Positions 1 through 64,000 of a stretch of DNA of 64,000 bases are shown here, in pieces. Position numbers and translations under genes: made by a program. Origin of the DNA: Paecilomyces variotii (lineage: Eukaryota); NCBI GenBank assembly GCA_004022145.1, contig RCNU01000001.1; one strand, given 5' to 3'. Below the pieces are notes generated by a model. It had not been told where the DNA came from. It saw only the letters and a program-made list of their open reading frames with translations, and ran no database searches. How positions within the stretch are numbered: position 1 is the first letter of the stretch; the number at the start of each line of letters is the position of its first letter.

Positions 1-926
1 GCAGGCATGGCACGATTTCAAGACTGCGCCAGCGACAGAAAAGGATGAATATGCAGAGACTACCGTAATTGGGTGCCTTTGGCGATTTCATTGCAGCCAG
101 AAGGGAGGTATTCTTGAAGATCTGGATATTGCATCGGAATGCGCAGATCACCTTCTAGCAGGGATTGACACTACTAGCGACACGCTTATGTTCTTGATCT
201 GGGCTCTATCATTGCCTGAGAATCAGAAGTATCAGGAGGAACTAATTCGAGAGGTCTCGTTGATCAAGGACGCTCAGTTGGTAGGGAACGGTATACCATC
301 TGCACAGTCTAGCGACAAATTACCATACATGGATGCCTTGATCAAAGAGGCACTTCGACTCTATGCCCCCTTGCCCGCGTCGGAACCACGTTCGTTCGCG
401 ATTGATGTTGTTATCGATGGCTTCCTGATACCTAAAGGCACCACGGTGAGCATGGAGCCGTACGCTCTGCACAGAAATCCGGATGTATTTCGCGATCCTT
501 GGAAATTTGACCCACACAGATGGCTCTGCGAGGGCGAGCAGCTAAATGAGATGAAGAAGTGGTGGTGGGCATTCTCAAGTGGTGGAAGGATGTGCGTTGG
601 AATGCAGTATGTCTGCCTCTAACCCATTGATTATGCATTTGATCCTGCCTATATTCTCCTGGGCACGAACTGATCGAAATCAGCTTAGCGATGGCGGAAA
701 TGACAACCCTCTTAGGAGCAGTATACAGAAACTATAAAACGTCTATTAAGCAGGGCTTTGAAGGAGTAAGTCCTGGTATCACGAGCCGATTTGAGGTGTT
801 TTATGACGACAGGTTTCTGAAGATGGAGGTAAGGGGCTTTTACGCCTAAGAATACGCACCCTCCCGGCGCTAACCTATCATAATTCATAGGAGCATACTT
901 GTTTGATCGAATTCATGAAACTGTAG
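1..926 (+). CDS. Cytochrome P450, 3' part (5' end outside window); exons <1-606, 684-828, 891-926
   Basis: I-helix AGIDTT, EXXR (EALR), PHRW and heme motif FSSGGRMCVG. Introns GTATGT..CAG (607-683) and GTAAGG..TAG (829-890) restore GMHLAMAEM...EHTCLIEFMKL*. Confidence 0.93.
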
Positions 927-1536
927 CAGTTTTGTAAGAAGACAAACGGGAATAGAGAGGTGATAGTTGCTTGTTGGCCGTCTGATGTATCCCCGGGAGC
1001 ATAAGACGGATTAACGTGATTTCACGCACAAACCGCATCAAAATTACTAAGCCTCCCCCAGCTATTCAGGTGAGACTACTGAGGATGCTTTCATGATATA
1101 CTTTTCAGCGGGCTTGTGTTGTGTACGGGGTCGCTCAATTACAAATTTTATTACTGGGTCTATTAACTTCGGAGGCCTGAAACATCTATACGAGATCCAA
1201 AGAACACGAAGATGACCGAGTGGTACACAGAAACTCGGCTACCAAGTTGCAAGTTTGGTAGGCTTTAGGCTTGAAAAGGCAGATCGATTAATACACTGAC
1301 GAATTACGGGGTATCATTTGTCTCCCCTGCTGGAAAGTCTCGCGGGGAATAAGGAGCTCTTAATACTTTTGTTTTGCAGGACTGGGCATCGCCTGAAAAT
1401 GACGAGGAATTGAAAAGTCAAAAATAGAAAAGCTTTCTGGACTATTGACTGGTCACAGCTGACGAATGGATGGGTATGCGAAAATTCCGTCCCGCGGACA
1501 TAGAATTAGAGCGGACACCTATGGTCCATGACTTCT

Positions 1537-2229
1537 CTAGATGTAGAGAACGAACGGAATAACAGCTGCCGTGAAAGTCAAGATAGAAGCAGCAATTGCG
1601 TGGGCAGGGGACGCGAGACCAAGCCCGTTGGACGCGGAATTCGTCGCGTTGGCCTGAGCGGTCTGAATTGTTGGCTTCTTGACGATCTCAGTTGGCTGGC
1701 TAGAAGAGGCAGGGCTCGATTGAACGGCGAAACTCGTCGGGGTCGAGCTGGGGAGAGTAATTTGAGTTGCAGAAGCAGCACTTGTGATAACTGCTGGAGC
1801 AACGCTCACGCCGGCGTAGGGGTTGTACTGGGCCACACTGTACAAGGACCAGGCATTGTCTCCACCACCTAGAAGGAACCAAATCAATATGGCTGTTGGC
1901 CTCAAAGACAAAAGGAAGTACTTACAGTTTTCGTACGGGTAACCCGGGCATGTATTGCCACACTGCGTATCGGCGACTTTCAACGCTGCTGGAGGAACAC
2001 CCTGGCCGCAGGCACAGAGTTGTCCCTGAGTGGCAGCAATTGCCAGGCCCTTTCCCTTGCAGGTGGACACACAGTATCCATCGCTCTGGTAGATGTAAGA
2101 GCCGGTCTGAGTATAATTGGCAACGCTGTTGAAGCACCCCTCGTATCCCCCAATTCTAGCAGTGGCGGGCTGAATGAGCGCCGCAGATAAAGAGAGAACG
2201 GAAAGGAGGGATTTGGTAAAGAAAGACAT
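1537..2229 (-). CDS. Secreted WSC-domain, Ser/Thr-rich, probably GPI-anchored cell-surface protein; intron 1869-1925
   Basis: Signal peptide; WSC Cys pattern (YEGCF...YCVSTC...CACG...CGNTCPGYPYENCGG); S/T-rich stalk; hydrophobic C-terminus. The 57-nt GTAAGT..TAG intron is in frame. Confidence 0.88.
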   Translation of the reverse strand: MSFFTKSLLSVLSLSAALIQPATARIGGYEGCFNSVANYTQTGSYIYQSDGYCVSTCKGKGLAIAATQGQLCACGQGVPPAALKVADTQCGNTCPGYPYENCKYFLLSLRPTAILIWFLLGGGDNAWSLYSVAQYNPYAGVSVAPAVITSAASATQITLPSSTPTSFAVQSSPASSSQPTEIVKKPTIQTAQANATNSASNGLGLASPAHAIAASILTFTAAVIPFVLYI

Positions 2230-3697
2230 GGTTGTTGGATTTGGAAAATAACAAAAAGAGAGACAAGTAAGTTAGGCAAGTTACTCGGAAAAAGGGAGGA
2301 CAGACCTGCTCGACAGAGATGGACCTGAAGAGCGCGCTGTCATGTGGTTATAAACAACCCACACATCCTGACAGCTCGGACTCTCTTCGCTCCTCGGCGT
2401 TCACTAACAACAGACCGTCTCCTCCTATTGCTGGCTCTAGTACCACCGTTGGTGAAGTCCAATGTTACTCCGCATGATGATTGCTGAGAAGATCACAAAG
2501 AGAAGAATCCACAGTGACGCAAAGCGTGCTGTTGAAACACAGCCGAACTACCGACGGACGCTGTTTCAAATATGAACAACTAATTAAGGGCCGTGAACGA
2601 GCGATCTTGATGGCCCAAAAGGGGAATCCATCGCTCAAAGCAAGCCTATCCTTACCAACCCTGGCTAGGATCCGACTCCAGTGCTACGGTCGCCTCTGCC
2701 CCTTGACGAGCCTAACGGTCTCACTACGGCATGGCCCGGACAGAGCCCTGAAAATCTCATCGGATCAGCCTCCAGTGGCTTTGAAGGCATATTACCGCGA
2801 TATCAGTGGCGTTGACTTCCCATTGCGGACGGCTGTTTCAGATTTGTTGAAGCCACGCCGAGGTGCTCAAAATGGGGATATATGGCGCACAGCGCTGTGG
2901 CTGTGAATGTCTTGTCCAACATGAAGAAACAATAAGATGTTCGGTTCTATGCGGAAGCCCGTTTTGATGGACCCATCAACCCCACGGTTTGACTGCGGTT
3001 CGGTTCGATCCACTGGCAAATTCCGCCAGCGTCTCAAGCATAACACGGATCACCAAGGAGAATGTTGGTGTGGCCTTTTAAGGGTCAATTTCTGCAAATA
3101 ATGCGGCGGGTTCTTCTCACTGGTCACCTAGACCATGCGAAGTAACTAGCGACTTTTACTCAGGGATGTGTCTGATCTACACCAAGAGCTGGTGATGATA
3201 TGTATCGCGAGTATACCATCCGAACAATGGTCGTTCCGCGTGGAGACGATAACCGAACTCAGAGACAGACCCTTGCTCGGGTTCAAAGAAATTGAAAGCT
3301 CGAAGGATGCACATACGTTCTGTAAACATATAGACTGACAGTATGCGCATTCATGCTCACCTTTACCTGCTTATAAGGCCGCTAGGCTTCGCAGGGTCAT
3401 ACAAGACTGCATGCTTCTACACCCTGACCTTTACAAATTTTGAGGGGTCCAAGGACTTCCATGTGCGTTCGCAATTCTACCTTGAGAAGATGTGATCGGC
3501 TTCTTGAGGTTTCTGGCTGCTTGCTCGCGCAACCAATGCCAAATGGATCTTTGCGCTTGCGTTCGGACTTCTGCCGATGCGATGGACTCTTCTCAAAATG
3601 TGACTTCCGAGGTGACTTTGTGCGCCGACCTTCCGTCTTGGGCGATTTTGAGGCTATCTAATAGGCGGTCTCAGCCGACGAGTGGGACTTAGATCGA

Positions 3698-3756
3698 TGA
3701 TAAGATAGCGCGTCCGCCTCTTGTGATAAGACAGTGGAAGAAGAGTCAATTGATAG
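3698..3756 (+). promoter_or_regulatory. Cluster of four HGATAR (GATA-factor/AreA-type) sites upstream of the peptidase
   Basis: TGATAA 3698, AGATAG 3703, TGATAA 3724, TGATAG 3751, all 100-160 bp before ATG 3855. Confidence 0.5.
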
Positions 3757-3854
3757 AAGATTTGCGGGGTTTAAGGTCTTCTTCCGGTTCCTGAATTTCC
3801 TCTGAATTTGTCTTCCTTGTACTGTTCAGGCGGGCACTGCAATTGGAAAGAATA

Positions 3855-5598
3855 ATGTATCTATTGAGCGCAGCTACTCTCGGGCTGCTGTCCATTGGGG
3901 CAGCAGCTCTGACAATTCCATCGCAGCAGCAAGTATTGGATACATTTTTGAAGAAAGACATTTGTCCGCTTGCGCCGAAGATCGTCGCCCCCGAAGATGG
4001 CTTGCACCCAGCTATCGAATTCATTAAAGACGAAGCGATCAAGACCAAACAAGTGGAGCGTCTCTCCAGGGCTGTCCAGGTGCCGACAACAGTTAATGAT
4101 TTCTCGACCGATCCGTACGACGAAGTCTTCACTCCTTTCCTTGAGCTTCATAAGCTCCTGAAATCGCTGTTTCCATTAACGTATGCCTACTTGTTGCCCC
4201 GTTTTCAGTTCAACGCTCTATAAAGGATATTCCTGACCTGCTCAAGGTACTCGTATGCTCGTGTCGATCACGTTAACCGCCTCGGCCTGGTTTTCACGCT
4301 CAACGGAACAGACGACTCCCTTAAGCCGCTCTTGTTCACTGCGCACCAGGATGTTGTGCCCATCGATGATCCTAGTGACTGGACGTACCCTCCTTTCTCA
4401 GGGTACTTCGATGGAGAATGGATCTGGGGCAGAGGTGTCAGTGACTGCAAGAATGTGCTAATTGGCCTGCTCTCCGTTGTTGAGGACCTGCTGTCTCAGA
4501 ACTGGGAACCAACTAGGACAGTCGTTCTCGCATTTGGTTTTGATGAAGAGTCGCATGGCTGGCTCGGAGCTGGATCTATTGCCAAAGAACTCGAGAAGAA
4601 ATGGGGCAAAGACAGTTTCGAATTCATCCTGGATGAAGGTGGTATGGGCTTGGAAGTTCTCGGTGACGTCGTCTATGCTTTGCCTGGCGTTGGTGAGAAA
4701 GGTAGCATAGACCTTGTTCTCACCTTGAATGTAACCGGCGGTCACAGTTCAGTCCCTCCGCCACACACCGGCATTGGAATCATGTCAGAGATCATCTACG
4801 AACTGGAACGCCAGGACCTATTCATCCCTGTTCTCAATCAGCAACATCCTACTCGGAAGTCTCTCGAATGCCAGGTCCGCCATTCTCCAGAGTACGTTGA
4901 ACCATGGCTGGCGGACGCCCTGGAATCTGACGACTATACCGCTCTCGCGAGAGGCGTTGGAGAATCGCGCGGTGAAAAGATCCTATACACCTTCCAGACA
5001 TCACAGGCCGCGGATCTGTTCCGCGGTGGAGTTAAGACCAACGCCCTACCGGAAAAGATCTCGTCGGTGGTCAACTACCGTGTTGCTCTGCATCAGACTC
5101 CAGAAGTCGTCAAGGAGCGTGCTCTCAAGATCATCACTCCGATTGCAAAAAAGTACAATCTCACCTTCACCGCATTTGAAGACTCACCATCTGACGAAAT
5201 AATAAACCATCTCGACCTGGCCGCTCTTAGCGAACCGCTTTACCCGGCTCCATTAAGCCCGACAGATACCCAGACGGATGAAGTCTGGGCACGATTTTCG
5301 GGCGTTTCTCGTTCAGTCTTCGAATCTCTTCCCGCTTTCGAGGGGAAAACTGTTGTCGTAGTTGGGGATATCATGACTGGAAACACAGACACTAGGTTCT
5401 ACTGGAACCTCACGAGGAATATCTACCGATGGAGTCCATCGAGAACGGGTAGAGCTCTGAACATCCACACTGTCGACGAGAGATTGGATATCGCCGTCCA
5501 CCTGGAGGCGATGATGCTTTACTATGGTAAGTGAATCTAGACATTCAATCTCATCACCTTCTACTAACTCCTGATCAGATCTCATTCGCTCGTTCTGA
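3855..5598 (+). CDS. CPS1: Peptidase M20 family Gly-Xaa carboxypeptidase (carboxypeptidase S-like); exons 3855-4180, 4247-5526, 5579-5598
   Basis: N-terminal hydrophobic leader; motifs AHQDVVP, WGRGVSDCK, FGFDEE, DEGG, GGHSS, TGNTD, NIHTVDE; canonical introns. Confidence 0.92.
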
Positions 5599-5915
5599 TA
5601 ACATGGAAATGAAACTCTGCGATGGAAATGAATGTTATGAGGCAACGAAGAAAAGCGAAATATGCTGTCGTCTGAATTGATATAATTTGGATCGGGGAAC
5701 TTGAAGCTGCAATGTTCATAGCCAAAATTATACTATGTCAATATTATCACTGTCGTTTACCAAGATATAGAACCCACGCCAAGATACATGACCTGAGAAT
5801 GTCCAACGTGCTTCTGTCTTTCGAACGCGACTATGGCATAACTATGTCTTCTTCGCAGCCAGAGTAAAAAAAAAAAAAGAACGCAAAAAGTATAGAACCA
5901 CGAGGGTTAGGGAAC

Positions 5916-6029
5916 CACCCGACGTGGGGATCGAACCCACAATCTTTTGATATCGTATATGTCATGTTTTAGCTGTTTAGCTATTCATGAGATTAGAAGT
6001 CAAACGCCTTACCATTAGGCTAGCCGGGC
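5916..6029 (-). tRNA. tRNA-Arg(TCT) with an ~42-nt intron
   Basis: Minus strand: acceptor GCCCGGC/GTCGGGT, D arm GCCT-AATGGTA-AGGC, anticodon arm TTTGA-CTTCTA[intron]A-TCAAA, T arm GTGGG-TTCGATC-CCCAC. An oligo-T run follows downstream on the minus strand (A-run near 5866-5878). Confidence 0.95.
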
Positions 6030-6677
6030 ATCTGTTGAAAGTTAGGAGTGCGTAATCACGATTCAAGGATCCAAACGAATTATCCTCCGCGAGAGTAGGA
6101 TTAATAGCTCAAAACAATAGAAGGTAATTACTATCTATTCTTTGTCTTCTTGAGTAGTATCAATTTTGCGTTCACGGATAACCAAATTTTGTTTGTGTGG
6201 ACCCACCTGCGTATACTTACTTCCCTTTTTACCTACCGGAATTGGGAACCAGAACAATTGGAACACTGTCTCGGAAGCGCGGTACTACACAATCGTTCCA
6301 GGACACTCGAAATGTCGGAAGTACCATAGCGAACTGATGTGCTACTCTTATACTCCTGGCTGATGCATGGAAACGACCGCAGTGTTACTGGGGACCGGAG
6401 AACTCTGGTCGAAGAGGAATTTTAATTAGGAGAGCCTTCTAACGTGCGCGCAATATTATTACAGACGCAAAATAAATACAAGTAGCAACGGCATGCAGAC
6501 GCAATGTGGGGTATCTCAGCGAAGATCAAGACCAAAAGGTAAACCAAATCAACGTAGATAACCAAGAAGCAAAGCAACAGTGCGATGTGGACCTGTTCTC
6601 CTTTCCGTCAAGTTCAAATGGCCAGCCTGGAGCTATGTGCGACGTGGACGAAGCCATCACGCAACAGGATCAAGAAC

Positions 6678-9600
6678 TCAACTAACTTCTCGCCCGATAG
6701 CGCGAAGCCGATCGATATCCGTCTTTTTCAGCGTGACCTTGTCAAAGTTTCTGGGAAGCTCATAACCGTTCCTGGATAATTCTCATTAGTACAAAGTCGA
6801 CCCAGGTACGTACTGCAAGATGACAAAGGAAGAACAACGGGAGATGGCACAAACCTGATATATTCGATCTTGATATTTCTGGCTCGGTCTTTCAGTTGCA
6901 CCTGATCTCTGTCCTCTAACTTGGGCCCATCTTCCATCACGTCATCCTTTCTTTTGAGTGTTGCCCAACTAACGCCATAATTCTCGATCAGGTAGATGAG
7001 TCGCTCATTCTCTTCATTACTCCATCGTCGACGGGCGCGAGAATAATCTGGATATGCAGGGCGGCTCTCAACGGGTTTAGGTTTAGGTTCGGATGTCTGA
7101 TGAGGTTTCTGGGTCCTTGGCTGCCCACTGAGTGCTGAAAACCGATCCATCACATTGCGTATGTGGGAACGATGGTGGGATCGATCTTCAACAGGCGTTG
7201 TCCTCTCCTGACTGGGCCTTCGATGAGAGGATGCTACCTCTGGAGTTCGCCGCACAGTCTCATCAAGGGTGCTTTGAAGTTGCCTCTCAGCATCATTGTC
7301 AGACACATCATAGTCAAAAAGCCTTGCACGCTTTGACGGAGAGAGAATTGGCTTTTCGGTTCTTTTCCGCCGCACATCAACAACTCGCTGATCTTGGCTG
7401 AACTCGTCTTCGCCAGATTCATCACTGTGATCAGCAGTGTGTTTGCGTTTCCTCGGGTTGCTCGGTCCAGCACTAGGGGTCTCAGAACCAATATTTATTG
7501 GAGATACCCTGTGGGCATTTGCCTGGCGGTCAATAAAAGAAGGGCCTCGTTCGTCTTTCCCAGACGAAGCTTTGTGTTGCATAGCTGCGGCTAATATCTG
7601 CTTCGAGGAAGGAATATTCACCACAGGTTCTCGAGCCCTGCTCTGGCTCGTAGTAGTATTATTATTATCATTACGAGTCCCGGGTGCCAGCCGCTTAGGA
7701 TCTCTTGGAGCAGCGCGGGCAGAAGGACTAGGAGGTCGTAGGTCCCAGTCATCATCATCATCATTTAGAGTGATCTCCCACTGAGAGTCAGCAACAGTAA
7801 TTTGTTCAGGTTGAGGCGCGGGTTGCCCCCGGAAGGTGCGGCGTGGATCGGGCGACATCGACATAGAGGGCCCATCTCTGGACTGTGGTCTCAGAGATAT
7901 TTCCGTGAGAACATTGCGGCCGGGAACAACACTGGTGGCAGATGCTTTGGCAGCGTGCTGGGAAATGAACCCTGCAAAATCAGATGTGTCACTAGGCTCT
8001 GGCGCATCAGAGGTGGCGCGAATCAGGGATTCTCGTCGTGGCTCTTGTCGGTGAATATATTGAACTGCGAAGCGTTTGAACCATGAACTAATTGTTCGTG
8101 AACAACCTGTCAGTCTTGGGGAATTCACTCGTCTTTGGGATTGATCGAAAAACTCACCCTTTTGCTCGTCCCAAGTCAAACTCGGGGGCAGGCAGCAATT
8201 CCTTTCTAAGTTGCTGCGGCTGGGATCCACGAGGTGGTGAAGACTGTTCCCCGATGGAGCCTTCCACATCTTGTTGCTGCTGGGGCTGGGATTCATGAAC
8301 TATTGAAGGATCTTTTCTAACGGGCGTTCCTGCGTCTTGTTCCTGCGATGATTCCCCTGCAGAACTGCCGAAACTACCCCGTCTAGTGATTTCCTGTTCG
8401 AGTACATCACGGACATCCTCGACGGATGGCTGGGCCTTCAGCTCTTTGTCTATTTCCTCGTTTCTTTTGTACAACCATCTTCCTACCGCGACAACGAATT
8501 CGGACCACGGGAATGCCGACTCTAGGCCTTCATATTCCACTGGAGGTTGACTGCCAGTAAAGTACTGGCTGATATGGTGGATGCGTGCTTTCACCTGTTT
8601 CCTCATGTCTTTGGGTAGACACCCATCCTCATCTTGGAGCTCTGCCAGATTGAAGCCTCGTAGTTCCAGGTCGCCGGATTCGTCATCGTCTGCAAGTGGT
8701 TCATTAAAAAAGACGTCCTCAACGACGCCTTCCGGGTTGAAGTCATCCAGTTTTCGCGCTTCTAGCTTCATCTTAAGGAACTGTGTCCTGAGGTCCAGAG
8801 CCAGGTCGGAAGTCAGTTGGTGCGTAGTACTCTTGCCACTTGTAGGGTTTCCCTTGGTGGTGCCATGAAATACCAAACCGCTCATAAAAGGCATCGGGAA
8901 TTTGCCTTCCAAATCGTAGAGGACATGCTCCGTTGCGCGACGAGAGGTGAGGACCTCCAGAGCGAGTCGGGCGCAGTTTGCCTTGTATAGGATCCCATCT
9001 GGACGCCATCGCTTTGGGGCTGACCCGGGGATACTACGAGGCTTGACGGATGGCAAGGTCCGTGACACGTTCGCGACATCGATGTATGTCTGGTTACCGA
9101 AGTACTTTGCTTCCCCTATGAATTTTGATCGAAGACGGTCGAGTTTTTTGCTCTGGGGACTTTTTGGGTCCTGCAGCTTCTTTGCCAGATCTAGGAGATC
9201 GGTACTAGTCTGTGCCGCAGGCAACAGAAACTCGAGAACGCTGGATGCCGTTCTTTGGAGATCAGGGAGCACTTCGACCATCATATATGGATCCATCTCC
9301 CCGGACTCATGATCAGAATCAGTCGGGAGGAAGGTCGTCCCAGAGATGTTTACCGTTTCCTCAGGGAGCTCTTCTACGATGGTATTGTCCGCTGAACGCA
9401 CCATGGAGTGACGCGTAGAGTGGACTGGAGACTCCTCTTCGACAACAGCAAGTTCTGTGAATAATCATCAGACAATGAGCGTTCCATCCAGGGAGCATAT
9501 TAACGCTCTGTGTGAATGAGAGCATAACAACAAGATCGGGCAATGACGGTAGCCACTTTGCACTAAGGGAATTATGACACTATACGATGACGCCTTCAAC

Positions 9601-9961
9601 GCGTATGTGTAGAACATTGTCGAGGTTCGAAGGCAGAACATGATTATTTCTAAAGCAACAATAGGAACTTACCCTTCCCCTTTGCCATCCTCTCAGCTTT
9701 CCCACGTGCGCCATGTCGACTGTCAAGCGAACTTTTCGGGATCCCGATCTCTGTAGCATGGCTCTTCAGGCCGACTGCTTCGAGCTCGCGACTCTGACTT
9801 CTTGTGGTTCGCCGCCTTGAAGGACTGACAGACTGTGATTTATAACGCGATGAACGGTTTTTTAACTTCTTTGAGGTTGGAGTATCGACCTGTTTTGCCG
9901 TGGCGGCCATGTTGATGCCGTCGCTGGCAACGGAGGATTGACGCGTCGCGGGGCGCGCCAT
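6678..9961 (-). CDS. Telomere repeat-binding factor-like protein (TRF/Taz1-type, C-terminal telobox Myb domain); exons 9961-9673, 9454-8158, 8087-6855, 6771-6678
   Basis: Myb domain RRRWSNEENERLIYLIENYGVSWATLK...RDQVQLKDRARNIK has the telobox signature (LKD[KR]xRN). A helical N-terminal block resembles a TRFH/dimerisation domain (inference). Three GT..AG introns join ORFs 9650-10186, 8154-9404 and 6728-8296 in frame and end RNGYELPRNFDKVTLKK...EVS*. Confidence 0.85.
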
Positions 9962-10192
9962 CGCGGGCGGAGAGGAGCGGAGGCGAAACTTCTCCAGTGG
10001 GTTGATGAACGCCGACATCCACGACGCGGCAAAGTATGCTGCTGCCAACCAACCAGTACAGAGAAGGTAGTCAGGAGAAAATACCAAGAGAAAGAAAACA
10101 AAAAGGGGGCGAGCGATAGGGGAGGTTCTTCTATTGATGATCGTCGGTCGCACTTGTGTTCTGGTGATGCTGTAGCGTGAGGACAACTACTC

Positions 10193-10362
10193 TTAACCTA
10201 GGTTAATCACTGGACGCCAAGTAAAAGTGGGGATCAGGGGTTCTGACCAATCAGAATTTAGCCATAACCGTAACCCTAACCCATAATCCTAAACCCTAAC
10301 AATATATCAGGCAACAAGGCACCAAGGGTTATTGGGTTAGGGTTTGAAATTACCCAGTTAGG
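10193..10362. repeat. Interstitial telomere-like repeat cluster (TAACCC block facing a TTAGGG block) plus a 14-bp palindrome
   Basis: TTAACCTAGGTTAA 10193-10206; TAACCG-TAACCC-TAACCC-A-TAATCC-TAAACCC-TAAC 10265-10300; AGGGTTA-TTGGGTTAGGGTTT 10325-10345; GTTAGG near 10357-10362. Confidence 0.85.
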
Positions 10363-11332
10363 AAAGAGATCGCCGGAGGTCATACTGATACTGCGTCAAC
10401 GGTGTGTCTACAGTTCACTGGAGGTCGTGAAGTTGCGCTAATGGAGGCATCAATTTATCTATCTTGCAGTTGCGACCTGACTGTTCTTCTGTAAGATGGT
10501 CAAGATCCATCTGATCTATCTTCCAAGTTGAATGTATTTGTGGCGATCAGACACGCGATGAGATGAAGAGAAGGGGAGGACTGTTAGAGAGCTCAGAGCT
10601 ACTGAGAATGAACAGGGACATATGATTTCTCAACCATCAAGCTACAGCATAGGTTCCAACGGCCTTAACATGTATACATACTCCAGGGCGGCGTCGTCGG
10701 GGCCGATGATACCTAGGAAGAGAGACTAGGTATGCGGAGGAGTATGGGCAAAATGCGTACAGAGGCCTGTTGTCATCTGCATCACCTGTCTAGGACTTGT
10801 CTGAGACCTGTCTGTCGAAGATAAACTGGCTCTGATTATAATAATATACCTGAGACCGTAGTTGGAATTCGATTCCGGCTGGTGGCATTTGGGTAGTTTT
10901 CACTAGACCGATCCGATCGGTGGGATAACTTCAAATACCCTGCGAAGATCTAGGGACCACATGATGCCCCCTTAAATTTTGTGTGCCACGATCTGTCATG
11001 TTATAATTACATTGCGTACTGTCTGATTCATTATATTGTGATGCCGCAGTTCCATTGTGTGCCTCGGTCATGATACCATCCTCCCAGGGTTGGTCTATAA
11101 TTATATTGTCCCATCCTCGCATTAAGCAGTCACCACGAATTGTTCGAATATGCCTGTGGGAATAAAAGAGAAAACGTACACCAAGAAAAGAGCAAAGAAG
11201 CACCCGTGCGGTTATTAAACGAAGTAAGACTAAGTACTACAAAACTGAAAAGACCCGATACCGTGTCCTGTCTATATTTAAACCCTGCTTCCAAGGCACT
11301 TTTGAGTAAAGAAGCATCGCTTCATCGCGAAC

Positions 11333-13045
11333 TCAGTATATCGCTTCGAAACAGTAGATAAGTCCGAAGATAAGGAAGGAGATAGCGCCGCCGAAGGTCA
11401 CTGGATGAAGATCAGTATGTGAACAGCACATGACAGAAAATGGGATGAGATATACATACCGACACGCATGCTGACTTTGCCTGCGATAGCTCGGCCTCCG
11501 ATGACTGCAGCCGCAGTACAAACACCGTGACCGCTGATAGCTCCGACCGTAACCCACCAATAGTCTTGTCCAGCAGCCATGGCGATGGTTGCGATCTGAC
11601 TGCGGTCTCCCCATTCTCCTAGAAACGTCATGACAAACGTCTGCACCCAAGCAGGAGTCAGGAGGAAAGAAAACAAATTGTTGAAACCGATGAGGACGCT
11701 GCGCCAGCTAGCGCTGGGAGCGGGAGAAGAACTCCGGGAAGAGGAGGATGATGGACTGTCAGGCGGCGATGGCAGACGGTTAGCCGAAGACCGCGACTTG
11801 CGTCGTCCGCCTACCCGCCCAGCCTCCAGGGCATACGGGCTGATCGAAGAGCGGCGTCGACCCATCTGGCTCTGTTGCTGCTCTTTCTCCTCCAGCTCCA
11901 TCTCTACTTCTCTCATTTCTTCGCCGACACCTTCATCCGGCGACATCTCGCGAGCTTCCTTCAGCATCTTCGCACCAAAAACCAAGAACAGGATGGCCGC
12001 AAGGAAGTTGGTGAACGATTTTGGGATCAGCGTAGGAACTGCATGTCCTAACACTGCGGACAGGACAGTCATCGTAATAAGCGCCGAGAACGCAGCGGAG
12101 AAAACGAGCAGGCGAGGGTGGCGCATGGCCATCAGTGCAGCGACGAGGAAGGTCTTGTCGCCAATCTCGGAGAAGATTATCATTGTAAAAGATAGAATTA
12201 GAGAGTGAATGGGGCTAATAACGCTGCTCTCCTCCATTGGGATTGTCGCATCCAACGAGGAAGATTTGCCCTTGGACGACTTGGGAGTGCCAACAGCCAG
12301 TTGATCGCCCTTCACAGGCGCAGGAGATTTGGGGAGGGGGATATCATGAGGCTTTTCGGGGAGGTCTGCTGGCTTCTATATCATCGAGGTCAGAAAAAGA
12401 AAGATCAATCATGGTTCATTCCATTGTTCTCACCTCTAGGATTGTCGCTCCACTATCACCGGTCTTCGTATCCTTGGAGGAGCTGTCATCCGCCGCCGAG
12501 ATCTTGACTTGCTCGCTGGGAGGAAGTGGCGGAGCTTCCTTTGGTGCTCCCGGCACCTTGTCGGACACAAGCTTGCTGGTCTTGCTCTTCTCTGATACAC
12601 CACCCTCTGTTCCCCGCGTGCCTTCCTTGGGGCCCAACCTATGCGGATCGTCCATCACACCGTCATTTGAGTGTGGGATGGCTTTGCCGTCCGATGCCAG
12701 TTTTTCCGCAGTAGCCACCTTCTCTTCCGACGTTATCAAAGCCTCATTGGGATCCGTCTCCTTTGCCTTCTTACGGTCTCGTTCTGCGCCGGTTTCGACC
12801 CATGGACCTTGGTGTGGCAGACCATCCTTACCATCTATCGGAGCGTCCAGCGTTCCCTTCGGTGCTGCCTTGGGTGAAGCTAAGATTTCTGGTGCTGAAA
12901 GAGGTACATCTGCTGAAGATGCTTCCCGGCGGTCTAGGGCAGTTGGTGTTGATAAACCGTTGTCCGGTACTGCTTCAGCAATGGCCGCGGGAATGACCTG
13001 CAGTAACAACAGAGCGAGAGAAGGGGAGAGGCGGGCGAATTTCAT
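11333..13045 (-). CDS. GDT1: GDT1/UPF0016 Golgi Ca2+/Mn2+:H+ antiporter with long luminal N-terminus; exons 13045-12434, 12375-11460, 11400-11333
   Basis: Two E-x-G-D-[KR]-[TS] motifs (EIGDKT, EWGDRS), signal peptide, canonical introns. Confidence 0.95.
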
Positions 13046-15065
13046 GGCGGATGGTAGCTTAGAAGCGTCGGTTCAGAAATTCTTGATCACACTAAGGCTG
13101 ACAGAGAAGCTGTGGACGAGGGGCGACGTTCAATCGTACAGATACCGAGCGAGTGTCTTTGCGCGTGAGGTGGTCTTGACGGTGGCTAATTGCGGAGTAA
13201 GGAAGACAGAACGGCCAGGGCGGCCAAGGTAAGGAACGAATCGAAAAGAAAAATAATCAATAATGATTCCTAAATGTCATTTGGAGGGTCTGAAGCCCAG
13301 CCGATTAGGGGATAAAAGGCGATGTTGTCTTTTCCATCCTCGAGTATTTTCTCCCAAGGGATTTCGCCGGTCTCTCCACATCACGTGTGTCCAGTGCGGC
13401 TAGACCCGCGCGGCGTCTCCGCTAAATCCGCGCTTGATTTTATGGATCTTCCTTGGAGTCTTGGACACGATCACGATAACGTCCAACAGGTATACAACAG
13501 CGGTTTTCGACATCGCTGAATGGTTGTTGTCCATTGTTTTGTCTATAAGCCGCTGGTCTTCCCTGTATACTCCCATCATCACTCCAGAAATGATCTCTAT
13601 TTCATACAATCACTCAATCACTAGCAAATTAAATGTTTCAAGCTAAGAAGCACCGGTCTCGAAGCCATAGCTGTACTATTTTTAACAATATAGCGCGAGT
13701 TTAAGTTGGACCTGCACTTGTCAAAAATTTGTAACCGACCAGAGAAGACCAATCTTGCGCATCTGTAATAGAGATATACTGATTTCTTCTTCCCACTGCG
13801 TTTATGACGCGTAGTTACATGTCTAGGATTATTAATTAACACCCTGGTGCAGAGGGCTCTAAGTAAATGCCAAACAGCAACTCTATCCCAACATGTTCGA
13901 AGGCATTTCTAGAAGTTGTACCATACTATCCTACGGTTATGGAGCATATCCTCTCTGCTTCTGAGAACGCACAGATTAGAAATAATTGCTAGACCACTAG
14001 ATTTCTCTCCATGCGTACTGTTTCTACATTGATCAGGTATTAATTGAGAATGCGTGCACATACGCGAGGTTCTACTAAGTTATACTTTGGACGTGATAAC
14101 TACTGCTTTGGCTCTAATTCAGCTGAGTGATACTTTGTACTATATCAAGAAATAAGCTGATTCTGTCTGTAGATAGCAGAGGAAACCTCTAATATGGAGA
14201 ACCTACATGTACTCGAAGGAAAGAGTTTACACAAATGTACAGTACCGTTTCAGAAAGAAGCGAAGGACATAGACAACTACTAGCACAGACGGCGAAGACT
14301 ATATTATGGAATGGGTAGGTCACGTCTTATCGTTTTGCCGAAGGAAATGACGTATACAGATTATATTAGCCTGGATTTCCCGCCAGGAGCTAGCAGAATC
14401 ACTTCATGCGATATAGGAATAGATCCAGAGTCACTTTGGTTGAAACCGCCGGCTTTCTCCGTCAATCTTTGGAGAATTCCGCACAGATTGGGTGAAAAGG
14501 ATCATATCACCAAACCGGATAACATCGCTCTGGCATGGTTAGGGACGGGTATAGACAGGCTATCTTCACAAAAACCTGCTCACAATGCAATTGAATCTCT
14601 TTGAGTGCGGATTTCCGTCAACAGAGATTCACAACATATAGGCATTCGCCAATCAGCGTTCTGTGTTCTGACTTAGCGTAAAAACCTAGCATGGTTATTG
14701 GGGGTCATAAAGGATTACAGAGCATCAAGAACTTCTCCTCATTCATATCCTCAATCATCTCTTTCTGGTGTCTCGTTTGAGCAGTATGACTTACAAAGAT
14801 CTGTAGTCAGGGCGATGTAGTTTGTTCCCTGCCTGATCATATATCCTTTCTGTATGGCTTGAATGGTCTTGCATGGAGCATATCGATATCCTCAAGTTCA
14901 CTTTTGTATCAACGTCACTGTTGCTCACTGTTGCTCACGGTCGCCAGTAGTGTTCATATAGCACTCATTTCTACTGCCACTTTCAAATCATGCGATAAGT
15001 TCTGAGTATGTCTCGTGTCCCTTTATTTCGATTTGACTGACATCGTGTATATATAGAACTCAAGG

Positions 15066-16925
15066 ATGGCTTCCATAGACCAGCAGAAGAGTACAAATGC
15101 CGGTACATGCCCGAGTACCACATGCCAGAAGCAGAAGAATAGGTGCCGCCCTATCTGGTTCTGTGTCTTCTCTGGCTGTCCCGGCATTTCCTTGAAACCT
15201 TTCGACCATGTACATTTCGACGCATCGGTCCCAGATCACTTCTTCCAAGATCAACCTGTTAGTGACCTTTCGCCAAGGACACCCTCTAGCGGTCTTGAAA
15301 GGCCTCAACGAGCTCTGCAGAATGGGACAGGTGCAGAATATCCCATCTACCCCGTCATAATAAAACTCGCAGTCAAGTATGGCGATCAGATTATCATGCG
15401 TCAGAAAGACGGATGCGCAGTTTGTCATATGCCAGCACAAAGCTTTGTTCACCGTCCTATCTGTGTCACAAGGAATGGTTATCTTGAACTTCCAGACTTC
15501 ACCCTTCTCTATAGGCTTATGATGTCCTTTGCCTATTACACTTCCGATATTGGGTCTATTATTGACAAATACCGGGCTACCAGCAATTTCCTGAATGACA
15601 GACCTTATCTGTGTGCAATAGCGGCTCCTGTCTGTGCACCCAAAAATAAGTGTCATGACCTAGTCTCGAGGAACGTCAAGGCGTACATCGAATCTCTGTG
15701 CGAGGGTCAGCTCAAGTTTACCAGGCTGCGAGAAGCCTTTGAGTCCAGACTGGCTGAGACTTGTGATATATCAAAACCGTCTTCTCCTAATGATGGCGAC
15801 GCCGAAGGAGGGGATCTTGAGCAGTCCAACATCGTCACGAAATCTAGTCCCAGGCCTCCTCGACGCCAAAATGAATCCCCTAATCCACCTCGAGATGAAG
15901 AGTGCGAAATCACCGCAGCTATCCTTGTGGGCAGACCACGGCTTCAAATCGTTGATCCTCCTCCGCGTGGCTGCCTTAGTTGTTTTGTTTTCTCTTCCAT
16001 CTGGCCAAAAGATACTTTACCGAACCCTTTCAAGAACAAAGCTGATTTGGCCATTGACTGCTGTCGGGTTCTTGCTTCGCTTGAAGAAGACATTCTTCGC
16101 AGTACGGAATACCGATGCGCCATCTGTTCTGAGCTCGTCAAGGCAACATGCTTACTCCACCATCCCATATCCATTTCAGTGCACTGGCAATCTGAAGCGA
16201 TCAGGAAGGCTGTCATGGCCATGTTCCAGTTTGTGAAGGGCTCCTGGAATTTCCCAGAAACGGAGTTAGTCTTCGGGTCCAACAAGAGAGCACACATATT
16301 CGACTTTGCCGTTCCTATTTGTGCACCAGGAACCATATGCGAAGATGTTGCAAGAACAGCCGCGCGGGAGTTTATCAAACTTGTTTTACCAGAGAGTCTG
16401 CAGATGCAGTTTCCTGGGTTGGAACCTGACACAGACCTTCCAAGCTTGCGAGATGGGTTAGGATGGGCACGTAACGACTCACAGCTGGTTCTTCAGAAGA
16501 TGGGCTCTGAAGGTCTCATGAGCGAGAAAGCAGACAGAGGAGAAAATCCTGAAGATAGCACTTTGACAATCACAAAGCTACGGCGCTGGCATGAAATGTG
16601 CTTTAGCCAGGAACTGATCAAACGACAATTCCTCAGGAAACACGGGTATAGGAGAGCAGGGGATAATTCAGATTCGGAAAGCGACGATACGGAGGCTGAT
16701 CCTGGACTGTGGACAACACCTTGTGCGGAGCCCATGGATACCTCTCTGCTGCTGGAGAAGCCTCCCACCTTGGTTAATCTACCTCAGACCGAGGATCTGA
16801 AAGCTGTATCTCAGAACCGACGGTTGCCTCGTCCTACCCTGGCTAACCTGCAAATGGCTTACCAAAACCGGCCACTGCCTCGTCTTCCCGCTATCGATGA
16901 TGACAGAGATGAGTCTTTCTGGTAG
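15066..16925 (+). CDS. Hypothetical 619-aa protein with two copies of a CxxC..H..PxC(x5)C module; probable 5'-UTR intron 15006-15056
   Basis: Long uninterrupted ORF with an internal duplication (CAVC...HRP...APVCAPKNKC; CAIC...HHP...VPICAPGTIC). A GTATGT..CTGAC..TAG intron lies just before the ATG. Confidence 0.75.
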   Translation: MASIDQQKSTNAGTCPSTTCQKQKNRCRPIWFCVFSGCPGISLKPFDHVHFDASVPDHFFQDQPVSDLSPRTPSSGLERPQRALQNGTGAEYPIYPVIIKLAVKYGDQIIMRQKDGCAVCHMPAQSFVHRPICVTRNGYLELPDFTLLYRLMMSFAYYTSDIGSIIDKYRATSNFLNDRPYLCAIAAPVCAPKNKCHDLVSRNVKAYIESLCEGQLKFTRLREAFESRLAETCDISKPSSPNDGDAEGGDLEQSNIVTKSSPRPPRRQNESPNPPRDEECEITAAILVGRPRLQIVDPPPRGCLSCFVFSSIWPKDTLPNPFKNKADLAIDCCRVLASLEEDILRSTEYRCAICSELVKATCLLHHPISISVHWQSEAIRKAVMAMFQFVKGSWNFPETELVFGSNKRAHIFDFAVPICAPGTICEDVARTAAREFIKLVLPESLQMQFPGLEPDTDLPSLRDGLGWARNDSQLVLQKMGSEGLMSEKADRGENPEDSTLTITKLRRWHEMCFSQELIKRQFLRKHGYRRAGDNSDSESDDTEADPGLWTTPCAEPMDTSLLLEKPPTLVNLPQTEDLKAVSQNRRLPRPTLANLQMAYQNRPLPRLPAIDDDRDESFW

Positions 16926-18896
16926 CGTGGAAAATTCTCCTCGGACCGCGACGAAACGGATCCCCGACTCTGATGACGATGTCTGCAACGATAAATGCAT
17001 TGATGATACGAATGACGACGAGAACACGAAAATGGTATTAATCTTTTTTTGAACGCTGAGGAAAAAGGCAACATATGACTTCACCGAATTGGTTATTCGG
17101 TAGACCTTGCCTTCAAGGACTCCATGAATCATATTTAGGCCAAATTATTCATGGCTCTCTTTTAAAGTCTTTCCATAGTGGCATCATTCTCTGTATCGCA
17201 CACAACCAAACCTTTTTCTCCCACATAAATCAAAATCCCGTAATTGTTTCTTTTGTATAATTCTTGCAGTCGTATATCACACCCCCCATCCTTGTAGGGC
17301 CCATTAGTTGCGGCCCTCGAATGGTCAATGACAGGAGTCTTCTGTTCTGCCCTCCGCCGGGACTTTGTTTATGAGACTGAGTTTTTCTCACAAGCGCGAG
17401 AGAATATCGACCAAGCTATCTACGTTCAAGTGATAGCTACGGTGCCGTTATATAAATCATCATAATTATTTCATATCATCGCTTCTTGCCCATGCGCTTT
17501 ATCAACCCTGTCAATGGTCGACCTCAATCCGGAAGGAATCTCTTTTTCTTTCTGGAGTTAGAGCCAGGGCCAATTTGATGCTCAGTGGCCACTTTCTTGG
17601 CATAAAGATGATCCCAGAGGTTTCAGACGAAGTAACCTATGCAGATATATAATCCCACCTTCGACCTTTATAAGCAAGATGCACGAGAGCTGTCTGGATC
17701 AATTACCACAGGCGTTCCATTTTTCAGTGATAATGGCCAATCGTAACGTCTGGGGAGGGAAGATCTGGGTTCCCATCGAAGAGTTGAATGGTTGTGGTAC
17801 CCGCTCTGTTTGCGGCCGCGAGACACCGTTCCGTTTCCGAAGTTGAGAGGCATCGAGCAATCTATGGATTCCTTCGGAACGGCATCCTTCAGAAAACCAT
17901 GGTATATTGTCGTCGACAATGGGACGACATCCTCCGGGGCCGTTTTTGTGCCCTATTGTGCACTGTGTGTGCTATTATATAAAGCATCTATCATGCTGTT
18001 GATGACAAGGTTACCAATCCATTATATACGAGACGAGGTCATTGTGTTTGCGCAATTTATCGTCCTCGGCTACGCTTTCATTGAACTGGGCTCCTGGGTC
18101 CCATCGGTTATACAACTGCCAACTTATCCCTGAACACTTATTGGGTTTACAATAATAGTTTGCAATGATCACTTGAACCAACAAGGCACGGAGAACGTTG
18201 GGCTGCCTTGCCTATCGGACCAGAGACAATACGGTGTCTAAGAATGTCGATAGATATCTGTCAAAGTTTAATTTTCCAAGGCAGACTGGAACCACAGGCC
18301 AGAAGATACGATGAGCCTTCTATGGTTATATGGAGGATCAGAAGAATATATGCATCAACGTCGAATATGAGGAATGTCGAAGACCACGCTCAAGATAAAC
18401 TGTCCCTGAACACAACATGTGGTACTACTGTCCCCTCTCTCACAAACTGTGTCATAATCCGCATTGTCAATGGCATATCCATGGCACGGACAACGATATG
18501 AATATGCAAAGTAGTAGATATTGGAAGGCATCGGGTAAAACTATTGTTTTGGGATACTCGACATATATCTATGTATTCCATGGTTTGTAACGGCGAAACA
18601 TTGTCTACCATGCTTCCCGAGTGACGTTATATGATATCCATTTGTTTTGTTTTCTCTTTAAAAAATCACGGGAACCGCGCACTCTCTTCTCTCCGTCTGA
18701 ACTGATCCCTATTCCACTCCCGTCTGGAATCGTACGCCACGGCCTTCGTCATGAAAAGGGATGCACCGCATCGAACAGATTGCTGCTATATACCCTGCAG
18801 CGTTTCGACCACCCCTTCCTCGTTTGATGTTCAATCCTTACGTGGGAAGCAATATAGAGATTCATAACATGGCCTCGTCTCAATGCAACGGAAAAA

Positions 18897-19735
18897 TTGA
18901 AGGAACCATCCTACGACCTGTTGCATCAATATAAACATAATAGTGATATCAGCATGTTCGACTGCTGTGCGTCTTCCGCTTGCCCCCAGGGAGATGGAAT
19001 GTATGTCCGGCCTAGGACATTCTATAAAAGTTTCCTTCCAGACTGGGATGCAGCATTTTCCCGATATCGATATATTTCTAGATTGGTTCCGGAAATACAT
19101 ATCTCTGTCCTCAATTTGTCCTGCCGTTGGATGCACAGTATATTCCACCACATACTCTTTTTGAATCGAAGGTCTCCCGAATGATCGATTAAGAAAGACC
19201 CATTGGACAAAATTGGGGCCAATGAGTCCTCGTGGCATCGCGACAAAAACAACAATAAGCTCCATGGGGGATGTTCGCGCACAGAGAGCCGGAATGATAC
19301 GAAGTGCTCGAACAAGATATGGAATTATTACACCGGGAGAAATTGACTTGCCCATTTACCGAATGTTGGATATCAATTAACCGCAGTGCGAAATTTCGCG
19401 AGAAAATGTCCGACGTCAACTTCCTTAATTTATTATCTTTTGCTGAAATTATGGGAAGCAACTATCAAAGATTGGCGCCCATATGCGACTAAGTGATTAC
19501 TACGACGGCCATCAAAAGAGACGCCAAAACCATTCGCAAGGCGTTAGGCCTTCACCGCACAGGGACTAGGATGATTAGGTCCAGCCTGGATAACTACCTA
19601 GTATACCATACTGACGGCGCGCTTGTCCAGATATATTTCCGCGCAGTTGGGGAACAGGCCGGCCTTAACGCATCGGTGGCTCGGATGAGATTCTCGCGGC
19701 CGAAGCAAATTGGACGAGGAACGTCGGCTGACTGA
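18897..19735 (+). pseudogene. Possible degenerate coding remnant, unidentified
   Basis: ORFs 19304-19492 and 19493-19735 are contiguous in one frame with a single TAA between them, and more in-frame stops lie upstream. No family recognised. Confidence 0.25.
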
Positions 19736-21113
19736 GTATCCTGTCGATGTGCAAAGATTGCATCATGCTTGATACTTCGAAATGGGGCCACTGATTCTCT
19801 GTTGCGCCCCTATATGTCCCAAATCTTCTATGACATGGCCATGGGTATATCCTCGAAATGCTGGCCACAGGTTTGATACTGCGAGTTGATAAGGAAGCGT
19901 CCACCAGAAGCTGTTCCGGTACATGCTCAGGAAATGCGGTTGTCCAGCTCCAACTTAAGAAGCCTTGGCCGCAGACACTATGAGGTCCTCACTTCTATGT
20001 CAGTAGTCGGAAAATTTCATTCGACCATCGACTCGAGTATATCATGGCCAAATATATTCGTTCTTGATATGATTCAAAAGGTGAGGCATTGCGCTTCATT
20101 GTTAGTGACAATGGTTCTTATTTACTTTCACAATACCCTTATTTGGACATATCATCCAGCCCCATGTCATATTTGTATTATCTGCGGGGGGTTAATCTCT
20201 TACAAGCGGATTGTTAATGATAGGGCACACGCAGATTGTGCCAAATCAGGTGCTGGTGAGTTATATAAATGAAAATTTTCTTTTTCTGAGATTCACACAA
20301 ACCATCATCCTCTATATATTTATCCAGCTCAATCAAACCGCTTTCGTCCTTTATTCCTTGGAGAATCCTCACTTTTTATCTTTTATCTATGCTCTGTCTT
20401 TCATAAAGTGGCCCAATATCTGTTCTGTCGCCCTTGAAGAAGAATCTGCAACTACTGGTTTCCCGGATTTGGCCTCGCTATGAATCCAGCTGTCAGGGCC
20501 GGCTTAACAGGGCCCGCATGCTATGAAGGGCGAATACGGCATGTATAATGGAGGAGCTGGAGGGGCCTCAACCAGACAATCCTGCCCCAGCTGATGGAAA
20601 GAAAAGGGTCTAAAGAATCATTTACCTTTTCAACTTCTCCTTTTCATCCTCAGCTCCATTTCCTTCAAGGGAGATCTGATCTGTCGAGGATATTCCCTCC
20701 TCCCGTCTTGCGTTCCTGACTATATTATCCTTCAGAAAGGTTTCGCCTGTGGCCAACCATGGCCTGCCTACTTGCATCCGTTCTTGAGTTCCCTGCATCT
20801 TATACACCATTTTCTATATATCATGGCGCCAGGGCTTCACCGGATGCCCGTTATGGGTACAGGAACCATGGACTTTGCACGTTCTGGAGCACTTAGCTCT
20901 GTGACATCGCTTAGTCGTTCTATATTATCAAATGCCATGATCGTGGGTCGCTTAGTCGTCAAATTCCGTGAATGTCCGCAGCTTTCTGAATTGCGCTGCC
21001 TGCTTGTATCTGCGTGTGTCTGTTCAGTTTATAAAAAATTTCTTTCTCCTTCTATCCACCTCTGCCTACACCTGCACTTCATCACGCACGCTCACAACCA
21101 GCCACAGAACAGC

Positions 21114-22741
21114 ATGGCTACCACCTCTGCCCCTGAGCCCAGCAGTTGGGGACACTGGCTCTTTGAAGGTAAGCTATCCCAGACTCTGCTAAACTGGTTT
21201 TGTCTGCCAAAGCAGAGCCGCCCTGCAGTGAAGAAATGGGATGCTGACATCAAAGATAGAAGACCTGGCCACTCCTGACGTCGTGGAGAGTACGGTGGAC
21301 GTATCCTTCCGCGTGTACGTCCCCTACCGTCTTTCTCCCCCGGTGGACGGCGCACCAGTTGCTTTTGTGCTGGACGCTTTCAAGGCTCCTCTTCCAGCAT
21401 CTCGCTTCGAAGCCAAGGACCGGGAGCCTTCTGCAAGCGTTTTCGAGATCGAGTCCAACTTCAACACTCCTGTCTATGAGAACGAATACTGCGAAGAGAC
21501 CTTCGCCTTCGCCAGAGCTATCCTCCATGAGCATGCCTCGACTAAGGTCTCCGACAGGAAGTGGTCATGCGTGGTGTGTTCTGGCCCTGCATCTACCTTT
21601 TTGCACACTGCGTTCCTGCGCAGACAGGTCCTCCATGATGACGACACTATTGACCTTGACATCGAGAACACAAACAAAGACCCTTCCATCTGCAACACTT
21701 GCATCGTCGTTGTCGACGTTTCCCTTCCTGCCTGTACGAACAACGGTGAAGAACGCTGCTATCAGGAGGGAATTGAGCTTTCCAAAAAATACGCACAACG
21801 AATCATGATGCACAAGGACATCCTCATCGAACGCCCTCGCGAGATCGAGCACGACTCGCAGAAGCCCTTCAACAACCCCAGTGATATCAGTCAACCTGGT
21901 ATGCCGATGTTCAAGGACTGTCGCTGCTGTCGAAAGTCGCAGGCCAACTTCGCTTGTGCTGCCTGTCGTAAAGTTGGGTATGTTTATATGTTTATCTCTC
22001 ACATGTCCTATCCAACCTTCACATTGCAACACAATTCCTATCCTGCTTTCGCATCAGAGCCTTCCACGAAAATAATCATGAGACTGTACTTACTCAAATA
22101 TTTTCACCAGATACTGTTCTTTCGAATGCCAGCATGAACACTTGTCTGCGCACAAGCAGTACTGCCTCCCATCACCCGCTCACGACCCAGACGCTCTACC
22201 CCTCTTGCTCTCCTGGCTCATTGGCGACAACCAGCATCACTATGCTCGTCTTGAAGAACGTCAGAAACGTTACGCCGATCTCGACACCCAACGCACCCGT
22301 AGCAAATGGAGGATGCACCTCTCTGAGGGTCGCTACTTCACCTTCAACGGGAACGGAACCCTCGTTGAAACGGACCCCTGGGCTGATATCGGAATCGAAG
22401 ATCGCGTCGTCGACGAAGACGCGCGTGTTGAGTATCCAGAAGATGCTCGGATCTTGCTTTGTCTGAAACGTTTCGGAGATGAGGACGCAACGACTGAGAG
22501 GGCCACCTCTAGAGACGACAATCAGGCCATGACTGGTGGTCTCTGGCAACCTCCTCGTCGCGAACCAGAACGCAAAATCCCGATTGCGCAGCAGAGTCTT
22601 TGGCAGCCTCGTTCTTCCTCCGCTCAGACTTCAGGCACGCAGACTCCAACTCAGAACATCAGAGAGCACACCATGTCTGGAGGTGTGATTCACGAAGAAA
22701 CATTCACTTCCCTGTCTCTCTCTGATATGAGACGCGCGTGA
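21114..22741 (+). CDS. MYND-type zinc finger protein with an N-terminal CxxC..H..PxC module; exons 21114-21168, 21260-21977, 22111-22741
   Basis: Splicing reconstitutes CRCC..ANFACAACRKVGYCSFECQHEHLSAHKQYC, a MYND pattern. Introns are GTAAGC..CTGAC..TAG and GTATGT..CAG. Confidence 0.85.
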
Positions 22742-23346
22742 TCGGCAGCCAGCTTATGTAGTCTTGCTTCGCGCATAAGACCACATGGCAAGCTACGGAC
22801 CTCAGTTGGAATTTCCGACTCACTTGCCCGTCTACCTTTCTTTGTATTTCCATTTTCTCGGCACTAGCACCTCTATCCTTGTTCTTTTATGGTATCAGGA
22901 GCGACCATCTTCTTCTTCATGCGATCGGCGCAATCCTCGGAGTTGGATCATGATACCCTCGCGCCTCAATCGGACAGCAACAATTATGCTTGGCTTTGTC
23001 TGAAATTACTTCTTGGGGCGTTGTTGATGTTGTTTGAAGCTTATGCTTCCAGAATGTAACTACCTTTTCTTTTCATCATGTTTCCTGCCTGTTAATTAGT
23101 TAGCTAGTAGCCTGCAAATACGAGAAGATCTTGTATTTATTGCCATGCTAATTTTCATAGTGTAACGTAAGGATCTCTTATTCTATCCATTAATTTCTAG
23201 GATCTGCCTGCCCAGATAGGCCCATCGCATCATCGTTCATCAGTATGTCCAGAAGTAAGAATGCCGTCTATTGACCCGGTCCAAATTAAAAAAAAAAGCA
23301 CTCATCTTTTTCCTTCCATCTATACCAAAGCATAAGAAACAAACTC

Positions 23347-25674
23347 CTACTTTTCAGTAACTTCATCTATATTCATCATCGGAGCCGGTTCCCCTTCCGT
23401 TTTCTCCTGCCCTTTCTCTGCTTTACTCTTTTTATCCTCCGCCTCTTTCTTGAGCTCCTGCTTCGCCTCCTCTTTCAACTTCTTATCATCAGCTCTATCA
23501 AGAGTTATTTGCGGCATTAACAGGAGAGCCAGTAAGAACGCAAGGCCCGCTAATCCGGCCATGACCCAGAACATGGCTTGGAAGCCGCGTTTGTAGCCGT
23601 GGATAAGGGCATTGCGGATCGCGATGCTGTTTTGATCGGTACCGTCCTTGGTGGATAGGAAGGAGAGAGGATCGTTGATTATGGAGTTAACTTCTGTTTC
23701 GGAGACTTGGAAGTTTACGTCGGAGAAGGCGGAGCGGAGGGAATTGTTTCTGGGTGTGGGGATATATATGTTAGATATGAAAGGTAGGTGAGAGAGGGAT
23801 TGTGTTTGATTTGACATACATAATTGTTCCTGCGATTGCTAGGCCAATTGTGCCGCCGAGGTTTCGTATGAAGCTAGTGATAGGCAATTAAATGTTAGTT
23901 TATTTTCTTTTCTGTGGTGATGAGTGTCATGAGGAAGTCAGGGGTCAACTAACTTTCGAGCTCCGGTTACTACAGCCATATCCTTTCTCGGCACAGCCGC
24001 TTGGATAGCAACCAAACTTGGTTGGAGTGTTTGCCCAACTCCAAATCCAGTCAAGACTCCATAGCCGACCTGCTTGCCCAAGCCGGATGAGGCGTCCAAG
24101 GTGGAGTACAGGCCGAGTCCTGCGGCCCAGCAAGCCCATCCGAAGAGGATATTCTCACGGTAGCGACCAGTCCATGTGACGATCAGACCCGAAAGAGTGC
24201 TGCTGAAGGCTATGAATCCGTAAGACTCGAGTCATATACAAAGGTGGATATGGGCGGAATGCATACTTTGAACCAGCGTAATAGGAAGCAGAAGTGTCGC
24301 GGATCTGACTGCGCTGTATCCATAGAGCAGCTGGTAGAATGTTGGGATATAATATACCTACGTCAACAGATACGTGTCAGCAGGGATTCTCAGCTTCAGA
24401 GACAACATGATAGAGATAAAAGGTTACCTGGACAACAAAGTTCCAACCATTGACAAACATAGTCAAGCAAGCACCGTTTACCATCCGACTCTTGAATATA
24501 TGGAGCGGTATGAGAGGTAACGGGTGACCTTTCCATTCCCAGAGAAAGAACAAAATCCATACGACGCCCCCAATGACAATCGTTAGGATAACGTGCAGCG
24601 ACTTCCATTGGTAATCACCACCAGCCCATGTGAGACCGAGCTGTTGGAGTATATTCGTCAGTGTTGTTGTCTATGTAACAAATGGCAATGTCAGAGTACG
24701 TACCACAATCAAAGTCGAACCTGACAGAGTCAGAATGACTCCGAGGAAGTCGATCGCCTTTAACTTTTTCTTCCACGACCCCTGGACAGGCCGCAGCGGC
24801 ATGACAAATATAACACATAAGGTCGTGAAAGCAGTGAGTGGCATGTTCAATCTAAAGATCCATCGCCTGCAGACTTTATTAGCTTGCACAGAGGTAATAT
24901 CGAAGAGACGGTTTGACTTGCCATGAATCCTCAGAGATAGAAGCCAGAGCTCCTCCAATGACAGGACCAATGCCATTGGCCAAGGCAACAACTGCTCCCT
25001 ACTTCCAGCCCCGTCAGAAACATCATACTGAAAGTAGGAGGGATCAAATCAGTCAACGGACCAATATCCCCTGATATTTCCCACGATCCCGCAACGACAC
25101 CACGTCGCTCACAATGATCTGAGCTATGGTCATCAACCCTCCACCTCCCACGCCCGTTATAGCACGGAATGCGATCAGCTGCGCAGCCGTATTCGAGACT
25201 GATGATGCCAGCGATCCGATAAAGAATATAAATAGACCGGTAAGGAGGACAAACTTGCGGGACCAGATATCTGAGAATCTGCCGTACAGGAGTTGGAAGG
25301 ACGTCGACGTTCTAGACCCAGTCAGCGATACGTTGGATTTCGTTTTATCATATCTAACTTGAGAGCCCTGATACTGACATAAAGTAGCCGTTACTGATCC
25401 ACGATGTCTGACTGCCTGCACGGAGTGCAGATCCGATGATAGCTAAACTCGCTGCCAATGTTGTCTGGTCCATCAGCGCAAGTAGATCGACACTGGCGCA
25501 TGCCAGGAAGATCTGCACATTGTCAGCGCATCCTGTACCCCTGCAGCAGACACGTTGAATCCATCTATCTCATACCGTGATTATCTTGCCCTTGGTCACA
25601 TATCGAGTTTGCTCGTTAAACGTGATGGCATTGTTTGCTGCACCGACCTGAGGGGCAGCAGAGGAACCTCCCAT
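23347..25674 (-). CDS. MFS drug:H+ antiporter (DHA2/14-TM type), many introns
   Basis: Exon fragments LLYGRFSDIWSRK, AFRAITGVGGGG..QIIVSDVVSLRDRGKYQG, RWIFRLNMPL, IDFLGVIL, GYKRGFQAMFWVMAG. First exon MGGSSAAPQ..FNEQTRYVTKGKIIT; the start is tentative. Confidence 0.88.
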
Positions 25675-26894
25675 ACTGGGCCCTGGAAATCAATGTTCAC
25701 AGATTCCTGATGAGTTTCCGTTATTTCATAGGCCCAAGAGGCTTTGGCTCGATATACTCGAGTCCAGCTGACCTGATAAGTGTCTTGAGGAAACAGAGCA
25801 ATAATTCTCCTCTAGGAGAAAAGAATCACAACCCAATGTAAAATTTTTTAAGAAAAGAAGGCTGCTAGAGAAGACTCTGAAGAAACAGAGCGTCCCACGT
25901 CTCCGATCTACGGACCCTTCACAGGGTACCTTGACCGATGCCAAGTACGCAGAGCACCCGACAATGTCTTAGCCCTGCTACCTTTGTAGCTTGAACAGAG
26001 GAAAGTGGACATGGCAGGATGGGACCAACAACAGTGGCTGATGGGGATAACGCAGGATATCGCAAGAAAGAAGTATTATCCCTCCGCTGTGCTTCTACAA
26101 GAAGTTGATGTTGTATGCACTGGCGGGCTTAGCGTGAGGGAGTTTGCTCAGGTTTCTATGGTCGATCGATCCACACCGGGAGAAAACAGCCCGCTGTTAT
26201 TGGATCCGAGACCTATGGCTACAAAGTGCTGCCGTTCTACTTGTCTGTGCCTGACCACGCAGTGAATTGTCAGCCGTGATGATCGACAATCGAACCTGCT
26301 TCGAGAGGTGCGAGCTGGTGCTGACTGCGTTCATTCGAGGGTGAAAAGACGCAGTAACGCGGGATATTGAGAACATTGTGAGTCGCCAAGAGTCGTAAAG
26401 CGTCGTCCGGGGGTCCTCAACTCAACAACTATAACTTGCCCGACAGCAGACGATCGTCCTTCGAGATCTGTGAGTGGATGATTGAGTACGAGATGTGCAC
26501 TTGTGAAGAAAAATCCTTGACTAATAGCTAAATTTGCCCAGCTTCAAAGCTGGGCTTTCTTCAGACCCCGGCCGCATCGGTCATGGAGCATGTGCGATTC
26601 GGAGTATAGCGAGATGTAGTACCTTCCGGGACGGTTTTTTTGACATTGCTCCATAGGATCACCCCACGAGGGGCATGAGGGCCACCTTGTGAGCGTCTTG
26701 GACGGAATCTTCCGGTCGACCAGACGGGAAATTTCTTTGCGCCTAGTCGCGATGTCACATTAAGCTTCGCAGGTCCTGTGATGGAAAGAGCCCAGATAAA
26801 TATCCACATATCCGCACATCGTATTTCTGTCAGTCGGAAACGAGACTTCTTGTTGTATCCATATCATTGATTGTTCGTGGCCCCAGAGGACAGG

Positions 26895-28874
26895 ATGGCA
26901 AACAACCCTCTCAATACCTATACGGGCCCTGAGTCTCTGATCGACTATCATAACCCAGACTGCCAGCCGTTCCTACCGTTGGTTGAGATACCCGAGAAGT
27001 TGAACCCTTACCGCAAGGATGGCGTCCGGATATATGCGAAAATGATGACTATGCTTCCTATACACAACGTCAAATCCTTGCCTGCACTGCGATTGCTCCA
27101 GAAAGGAAACGGAATCAAAGAGGGCACACAAACCATCGTGGAGTATAGCTCGGGATCGACGATCATTTCAATGGCCGTGCTAGCAAGGGTGCTGCATGGC
27201 ATCGATGACACAAGAGCTTATCTGAGCAACAAGACAAGCACCACTAAGATCCGACTAATGCGACTGTTCGGGCTGGAAGTGTATAGCAGCCCTATGCCTG
27301 AGCCTAATGACTCTCACTGACAGATGCTAGAACGTTGTTTGGAGGACCATCTCAACCAGAACCAGCTGACCCCAGAGGTGGCATACAGAAAGCCAAATCT
27401 CTAGGAGAGGAAAGCGATGACGCTTTCAATCCAAACCAGTACGAGAATCCATTGGTGAGTGAGCGAGCTTGGAGTCCTCTTGTCGCAGATTCAGGAGACT
27501 GACATAGGCATCGCCTATAGAATCCAGATGCGCACTCCCGTTGGACAGGTCCGCAAATCATAAAGCAACTTCCTCAGATAAACGTGTTCTGTACCGGCAT
27601 GGGGACATCAGGTGAGTAGAAAATGTCCTTCCTGCAGACAACGTGCTGACGCAGTGAGTGGGAAAGGATCCATGACAGGAACGGGCACATATCTCAAGAG
27701 TCAAAAGCCATCGATCCACTCTGTCGGGTAAGTCTGTACTTGTGACGCTGCACTTATGAGAATTTTTCCTAATGATTTCCCAAAACAGCGTGTGTACTGC
27801 TGCAGGTGATCGGGTCCCAGGGCCCAGATCGTACGCACTGCTGGCGCCGGTTGAATTTCCATGGCGCAAGGCTGTTGATTCCATTGAGCATGTTGGCTCA
27901 TATGACTCCTTCCGCCTTTCTCTGGAGCTCATCAGAGAGGGCCTTCTCTGCGGGCCATCCTCAGGCTTCAATCTCCAGGGTCTGTTCCAGTTCATCGAGA
28001 AGAGGAAGAAGGACGGGAATCTTCACGAACTGGCGGGCGAAGATGGAGAAATCCACTGCGTGTTCCTATGCTGTGATTTGCCATACCAGTATGTCGACGA
28101 GTACTTCGATAAGTTAGGGGAAGAGCATTTCCGTCCCATCGTTAATGAGGTTAGTCGATGTTGTTCCCTGCATCCGAGGTGAATAGCAAAGCTGATGGTT
28201 ACATGCAGAACCTGGTCGGAGTCGACAAGTACCGCTATGACGAGGCATGGGAAGTCACGCCCGATGAAGTCCTCAATAAAGCATATTCCTCTAGCAAGAA
28301 ACCCCGCCTTGATACTTATCAAGACGAGAAGTTAGGTGTCACCGAGAAGGTTCAACATGAAGGCAGCTCAGAAGCGTCGCTTGACAGGGCACGTGGGTTC
28401 AATAGCATTGACCTCAATTCGGCGCAGCTCAAACCAGACACGGTGATCTTGGATCTCCGGAATCAACCGTCCTTTGGAACGTGGAATCTTCCGGGCAGCA
28501 TCCACTTTCCCATCTCCTCCCTCCACGAAAAGGATCCATCGCCATTTGCAGACTCATCTCTCCTGAAGAACCAATGGCTGGAACTAGACGGCATTTTCGC
28601 ACCGTCCTCAACAGCACAGAGCAGGAAGATCTCACGCCGGAGTAAGTTTGCCAAGTGGATCCCGTGTCTTGAGGTGTTTGGAGTAGGCAAAGAAAAAGAA
28701 CAGCATCCACAGATTACCTTGGATTACCTACTAGAAAACAAGCTGAAGGTTGTTGTGGTGGACTATGAGGGCGACACTGCACGCGTGGCCACGAGTGTGT
28801 TGCGGGCCAAGGGAATTGAAGCATGGAGTATGCGGGGTGGCATCAGCCAACTTCGGAGTATTTTGGCAAAATGA
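26895..28874 (+). CDS. PLP-dependent cysteine synthase-like (fold type II) enzyme fused to a C-terminal rhodanese-like domain; exons 26895-27280, 27331-27454, 27521-27611, 27667-27727, 27789-28149, 28209-28874
   Basis: PLP-lysine motif HNVKSLPA, EYSSGST loop, PNQYENP, GMGTSGSMTG, CGPSSG. Rhodanese signature ILDLR..F...NLPGSIHFP...ARVATSVLRAKGIEAWSMRGG. Confidence 0.88.
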
Positions 28875-30484
28875 ATCTGATAAAAAGTGTTTCTCTTAAT
28901 GTCTATCGGAATGCGGGGATTTATCATTTACTGGTCAATATTGTTTCACTAGAACATACCTTCATTTTCCTTGCCATGGGGCAATTGATGATGACGCTCA
29001 TCTGCAGATTTGAAGAGGCAGAACTTCAGTAAGCGTGCATTTACCGCAAGCCTCTTTGCCATGGATCATTAGCTGCATTTCCGAGAGAGAAAGGACGGTG
29101 GTTATTGTTCATCTGATGCGCCTCTCCCGCTGCGCAAGGGCGAGAAAGGACGAGTGTTTCCTAGTAGGTAGCTATAGTAGTGTTAGATTCGCTCGATCGC
29201 AACCCATCTACTGTTCTGCTTTCGTTCACGAGCATCGGTGATCCGCATAGCACCACTGCGCAATGACGGCATGCCAAACCGTGCACACATCAGAAGGAAG
29301 ACACACAGCTCGCTGCGTTTCACTTGCATCGTATACGATAGGCTACCCGGGCACTTTGGCACTGATCATCTAGCACGAATCACCAGACCCTGTGAGGCTG
29401 TGACTGCGTTAGTTAGCTGCGAACCCGGGGAAAGCTCTCTCGGCGCGGGACATGACGAGAAACTTCGAGTCAGACATACCAAGGCATTCTCAGCCCTTAC
29501 CCGGTCGATGGCATTTGCACATACAGAGAGCATTGGAGGCGCGTTCCGCGACCGCGACCTTTATGTGTTTTCCTCGCTGTCTCGAACCAGGACAATAAGC
29601 AATTATTCATGAAATAAAGACAGGAGAATGCGATAACGGGAAGTGGGGTATCTGGAATCGATCGAGCGTTTGGAGTCTGGTCTTGAAGGGGCTGCTTTTT
29701 CCAATGATAATAACGCCATGTGCAGCCGCTCAGCGACGCCCTATCCTTTCGATGGCGCGAGAAGCGTGTAGATCACATTATTGCAAACCAAGTCTCCAAG
29801 TGGGAAAGCTTCCAGCCCAACAAAGGCCGATGAATGGTAGACAAAAAGATCACAGACTCTGACAGACAGCATCGAGGCTTATCAGTGGGCCGCGTTAGCT
29901 TGGGGGTACATGGAGGTACTTTGTCCGCCACCCAGAACCTGTGCCAGCGGAAGTAGCGAGATGTAGCCAACCACGCCGTCACATGGCCTTTCGACACCGC
30001 TCCCTTTCGGTGCAGTTCATCCATGGCTTGAATTTCTCGGTTGAGATAGCCCAACTCTGCCATAAAAGGGATGCTCTCGGCTGCTGTATGCCTGGCACTT
30101 CTATCTCCATCATCATGCTTGTCATTCGCCTTCGTGATTGAGCTGAGGTCGTTCCCACAGCTTGCCCCGCGAAGTGGGTGATAAGTACGTGATACGGGTA
30201 CCGAACACCAGGAGGTCGACTGTCTTCTGTCTAGATCGGGGCTTGGTGTACTTTTGTGGGTTGCAATAGGTCCTTTTTCACTACTTCTTCTTCTTTTTTT
30301 CTTTTCTTTTTCCTTCTATTGCTGCCGTCTGTGACGGAGCAGCTGTTGCTCCCTGGGGAGGTAACCTCGCTATTGCAGGTGAGTCGAGTTCGCCATCAGA
30401 ATGAGTGGAGTGTATACTGACTCCTGGGATAGCTTTCTAGGCTACAACAGCTGAAGGAGTACCAGGTAGCGAAAAGACAAGGTA

Positions 30485-32966
30485 ATGGCGATGGCGGAAG
30501 AGGCCGCTGCCCCAACAGTGCCAGAGGCCGCGGCAGGCCGTGAGCCGCAGCGACGGTCAACCACGGTCCGCTGGAAGAGATTCCTCAAGGGATCGAAGAA
30601 AGACACAGAGTCCGATTCTGTGGAAGGATTCAAGGGTTACCGTGAGAGGTGGACACTCGGTATATTGAACGATAAAGAGACAGATGAGGTTCCCGGTAAG
30701 TGGAAATTGGCTAGGATTCTCCTGCGACGAAACAGCATCAGGGAACACCAACTGGTCTTCAGTATCTACGGATCTCGATATCACACCTCACTTCTACGAC
30801 TGTAGCTGACTATTCTTGCTCGCACAGGCACCGTCCTGCTCCTTTCATCGAATCGGAATGAGCCTCTGGGCTTGAGACACCAGCCAGCGCGGACCTCTGC
30901 GTCGTCCATTCCTGAACCCTTGCCTCCGTCTCGTTCATCTTCCCGGACAGGTGCTTCGACATCACACGTAAAGAAAACATCGGATGGCAATATCGTGTTG
31001 GATCCACAACCGGAGGACTCATTGAATGACCCTCTCAACTGGCCGCAATGGCGGCGAGATGCTGCTTTGATATCGCTCGGGCTGTACTGCATGATGGGGG
31101 GTGGAATGACACCGATTCTGGCTGCGGGTTTCAACGAGGTGGCAGCGACTTATAGTGTAACTACCCAGCAAGTCGCTTTAACAACAGGGCTGTATATGCT
31201 GGGCATGGGTATCGGCTCCGTCATCATGTCTCCAACCGCCATTCTTTATGGCAAACGGCCCGTGTATCTTCTAGGGATCACTCTCTTCATCGTTTCAGCC
31301 GTTTGGTGTGCTGTTTCTCCTAACTATGCCAGTTTGGTCGTGGCTCGGATCTTCCAGGGTATCGCTGTGAGTCCGGTGGAATGCCTTCCCTCCGCGACCA
31401 TTGCCGAGATCTTCTTTTTGCATGAACGGGCGTATCGAGTGGGCATTTACACTCTTCTTCTCCTGGGTGGTAAGAACCTTGTACCACTTGTTAGCGCAGC
31501 TATCATCCAGAGTCTGGGATGGCGTTGGGTATTTTGGTAAGGGCATTCTATTGTTGCTTGCGCAACAACAGGCTAATTCTCTCCAGGATCGTCGCTATCA
31601 TTGTGGGCTTTTTCCTTGTTCTGCTGTTTCTGTTTGTTCCCGAGACCTTCTGGGACAGAAGGCCTCGTCCCCGCAAACGCACAAAGCGACCGCACATGTA
31701 CCGCAGCGTATCTGATATGGTTACTCATGGCTTCCGAGGCAGGCACCCTCGCGAGAAGCCAGTGGGGGGAGCTGATAATGAAGATGGAACTCCTGCCGCG
31801 CCACGAAGAGAGCGGAAAAATGTCGGTTTTGCTGAGAGCGAGAAGAGCGGGAAAGAGGAATTAGAAGATGAAGTCACACCGACCATCGATGCTGCTGGCG
31901 CGAACAATCCAGGCAACAATGATGCGATTGAAGTAGAGGCGGAAAAGTCGGCAGACAGCAGTTTCCCTCAGGTACCATCTCCTAGCGCACATCCGACGAT
32001 CCAGGATTGTTCGGGCATCGATGCTCTTTCTAGAGACCGAGACATCGAGGCTGCTAAAGCGACTCCAATTCCATCACGGGACGCGTCCAGAGACTCAACA
32101 CCTACGAATACCACTTTCTTGTATACGCATCGGCTGCGAGAACAGCCACCTCTCCCTTTCCTCCAAACTCTGAAGCCGTGGAACGGTCGGCTCGTTCGTG
32201 ACCGTTGGTGGCGTGTCGCTGTTCGACCGTTTGTCCTCTTCGCTTACCCAGCAGTTTTGTGGTCTACATTGGTGTATTCTCTCTCCATTGGTTGGCTGAT
32301 CGTGCTCTCTGAGTCCGTGGCCCATATATATCAGGGCAAAGAGCACTACAACTTCTCCCCGTTGGGCACGGGGTTGGTGTATCTCTCCCCTTTCATCGGT
32401 GGTGTCATCGGAACAGCAGTCGCTGGGAGGGTATCGGATATCATTGTCCGGTTCATGACCCGACGCAACGGCGGTGTGTACGAGCCAGAATTTCGACTGG
32501 TGATGGCCATACCAGTGGCCGTGACGACTGCGGCAGGCCTGATGGGCTTCGGATGGAGTGCACAGGAGCGAGACGCCTGGATCGTACCAACCATATTCTT
32601 TGGGCTGATCTCTTTTGGTTGCTCCCTGGGCAGCACGACCTCGATCACATTCTGCCTGGACAGTTACCGACAGTATGCAGGAGAGGCCCTCGTGACGTTG
32701 AATTTCAGCAAGAGTGAGTAGTCCTCTTGTTTTCTTTTTTCCTGTCAGCCGTGTGTGTTCATGTCACTAATAATGCAGACGTCTTTCATGGGCTTGTATT
32801 CTCCCTCTTCTTCGTCAACTGGCTGGAAAAGGACGGACCGCGAACCGTGTTCCTGGCCATAGGTGGCATCCAGATTGCTTGCCTGCTGACCGCGATTCCC
32901 ATGTATATTTTTGGGAAGCGTGCTCGGATGTGGACCGTCCGGAAGAAATTGATGGAGTCACTATGA
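30485..32966 (+). CDS. MFS transporter (DHA1/12-TM-like); exons 30485-30695, 30828-31536, 31587-32713, 32779-32966; 5'-UTR intron 30379-30440
   Basis: PQPEDSLNDPLNWP, YGKRPVY, ARIFQG, EIFFLHERA, WRWVFW, VPET, YEPEFRL; canonical introns. Confidence 0.93.
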
Positions 32967-34260
32967 ACCAGCTTCAATTATTATTATTCTGGTCGGTCTA
33001 CTCCGTATCGCCCCGTCTCGAAAGTAGTCTCTGCGTGCCGGACCGCTGGTGTGTGTGTTGGGCAGCGATACCCCTTTCGAGCGGCCGTGTTCCTGCATGG
33101 TCATGGACCTAGATAGCGGGGTCTGATTCTGCCTTGTTTTTTTCCCACTTTATTTTTTTAGCCCCCTTTTTTCTGATACATGAGATACCATTACCGCACT
33201 TTATTCAGATCTCGCGTTTATTTCCGTATTCGTTGCTGTTTACATTTACCTGGCGGTTGTAAGAATATTGATATTGCTGTCCGTGGTGTTTCCGAATTCC
33301 AGCCGGTCTTGGTATGATGCATGTGGTGGCTTTGCTGCTGGACTGGGCGATGACGATACGGACTACGAGTTTATGACGAGATGATGTGTTTTGGGAGAGC
33401 GTATATCCTATTTTGGACGTTCTGTTTCCTTCGCCACATGTCGTGTACTGATAATATACCACTACTCTTGGAGATTTCGAATGCAACATAGCCGGGGAGC
33501 TGTGTCGGCCGTTCCGAGGGGTCCCAACATAACCCAGAAGCGTGAAGATCAACATGCCGTGTGTGTGTCTCGTTCTCTCCACGGACTCTGACTCGCTTTT
33601 GCCAAGCACGTGCATTCCTCGAAGTTGGTACGAGCTTACGAGCTTAAGATGACGAACTGAACTGACCAGCGAATGATCGGACAATTTGGAGAAGTTGAGA
33701 CAATTGCCCTCTCCTCACAATCAACACCGCGGTGGGTAAGATATCCGCCGAGAACTCCATCTGCTGTCGGTTTTTCGCCTCCCCCGCCGCCACCGATGCG
33801 CCCTCCGTCGCAAGCGTGCAGCGCCTGGCCAGATCGAGCTCCAATGCGAACCCACTGGGCCCAGAATGGCTTGTGGGATAGCTGATCCTGCAGCATCCCG
33901 GGGTTTACCCGACCACGCTTGATGAACTTGGTCATACATAACTACCTAACTACCTACTAGTTAGCTCCGATCACGGCATTAATGTTGAAGTTGAGATACT
34001 CAGTCTCTCAATTGTCAGGTTCAACGCCCGCGCTGGAGGCAGCTGCACGAATCACGGGTAGTCTAGTCTAGGCAGTAGATAAAACTGGAGCAGAATCGAA
34101 TAGCTGGGTCGGGTAGATATGCTAGCGGGCAGAGGCAGGGCAGAGGCAAAACCGAGCGAAAGATCATGGATCCGAGTCGCATCCCAGCCCTATCAGGGTC
34201 GTTGCACCGCCAATCAGACTGGCATGTCGGTTAGGAACCCCGATGCACTACTGTACAGCA

Positions 34261-34285
34261 CATGTACATGTACATGTACATGTAC
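34261..34285. repeat. (CATGTA)4 microsatellite
   Basis: catgta repeated four times; the array is self-complementary. Confidence 0.8.
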
Positions 34286-35556
34286 GGGCAATGGTAGGCA
34301 AGTAATAATAATGTTCTTTATGACCTGACCTTACAAGTATGTATTTTCTGTGTCTGCGCAGCCGCAGAGGTATACCAGTACACGTACGGAAGTAGCACAA
34401 TAGAGTAGTCTGTATTAAGAATCAATTGTGTAGGACTGGAAGCACCATTGGTAGTGCTTGTGGACCGATTGATCGAGCGAAATAAGCCACCAATACTGAT
34501 TGATAGAGTATATAATTAGTCGTCTCGTTTAATGGTCGAGAACAATGGTGGTGTTTCATTCTCGACGCTCGCTAGAATCTTCTGTAACCATCTACCCTCC
34601 CCGTTTTATTATCTTTTCTGTTTGAAGAAATTTCTTTCTTCTTCTTTTCTTCTTCTTTTTTTTTTTAGCTACCTGCATATGCGCCATCCGACTGTTCTCT
34701 GACACAGTAGAGACTTTTGTAGAACAAGGTAAATAGTTATTTGAATCAGTATTGTGGCATGACATGACAGTATACTCGCAGCTGCTCTATGGTTATACTA
34801 TTATTGTACTGTAACGCCGTGACAGTAAAGTAAAATAAGCTGACTCAGCGGCTAGACCGATTCCAGTTCGGCTCCCAATAATGAATAATTATTTTTCCGA
34901 ATAATTCTAAGTATGCGATCCAGATCCAAACCAAGGCACGCTGATCAATGTCCACCTTTGTATAGGCTCCACCGCGCAAAACAGTCGCTTTCTAATTGAT
35001 GAGTTTCTTCTGGCACGCAAATCACAGGGCGCCATAACCGCCAGCTCGTCTGTCGGGCTGGTCACCCGGCCACACAGCATCCATGGCACTGGACGTTGAT
35101 GTCAGGCACCGCCGCTCGTCGCTCTCCCCACCTCGTGCTGGGGATTCACAGTCCTGGTGGGCTTTAAACCATAAACGAGTGGAAGCTAGCAATCCAAGGC
35201 AGGTGAAGATGCCGGGAATAATGACGCTTGGAGCAACAAACCCACCACCGCCAATCTGATGGATCGTGGAGAAGTGCTCGGATATATGGACCTTATTATT
35301 ATTCATGAATTCATATTAATACGAATACATACTACCACAGTCAAACGATGGACCGCCACAAGGCCAGAAGCATCCATGGAACACTGAAGAGCATTAATCC
35401 GTATTGCTGCCCCACTCGCATCACTGACAGGATTCTGGAACCGCGCCGATATCCCCGTTCTCGACCTACCAAGTACTCTTATCGACTTTTTTTCTTTCTT
35501 TCTTCTCCTGCCAGGCGATGTTGCAAGTCCGTCCGACGTGAGGCTTGCCTGCGATT

Positions 35557-38500
35557 ATGGACACCAGAACGACGATGGGAGACAATCACCCCGATGAGCG
35601 CAGGGTCCGTGAGCTGTATCGCTACTTTCAGCCCTCCAACCCGGCCGCGCTCAACGAGGGCTGCGAGATCTACCCCGACGATCTGGTCACTGAAGCCACT
35701 GCCGCCGCCTCCGTGCTGGTCGACAGCTTGGGGGATCGTTCCAGTCCCAATGCCACTCTCACGTCGCTGGCGCAGTTGGCAGCGTTGCGTCTGAATGCCC
35801 AGCGCGCCTTGATTAGGTATTCTTTAAATGATTCTGTTCCTCCTTGTGTGTCTGTGTGTTGATTTCCTCCCTCCCAGTGTTGTGGACCGTGAAACACAAT
35901 ATTTTATCGCCGAAGCCACCAGGTCGCTCAATCTCCGCGACCCCTCCAAGTACGAGAACGAGGAAGATGTCCTCTGGGCTGGATGTTCCGCCGTCTCCCG
36001 GAAAGGCAAGTTGTGCGAGGTGAGTACAGAGGAGCACTCAATGGAGGATAGAAGAGGGATGAATAAAATGACATGCAACCCGCCGTTGCTGATAGAAGTG
36101 CTACTAGACTACTATCGCATTGCCCCCCTCAGATCGCGACCAGTATTCGTTCTATATCGTCAATGATCTCAACGAAGACGATGCATATAAAAAATTGCCA
36201 CTGCCCGCCCCCTCGTCCCCCTTCCGATTCTACGCAGGCACGCCATTGACAACGACGAAGAAGGAAAATATCGGGACCTTTTTCGTGCTAGACACGGAAC
36301 CGCGAAATGGTCTGACGGATAGTGAGAAGTCGACCATGGGGACGCTCGCCACCTTGGTCATGGACTACCTGAGAGTCAGCCGGCAAGCATCAGAGGGACG
36401 GCGCGCCGCACGATTATCCCATGGGCTAGCCTGTTTTGTTGAGGGGAGCTCCAGTCTGGTTAATACGCCTTCGACCAAGACTCTCAAGCTGCCAACTCCG
36501 TTAACCTCTGCGGGAACATCTCGCGCCGATTCCTTGTGTACCAACACCCCGCCTTTATCCTCACGCGGCCGTGGAAGCAGTAGAGAGGGTGGTGCCGGTA
36601 GGTCACGCAGCGGTGGTGCAGAGTTGGAACGGTGCAGCACTGTGTCGGAAGAGAAGGCGGAAACGGGTTCATCCGACATAACGCTGCCCGAATGGCTCAA
36701 CGGCAAAGGTGAAGCGAAAATCGGGCCGGAGGAGGTGCATGGCAATCTGTGGGCGTTCCGGAGAGCGGCCAATTTGCTTCGGGAGAGTCTGGAAATCGGA
36801 CAGGAAGGCGGCGTGATTTTCTTGGAGAGCAGCTCAAGCCCCTGGCTCGATGTCGATTCGGGAAGGGATGACTACTTCGCCGAGGCCATCGCCCCAGCAC
36901 CTGTTCTGGCTGTGTCCACCAACGACGAGCCATTTGCACCGGAACCAGGGTCGACGGCGTCCTGTGAAGCAGCCAACTTCAGCCGTCGCTTTCTACAGCA
37001 GTTGCTGAAGCGTTATCCGAAGGGGAAGATCTGGAGCTTCCACGATGATCGGACTCTGTTCACGTCGGATGATGAAAAATCTCATGAGGATGCGCCGGAG
37101 GACTCTCAACCCTCTGTCAAAACCACCAAAGCTCCGGAAATGAAAGCAAGGGAGAAAAAGAAGTGGAAATCGACAGAAACTGCAATGCTCAACGCCTACT
37201 TCCCCGGTGCTAATCAGATCCTCTTCGTCCCTCTCTGGAACCCTGCCAGTTCCCAGTGGTTCGCCGGGTGCTTCTGCTGGAACAAGGTCGAGACGCAAGT
37301 TTTCTCCTCTGCAGTGGAGCTGAGCTCAGTGATGGGCTTTGGCTCGTCCATCATGGCAGAATGCAGCCGCGTGGAGTCTTTGATCGCGGATCGCCAGAAG
37401 GGGGATTTCATCGGCAGCATTTCACATGAGCTACGAAGCCCTCTTCATGGCATCCTAGCCGCCGCAGAGTTCCTCGATGGGACGCACCTCAACGATTTCC
37501 AGAAATCCCTACTGGATACGATCAATGCCTGCGGACGGACGCTGCTGGATACGATGAATCAGGTCCTAGATTTCAGCAAGATTGTGGCACTGGAAAAGAG
37601 CTGGCGATTGATGAGACGTAGCAAGGACACGCCACGGGAGATCAAGAGCTCCGAGAATATTTCTGCTTACTTGGATACGTACGTCGCAACGGATGTGGCG
37701 CTCTTAGCGGAAGAAGTGGTGGAAGGTGTCTGTCTGGGTCACTCGTATGGGCGAGTCAGCACGGCAGGCGACGTGGCTCTCCCCGGCGACCGCGATAGTC
37801 GATCCCTGTCGCAGCTTCGAGAAGCCAGCGACCGTCCTGGCCTCCAGATCATTCTCGATGTGGCCAATGGGGACTGGACTTATAAGACTCAGCCGGGTGC
37901 GCTGCGTCGGATCATCATGAATATTTTCGGAAACGCCATGAAATATACGGATAAAGGACTGATCACAGTGCGATTGGAGTCAACAGTTATCGGAAATATC
38001 TCTCCCACGACTCCCACAGGATCAAACAAGAAAGAGATTGTCGTTGTGACCGTGTCAGACACCGGGAAGGGCATCTCAGATGAGTTCCTCCGCGGCCGCC
38101 TATACACGCCTTTTGCTCAAGAAGATACCTTGGCTGTTGGAACAGGCATGGGCTTGTCTATCGTACGGAGCATCGTCAAGACTCTTGGTGGCAGCATTCA
38201 TATTCGCAGTCGCCCCGGGGAGGGTACCACTGTCAGAGTGTCATTGCCCCTAGGGCGACCAGGAGTAGATGACGTTGTACCGGAGACGCCCCGATTGCAG
38301 AGGAGCCCAAAGGATATGTGCGTCGCACTCCGTCAGCTCCAGGAGAGTTACAAGGGTCGGAAAGTTGCCATCTATGGGTATAACTCAGAGTCTGTTCACG
38401 CTGATACGGACCGGCTGACTATTCTTGCGCGCTATGTCACCGATTGGTTTGGTCTGGATCTTGTCAATTGGCCGCCTACCTGCCCGATCGATGTTCTTCT

Positions 38501-39583
38501 TGCAGACGAAAATGTCAACGTCGAGGATGTGAAACACCAGGTTCCGGCATATCTACCATGTGTTCTGATCCTCTGGAGCAATACGATCAACTACAACAAG
38601 ACAACCAGAGATTGGTCAACCCTTGCGACTTTCGTGGACTTTATCCACAGGCCGACAGGGCCCCATAAACTGTCCAGAGCTCTTGTCCGATGTCTGGGGC
38701 GATCTCGGGCCCCGCTTCCCATTTCCAAGACAGTGCAGGATCAACGCACTATGCTGTTGGAAAATGCAGGGCCAACGGGCCTGTCGCCAGACGATCAACC
38801 GAAGACGGCAGGTAGATCGAAGAGTTCAGATGTTTCGCAGCGATCACAGACGAGCTCACCTCAGGAGGGCATCACATCACCGGCTGCGCCTGGTGTGACA
38901 GATCTGTCTTATCCAACGTCATCGGGAGATTCACAGCGCTCTCTCGAAATTCGGGAAGGACGGTTTGCAAGGAGATCCCTACCCACGGTCCCCATCATTG
39001 ATACAGAAAACCCTCTTGCTGCTCGCCCACCTGCGCCTTCTCTGTCAGGTAGAAGTAGCTCCGTTGAATCCAACCGGGCCACACGAGTCCTTGTCGTGGA
39101 TGACAACCGAATCAATCTGCGGTTGATGCTCACATTCATGAAGAAACGAGACTTCGCCGTTTTGGATGCGGCTGAAAATGGCAAGATGGCAGTCGATGCC
39201 GTGGAGCGCATGCAGGAGGGGTACAATATTATCTTTATGGGTAAGTGGGACATTTCTTTGTTGGGTATGAAATTTATCAGAGTACTAACTGTGTTTTAGA
39301 CATCTCGATGCCTGTGATGAACGGTTTCGAAGCGACACGAGCGATTCGCGCTCTAGAGAGAGAGCGTGACGGCTGTGGCCCTGCCACGATCATCGCGCTA
39401 ACTGGACTGACGAGTGCTCGCGACGAGACCGAAGCACTATCGTCAGGAGTGGATCTGTTCCTGACCAAGCCAATTTCTTTCAAAGAAGTCTCTCGGCTAT
39501 TAGACGAATGGCAGCAGAAGCCACGTGATGGATTGCTCTCCCCGTCTTCCGAGGAGGACAAAGAGCAAGAGAAAAAGTCATAA
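35557..39583 (+). CDS. Hybrid sensor histidine kinase (GAF-like, HisKA, HATPase, receiver); exons 35557-35816, 35878-36019, 36108-39240, 39300-39583
   Basis: GAF-like RFYAGTPL; H-box ISHELRSPLHG; N-box GNAMKYT; G1 DTGKG; G2 GTGMGL; receiver VLVVDDN...FMDISMPVMNG...KP. Confidence 0.95.
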
Positions 39584-41858
39584 TAATACGTTACGCACCG
39601 GCTGTAGATCAGCCGATGTTTTATGAGTTGATATCACGAGCATACGGGGGGATGGTATCAGCGGCGTTCTGGTGCATTGACTCTACTGAATTTTTCATCA
39701 GGGGTATCTGTTTACGGGGGCTGAAGGGAGGTTTCCCTTCTCCAGCACCCTGAAGGTACACGGATCACTTGGTTTCGGAAATGATAGCCATTGAGCATAT
39801 ACGTGGGGGCCTTTTACCATTTGCGTGCAATCTTTCGACACTCGTCTCTTGATATACGTATATATTTTTATCTTCCTCAAATGGATACCCACAGGGCGAG
39901 GACACTTTGTAGTTGATTCTTTCTTCACATTGTTCCTTGATGTTGGTAGATGGTTGCAGAAGGCTGTTTACGATGTGACTATAGAACACGATATGATAGT
40001 ATACCACCATACTACTAAAAGGTATTCCTATAATGACTCCCAAATTCAGATCCCTCTTATTAGCAAAGAAACCAACATATTCTTTCTCCAATATCTAATA
40101 ACCCCTACTCTCCCTAAATGTCTTCTCAAACCCGTCAAGTATATTTGTCTCGTTGGGCGTTCACGATGATGGTGATGTGTGGACGGCACTGCCCGGGGGT
40201 TATTCCTATGTTACAGTAGTTACATACAACCCAATGACCTGCCGGCCGTTTCTGCCTAGTCGCAACAGTTGGCTTCCTCATCGACTTTCCCTTGTTCCAA
40301 TCCTCGGAATTAACCCACTAGAAACTTGGCTACGTACGAGTAAACTTTGCACTCTGGACGAGTTTACGATGCAACCACGACGGTGCTAAGTACCACCTAA
40401 GTTTGGATAGCATTGAGCCGCGCTACCTATGCAATGAATGTAACAAGGAACACCGGTTCCCTTAGTCGAACGAACCATTCTTCCCGCGTTTAGGTAGGTA
40501 CTCTTGCGATGTTTCACTGAGGTGGATAGTCGATTAAGAAGCAAGGGAAATCGTTTGGATGTACAGAACCATTCTAAGACATGATCTTGTGTGCTAATCT
40601 CTAACAGGTATGGAAAAGGCAAGTTACGCCCTACGTACTTAGCTGCTCAACGACGGACCCGAGTCTACACCAACAATTCGGCTCAATCAATGTCTTAGAC
40701 TCACGGGAAGTCAAGCGGTCACCGAGAGGTCCGACAAGTAGTAGGATCCCGAGCCCCCCGTGTGATTATTATTATTGCATTGAATCGGTGTAATAGACAT
40801 TTGACACCTTCCTATTTTTGTCCTGCGTACAGAGGGCCGCGGAGAATGTTGTGTGATCATGTCCGAACCGGCCAAAAAGGGTGGCGAAAGAAGGAGCAAC
40901 ATTGGATTAAAAAGAGCTTAATATTGTAGGTATATTGAGGCTGAGCCACCGATTCCCCCACATTGCGGGAAAAGGCGCCACAATACTTACTTATTTAGTG
41001 GGAAAAAGTTAATCGGAAATCAACTTTGATCCTGCATAGCTTGAAATCGCAGGGATGAAATAATGTCCCTATCCCTACGATTGGGTATCTCATTTCGAGA
41101 TTAGTTCGTCCAGTTCACAGGGACTAGTTAACTAGTAGTATGTATTGGGCCATCGGGAGAAATCTGCATCGTGGCAATACTACCAAGTACACTGACGGTT
41201 ACCTCCCTAGAACAGCAATAAAAATCTTTATCCTGACGTAGGGATATCAACGGTGAGGAATTGACGATACCCTCGACCGTGTTTCGAAAAGTTGATCCAT
41301 CAAACGACCTCGACTGAGGCAAAAAAGAAACCCATGCGTGATGTCACGTTGGAGTTCGACGAAGCCACTGCCACAGCCTCGATGAAGACTGCATTTCCGC
41401 ATCTAGTAATCGGTATCCATTCCATGTGGTCCAAGACACAACCTAAACTAGAAAACTCGCAACTTGGTCTCGTTAAGGAAAAGCTAGTGCCCCCGCAAGT
41501 TAAACTGGTCATCAATTCTATTGGCATCGCTCCGTACTGGCTGGGGATCCCGTCCCAAGGAGTGTGTGTATTCTTAGAAAAATATGATACTTTATTCGGA
41601 GAATAACTGTTCGTGACATCACATTTTTGCTCCTGTCAGCGATGATAATTCCAACATTGTATACAAAAAGACCCATGTTACATAGGATCGAAGGAGTGCT
41701 CGAGAATTATAAAAGGGCCATCGATACCCTGCCTTTTGGGATCATCATCAACGACAACGACAACGCAGATCTACTCAGCAATCACTCAATCTTCCCACAA
41801 CTCTTGATAAAATCATCCTTCTCAAGTGCCAACTCTTCTTCATACCAACACACTCAAA

Positions 41859-42449
41859 ATGAAAGCCTTCACTACTATCGCTGCTCTCCTCCCCCTCCTA
41901 GCCGCCGCCGGTCCCCTGAAGAGACAAGACACCACCACCACACCTCCCTTCACCGTCGTCGCCGTCCGCTCCGGCTCTCCCATCCAATACCTCACTCTCG
42001 AAGCTCGCGAGGGCAAATTCTGGCTCGGTGGAAACCCCGGCACTTACTGCCCTGAGACAATCACCTCTTGCCCTCCCGGCAACGAGACCGTCATCGCTGG
42101 TATCAACGGTCTAGATGTCGCTGTCCCCGGCGGCCAGCGGATCTACGCTGCTCCCTCCGGCGAGCTGGGCTTCACTCAGGCTCACTCCGCCAGCATCCCC
42201 GCCGGCGCTGCTACTGGTCCCTTCGAGTATGAGCATGATGGTGCCATTGCCAAGTGGTCCTTCTCAGGTCTTGGTGCTAATGGTTTCGTCGCCTGTCCGA
42301 TCGGAGAGGGCAGCAGCACCCAGTGGCAGGTGTATGCTAATGTTCCGAACCTCCAGGCTCCTAATGGAAATGCTAACGCCTGTCTGGGCTTCGATACTAT
42401 CGCTGAGACTTGGACTGGCACTGGTGCTGCTGCTTGGGAGTATATCTAG
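41859..42449 (+). CDS. Secreted PhiA-like / 'IgE-binding' cell-wall protein
   Basis: Signal peptide and KR site; RSGSPIQY, VAVPGGQRIY, GELGFTQAHSA, FVACP, WEY. TATA-like TATAAAA near 41708. Confidence 0.85.
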   Translation: MKAFTTIAALLPLLAAAGPLKRQDTTTTPPFTVVAVRSGSPIQYLTLEAREGKFWLGGNPGTYCPETITSCPPGNETVIAGINGLDVAVPGGQRIYAAPSGELGFTQAHSASIPAGAATGPFEYEHDGAIAKWSFSGLGANGFVACPIGEGSSTQWQVYANVPNLQAPNGNANACLGFDTIAETWTGTGAAAWEYI

Positions 42450-42543
42450 ATTATGAATGAAATTGTCTGGATGGATAATCCCCGGGAATAACGCAGGCAG
42501 AAGAAGGGACATAACCTTTTCATCTCGATCAATTTACAATTGG

Positions 42544-42612
42544 TCTTTGTTTTTTTCTTTTCTTTTTTATTTTTCTTTTTTATTTTTATTTTTATTTTTT
42601 TTTTTTCTCTCT
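42544..42612. repeat. Poly-T / (TTTTTA)n low-complexity tract
   Basis: About 70 nt of near-pure T with periodic A or C, 3' of the PhiA-like gene. Confidence 0.7.
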
Positions 42613-43462
42613 CCTCGTTTCTTTCCTGTATATCATATATTACTGAACCACTTTGTCCTGTTGTGAATAATATTCCGCATATCACAGCAGAAAGGCGGGA
42701 CGGTATCCCACTCCTTTTACTAATGTTCTGCATTTGTGGCTTTTTTTTGGCATACGCCCCTGTACTATAAGATCAACTACACGACATTCCCTAATGAGCA
42801 TAGCATAGCATAAGCATGAGAATGACAATATAGTTCATCGCAATCATTACTGATTAAAAGAAAAAAGTGATAAATTTCCCTAGATATCCCAATCTAACTA
42901 AGCAAGAACTTTTCTTAAAATCTATTACTATAATACACATAACACATTCCAATGCGTCGGTTAATTTGTCGCGTTCTCACAGAACGCTGTGCGTGAAGTC
43001 TCCAATCCTGATATGACAGGGATACCTACTTAGAAGACCCGCACCGGATTTATTTCCCGGGAACTTCCAATATGCTCTTATTCCCCAGGTTCTTTTAGAC
43101 AAGCTCTCTTGAATTTGCTATTCGTAAAATCTGCATTATGTGGGATTACTAACTAACTAGTACTTAACTAATTAACTACCTAAGCGGTAGTTAAGGGCAT
43201 CGCTTAGATATGTGAACTACCTAATTACATACAGGTGCAAAAAAAACTATATCCTCTCCTCCTCTTAGCCATCGCTCTAAGATTCCATCTATCCTTAGTA
43301 GGTATCCAGCGTCACAATTTTTATCGGGGTATAACGAGGGGTGGGTATCTTCCAATGTGGAATTATCGCCGAGCGACGTTCCTTGAAAAGCGAAAATTCG
43401 AAGTCGTGGTTGCTAGCGCTGTATCTCGTGCCTGATACGACCGAAACGCACCCAGGAGTATT

Positions 43463-45192
43463 TCAAGATAAGAGCGTTGTATAACGACGATGGGCCCGGC
43501 AGACACCTTGGGTCTTGTTAAGCGAAGCCATATCCAGAGCCCACGCCATGGTACCACCAATGCATTCCTTGTTGGCATATGCCTTCTTCAAAGCAAAGGT
43601 CTCACTATCATCATATGATGCCCTGTAGTCGTTATTAGCCTTTTCTCTTATAGTAATATCACCCGAGTTTTTCATAAGGATAAACATACCATTGCTTGTC
43701 GCCCCAAGTAATGTACTTGATAGCCGCGGTCTTGTCTAGCACGGGCTTGAGGTTGTTTTGCGAAATGATAGTGTCGATCTCTGCATTGATCAGCGTACCC
43801 GCCGAGTTTGAGCATGGTCCAGCCGTTCCGGCGCCTGAGGCAGCACATCCGGGCTTCGTGCAAGAGCTGCTGCTCAATGTGAATGTGTGTCCATAATAGG
43901 CCAACCCGAGAGTCACATTGCCGGGACTAATGCCCTGGTTCCAGAGCAAGTCGAGTGCTTCGTCGATTTCTGGAAATGCATCATTAGTCTCTTGTCTTTT
44001 TAACCTTGGTCACGGGTAGATTAGGCTTACCAGTAAGATTGGTATGGGGCTGTGCTAGCAGAGGGCTATCCCACGTTCCATGAAGGTCATAGGACATAAA
44101 GTTGATCCAGTCAAGGTAGGGCTCCATAGCCTTGAGGTCATAACCTTTCAAATAGTCTGATAACCCGTCAGTATATCAAAAGGTTGGAGACAGATTCATC
44201 CACGACCAACTTACAAGCACTAGCCGGCACTGTGATGGTAATTCCTTTATTCTTCAACGAAGCCCTCATCTCCTTGGCCAAGCTCACAAAATTGGCTGTA
44301 TCGGCGGAGGAACCACCCAGATCAGTAGCAGCTGGATATTCCCAATCAATATCGATGCCATCGAATCCATACTTGTCCATGTATGCGGAAGCAGAGTTAA
44401 TGAAGGCGGTCCGGGTCGACTTCGAGGCAACCATGGTCGAGAAAGGCTTTGCGCCGAGGCCATATCCTCCGACGGCTATGTAGACCTTCAAATTCTTATT
44501 CTTCTGCTTCAGAGACATAAGTTGCTTGTAGAGGACGGTGTCATTGGAAGCCGATGGTGCAATCTGGCTACTATCATTCAGAACTGCAAACGCGAAATTG
44601 ATATGTGTCCACGCCGATGCGTCGATGTTGTACGGTAAGTATACGTCGCAGGGGCGCGTGCTAGCCCAGCTTTCGTAGTAGCCGACGGTTCGACCCGCAC
44701 TGCTATTGGGCTTGCATTGGGTACTGATCATGTCAAGTTAGTTTGATATCCACGACAAAGTAGGCAATAACGAGTTAATATGAACGACATACGCCTTACT
44801 CGACTTCTCAGTGATACAATTACTCTGGCATCCTTTACCGCAGTGGTCGGGGCCAATGCCACAGTATCTGAACGCGTTTTCGTTAGCAAGGGTAATTGGT
44901 TAGAGACTTGAGCATGGGCTATTTACCCAAATTTCGAGCAGCATTGGCCGGCAGGGCACTTCTCCCGTCCGTGCGGAGCACCCACTGTGATAAAATCAGC
45001 ATATGCTTGCAGACATTGCCCAATAATCCAGTATCAGTCAGGATACATAAGCTATCACTTACCACCACATTCAACCGCCTTCTGAGAGGTACGACGAGCC
45101 AACAAGCCGAGATCCGCAGCAGGTGTAGCAGATACCAACGACGAAAGAAGGAATATACACCATAATGCAACCGACGAGCGTAAGCGGTGCAT
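43463..45192 (-). CDS. GH18 chitinase with N-terminal CBM18 (subgroup C-like), multi-exon
   Basis: Signal peptide MHRLRSSVALWCIFLL; hevein CG..CPAGQCCSKFG/YCGIGPDHCGKGCQSNC over three exons; VGYYESW, THINFAFA, catalytic FDGIDIDWEYP, NFMSYDLHG, GGTMAWALD. Confidence 0.92.
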
Positions 45193-46170
45193 GATGACAA
45201 CGGCCTCTCTATCAGAAAAGCAGACTTGGAAAATGTGATCAAAGAGAGTATACACCGGAAGAGAAACGAATGAGAAAGACACAATAACCTCAGCCCCGAG
45301 ACCAGACAGCAAGGGACGGATGGGCAGGTGGACTTTAGAGAAACGGAGTATCCATTCTAAATAAATGAAAGAGTACGATACTCTTATACCATTTTCAAAA
45401 GTGGCCAAAACAGATCGGCAACGGCTGCTGAAGAGAAGAGATCATAAAATGTGGAGAAGCAGAGCGAAGCATCTTCATTAAGAGGCCGGACTAGGAAGAT
45501 TCGGACGGTTCACGTTCCTGGTTGCTTCTGTTTTCCCCTGGGATTGGGTACATTCCAGACAAGCATCTGGCATTCCCGATGTGGCACATGGCAACAACCC
45601 CACGAGTACAGGCCAAGCGAGCCGCTCCAAGGAAACTTAAACACTAGAGGCGAGAACAATAGATTGTATGGTAAGGTTAACCACGCCGCATAGTCATGAT
45701 TCTCTGAAGACCGTGCATCTAGACTTTGCTTTCGGTGGCTATCCGGACGGACTACTCCGCGGGGTCCTGGTGCGAGCCTATGGCATTATCTCGTAGTCTA
45801 TTCAAGCGACTGGTAGTATTCTGGGTCTCCGATATCTATAAGTGCAATATCAGCCATCAACAAATACCAATTCGGCATACGTTTGCCAACTGGGACGTTT
45901 TACGGATCAATGCAATGAGATCCTGCTCATTAGTTATTCAGGTATGAAAGTCATTGTAGCCGTGCGGCACAGACGCATGGGCGAACTTAAGTTGATTCTC
46001 GATGATCAAGAGGCATTCTTGTATATAATTTGCACATCAATTTGGTACCGTATTCTTCTATTCGCTTGATATTTCCTACCCACAGAAAATAAGCTCTTGA
46101 CAAAGTTGCGGCACGCCAGGCAAGTGCGGTCTTAGGCGACGTATGGCGCCTAATGGCCTTTCTGGTTACT

Positions 46171-48183
46171 TCAGTAGTGCCCTTCCAGGGTGAGCGTTCC
46201 GGTCTTCGTAATAAGATACTCTGCGACGGCGACATCCTTCCCGCTCTCCTTTCCATATCCGGACTCCTTGATGCCACCAAATGGTGACTCCGCAGCCGAC
46301 GAGTTGCCTATTGATCATTAGCCCAAAGGCCAGACTCTGGGGGAAACGCGGAACAAGATGAAACTGTCATATCCACTCACCTGTGTTCATGCCGATCATA
46401 CCAGCTTCTAAGTTCTCCAACATCCGCCACATTCGGTCAATATTCTTAGTGAATGCATAGCTGGCTAACCCCATACTGGTATCGTTTGCGAGTTTGACTG
46501 CTTCTTCCTCCGTTTCGAACTTGTAGAGCGCAGCAATTGGCGCAAAGGATTCTTCGTGCGAGATCAACATGTCCTTGGTCATGTCAGTGATGATGGTTGG
46601 CTCGAAAAAGTAGCCGCCCTTGTCTGTGATTCGATTGCCGCCGAGGATGATGTTCGCTCCCAGTTTGCGTGCATCTTCAACTTGGCTGGCAGCTTTGTCT
46701 AGACCACGCGGGGTCGTAACAGGCCCCATCGTCGTGTCTTTTGCCGCACCATGGCCCACGACAAGCTTGCTCGTGCGCTCCTTGAGCAACTGGGCGAATT
46801 TGTCGTAGACACCAGACTGGACATAGATACGGTTTGCCGTGATACATGCCTGGCCAGCATGTCGCCACTTCAAGGCCATGAGGTGTTCGAGAGCCTGGTC
46901 CAGATTGGCATCGTCGAAAATGATGAACGGGCAGTTTCCACCTAGTTCGAGGGTGACCTTCTTCAAACCTTGGGCGCAGTGAGACGCAATCAACTTTCCT
47001 ACACGCGTGGAACCGGTGAAGGTGACCTTTTTAACGAGTGGGTGCTTGCACAGTACTTCACTAAGTGAAGGAGTGTTTTCCAGGTCTGTTGTGAGGACAT
47101 TGAACACGCCAGCTGGGAATCCAGCCTTCTGGGCCAGATGTGCCAGTACCAGGACACTGAGAGGCGTCTCAGGGCTAGGCTTCACAATCATAGTGCAGCC
47201 TGCAGCCAATGCAGCACCAGCCTTGCGGAGGACCATCGCAATAGGGAAGTTCCACGGAACCAGGGCCGCAGCGACGCCGATGGGCTGCTTCACGGTGAAG
47301 ACTCGCCTTCCTGGAGCAGCAGGGACCGAGATGCCTCCATGGATTCTCTCAGCTTCCCCGGCAAACCACCAAGTGAAGCCGGTCGCGTAGTCTATCTCTC
47401 CAAACGACTCAGCCATCGGTTTTCCCGTTTCATGCGTTAGGATCTTAGCAATATCGCTCCTCGCGGCACGAATGAGCTGGTCCCATTTCAGAAGCCACTG
47501 TGCCCGCTGGCGGGGGTTGACTTTCTTATACTGCTCGAATGCCGCATGAGCAGCCTCAACTGCAGCAGGAACATCTTCTGTAGTGTTTGTTGGGCAACTA
47601 GCCCAGGCAATATCGGTTCCGGGGTCTCTCATCTGTCAGCAGTTGCTCGCTGGTCCCAGATGTAAATGAATTGATGTAGCGAGACTCACCGACCACCTCA
47701 AATCGGGCTCCCTTTGACGCCTGAACCCATTGATTGTTGACGAAAGAGTCAGATTTTAGGAGGTCCGGATCTTCCAGCTGTATATATTATTAGAGAGGTT
47801 AGTGGAATGGCCTCGATATCAATGACTGGAAAACTCTTGCAGATGCGCGAATAGCTAGAACAAATACAATGAGGAATATATATTATCCCCAGGTCAATCC
47901 AAGAATATTCATCTCATTCATCACAAACCGATCCATAGACCAAACTTAAAAAACGACTGCATCTTAATTCCAAAGATACCAGAGCAAAGCATCAAGGTCA
48001 TCATTATACAAGTTCGTCTTTCGACAACTGTCATGTACTTATCCGTCGGACAATAGCCCGATGCCCCTTCGGGTCACCAGTGCGGGGTTAAGTCGAATGC
48101 CCACAACAGAAAGATGAACGAGATAAAGACAAGAACAGAGAGCCATTACTCACCTCAAAGGGTACCTTGTATTGCTTCGCCAT
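46171..48183 (-). CDS. uga2: Succinate-semialdehyde dehydrogenase (ALDH5 family); first exon 48183-48154, long intron 47778-48153
   Basis: PWNFP, KPSPETP, FTGST, LELGGN, AGQACI, EESFAP, SPFGGIKESGYGKE. Confidence 0.9.
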
Positions 48184-49164
48184 GTTTGATCGCTTTTCTG
48201 GAGTAAGGTCGGTTTCTTGAAAGAATTCTTTGGCTGACAATAACGAAAAGGATCAAGAAAGACAAACCAAATAACCCCTCACGATCGAATCCGGCCTAAG
48301 AAATGGGCTGTCATACTTCCCAAGCTTAACTGTTCGGAGACAATCCGCATCCCATGAACTGACAGGACTCAAAACACTTTAGATGGCGGGCCGAGGCCGT
48401 TCAGTTCGACGCAACCCCGCAGATCATCGGCTCGATTCGAGTAAGGATTTCCTTGTCTTGACGTTTTGGCCGTGGCATGAACAGTGAGCTTCAGTTCCGT
48501 TTTGCGCGTCCCCCTGCTCAGTACGAAGAAGTGCGTCTGGCGCGTTCTGCATGTATCCTGAAGAGAATTCTGTTTGTCCTAATGCCACATAACTTGCCGG
48601 GGATATCGAACTCGGTCCGACCTGAGGCATTAGACCCCGCCTTTGTCCAAGATCTTCTGTTGACTGACTACATGGTTCGCCCATTCCATCCCCATATCGG
48701 TTCTCTATCGAATTTGAAGAACACGTGCATATCAACTACAGCTCTAACCTCGGAAAGGGCCACCGACTAATGGTAGCGGGGGATCACCTGCATTACAAAC
48801 CAAGTAACAAGTTGAAGTGTGAATTTCTGTAGTGAGGGTATCCTATGAGAAATAGCGCCTTTAACGTCTGTAGGAAATAAACAGCAAAAGGGTATCATAA
48901 TGGTTGGCGCGGTATGCCCATTCATCACCTGGATCGCAGCCACTTGGAACATTCAGAAAGCTCCTAGATACCGACTGCGAACGATGAAATTCAATAGTCG
49001 ACACCGCAGCACGATCCATGTCTCGAGGCCTTGGCAATATGGCTTCTCAAAGCAAGGCCAAGGTATCGCAAAGAGCACCGCCTAGCTCTCGCGTAAGTCG
49101 AGTGAAAGTTGGTGCAATAAAGTATATTTTGAATAACGACGCGGTGGTAGTATCAATAAGAGGT

Positions 49165-50160
49165 CTATTTCGAGGAATTGAATGCGTGCTTTCGACCAAT
49201 GTTGCGCCGTGAACGCTTCCACCAGCATTGCGATTTCTCCGAGAGAGCCTTCTCCCTCTCCCAGTCAGACCACGCTTGCAACCTTCTCTCCTCTCCTACC
49301 AGCCGTATACGGCCACGGCCGCGTCGTGGGAAACGTTCCGGACTCCAGCGTCTCCAGACCACCTCGATGGCCTCGACGATGAGGACCGCTATTGGGACCA
49401 GGATGAAGACACTCAAGACCGTGATCTCAGGTCCAAAGCGCCGCAACAATATTGAGTAATCGAGAGAGACATTGGAAGTGAATGTTGAGACTGCATCATT
49501 CAATTGGTCCCTGGTGATTGTTGGCATGGTGGCCTTGGACACGTTTGCAAGGCCCTTTTTCTTCACGAAGTAACCGTGGGATGGACGCGAGAGTCCGTCG
49601 ACAGTAGCAGTCGGTTGTGAGATGCCTGCCGTTCCCTCATCTCCGCCCTTCTCTGCTTGTTGCAATGCCTCCATCCACAAGGGAACAATGGTGGGTGCAG
49701 ACGGAAGGGGAGGCGGTTTCGCGCGCTCATGCTCCGCACTCAGACGCATGAGTTCTGTAGTCGGCAGCGGGGTCTCTACCGTCAAGCTGGGTTGACGCTG
49801 GTGCTCGTTCTGCGAAATTCTCTTTCCATACAGGAAATAGTCCATCAAGACGTGGACTGCCTCCATGTGCCCTATCCCATGCTCATAGTCTGCAGGATAG
49901 CCTGCCACGAGCTTCTGCCAGGATGATACAAAGCTCTGCACGGTCGCGTAGCCACCACGTCCATCTCTCTTCCCAAGTTTGTCGAGGGTTCGTGCGTTCC
50001 ATAGTCCAGTCAAGGCAGCATGTTGTTGATTCAAAGATGGAGAGATCGAATCGTCCTTTGTAGTATGCCGCGTGTGCACGAACTCACCATGAGAGATCGG
50101 TGCACCTAGCGACAGAGGCAACGAATAGAACAGCAGGCATGAGATAGCGAATGATTTCAT
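49165..50160 (-). CDS. Hypothetical type-I membrane protein (signal peptide, KR site, one C-terminal TM, basic tail)
   Basis: MKSFAISCLLFYSLPLSLGAP leader; LGKR; TM ITVLSVFILVPIAVLIVEAI followed by an Arg-rich tail. Confidence 0.75.
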   Translation of the reverse strand: MKSFAISCLLFYSLPLSLGAPISHGEFVHTRHTTKDDSISPSLNQQHAALTGLWNARTLDKLGKRDGRGGYATVQSFVSSWQKLVAGYPADYEHGIGHMEAVHVLMDYFLYGKRISQNEHQRQPSLTVETPLPTTELMRLSAEHERAKPPPLPSAPTIVPLWMEALQQAEKGGDEGTAGISQPTATVDGLSRPSHGYFVKKKGLANVSKATMPTITRDQLNDAVSTFTSNVSLDYSILLRRFGPEITVLSVFILVPIAVLIVEAIEVVWRRWSPERFPRRGRGRIRLVGEERRLQAWSDWEREKALSEKSQCWWKRSRRNIGRKHAFNSSK

Positions 50161-51305
50161 CTTGGTATGCGCGATGGCGCTAAGGTTACTTTGGTATAAG
50201 ATCACTGACGATAGACTGCAGGTTATGGCGAGGAACTCGAGTATTGCGGCGACACGCTTGGAAGACGAATTGACGCCAACATCCTCTGCAGCATCGGGAA
50301 GGACCGAATGGCGCAAGAAAGAGAAGTGTCAAGAGAGAGAAGCTGCTTCCCAATATAAGATGGAGGGTAGAGGGTTTGGGGACAATATCAGGAACCAAAG
50401 TCTGGGCGTATTACCGTACTCTAGTTAGACTGGTGTCCCTTTCACGAAGCATCTGACAGCCCATGGACGCTGCATCCGGGGCATTGCGTGGAGCACAGGC
50501 ACATCCAGTCCTGCAGCGAGATACCACAAGCCATTGGCCGTCCGGGCACGTTCTGCGTGGAGAGGATCATCTTGGACATTGTGAAGTGCATTTTGGCTCT
50601 GCGGCGGTGGTGGACCGGAGCGTGTCACATCCTCTGGTCGAGACTCGTGGCGGACGAGCGGCCAGAGACTGGTTGAGCGATCCTTGCCAACGGCGGACTT
50701 GGCATCGTCAAGGCTGGTTCTGGGCGGTCTTCACTAGCTTATACCATCATCATCATCATCTTCTTCTTCTTCTTCATCAAAATAACTCTCCAATTCCGGA
50801 GTATCTACCATATCTCATTCTCCTCCCGCGTCGAGAGCGGACCATGTGGGCTTGGCTTTCCGTCCGTCCTGGCCCGTCCTAAACTGGAAAATCAGGAGAA
50901 TCAGGATTTCCTTAGGAGCCTTCTGCGCTGCATAAAGGGGCTAGATGCTTGCAAATGCTCTTCTCAGTTCGATGTCCTAAAGCTAGATGCTAGTGTCCAT
51001 GAGATATATCCGGAAAACAAACAGACACGAAAAAGCAATAGGATATACAGTAGGATTTTACGGACTAGACAAATTTCGCTCGAGTGATTGATTCGACCAG
51101 AAGACGTCCTACATACGCGACAATAATCATATCAACATCAGCATTACTTTCAGATTAAGCAGCCAGCCGCTATCTCATGAACTGGAAAATCAACATGCCT
51201 AAAACGCCACAGATGAATTGCTTAGCCAAGGGAAATCTTTCGACGATTGTCTTCCCCGGGCCCAGAGTCAAGCAGAAACATAAAGATGAGGCTCGCTCAG
51301 CAGCA

Positions 51306-52811
51306 TCAGTGCATGATCCTTGCTGAGGTGCGGTTTGTGCTGCTCGTGCTGTTTGCCACACCCTTCCTCATCGCATCAAGATGGCTCCAGTCATAAGTAT
51401 CCTCACCCAGACTCCACGCCATCACCCCGCCCAGCTTCTTCGCGGCCACGATATCTGAGAATTTCTGAGTGATCAGAGCCGGCGTGTCCCATGTCCAGAA
51501 AAGGTTGACTTCGCTATCCCAGTAGTACTGCCCTCCAGCTACCTTGTCAGTTGTTCCGTTTTCTTGAGCTCGTCGCCAAGAATCCGTGATAGAGATGCCT
51601 TTGCATTCTCCATAATCAGACATGCATCCAGTGTTGCAGAAATCAGAAGTGGTACCGCTGGAGATGATAACCAAGTTAGCAGTAGTCCTATTCACCGCTC
51701 CGGGAATAATTGCTCACCATGAACCATACTGACTGCAACACTGGCCGGAAGGACATTTCGTGCCTTTGTCAAACCCACAAGTCCCGTCCGTAGACGTCTT
51801 CAAACCGGATGGGGGAGGTGCCATATTCGCCTTCTCAAACGTGAGAGCTCCTGATTTCCCATTGTCACTTCCATCTGGGTTCTCGAGCGAAACGACCTTG
51901 CATCCAATTGGGTGCGTCGCGCAGTCGGAGCTCGGATCGGTGGTGAACCACTTAGCATAGTACGCGATACCGAGGTTTATCTTCGCGGGATCCAGTCCGA
52001 TGGCCGTGTAGTTGTTGACGCTCTGTAGAGATCCTTGGATGCTAGTGTGATGCTTGGTAACGTTGTCACGACGATTCATCAGGTCGTAACTCATCACATT
52101 GACAAAGTCCACAGATGGCCAGATCTTTGGACCCGTCTCGTTCGTAAAGGCGATCATATCGCGATGAAGGCCTGGAACAGCGATAGAAATCAATTTGTCC
52201 TTTCCAACCGCTTTGCGTAGAGCTTGCAGGAAGAGCGGATAAGTCTGGATTTCAGAGACTTTGTCGGAGTTAGGAATCTGTTTGTAATCCTGTCCGTTAC
52301 CGCCAGGGTATTCCCAGTCGATGTCTATCGTTTTGTCAGTCTATTTTCTCTTCGACTTTAAAACCTTAATTCTTTCATATGAAGCCATACCAACACCATC
52401 TGCCCCGACGGATTCCAGCATCGCGGCGACATTCTTTGCATAGAGAGTCCTCGACGCATCATCCTTGGCTCCTGCGGAGAAACCAGAGGTATCACCCCAT
52501 CCTCCAATAGCTATCATTATTTTTGTATCCTTGGAGAAACGGCTACGCATCGAGGACACGGACTGAAACGGCGTATACTGTCCCGCTGGATCGCTTGTGA
52601 ACAGGGTCGAGTTGGCAAATCCCATGATTGCATGAGTAATGCCTGTAGTCTGCGAACTATCGGGGAGGTCCGTTACATGGTACCTAAATCATTTATTAGA
52701 CTGGATATCTTGTAAATTTCATGCTGGATTGACTTACTGATCGATATACATGACGAATCTCAGAGCCGTAGCCTGGCCCACTAAGAGGCCCAGTGCCAGA
52801 AATATGAACAT
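51306..52811 (-). CDS. Secreted GH18 chitinase with a CBM18 (hevein) module inserted within the catalytic domain; 4 exons
   Basis: Leader MFIFLALGLLVGQATA; AIGGWG; DGV/DIDWEYPGG; VMSYD; insert STDGTCG..CPSGQCCSQYGS/CGTTSDFCNTGC; then FWTWDT and GGVMAWSLGED. Confidence 0.92.
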
Positions 52812-54715
52812 CTTGGAGTGTGACATATAGTATCAAAATGACCGAAATGAGGATATTTATCGAAAAATGTCTCCAGGACAGTAAGGGAATTTGAGGAACA
52901 GAAGAGAAGCACACACACACGCTCACGATAGCTTTTTAAATGAAGTGTGATGACTCTTTCTGTTCCTCTAAGTGACACTCTTAATTGACTCCCTTAACAA
53001 GTAAACAAAGGCTTTGTGGAAAAGATGAAGTGAAAGACACAAAGACTCGCTTGATAACATATTGGTAGATAAACCCGTGACTTCAATATTTTCGCAAGGC
53101 TGGCTGGATGGCTGGCTGGCGAGGTTATTTTGCTATCGTTAGTCCATTCTCAGGTATCAATTATCCTGTCCCCCTGGGGACATAAGTGGTACTTCGGGAA
53201 CCTTTTTTTTCAACATATCTATGTTGCAGATCTCCCGTGGATCCAGAAAAAAGAGCGGGGAGCTTGAGACATGCGGAAACTTGATACTTCAACTTGGTAA
53301 ACTCCGTCCGGATTGTGACCTTCAGATAAAGGATCTCGGCCAGTCACAGAGAGTCTCCTAATATAAGCAATTCACATCTTTTTATTTGCTATTCTGGACA
53401 TCACTTGAGTGAGTAGAGCCTTTTAATGCTTCATTGATGGCGAAGACTGGAATAAGTTGCGTGTAGGACCACATACCACTTACCATCGCATTCCAATCCA
53501 CGCCCACATTCCAGCCCTACGCGCACCTCCCAGACACCCACTTACCATTATCTCCACTACAAAAATCAATTGCCGGTCAACTTCTATACGATAATAGGAA
53601 CTACGTGGTTCTTTTATTATCTTTTTTATTCATCATGAACTGAATATATTGCCCCTTCTGTATGTTAGTATGGATGCACCTACGCTTAGCATCCCATATT
53701 AGCATCAAGTATATTCAACAGAGTATGTGGATAAGCTTGAGCTAATTATTGCGCGTCAAGACGGCCAAAGTATCTCTCAAAAAAAGCTATTATCTGTGGA
53801 GAAAAGCCTCTTCGAATTGGCCCTTTGTGAGGAAACTTTACATTGGCCACCCTGATCGGGTTCCAGTCAACACAGTTTGAACCGCTTCTCGCACTGACCC
53901 AGGAAGTAATCATATAACATATTCGCTTCTAATTTGAAGGGTGACTCAATATCCGGCATTGTAAACGGATGGAGATATCTTCTATCGCCACCAGCGGAAG
54001 ATTCGGACAATTCAAGTTGAATGCTATTTAGCAGGCGCATATTTCCTAAGTGATATTCGTTTATCGCAAGGTCTTCAATTTAATCACTCAAATTCCTTCA
54101 CAAGCTTCTGCGACTAATGAAGAGCTTTCTTATAGGAGATATACTTTCACAAATAGTCCCCTCTGACAATGTACGGACAAAATATCTCAAAATAGCTTTG
54201 TTCCTGGTAGATAAAGGCAGAATCATTTGTGGCTATTCCCAGACAGAGCACGTAGCTTAGCATAACATGACAAACCATGAACATCGTATGGGGCAGCCCA
54301 AGCGCAGTAGCTCTATATAAGCATTCAGCATATAGACAGGTCGGGTCCCATAAATATCACCAAGGCTAGTCTGATAAAAAGCGCATAGAGAGAAAACAAC
54401 GCGACGGCAAAGGCAAAGCATAACAGCGTCCGAGAGTACCTCGAAAAGGTAGTGTTGAATGTAGTCATCGCTGCTTCGGCATATGCTGAGCCGTTTGGGA
54501 TCCAGTTCAGCTAAGGAGATACTTGAAATCGAGTATTGCTTGAAGGGGCAGCGGCTGATCCTAGAACTTGACCTGATTGACGATGTGACTCAACCGTCGC
54601 GTATGTTCTCTAGATGGATAACTGATAATGTACATAGAAATCCCACAAAGTACTATGTCGACCAGGGGTATAGTAAAGATGAACCAACGCCGGAAGCCTA
54701 TGCATGTGCTCCACA

Positions 54716-56307
54716 TCAATCCCAGTGCCGTCGTAAAATAGGGCGTGCAGGATCCCACGGCCCAGTCACAACGTTTTTATATTTCTGAAGGCTGATAAGC
54801 CACCAGCTGCATCCACCCATAGCAAGGGCAGTCAAAATGCTCCCTAAGATAGATCCGACGATGGCAGCAGTCCAACCGCCACCTCGCAGAGTGACTCCTA
54901 CGCCCCCTCCTGCGGCGATCACCAGTATAAAGGTCAGGAACAGGTGCCCAGTCCATGAGATATGCCGGAGCTGGCGACGGAATACCGGGAAGAGACCGAA
55001 CACCTCTATAGAAAAGAGCGTCAGGCTAAACACGTGAGTTGTGGATGGCAAGCGGGAAGCCAGCACCGTCGATGCCATCAAAGCTGCATTTGTGGAGAGC
55101 GAAGCAGGAAATTTCGTAGCACCCGCACCTTCACCGCTTCCATAATCGAAGGAGAAAATGTTGATAATCATCAACCAGCAGCTCATTGCCCATATCGAAT
55201 CGCTAGCGGTGGACTTCGTGAGAGACTTGAGTATGGGGCTAAGGCCCAGTAGTGCACAGTAGATAAGCATGGCCGATTTGACAGTCGTCAGCCTCTGTCT
55301 GTTTCGTGAGGATATAAGCAATGATTTGCTCATCTCATAGCATACATTTGCGTTAGAACTGGGCCCTCCTTGCGTGCCTGCAGGAAAAGAGGGATAGAGC
55401 GATTGCAACGAGATAGAGGATGCATTGCGGGGGTTCCCATTCAGATCCGCATTGCGTCGGCCAGCATCTGTCACGGAGAGGTTTAAACCAAGGCCATGCA
55501 CTCGTTCTTTGCTACCATTCTCTTGGGAGCCAGCACCAACTGGGTGCAAAGAGCTGGCTGCAGAGCTAGAGCTGGAACCGTCTTCACCGTCTGAACTTCC
55601 TTCGGCAATGTGTGCTAATGTGGCTTCCTCTTGTTCTTTCCAGACCCAATAGTCCCAAAGAAACCATCCTAAAACCGTCCCGACACTGCCCCAACTGACA
55701 ACGGTGACTGGGCTTACCCGTTCCTGGACAATACCCACGAAGCAGCATACAAATATTACTACCGAGCAGACATGCTGGACAATAACTGTGGAATCGGCGA
55801 CAAGAGGCCAGAAGTCATAGGGTCGAAGCCGGGGATTCCGCTGGAGATGATCTAGGAAGGTTTCGGTATCGGTGTAGTTATCAGGGTCTAGTTCGTATAA
55901 GGTCAGTGTGAGAACCTCGAAGATAGATCCAGTCTGAATCGCATACATGACTGCTTGACCCAGAGCAATTTCTTCCATGCTCCCTTCCGACGTCGTCGCC
56001 TGCTGGAGGCCCTTACTGACCTCAGCTCTTTAGCTGCCTCGGCGTTGGGAACCGTTGATGGTGGTCTCAGAGTAGCAGATGTGCCAGAATTAGCAGCGAC
56101 GCCATTAACAGCACGGTAATTTGCGCGGTCGGTGCCAACCCTAGATCTTAATCGGGGAGGAGAATGCGCATAGTATGCATCTTCTGGAGCAAGGCGGTTA
56201 GGATCCGGCAAGGCTCGCTGATGTTTCAGTCCGCCAGCTCTGTTCGGATGAGTCTCGACGGGTACCGGAGGAGGGAGGGGAGGTGATGTACTTGGCAGGG
56301 GAGCCAT
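54716..56307 (-). CDS. GPI2: GPI-GlcNAc transferase subunit GPI2/PIG-C; exons 56307-55947, 55887-54716
   Basis: WKKLLWVKQS/YPDNYTD, LSPILKSLTKSTASDSIWA, SLSTNAA, LASRL, QKYKNVVTGPWD. Confidence 0.95.
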
Positions 56308-57069
56308 TGAACAACCGACCAGTTCATAATCGGAGCATGGCTGACTATTGAATGCTCTGACGCACTGGTTCTCCTGTTGCTGAAGCTCCAAGCGGTTTGG
56401 AATTGTCGCTTCGTTCCCCAGACCACGTGGTCGGTGACTTAGGTACTTAGTCAGCAGCGTCCGACTCTAGGCCAACGGTCACTTGGATCTTGGATAACTA
56501 CAACCTCAAACAACGATAGAAGCGACATCACTTAGCAGCGATTGTCACATTGGAGACTTACTAGATCCTGGTGCATCCAGAAATTACTCGACTCATTCTT
56601 ACTAACAGTAGTTCATAAGCTAACTGTATCAGCTAAAGATATTACTGTCTATTTGACAGCCATGCCTTCTGCACTTCAGACGCAACAGGTGAACATCACT
56701 GATAGACAATCTGGGGCTGTAAGAAGGAACAAAGACAAATGGTGCAGATAGAACAGTTCATCATTTCTGGATGCTCTCCGTCCATCTGGTGCTATAATGT
56801 TAAGCACACACTGACCATGCACTTCAACATTTCCATGACGACAACACATTGGTCCACAGCTTCCAAACCTCGATCCCCTTCTCGAGTCGCAGCTATTTCG
56901 AAATTTAGCATTCGTCATTCTCACAAGCAGTCGTACCCCCCTTGCCATCCAACAACCCAAAGACATCTTAACAAACATCTCGTTTTCACCAAAGTCTGGT
57001 CACGCGATCACTGTTATCCAGCAACAAACATTCGTCCTCAGGAATAGAATATGTCATTTCTGCAGCATG

Positions 57070-58245
57070 TCACCTCACACAAAAGACGCTGATTGTCAGT
57101 TTCTCGGTGCTTCTGTTCGCGAGATCCTTCACGTCTTCGACAAAAATGGTGAACTCTTCATTTGCCCCTTTGAACAGGTAGCGACGCTCAGCCCCGACCG
57201 CGATCGAGCAACTGAGAACGTCAACTTGAACTTTCTTGTCCAGAAGGCGAAAAAACGTTGTGGCTCTCTCGAATAGCTCACACGAGTTTCTGCATGTATG
57301 CAGAGGGAAACATCTTGTGATCTCTGGATTCTGAGCAACCAGTTTCACAATCACTTTTCCGGTCGGAAAGCAGCCCTCGTCTGTTGTCTCGCACGGTTTG
57401 CTACCAGCCTTTTTGACTCCCTTTTTCGTTCTTGTCGACCTCCGCGGCTTTGCTGATGTGTGGTCGGAGTCAAATGCATTGGCAGCGGAGTCACGTACGT
57501 TTCGGTCTCTTTGCAGAACGTGATTGATCTCCTCGGACCCCATCCTCACTGGAAGTGGCGTTGTATTAGCTTCTATGAGATCTTTTGGCAGCGCCGCGGC
57601 GGATGAACTAGCATTCCTGGTAGGTAGTTTTTCTCTAGCGAGTAAAAGTAATTCTCGCAAGGGAGCAGAACCGAAAACGTTTTCGGAGTATCCATCATAG
57701 ACTCTTATGGCACATATCTCGGTGTCGTATGTATTACCATAAAGCCATGCCTTATAAAAACTCATGTTCCTCTGTCTGTGTACAACCGCAACGAATCTGT
57801 CTGCAGAACTTGGTACATGGAGTACCAACATCTTGTAACGAAGCGGACTGGAGAATTCCAATACGCTCATAGATGCTTTCTCTCCGTTTGTGTCGAATAC
57901 TCTCCAATCCTGAGAAACATCACGCACCCTCAGAGCTGCTGGAGGTATATGCTTGGGGTAAGCATCATGCCATTCCTTGATCATGAGAAGAAGATTATCG
58001 GCGAGCCGCAAAGGAATTGGCTGAGCGCCCTGACGGATTGAACCCGAGCATAGTTCCTGTGTCCAGATGATATTCTCGGTGTTTATGTTCTCTGGAGTCG
58101 AGAAGATCTCACTGTCTATAGATGACAGTGAGCTTTCTGAGAACTCATCCTTGACCTTGCTGTCTTGGATATCAGCGTTACGTTTCGCGAAACCGAACAT
58201 CGGAGAGAATGGACTGAGCAGTCCAATCTCGGTTCTTGTTTCCAT
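57070..58245 (-). CDS. Hypothetical 391-aa protein, paralogue of the neighbouring ORF
   Basis: Single long ORF with the same two-domain layout as 58933-60219. Confidence 0.75.
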   Translation of the reverse strand: METRTEIGLLSPFSPMFGFAKRNADIQDSKVKDEFSESSLSSIDSEIFSTPENINTENIIWTQELCSGSIRQGAQPIPLRLADNLLLMIKEWHDAYPKHIPPAALRVRDVSQDWRVFDTNGEKASMSVLEFSSPLRYKMLVLHVPSSADRFVAVVHRQRNMSFYKAWLYGNTYDTEICAIRVYDGYSENVFGSAPLRELLLLAREKLPTRNASSSAAALPKDLIEANTTPLPVRMGSEEINHVLQRDRNVRDSAANAFDSDHTSAKPRRSTRTKKGVKKAGSKPCETTDEGCFPTGKVIVKLVAQNPEITRCFPLHTCRNSCELFERATTFFRLLDKKVQVDVLSCSIAVGAERRYLFKGANEEFTIFVEDVKDLANRSTEKLTISVFCVR

Positions 58246-58932
58246 CTTCGGGATCGATATGACTGGTGTGTCTCTGCGACTAGAAGTTCAAGTGAGTCAC
58301 TAATGGCTTATTATAAGCTGATTGTCCCGCTACTTATCGTCCGATGGCACCGCTTGAGCAACTTTACCTGAACAGTAGATCCTTCCTGCCTCATAGAAAC
58401 GTGGGTCGTTCTTTTCACAGTAGGACCAGTTCAAACCTCGCTGTTCCTCGCGTAGTTCTCCTGGAGACTTCGTCGAGGCGTAAAGTTTTGCTTTCCTCTC
58501 GGGGTTGTGTTGTATGTCTCGAAGATTAAGGTGAGATTAAAGGGAAGAAAGAAAAGATAGTGTTGAGCTTCACTGCTTCTAGTGAATGACATGACCAACA
58601 GATATTCACCAAGAGCTCGGTTTAGGCCGGTTACTTTACTTGAACAGCAAGGAGGCGTTCCAATAGTCCTATAAAGTATCATTTCCTGCAAAGGCCAAAT
58701 TCGAGTATCTAGAAACGAGCATGGGAAACTAACTGTTTCGCGAAACTTGAGCATACGTTATTTACTCCGTACATGGAGTATAATGCAATGTACGTGACAA
58801 TACACACGAGCCTTCTATGGTGTACTGAGAAGATTATACAGCATAGTATGGAAACGTCATTTTATCCCTTCTGCTGATGTTGGGTGAAGATGTAGTAAAG
58901 TGTTTCTTATAATAGAGACTGATAGGTAAAAT

Positions 58933-60219
58933 CTAGCTAGTGCGACCATTACAAACTTCACCATTTGCGGACGAACCATCTTTTCTTTGCAATATGCCCG
59001 TGGTGTCGACATATCTAACCTCAACTGACCAAGTTGGCTGTTCCTTATCTGATTGTATAGCTTTCATGATCATATGGAGTAAAATTTGGAAGTCGCGTTC
59101 ATCGGCATCTAAGACATAATACGTGCACGTATCACTGTCCTTTAACTTGAAGCTTAAGCAACGTACATCTGATACGTTGTCGAAGATGCTAAACACCTGA
59201 CTTGCATCCGCGAAAAGTTCCCTCACTGTGTAGTTTGATGTGTAACAATCTTTAACATAACGTAGTCGCACCCGCTCATTTGCAGATGAGATAAAACTGA
59301 AGTAGAAGTCTTCTGGAATTTGGGGATCAACGACCATGTTTTCCCTATTTTGTACGGGCGGGGAGGATGGGAAGCCCTCTGACATAGCTTTCGAGCTGGG
59401 AGGGCTTGCATCGTGCTTTCGTGGTCGGCTTCTCCTCTTTCTTCGGTGTTGCATGTGGGTCCCTGAATGTGAGATATCGTAGTATTCACTTTCGGATGAG
59501 CTAGGGCTCTCCGCGCGTAGGTTTCTTTTCTTGCTTCCTATTCCACTGTTAGCAGAGTGAGATTTAACATCTTGTGTCCATCGTATACCTCTCGTTGATA
59601 CCTGAGGAGCATTGCTCGTCTTGTCCTTCTCCTTTTCTGCAAGACCAAATGCGGCCGCATGGTGTTCGAATACGAACGGATAGTCCCCAGTTTTGGGGTT
59701 TTGGAATATCCGCACGACAGAAGGCGTATCTTCAAAATTGTTATCACCGTGCCAGATCCCATAGTACACCTTTCCAGGACAACACGCGAGATATTTTACA
59801 GCCGCATCAGGATGCCCTTTCCTTCGCAGTACCCAGAAACCATAACTCACACGGCCCCAGTGCACCTCATAGGGGTTCAGGGTGAAGTTTTCGCCATGCG
59901 GCCCGAAGGCTGCATACATCCTCGTTTCCCTCGCATAGGAGCTCGACGCGATGGGGGGATGTAGGGGACCATGTTTCTGATGCCACAGTTCTAGCTGTAA
60001 CCTCACTTCGCTAGCAAGCGGTGTGTCTCCCTTGTAAATGTTTGCCTTCAGGGTCGGTGCTGGAGATGGTCCATTGGTGCGTAAACTAGAATAAGCTGAC
60101 GTCGTAAGATGGCGCGAGGCCCAACAGTCTACTGCATTCTGTGACGGAGGCTCGTCGTTACACGCAGGCCCTTGGTTGTTTTCATTGCTGTGAGCGCCCA
60201 GAGGCTGGGAGTCTGACAT
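58933..60219 (-). CDS. Hypothetical ~428-aa protein with a basic NLS-like linker, paralogue of the neighbouring ORF
   Basis: Long ORF with first ATG at 60219; HRRKRRSRPRK linker; shares motifs with 57070-58245. Confidence 0.75.
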   Translation of the reverse strand: MSDSQPLGAHSNENNQGPACNDEPPSQNAVDCWASRHLTTSAYSSLRTNGPSPAPTLKANIYKGDTPLASEVRLQLELWHQKHGPLHPPIASSSYARETRMYAAFGPHGENFTLNPYEVHWGRVSYGFWVLRRKGHPDAAVKYLACCPGKVYYGIWHGDNNFEDTPSVVRIFQNPKTGDYPFVFEHHAAAFGLAEKEKDKTSNAPQVSTRGIRWTQDVKSHSANSGIGSKKRNLRAESPSSSESEYYDISHSGTHMQHRRKRRSRPRKHDASPPSSKAMSEGFPSSPPVQNRENMVVDPQIPEDFYFSFISSANERVRLRYVKDCYTSNYTVRELFADASQVFSIFDNVSDVRCLSFKLKDSDTCTYYVLDADERDFQILLHMIMKAIQSDKEQPTWSVEVRYVDTTGILQRKDGSSANGEVCNGRTS

Positions 60220-60899
60220 CGTTCGAATAGATAGTAATCGAGATTTGAGACGAAGATGAGCTTTCACCGGGGTTATTCGGCTCTCCTTATAGCAAATGAA
60301 GATCGATCGGCGGATGCTCGCCTCTCAAGGCTCAGAAGGTTGAGACGAGGTGTATCGAGGACATGGAGAGCATATTGAAGTTCTAGTGAATCAGAGCGGA
60401 ATGGTGAGCTATCTATTATTCATCATGTAGAAGTGAAAGAAACTGCACCTGTAACTGGTATCCGGAGTACAATAATGGACTCGATCCAGGGGCTGGTCGT
60501 CGCGTCGCACGAGCCAGCCACTAAGTATATCCGCATGATACTAGTAGTCCCGCTAATATGTCAAACTACAGTATGAATGAGTAGCGGTCAAAATAAAATA
60601 TAGATATTCCGGGAATTCGCAGATAACTAAAACTGCTAACAACAATGTGAGAGTATTAAAGTAGAAACCAAAGTCTATTTCTTTTGGATTGTAATTCTGT
60701 GATAACGGCAATTTGCTGACCACTATGACCTAGGACTATTTCAGCACTTGTAAATTGATAATCTGTCGCTAGAACATGTTAGACCCCTATCAGGGAACCA
60801 TTTCCCCTTGCCATACACAGTCCCCTATAGATAATAGAGTGTTTCACAAAACCTATCCGAAGAAATAACAATTTCTGGTTTGGGCTGATACAAATACCC

Positions 60900-61835
60900 T
60901 ACCAGGCTTCCGGCCACACCCCTTGGAAGAACTTAATCATATCTCCAGTTAAATCCCTAGGCCTTTCCCACATGGCAAAATGGCCACTTTGAGTATGCTC
61001 TCTCCAGAATTTCACACTCGCAACTTGTTCAGCCCACGATCGCGGTAGGATTTCTAGTTCCTTCGGAAATGCACTGAAGCCGCACGGCAGGCATTGCGAG
61101 GTACTTGTCTGCCGAAATATTACCTACAGACGGTGCCGGTGGAGCGTTTTCAGTATACATGATAAACGGAGCTGTCGGACCAGGCCAGCAGTGCATCAAC
61201 GTCCAGGTGATGAGCTCAGTGTATGTCTATGGGTAATTATCCGACCACAGGATCAGTTTGTCAATAACCCAGACTAGTAGCCCTACGGGGCGCCGAAATA
61301 TCGTGCATAGCATGCCCGAGAGTTTGTGGGTGGGTGGGTGGCTTGGATTGATCCATAATTATTATGTCCTCAGGAACCCGTTATAGAATCAATCGATCGA
61401 TCTCTTCTCGAACTCTGAATATTCTGGTTCCTTGCAATCTGGGAAGGTCACCTTCTCAATTTTAAACCAAGTTGAGTCAGTAAACTTTTCCTCGTCTGCA
61501 GTTGACTGGAATGTATTTGTGGCACCATGTTGATATGCAACGCGCTAACATGCTGCAGACACAGCAAACCCAGGCTACGTGTAATCCATGAGCCCCAATC
61601 ACCACATTGAACTACATACTTCTCATAACCCAACTTCAACGTAAGCTTATTGAGGACCTGCGCATGCTGTAGGATATCGAATCCTTTCTTCTGTGCGTAT
61701 GACGAAGTTCGTATCCAGGTAATGATAGTGCCACGACATTGAAACCTGCTACGTTAAGTGCTGACAACCTCTTCAGAATCTCGAAGAACGAGCCAGGCCA
61801 TATATGTACAAACAGCAACGCAATGGCTTTGTTCA
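60900..61835 (-). pseudogene. Microsomal-type epoxide hydrolase pseudogene (ends approximate)
   Basis: LLFVHIWPGSFFE (from HGWPGS), VVALSLPGY, LGYEKYVVQCGDWGS, PVGLLVWVIDKL, FSAFPKE...PRSW, SGHFAMWERP lie in different frames with stops. No N-terminal part is found. Confidence 0.88.
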
Positions 61836-62985
61836 GGAAGGTCTAATTCAGGCCGAGGGGTGCCGATCTGTATTGTTTGCAGCTGAGTTATTGCCATCTG
61901 GTATATTGTGCAGTATCAACTGCTGGTTTTGTAAGGAAGAATTATGTCCGCTATGATGTTTCGAATATGTATTTTTAAGCATAAACATTCCTAACACTTA
62001 CGGATGGTTCTCTGCCGTTGCCTGCGACACGCATAAGCATAACTTCAGCCACGCCCAATTTCCCCGCATTTTCCTATACTAGGACCAGTGGAATTTTGGC
62101 CCCATGCTACACGAAATCATTATTAGTAACGGAAAGTAGTTAAGTATCCATTCAGATACAAGCCTTGCTTGTTTGAATACGATGACATAACGAGTTACAC
62201 TCATCATGCTGTGCAGCAACAGATATCACTACAAATAATAAGCAAGAGAAGCTAAAGGCCTAATCCAATGTATGCGTCACCAAAAGGATTGGCCCCAGAA
62301 AATACGAGTTCAGCTGCGGTGTAATTAAGGTTTTAGATGGTTATAGTAAAGATCGCTCTTATGGGACGCCTGGTTTTAGTGTGCTTAGACGACGTCGAGC
62401 GTTGAGTGGTTCCTGAATTTCAAGATAGTTCCTGAAATTTAAAAGTGACGCTCATCTCTTCATATGCCGCTATAGAAATCATTAATGACAGCATAATATC
62501 TGAATATTTGTTGAATTCGAAAATAGTGAGGCGAGTCTGCTTTTTTCCAGGACTAATTGGATAATTTACAAAACTACTACACTGCTTCGCTGCTCACTTT
62601 AGTACAGCAATTCTTTCTGACTCATGTCGGTATATCTCCAAAAGTTACACTGCATGAAGGATTCTGAGCTGGAAACGTAAAGCTGAACTTTGAAAGCAGT
62701 TATACGAGGTGATCAACAAATGCCCCTTCTCTTGCGGTATTACGAGGCTGTGTTGGCGAGGACATCAGGCGTCCAACGAGCTGCGTTGCAACGTATTGAT
62801 CGTAGAAATACTCAAGTTGATTAGGATTAAATCTAAGGGACCGGGGATATAAAAGGGGGGATGAATCCGCTTCTATCTGGAGTCTTCATCAATCCATCAG
62901 CATCAGTCTCCATTCACATCGCAATCAATATCATTACGAGAGCTTTATCTCAATTTCAAATCCATATATATACATCATCGTCACA

Positions 62986-63338
62986 ATGGTCAAGATCGCC
63001 ATCCTCCCTCTCGCCGCGTTGGCTGCTTTTCCTCCCCTTGTCGCTGCAAACAACTGCAAAACCGGTCTGAACTACTGTGGTTACAACCTCTTGAACATCG
63101 GTACGTGAAACTCTCATTTGGTCCGTCTCGACTCCTCTGACGACACATTTATCAATTAGGGAATTACGGAGCCCAGATCAACGAAGCCCTCGAAAACGCC
63201 CACCAGCCTACTGACGACGCCCACATCCATGAGTCCCTCTTCCACTGCAATGGTGGAGAAAATGGAGATATTACCTTCCAGACCTACTGCACCAGCGGTT
63301 GCAAGGATGGTGGCAGCGGCAGAAGTGACTACTGCTAA
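62986..63338 (+). CDS. Small secreted 6-Cys protein (97 aa); exons 62986-63100, 63160-63338
   Basis: MVKIAILPLAALAAFPPLVAANNCKTGLNYCGYNLLNIGNYGAQINEALENAHQPTDDAHIHESLFHCNGGENGDITFQTYCTSGCKDGGSGRSDYC*. Intron GTACGT..CTGAC..TAG; TATAAAA near 62848. Confidence 0.9.
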
Positions 63339-64000
63339 ATGCTTGGCGGTACATTGTTCTCATCAGGGAATGTAAGGACTAAAACGAATTGAGAAAAAGG
63401 GTCGAAGGAGGCTCTAGAGGAGGTGGTAAAGGCTATGGGTAGCTGGATTTGCAACGGAATCAGCGTGCAACTCCTGTATGAGGGGGGAAAAGGCGCCATT
63501 CTCTGAGGAAAAGTATATCCTTGCATGGGCTATTTGTCGAGCTTGATTCGAATGACATACCAAATATAACAGACAAATCTCCAAATGAATGACCTCGAAT
63601 AAGTGTTGATAGACAATTTCGTACCCTCCGGCCAGTGAGACGCCGAATCCTGCACTGAGAATCTTAGGCACTAGGTATGGATATATGTTCATTATAAAAT
63701 ATATGTCAGGGGTACCTCCTAGACTACTTGCCCAAAAAGAAAAGGTTCATGGTTGTTGAGGCTTTTTGATATTCTGTCCTATATATTATAGGTAACTCCA
63801 GGGGAAGCTCTGGTGTAAGAGATCTATAAACGCAACGCTACATCATATGCGGCAGAGCTAAGATAAGATACCCGAAGTAGCTTCATAAAAGCGGTAATAT
63901 CGTATTTTGAATCACCCACTTTGAGATCCGGGAGAAAATGCAGAGATATTTGCCAATGCACAATGCTGAACAGAGCCCTGGCGCTCAGTAATTGAAATGC

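What the first reader, a model, noticed from the sequence alone, without database searches (positions are those of the whole stretch)
9961..10362. Telomeric repeats in the promoter of the telomere-repeat-binding protein gene: candidate autoregulatory telomere sensor
Seen: the only TAACCC/TTAGGG cluster I noticed in the 64 kb lies about 300-400 bp upstream of the ATG (9961, minus strand) of a gene ending in a telobox Myb domain, next to a CCAAT box (~10247). It has about 6 C-rich units (10265-10300) facing about 3 G-rich units (10325-10345). Established: TTAGGG is the common Pezizomycotina telomere repeat and telobox Myb domains (TRF1/2, Taz1, Tbf1) bind it. Inference: the protein binds its own promoter, so free protein not titrated by chromosome ends would set its own transcription and tie dosage to telomere length. 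Binding by Tbf1- or Tay1-type factors is an alternative. I know of no description of this circuit in filamentous fungi.
Basis: partly seen in the sequence, partly recalled or inferred. Interest (0 to 1): 0.88.

Follow-up and report, generated by a model that had tools for sequence, protein, structure and literature searches.

The report
Telomere-repeat sites upstream of Tbf1 gene
A mould gene for a telomere-repeat-binding protein carries a conserved cluster of telomere-like repeats just upstream of itself, which suggests that the protein helps set its own production, as already reported for the related gene of baker's yeast.

Summary
Window 10264-10345 holds the only dense telomere-like cluster in the 64 kb: 27 telomeric 5-mers per 100 bp, next best 8, and 0 of 200 simulations reach it. 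It lies 303-384 bp upstream of the ATG at 9961 (minus strand), beside a CCAAT box.

The gene (Paecilomyces variotii, 970 aa) belongs to the Tbf1 family. Its C-terminal Myb domain best matches yeast TBF1 (E 1.5e-9). Its predicted N-terminal helical domain best matches the S. pombe and S. cerevisiae Tbf1 helical domains (Z 17.5 and 14.8).

Three other divergent Eurotiales-like species were recovered from metagenomes. All three have AACCCTAA/TTAGGGTT motifs 170-440 bp upstream of the orthologue. In two of them this is a significant cluster and the top-scoring spot of the locus. In the third there are only isolated motifs, not above chance. The rest of the promoters does not align.

So this is a conserved cis-element made of Tbf1-type sites. 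Self-binding is the best reading, but it is inferred, not shown. Tbf1 binding to its own promoter is already reported in S. cerevisiae, so this is a new member of a known kind. The telomere-length-sensor idea is untested.

The parts
10264..10300 (.). Proximal block of telomere-like units. It is C-rich on the + strand and G-rich (TTAGGGTT twice) in the sense of the gene. It holds AACCCTAA at 10272 and 10292.
10301..10325 (.). 25-bp non-telomeric spacer between the two blocks.
10326..10345 (.). Distal block: GGGTTA tt GGGTTA GGGTTT on the + strand (AACCCTAA on the minus strand at 10337-10344). It forms a 12-nt perfect inverted repeat with 10272-10283.
10346..10362 (.). Degenerate tail with one TTACCC and one GTTAGG.
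10247..10251 (.). CCAAT box, reading ATTGGTCAG in gene sense. The same ATTGGTCAG lies beside the cluster in L004 (7286-7294). It is absent within 500 bp upstream in L001 and L005.
10172..10184 (-). 13-nt block GTCCTCACGCTAC (gene sense), shared with L001 2743-2755 in otherwise unalignable promoters. It is a candidate core-promoter element.
9962..10147 (-). 5' leader covered by RNA contigs (X18 reaches 10027; X17 reaches 10112 and 10147). It holds an in-frame upstream ATG at 10018-10016.
9673..9961 (-). Exon 1 of the Tbf1-family gene. The intron 9455-9672 is confirmed by one spliced RNA contig.
8158..9454 (-). Exon 2. Positions 8418-9296 encode the Tbf1-type (TRFH-like) helical domain.
6855..8087 (-). 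Exon 3, a low-complexity linker and the start of the Myb domain. The intron 8088-8157 is inferred from splice signals and reading frame.
6678..6771 (-). Exon 4, with the stop codon at 6680-6678. The Myb/telobox domain spans 7039-6729, across intron 3.
10936..11027 (-). Poly(A) ends of the upstream neighbour, a GDT1-family gene. Poly-T loose ends lie at 10936 (X18) and 11027 (X17). These mark the far border of the intergenic stretch.

Best explanation
The cluster is a conserved cis-regulatory module built from five to nine degenerate Tbf1-type sites (AACCCTAA/TTAGGGTT, that is, telomere-repeat units). It lies in the intergenic stretch upstream of the P. variotii Tbf1-family gene.

The most likely mechanism is that the gene's own product recognises these units through its telobox Myb domain and so feeds back on its own transcription. 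Tbf1-type proteins carry a TRFH-like helical domain, which dimerises in the TRF family. In budding yeast they act as general regulatory factors that exclude nucleosomes and mark promoters.

Shown here: the cluster, its conservation in other species, the family of the protein, and the fact that the mRNA reaches to within 117 bp of the cluster.

Inferred: that this protein, rather than another TTAGGG binder, occupies the sites; that occupancy changes transcription; and the sign of the feedback.
For: 1. The cluster is real and unique in the window: 27 telomeric 5-mers per 100 bp against 8 for the next peak, and 0 of 200 simulations reach it. All 3 of the window's AACCCTAA matches lie in it.

2. 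The protein belongs to the Tbf1 family.
- Residues 879-954 best match PDB 8x6d 'Protein TBF1' (E 1.5e-9). The next matches are S. pombe trf1/Tbf1 (E 0.002-0.003). The recognition-helix stretch QVQLKDRARN aligns to QVQLKDKARN.
- The AlphaFold model of exon 2 has 270 of 431 residues at pLDDT 70 or more.
- Its best fold matches are the S. pombe Tbf1 helical domain (Foldseek E 1.3e-4; VIA Z 17.5, rmsd 2.7, 209 aligned) and S. cerevisiae N-terminal TBF1 (E 6.3e-4; Z 14.8). These stand above Taz1 (Z 9.7), TRF2 (9.0) and TRF1 (8.4).
- Sources name three Aspergillus orthologues 'telomere repeat binding factor family protein'.

3. Conservation. A metagenome scan gave 5 loci from 3 distinct organisms, with 34-48% protein identity to the query.
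- L001 has CAACCCTAGGGTTTTAGGGTTTGGGG at 2683-2710, about 230-255 bp before its ATG. This is the top-scoring 100 bp of 14 kb (14 against 6; 0 of 200 simulations reach it).
- L004 has a run of GGGTTT/TTAGGG units at 7307-7366, about 310-365 bp before its ATG. This is the top-scoring 100 bp of 18.7 kb (17 against 10; 0 of 200).
- Over window + L001 + L004 + L005 (115,214 bp; L002 and L003 dropped as duplicates of L001), 6 of the 9 AACCCTAA matches lie within 450 bp upstream of the four orthologous ATGs.
- Outside these motifs the four promoters do not align.

4. The element follows the gene, not the neighbour. The upstream gene is GDT1 in the window, L004 and L005, but a sulfotransferase in L001.

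5. Position. RNA contigs reach 10147 and one is spliced at 9454/9673. The neighbour's poly(A) ends are at 10936 and 11027. So the cluster lies in the 788-bp stretch between the two transcripts, 117-198 bp beyond the known 5' reach of the mRNA.

6. Precedent.
[quoted passage not shown] - The N. crassa Tbf1 homologue was recovered on TTAGGG repeats (PMC4650311, passages).

7. Another strain (run X4) differs at 12 listed substitution places and one 4-nt insertion in 2801 nt (the contig row counts 13 other letters and 4 gap letters). None of these is inside 10264-10345. Divergence is so low that this is weak evidence.
Against: - No binding or expression experiment exists. Occupancy by this protein is inferred from family membership alone.
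- The third species, L005, has only isolated motifs: AACCCTAA at 7268-7275 and ACCCTAA at 7532-7538. Its best 100-bp score is 8, tied with another place in the locus, and 47 of 200 simulations reach it. That locus holds 3 further AACCCTAA matches elsewhere.
- Number, orientation, spacing and distance of the units differ among the four species.
- The same paper reports that C. albicans Tbf1 does not bind its own promoter, so the circuit is not universal.
- N. crassa has at least three Myb-type TTAGGG binders (Tbf1, Tbf2, Tay1), and any of these could be the factor at the sites.
- A contig of an RNA library (X16, 9563-10730) covers the whole cluster together with part of intron 1. This may be DNA carry-over, but a longer or antisense transcript through the repeats is not excluded, so 'promoter' rather than 'leader' is not settled.
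- Pfam finds no TRF-domain hit in 4 of 4 orthologues scanned. The helical-domain assignment rests on a predicted model.
- Only three other species were available. All are unnamed metagenome contigs and all are Eurotiales-like.
Confidence: 0.55

Rival explanations
1. The sites are real regulatory sites but are read by another TTAGGG-binding factor, such as a Tay1/Teb1-type two-Myb protein, a 'Tbf2'-type paralogue or another protein. The Tbf1 gene would then be a target of cross-regulation, or simply one member of a growth/ribosome regulon that uses this motif. It would not be self-regulated.
For: The N. crassa TTAGGG pull-down lists several direct binders, including Tay1 and Tbf2 (PMC4650311, passages). 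S. pombe Tay1/Teb1 is described as a transcription factor (PMC7952879, passage). The motif is a general promoter element of ribosomal protein genes in A. fumigatus and N. crassa. In L005 the motif lies next to CACGTG both at the orthologue and at an amino-acid permease promoter, which fits a shared regulon code.
Against: The motif matches the Tbf1 consensus as I recall it (aRCCCTaa). The gene product has the Tbf1-type Myb domain. Self-binding has a precedent in S. cerevisiae. Nothing here favours another factor over Tbf1. The two readings can also both be true.
Confidence: 0.2
2. Self-binding is coupled to chromosome ends: protein not held by TTAGGG telomeres binds the promoter array, so the gene's output reports total telomere length.
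For: The promoter units have the sequence commonly used as the telomere repeat in this fungal group (general knowledge, not verified for this genome). The array is multi-copy, as a sink-sensitive site should be. Human TRF2 shows telomere-length-dependent occupancy of distant promoters, including TERT (PMC6264879 and PMC12483519, search listing and start of abstract only).
Against: No data here bear on telomere length. It is unknown whether this protein sits on telomeres in Eurotiales. The 'most TRF-like' proteins of yeasts act away from the terminal repeats (PMC7952879, passage). If the motif also serves many ribosomal protein promoters, these form a second large sink, and a growth-linked role is simpler.
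Confidence: 0.1
3. The array is a boundary or insulator rather than a feedback device. Tbf1-type sites would exclude nucleosomes and shield the gene from read-through or chromatin effects of the co-oriented upstream gene.
For: Tbf1 sites in budding yeast have insulator and anti-silencing activity and contribute to nucleosome exclusion (PMC6410037, passages). The upstream gene is co-oriented and ends 590-680 bp upstream of the cluster in the window. It is co-oriented in all four species.
Against: This would not explain why the densest telomere-like spot in 14-64 kb falls at this particular gene in three species. Other co-oriented gene pairs in the same loci lack such arrays. It also overlaps with the best explanation, since the same protein would bind.
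Confidence: 0.1
4. The array is a neutral interstitial telomeric sequence: a scar of telomere fusion or telomerase-mediated break repair, or a fast microsatellite, without function.
For: Short interstitial telomere repeats arise in this way in many eukaryotes. Earlier notes of this scan found young, lineage-restricted telomere-like inserts in algal promoters (AI notes, not checked). The units are degenerate.
Against: The array is present upstream of the orthologue in species whose proteins are only 34-48% identical and whose promoters otherwise do not align. The order is C-rich block then G-rich block when read 5' to 3' on either strand, the reverse of a head-to-head telomere fusion. It is unchanged in a second strain.
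Confidence: 0.05

Closest known systems
Binding of Tbf1 to the TBF1 promoter in Saccharomyces cerevisiae (Lavoie et al. 2010, PMC2834713, passage seen; Preti et al. 2010, Mol Cell, not held, abstract recalled as listing 'the TBF1 gene itself' among targets)
   Same: The same protein family, shown by both the Myb domain and the helical domain. The same kind of motif (telomere-type CCCTAA core) upstream of the factor's own gene.
   Different: In yeast the binding is shown by ChIP. Here there is only sequence and conservation. Here the sites form a multi-copy inverted array, and they presumably equal the organism's own telomere repeat, which is not so in S. cerevisiae. The same study saw no such binding in C. 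albicans.
Tbf1 sites of ribosomal protein and snoRNA promoters in Ascomycota (Hogues et al. 2008, as cited in PMC4138321; passages seen; Tbf1-like motif at N. crassa ribosome genes in bioRxiv 10.1101/2025.02.27.640643, passage seen)
   Same: Telomere-type motif used as a promoter element, often as two palindromic copies, and reported for A. fumigatus, a member of the same order.
   Different: The target here is the regulator's own gene, not a ribosome component. No ribosomal protein gene was found in the window to compare with (40 ORFs scanned, none matched a ribosomal protein family).
Telomere-length-dependent promoter occupancy of human TRF2 (PMC6264879, PMC12483519; search listing and start of abstract only)
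   Different: A different protein and a different kind of site. The human case was shown by experiment. Nothing of this kind was tested here.
Plant telo-box (AAACCCTAA) in promoters of translation-apparatus genes (recalled, no paper read here)
   Same: The same sequence core. The window has TAAACCCTAAC at 10290-10300.
   Different: A different kingdom and different binding proteins. This is a resemblance only.
Interstitial telomeric sequences left by chromosome fusion or break repair (review PMC6410037, passages seen)
   Same: Telomere-type repeats at an internal position.
   Different: The orientation is the reverse of a head-to-head fusion. The element is conserved at one gene across species.

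Membership tests
Tbf1 / TRF family of duplex telomere-repeat-binding proteins (the gene product) | Single C-terminal telobox-type Myb domain with the LKDKARN-type recognition helix | tested here: met
   residues 879-954 match PDB 8x6d 'Protein TBF1' at E 1.5e-9, then S. pombe trf1 at E 0.002-0.003. The Pfam Myb match is only weak (E 0.003-0.007, below the curated cut-off).
Tbf1 / TRF family of duplex telomere-repeat-binding proteins (the gene product) | N-terminal all-helical TRFH-like (dimerisation) domain | tested here: met
   Model. Foldseek: 6k5s (S. pombe Tbf1 helical domain) E 1.3e-4 and 8x6e (N-terminal TBF1) E 6.3e-4, with the next hit at E 0.12. VIA: Z 17.5 and 14.8, then Taz1 9.7, TRF2 9.0, TRF1 8.4. 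This rests on a predicted structure. Pfam gives no TRF hit.
Tbf1 / TRF family of duplex telomere-repeat-binding proteins (the gene product) | Sequence-specific binding to duplex TTAGGG | not testable with these tools
   Needs EMSA or ChIP.
Tbf1-type promoter site | Match to the Tbf1 consensus (aRCCCTaa, recalled from the Preti 2010 abstract) | tested here: met
   AACCCTAA occurs three times in the cluster and once in each of the L001, L004 and L005 upstream regions.
Tbf1-type promoter site | Lies upstream of the transcription start, at the border of the nucleosome-free region | tested here: inconclusive
   RNA contigs reach 10147, 117 bp short of the cluster. Contigs cannot fix a start, and one RNA-library contig (X16) covers the cluster. 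Nucleosome data are not available.
Tbf1-type promoter site | Kept at the orthologous promoter in other species | tested here: met
   3 of 3 further species have the motif. It forms a significant cluster in 2 of the 3 (L001, L004) and does not exceed chance in L005.
Autoregulatory transcription-factor circuit (as S. cerevisiae TBF1) | The factor's cognate motif in its own promoter | tested here: met
Autoregulatory transcription-factor circuit (as S. cerevisiae TBF1) | The factor occupies its own promoter in vivo, and changing its level changes its own transcription | not testable with these tools
   Needs ChIP and reporter or depletion experiments.
Interstitial telomeric scar (fusion or break repair) | Head-to-head order, G-strand repeats followed by C-strand repeats when read 5' to 3' | tested here: not met
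   the C-rich block (10264-10300) precedes the G-rich block (10326-10345) on the + strand, and by symmetry on the minus strand too.
Interstitial telomeric scar (fusion or break repair) | Lineage-restricted or polymorphic, not tied to one gene | tested here: not met
   Found at the orthologue in divergent species and unchanged in a second strain.
Telomere-length sensor by titration (TRF2-like partition) | Promoter occupancy or output changes with telomere length | not testable with these tools
   No data here. The species' own telomere repeat could not be verified either.

The most novel reading that the evidence does not exclude
In moulds whose chromosome ends and Tbf1 sites share the same TTAGGG unit, the multi-copy array in the Tbf1 promoter may compete with the telomeres for the protein. 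Tbf1 synthesis would then report the total length of telomeric DNA. This would be a built-in telomere-length homeostat that budding yeast lost when its telomere repeat diverged.
Probability: 0.1. Interest if true: 0.85.

Novelty: new member of a known kind. Interest (0 to 1): 0.45.

Why it matters
Filamentous fungi keep very short, tightly set TTAGGG telomeres, and how the dosage of their duplex-repeat binders is controlled is not known.

A conserved array of the factor's own recognition units upstream of its gene gives a concrete target for mutation. It can be used to test self-regulation of a Tbf1-family protein outside budding yeast.

It also allows a test of whether such a loop is coupled to chromosome ends in an organism where promoter sites and telomeres have the same sequence.

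It suggests further that the Tbf1 self-binding seen in S. cerevisiae but not in C. albicans may be old rather than a yeast novelty.

The result is useful but not surprising to a specialist. The motif class, the protein family and the self-binding precedent are all known.

Tried and rejected
- Whole-genome tests were not possible because no genome is held for this window. This ruled out motif enrichment over all promoters, a look at ribosomal protein and snoRNA promoters, and a check of the species' own telomere repeat.
- The scan of prokaryote genome contigs for stray fungal contigs matched 73 pattern stretches, and none was a relative.
- Earlier findings of this scan hold no look-alike of this stretch or of the protein.
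- The homologue search limited to residues 860-970 returned only 2 proteins, both Paecilomyces, so it gave no named distant Tbf1.
- Pfam found no TRF-domain hit in the window's exons or in 4 orthologues. The family was settled by PDB sequence and fold searches instead.
- Rfam found nothing at threshold in 9900-11100. The only match was SNORD46 at E 0.91 and 17.8 bits, against a gathering score of 40, which I read as chance. The whole window holds only one tRNA. A hidden snoRNA gene served by the array is therefore not supported.
- No ribosomal protein gene was found. Of the 61 ORFs of 130 aa or more listed, 40 were scanned. The other 21 were overlapping frames or had been scanned. Ribosomal protein genes with short exons would be missed.
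- RNA cover: the two cDNA runs (X17, X18) have no contig over 10148-10935.
- The four promoters do not align, so no common architecture could be derived. CCAAT beside the array is seen in 2 of 4 species and CACGTG beside it in 1 of 4.
- G-quadruplex idea: each block has only three GGG runs, so I dropped it.
- The Preti et al. 2010 paper is not held.
- No paper found by searches describes telomere-type sites in the promoter of a Tbf1-family gene of a filamentous fungus. The library lacks most subscription journals, and no supplement was opened.
- The search for the telomere repeat of P. variotii gave nothing usable.

Full report
THE OBSERVATION

Window 10264-10300 reads, on the + strand, ATAACCG TAACCC TAACCC ATAATCC TAAACCC TAAC. 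After a 25-bp spacer, 10326-10345 reads GGGTTA tt GGGTTA GGGTTT. A CCAAT box lies at 10247-10251.

AACCCTAA occurs three times in the 64 kb, and all three lie in 10272-10344. TTAGGG as a hexamer is rarer than expected in the window (12 against 22.6 expected), and 3 of the 12 are in the cluster. A 12-mer search with one mismatch gives a single match, which alone is not significant.

Clustering is the strong signal. The best 100-bp stretch holds 27 telomeric 5-mers. The next peak in the window holds 8. None of 200 Markov simulations exceeds 12. The two blocks contain a perfect 12-nt inverted repeat. 'About six' C-rich units really means two perfect units, one near-perfect unit and two to three degenerate ones.

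THE GENE

Reading the minus strand gives a four-exon model: 9961-9673, 9454-8158, 8087-6855 and 6771-6678, for 970 codons. A 970-aa Paecilomyces variotii protein (P0001) matches at 100% over exon 2. One spliced RNA contig confirms intron 1, with a joint at 9454/9673. Introns 2 and 3 are inferred from splice signals and reading frame.

The C-terminal residues 879-954 best match the solved Myb domain of yeast TBF1 (E 1.5e-9), then S. pombe trf1/Tbf1. Pfam sees only a weak Myb match and no TRF domain.

I folded the exon-2 region with 14 relatives. The model has 270 of 431 residues at pLDDT 70 or more. Foldseek puts the S. pombe Tbf1 helical domain and the S. cerevisiae N-terminal TBF1 structure first (E 1.3e-4 and 6.3e-4), and the next hit is at E 0.12. 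VIA-align gives Z 17.5 and 14.8 for these two, followed by Taz1 at 9.7, TRF2 at 9.0 and TRF1 at 8.4.

Both defining domains are thus of the Tbf1 type. Three Aspergillus orthologues are named 'telomere repeat binding factor family protein' by their sources.

WHERE THE CLUSTER SITS

RNA contigs of two metatranscriptome studies cover the leader up to 10027 (X18) and up to 10112 and 10147 (X17). Poly-T loose ends at 10936 and 11027 mark the 3' ends of the upstream, co-oriented gene, which Pfam assigns to the GDT1 family.

The cluster therefore lies in the 788 bp between the two transcripts, 117-198 bp beyond the known reach of the mRNA. A start site cannot be fixed from contigs. One contig of an RNA library (X16, 9563-10730) spans the cluster and part of intron 1. 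That may be DNA carry-over or a longer transcript, and I leave this open.

A second strain (X4) differs from the window at 12 listed substitution places and one 4-nt insertion in 2801 nt (its contig row counts 13 other letters). None of these is inside the cluster. Divergence is so low that this is weak evidence.

RELATED SPECIES

No genome is held for the window, so I scanned JGI metagenome contigs with the orthologue alignment. Of 180 pattern matches, 5 encode a relative. L001, L002 and L003 are one organism at 99.9-100% identity. This leaves three distinct species:
- L001, nearest to the Rasamsonia and Paecilomyces proteins (41-48% identity);
- L004 and L005, nearest to Penicillium proteins (40-46% identity).

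L001 has CAACCCTAGGGTTTTAGGGTTTGGGG at 2683-2710, about 230-255 bp before its ATG.

L004 has a run of GGGTTT/TTAGGG units at 7307-7366, about 310-365 bp before its ATG. ATTGGTCAG lies beside it, the same inverted CCAAT context as in the window.

L005 has only AACCCTAA at 7268-7275, followed 4 nt later by CACGTG, and ACCCTAA at 7532-7538.

In L001 and L004 the orthologous upstream region is the top-scoring telomere-like 100 bp of the whole locus (14 against 6, and 17 against 10), and 0 of 200 simulations reach these values. In L005 the score is 8, tied with another place in the locus, and 47 of 200 simulations reach it. So two of the three further species give clear support and one gives weak support.

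Over the four non-redundant sequences (115,214 bp), 6 of the 9 AACCCTAA matches fall within 450 bp upstream of the four orthologous ATGs. Apart from these motifs the four promoters do not align. In L001 the upstream neighbour is a sulfotransferase rather than GDT1. The element therefore follows the Tbf1-family gene.

WHAT IT MOST LIKELY IS

It is a conserved cis-regulatory module made of Tbf1-type sites.

In the literature I read (passages only), Tbf1 is a general regulatory factor that binds many promoters and contributes to nucleosome exclusion and insulation (PMC6410037; PMC7952879). [quoted passage not shown] A Tbf1-like motif marks N. crassa ribosome-component promoters (bioRxiv 10.1101/2025.02.27.640643). 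The N. crassa Tbf1 homologue was recovered on TTAGGG DNA (PMC4650311).

Most directly, Lavoie et al. state that probable auto-regulation of Tbf1, defined by binding to its own promoter, is seen in S. cerevisiae but not in C. albicans (PMC2834713). I also recall that the abstract of Preti et al. 2010 lists the TBF1 gene among Tbf1 targets, but that paper is not held.

The simplest reading is that the P. variotii protein binds the array upstream of its own gene. I put this at about 0.55. Occupancy, effect and sign are all inferred.

RIVAL READINGS

- Another TTAGGG binder (Tay1-type or Tbf2-type) reads the sites, or the gene is just one member of a growth regulon: about 0.2.
- The array is mainly a boundary element: about 0.1.
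It has a human analogue in TRF2 (PMC6264879, PMC12483519; listing and abstract start only), but there is no evidence for it here.
- A neutral telomeric scar: about 0.05. This is unlikely because the element is conserved at one gene across divergent species, and because the C-rich block precedes the G-rich block on either strand, the reverse of a head-to-head fusion.

NOVELTY

Searches turned up no description of telomere-type sites upstream of a Tbf1-family gene in a filamentous fungus. The library lacks most subscription journals, and I opened no supplements. The motif class, the protein family and the self-binding precedent are all known, so I file this as a new member of a known kind.

It is a good experimental handle. 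That equality could not be verified here.

SIDE OBSERVATIONS

An in-frame ATG at 10018, 19 codons upstream of the annotated start, encodes MSAFINPLEKF.... This matches the annotated N-terminus of the Rasamsonia orthologues. In L001 a related peptide forms a separate 19-codon upstream ORF. RNA contigs cover this ATG. It may be the true start or a conserved upstream ORF.

A 13-nt block, GTCCTCACGCTAC, is shared by the window (10172-10184) and L001 (2743-2755).

Noticed in passing
window 10016-10018 (minus strand); L001 2860-2919: There is an in-frame ATG 19 codons upstream of the annotated start at 9961. It encodes MSAFINPLEKFRLRSSPPA, which resembles the annotated N-terminus MAFVNPLDKF of the Rasamsonia orthologues. 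In L001 a related peptide (...STFVNPIDK) is a separate 19-codon upstream ORF that ends 18 nt before the main ATG. RNA contigs cover the window's upstream ATG, and no other ATG lies between it and 10147. It is either the true start codon or a conserved upstream ORF.
   Followed up: partly
window 10172-10184; L001 2743-2755: A 13-nt block, GTCCTCACGCTAC (gene sense), is identical in two species whose promoters otherwise do not align. It lies 25-37 nt upstream of the farthest RNA contig end. It may be a core-promoter element.
   Followed up: no
L005 7268-7285 and 13560-13690: AACCCTAA/TTAGGGTT lies next to CACGTG both upstream of the Tbf1-family orthologue (4 nt apart) and upstream of an amino-acid permease ORF (about 30 nt apart, with a second TTAGGGTT 110 bp away). 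This recalls the Tbf1 plus Cbf1 pairing reported for ribosomal protein promoters.
   Followed up: no
window 9563-10730: One contig of a random-primed metatranscriptome library (X16) spans part of intron 1, exon 1, the leader, the repeat cluster and 370 bp beyond it. This is DNA carry-over or an unspliced, upstream or antisense transcript. Not resolved.
   Followed up: no
window 10531-10538: Other strains carry a 4-nt insertion (ATGT after 10531) and T>G at 10538. These are the only differences in the intergenic stretch, and the repeat cluster itself is unchanged.
   Followed up: no
window 10936-11460: The upstream GDT1-family gene shows two poly(A) ends (10936 and 11027) and a 59-nt intron (11401-11459) that is confirmed by spliced RNA contigs of two runs.
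   Followed up: partly
window 5916-6029 (minus strand): A tRNA gene of 114 nt, so with an intron. It lies between the peptidase M20 gene and the 3' end of the Tbf1-family gene. A lone TTAGGG abuts it at 5907-5912.
   Followed up: no
window 36108-39296, 44171-44737 and 51309-52340: Other genes seen in the Pfam pass include a large hybrid histidine kinase ORF and two GH18 chitinase-like genes. The pass also found an aldehyde dehydrogenase, GPI2, an MFS transporter and a P450 fragment at the window's start. All look ordinary.
   Followed up: no
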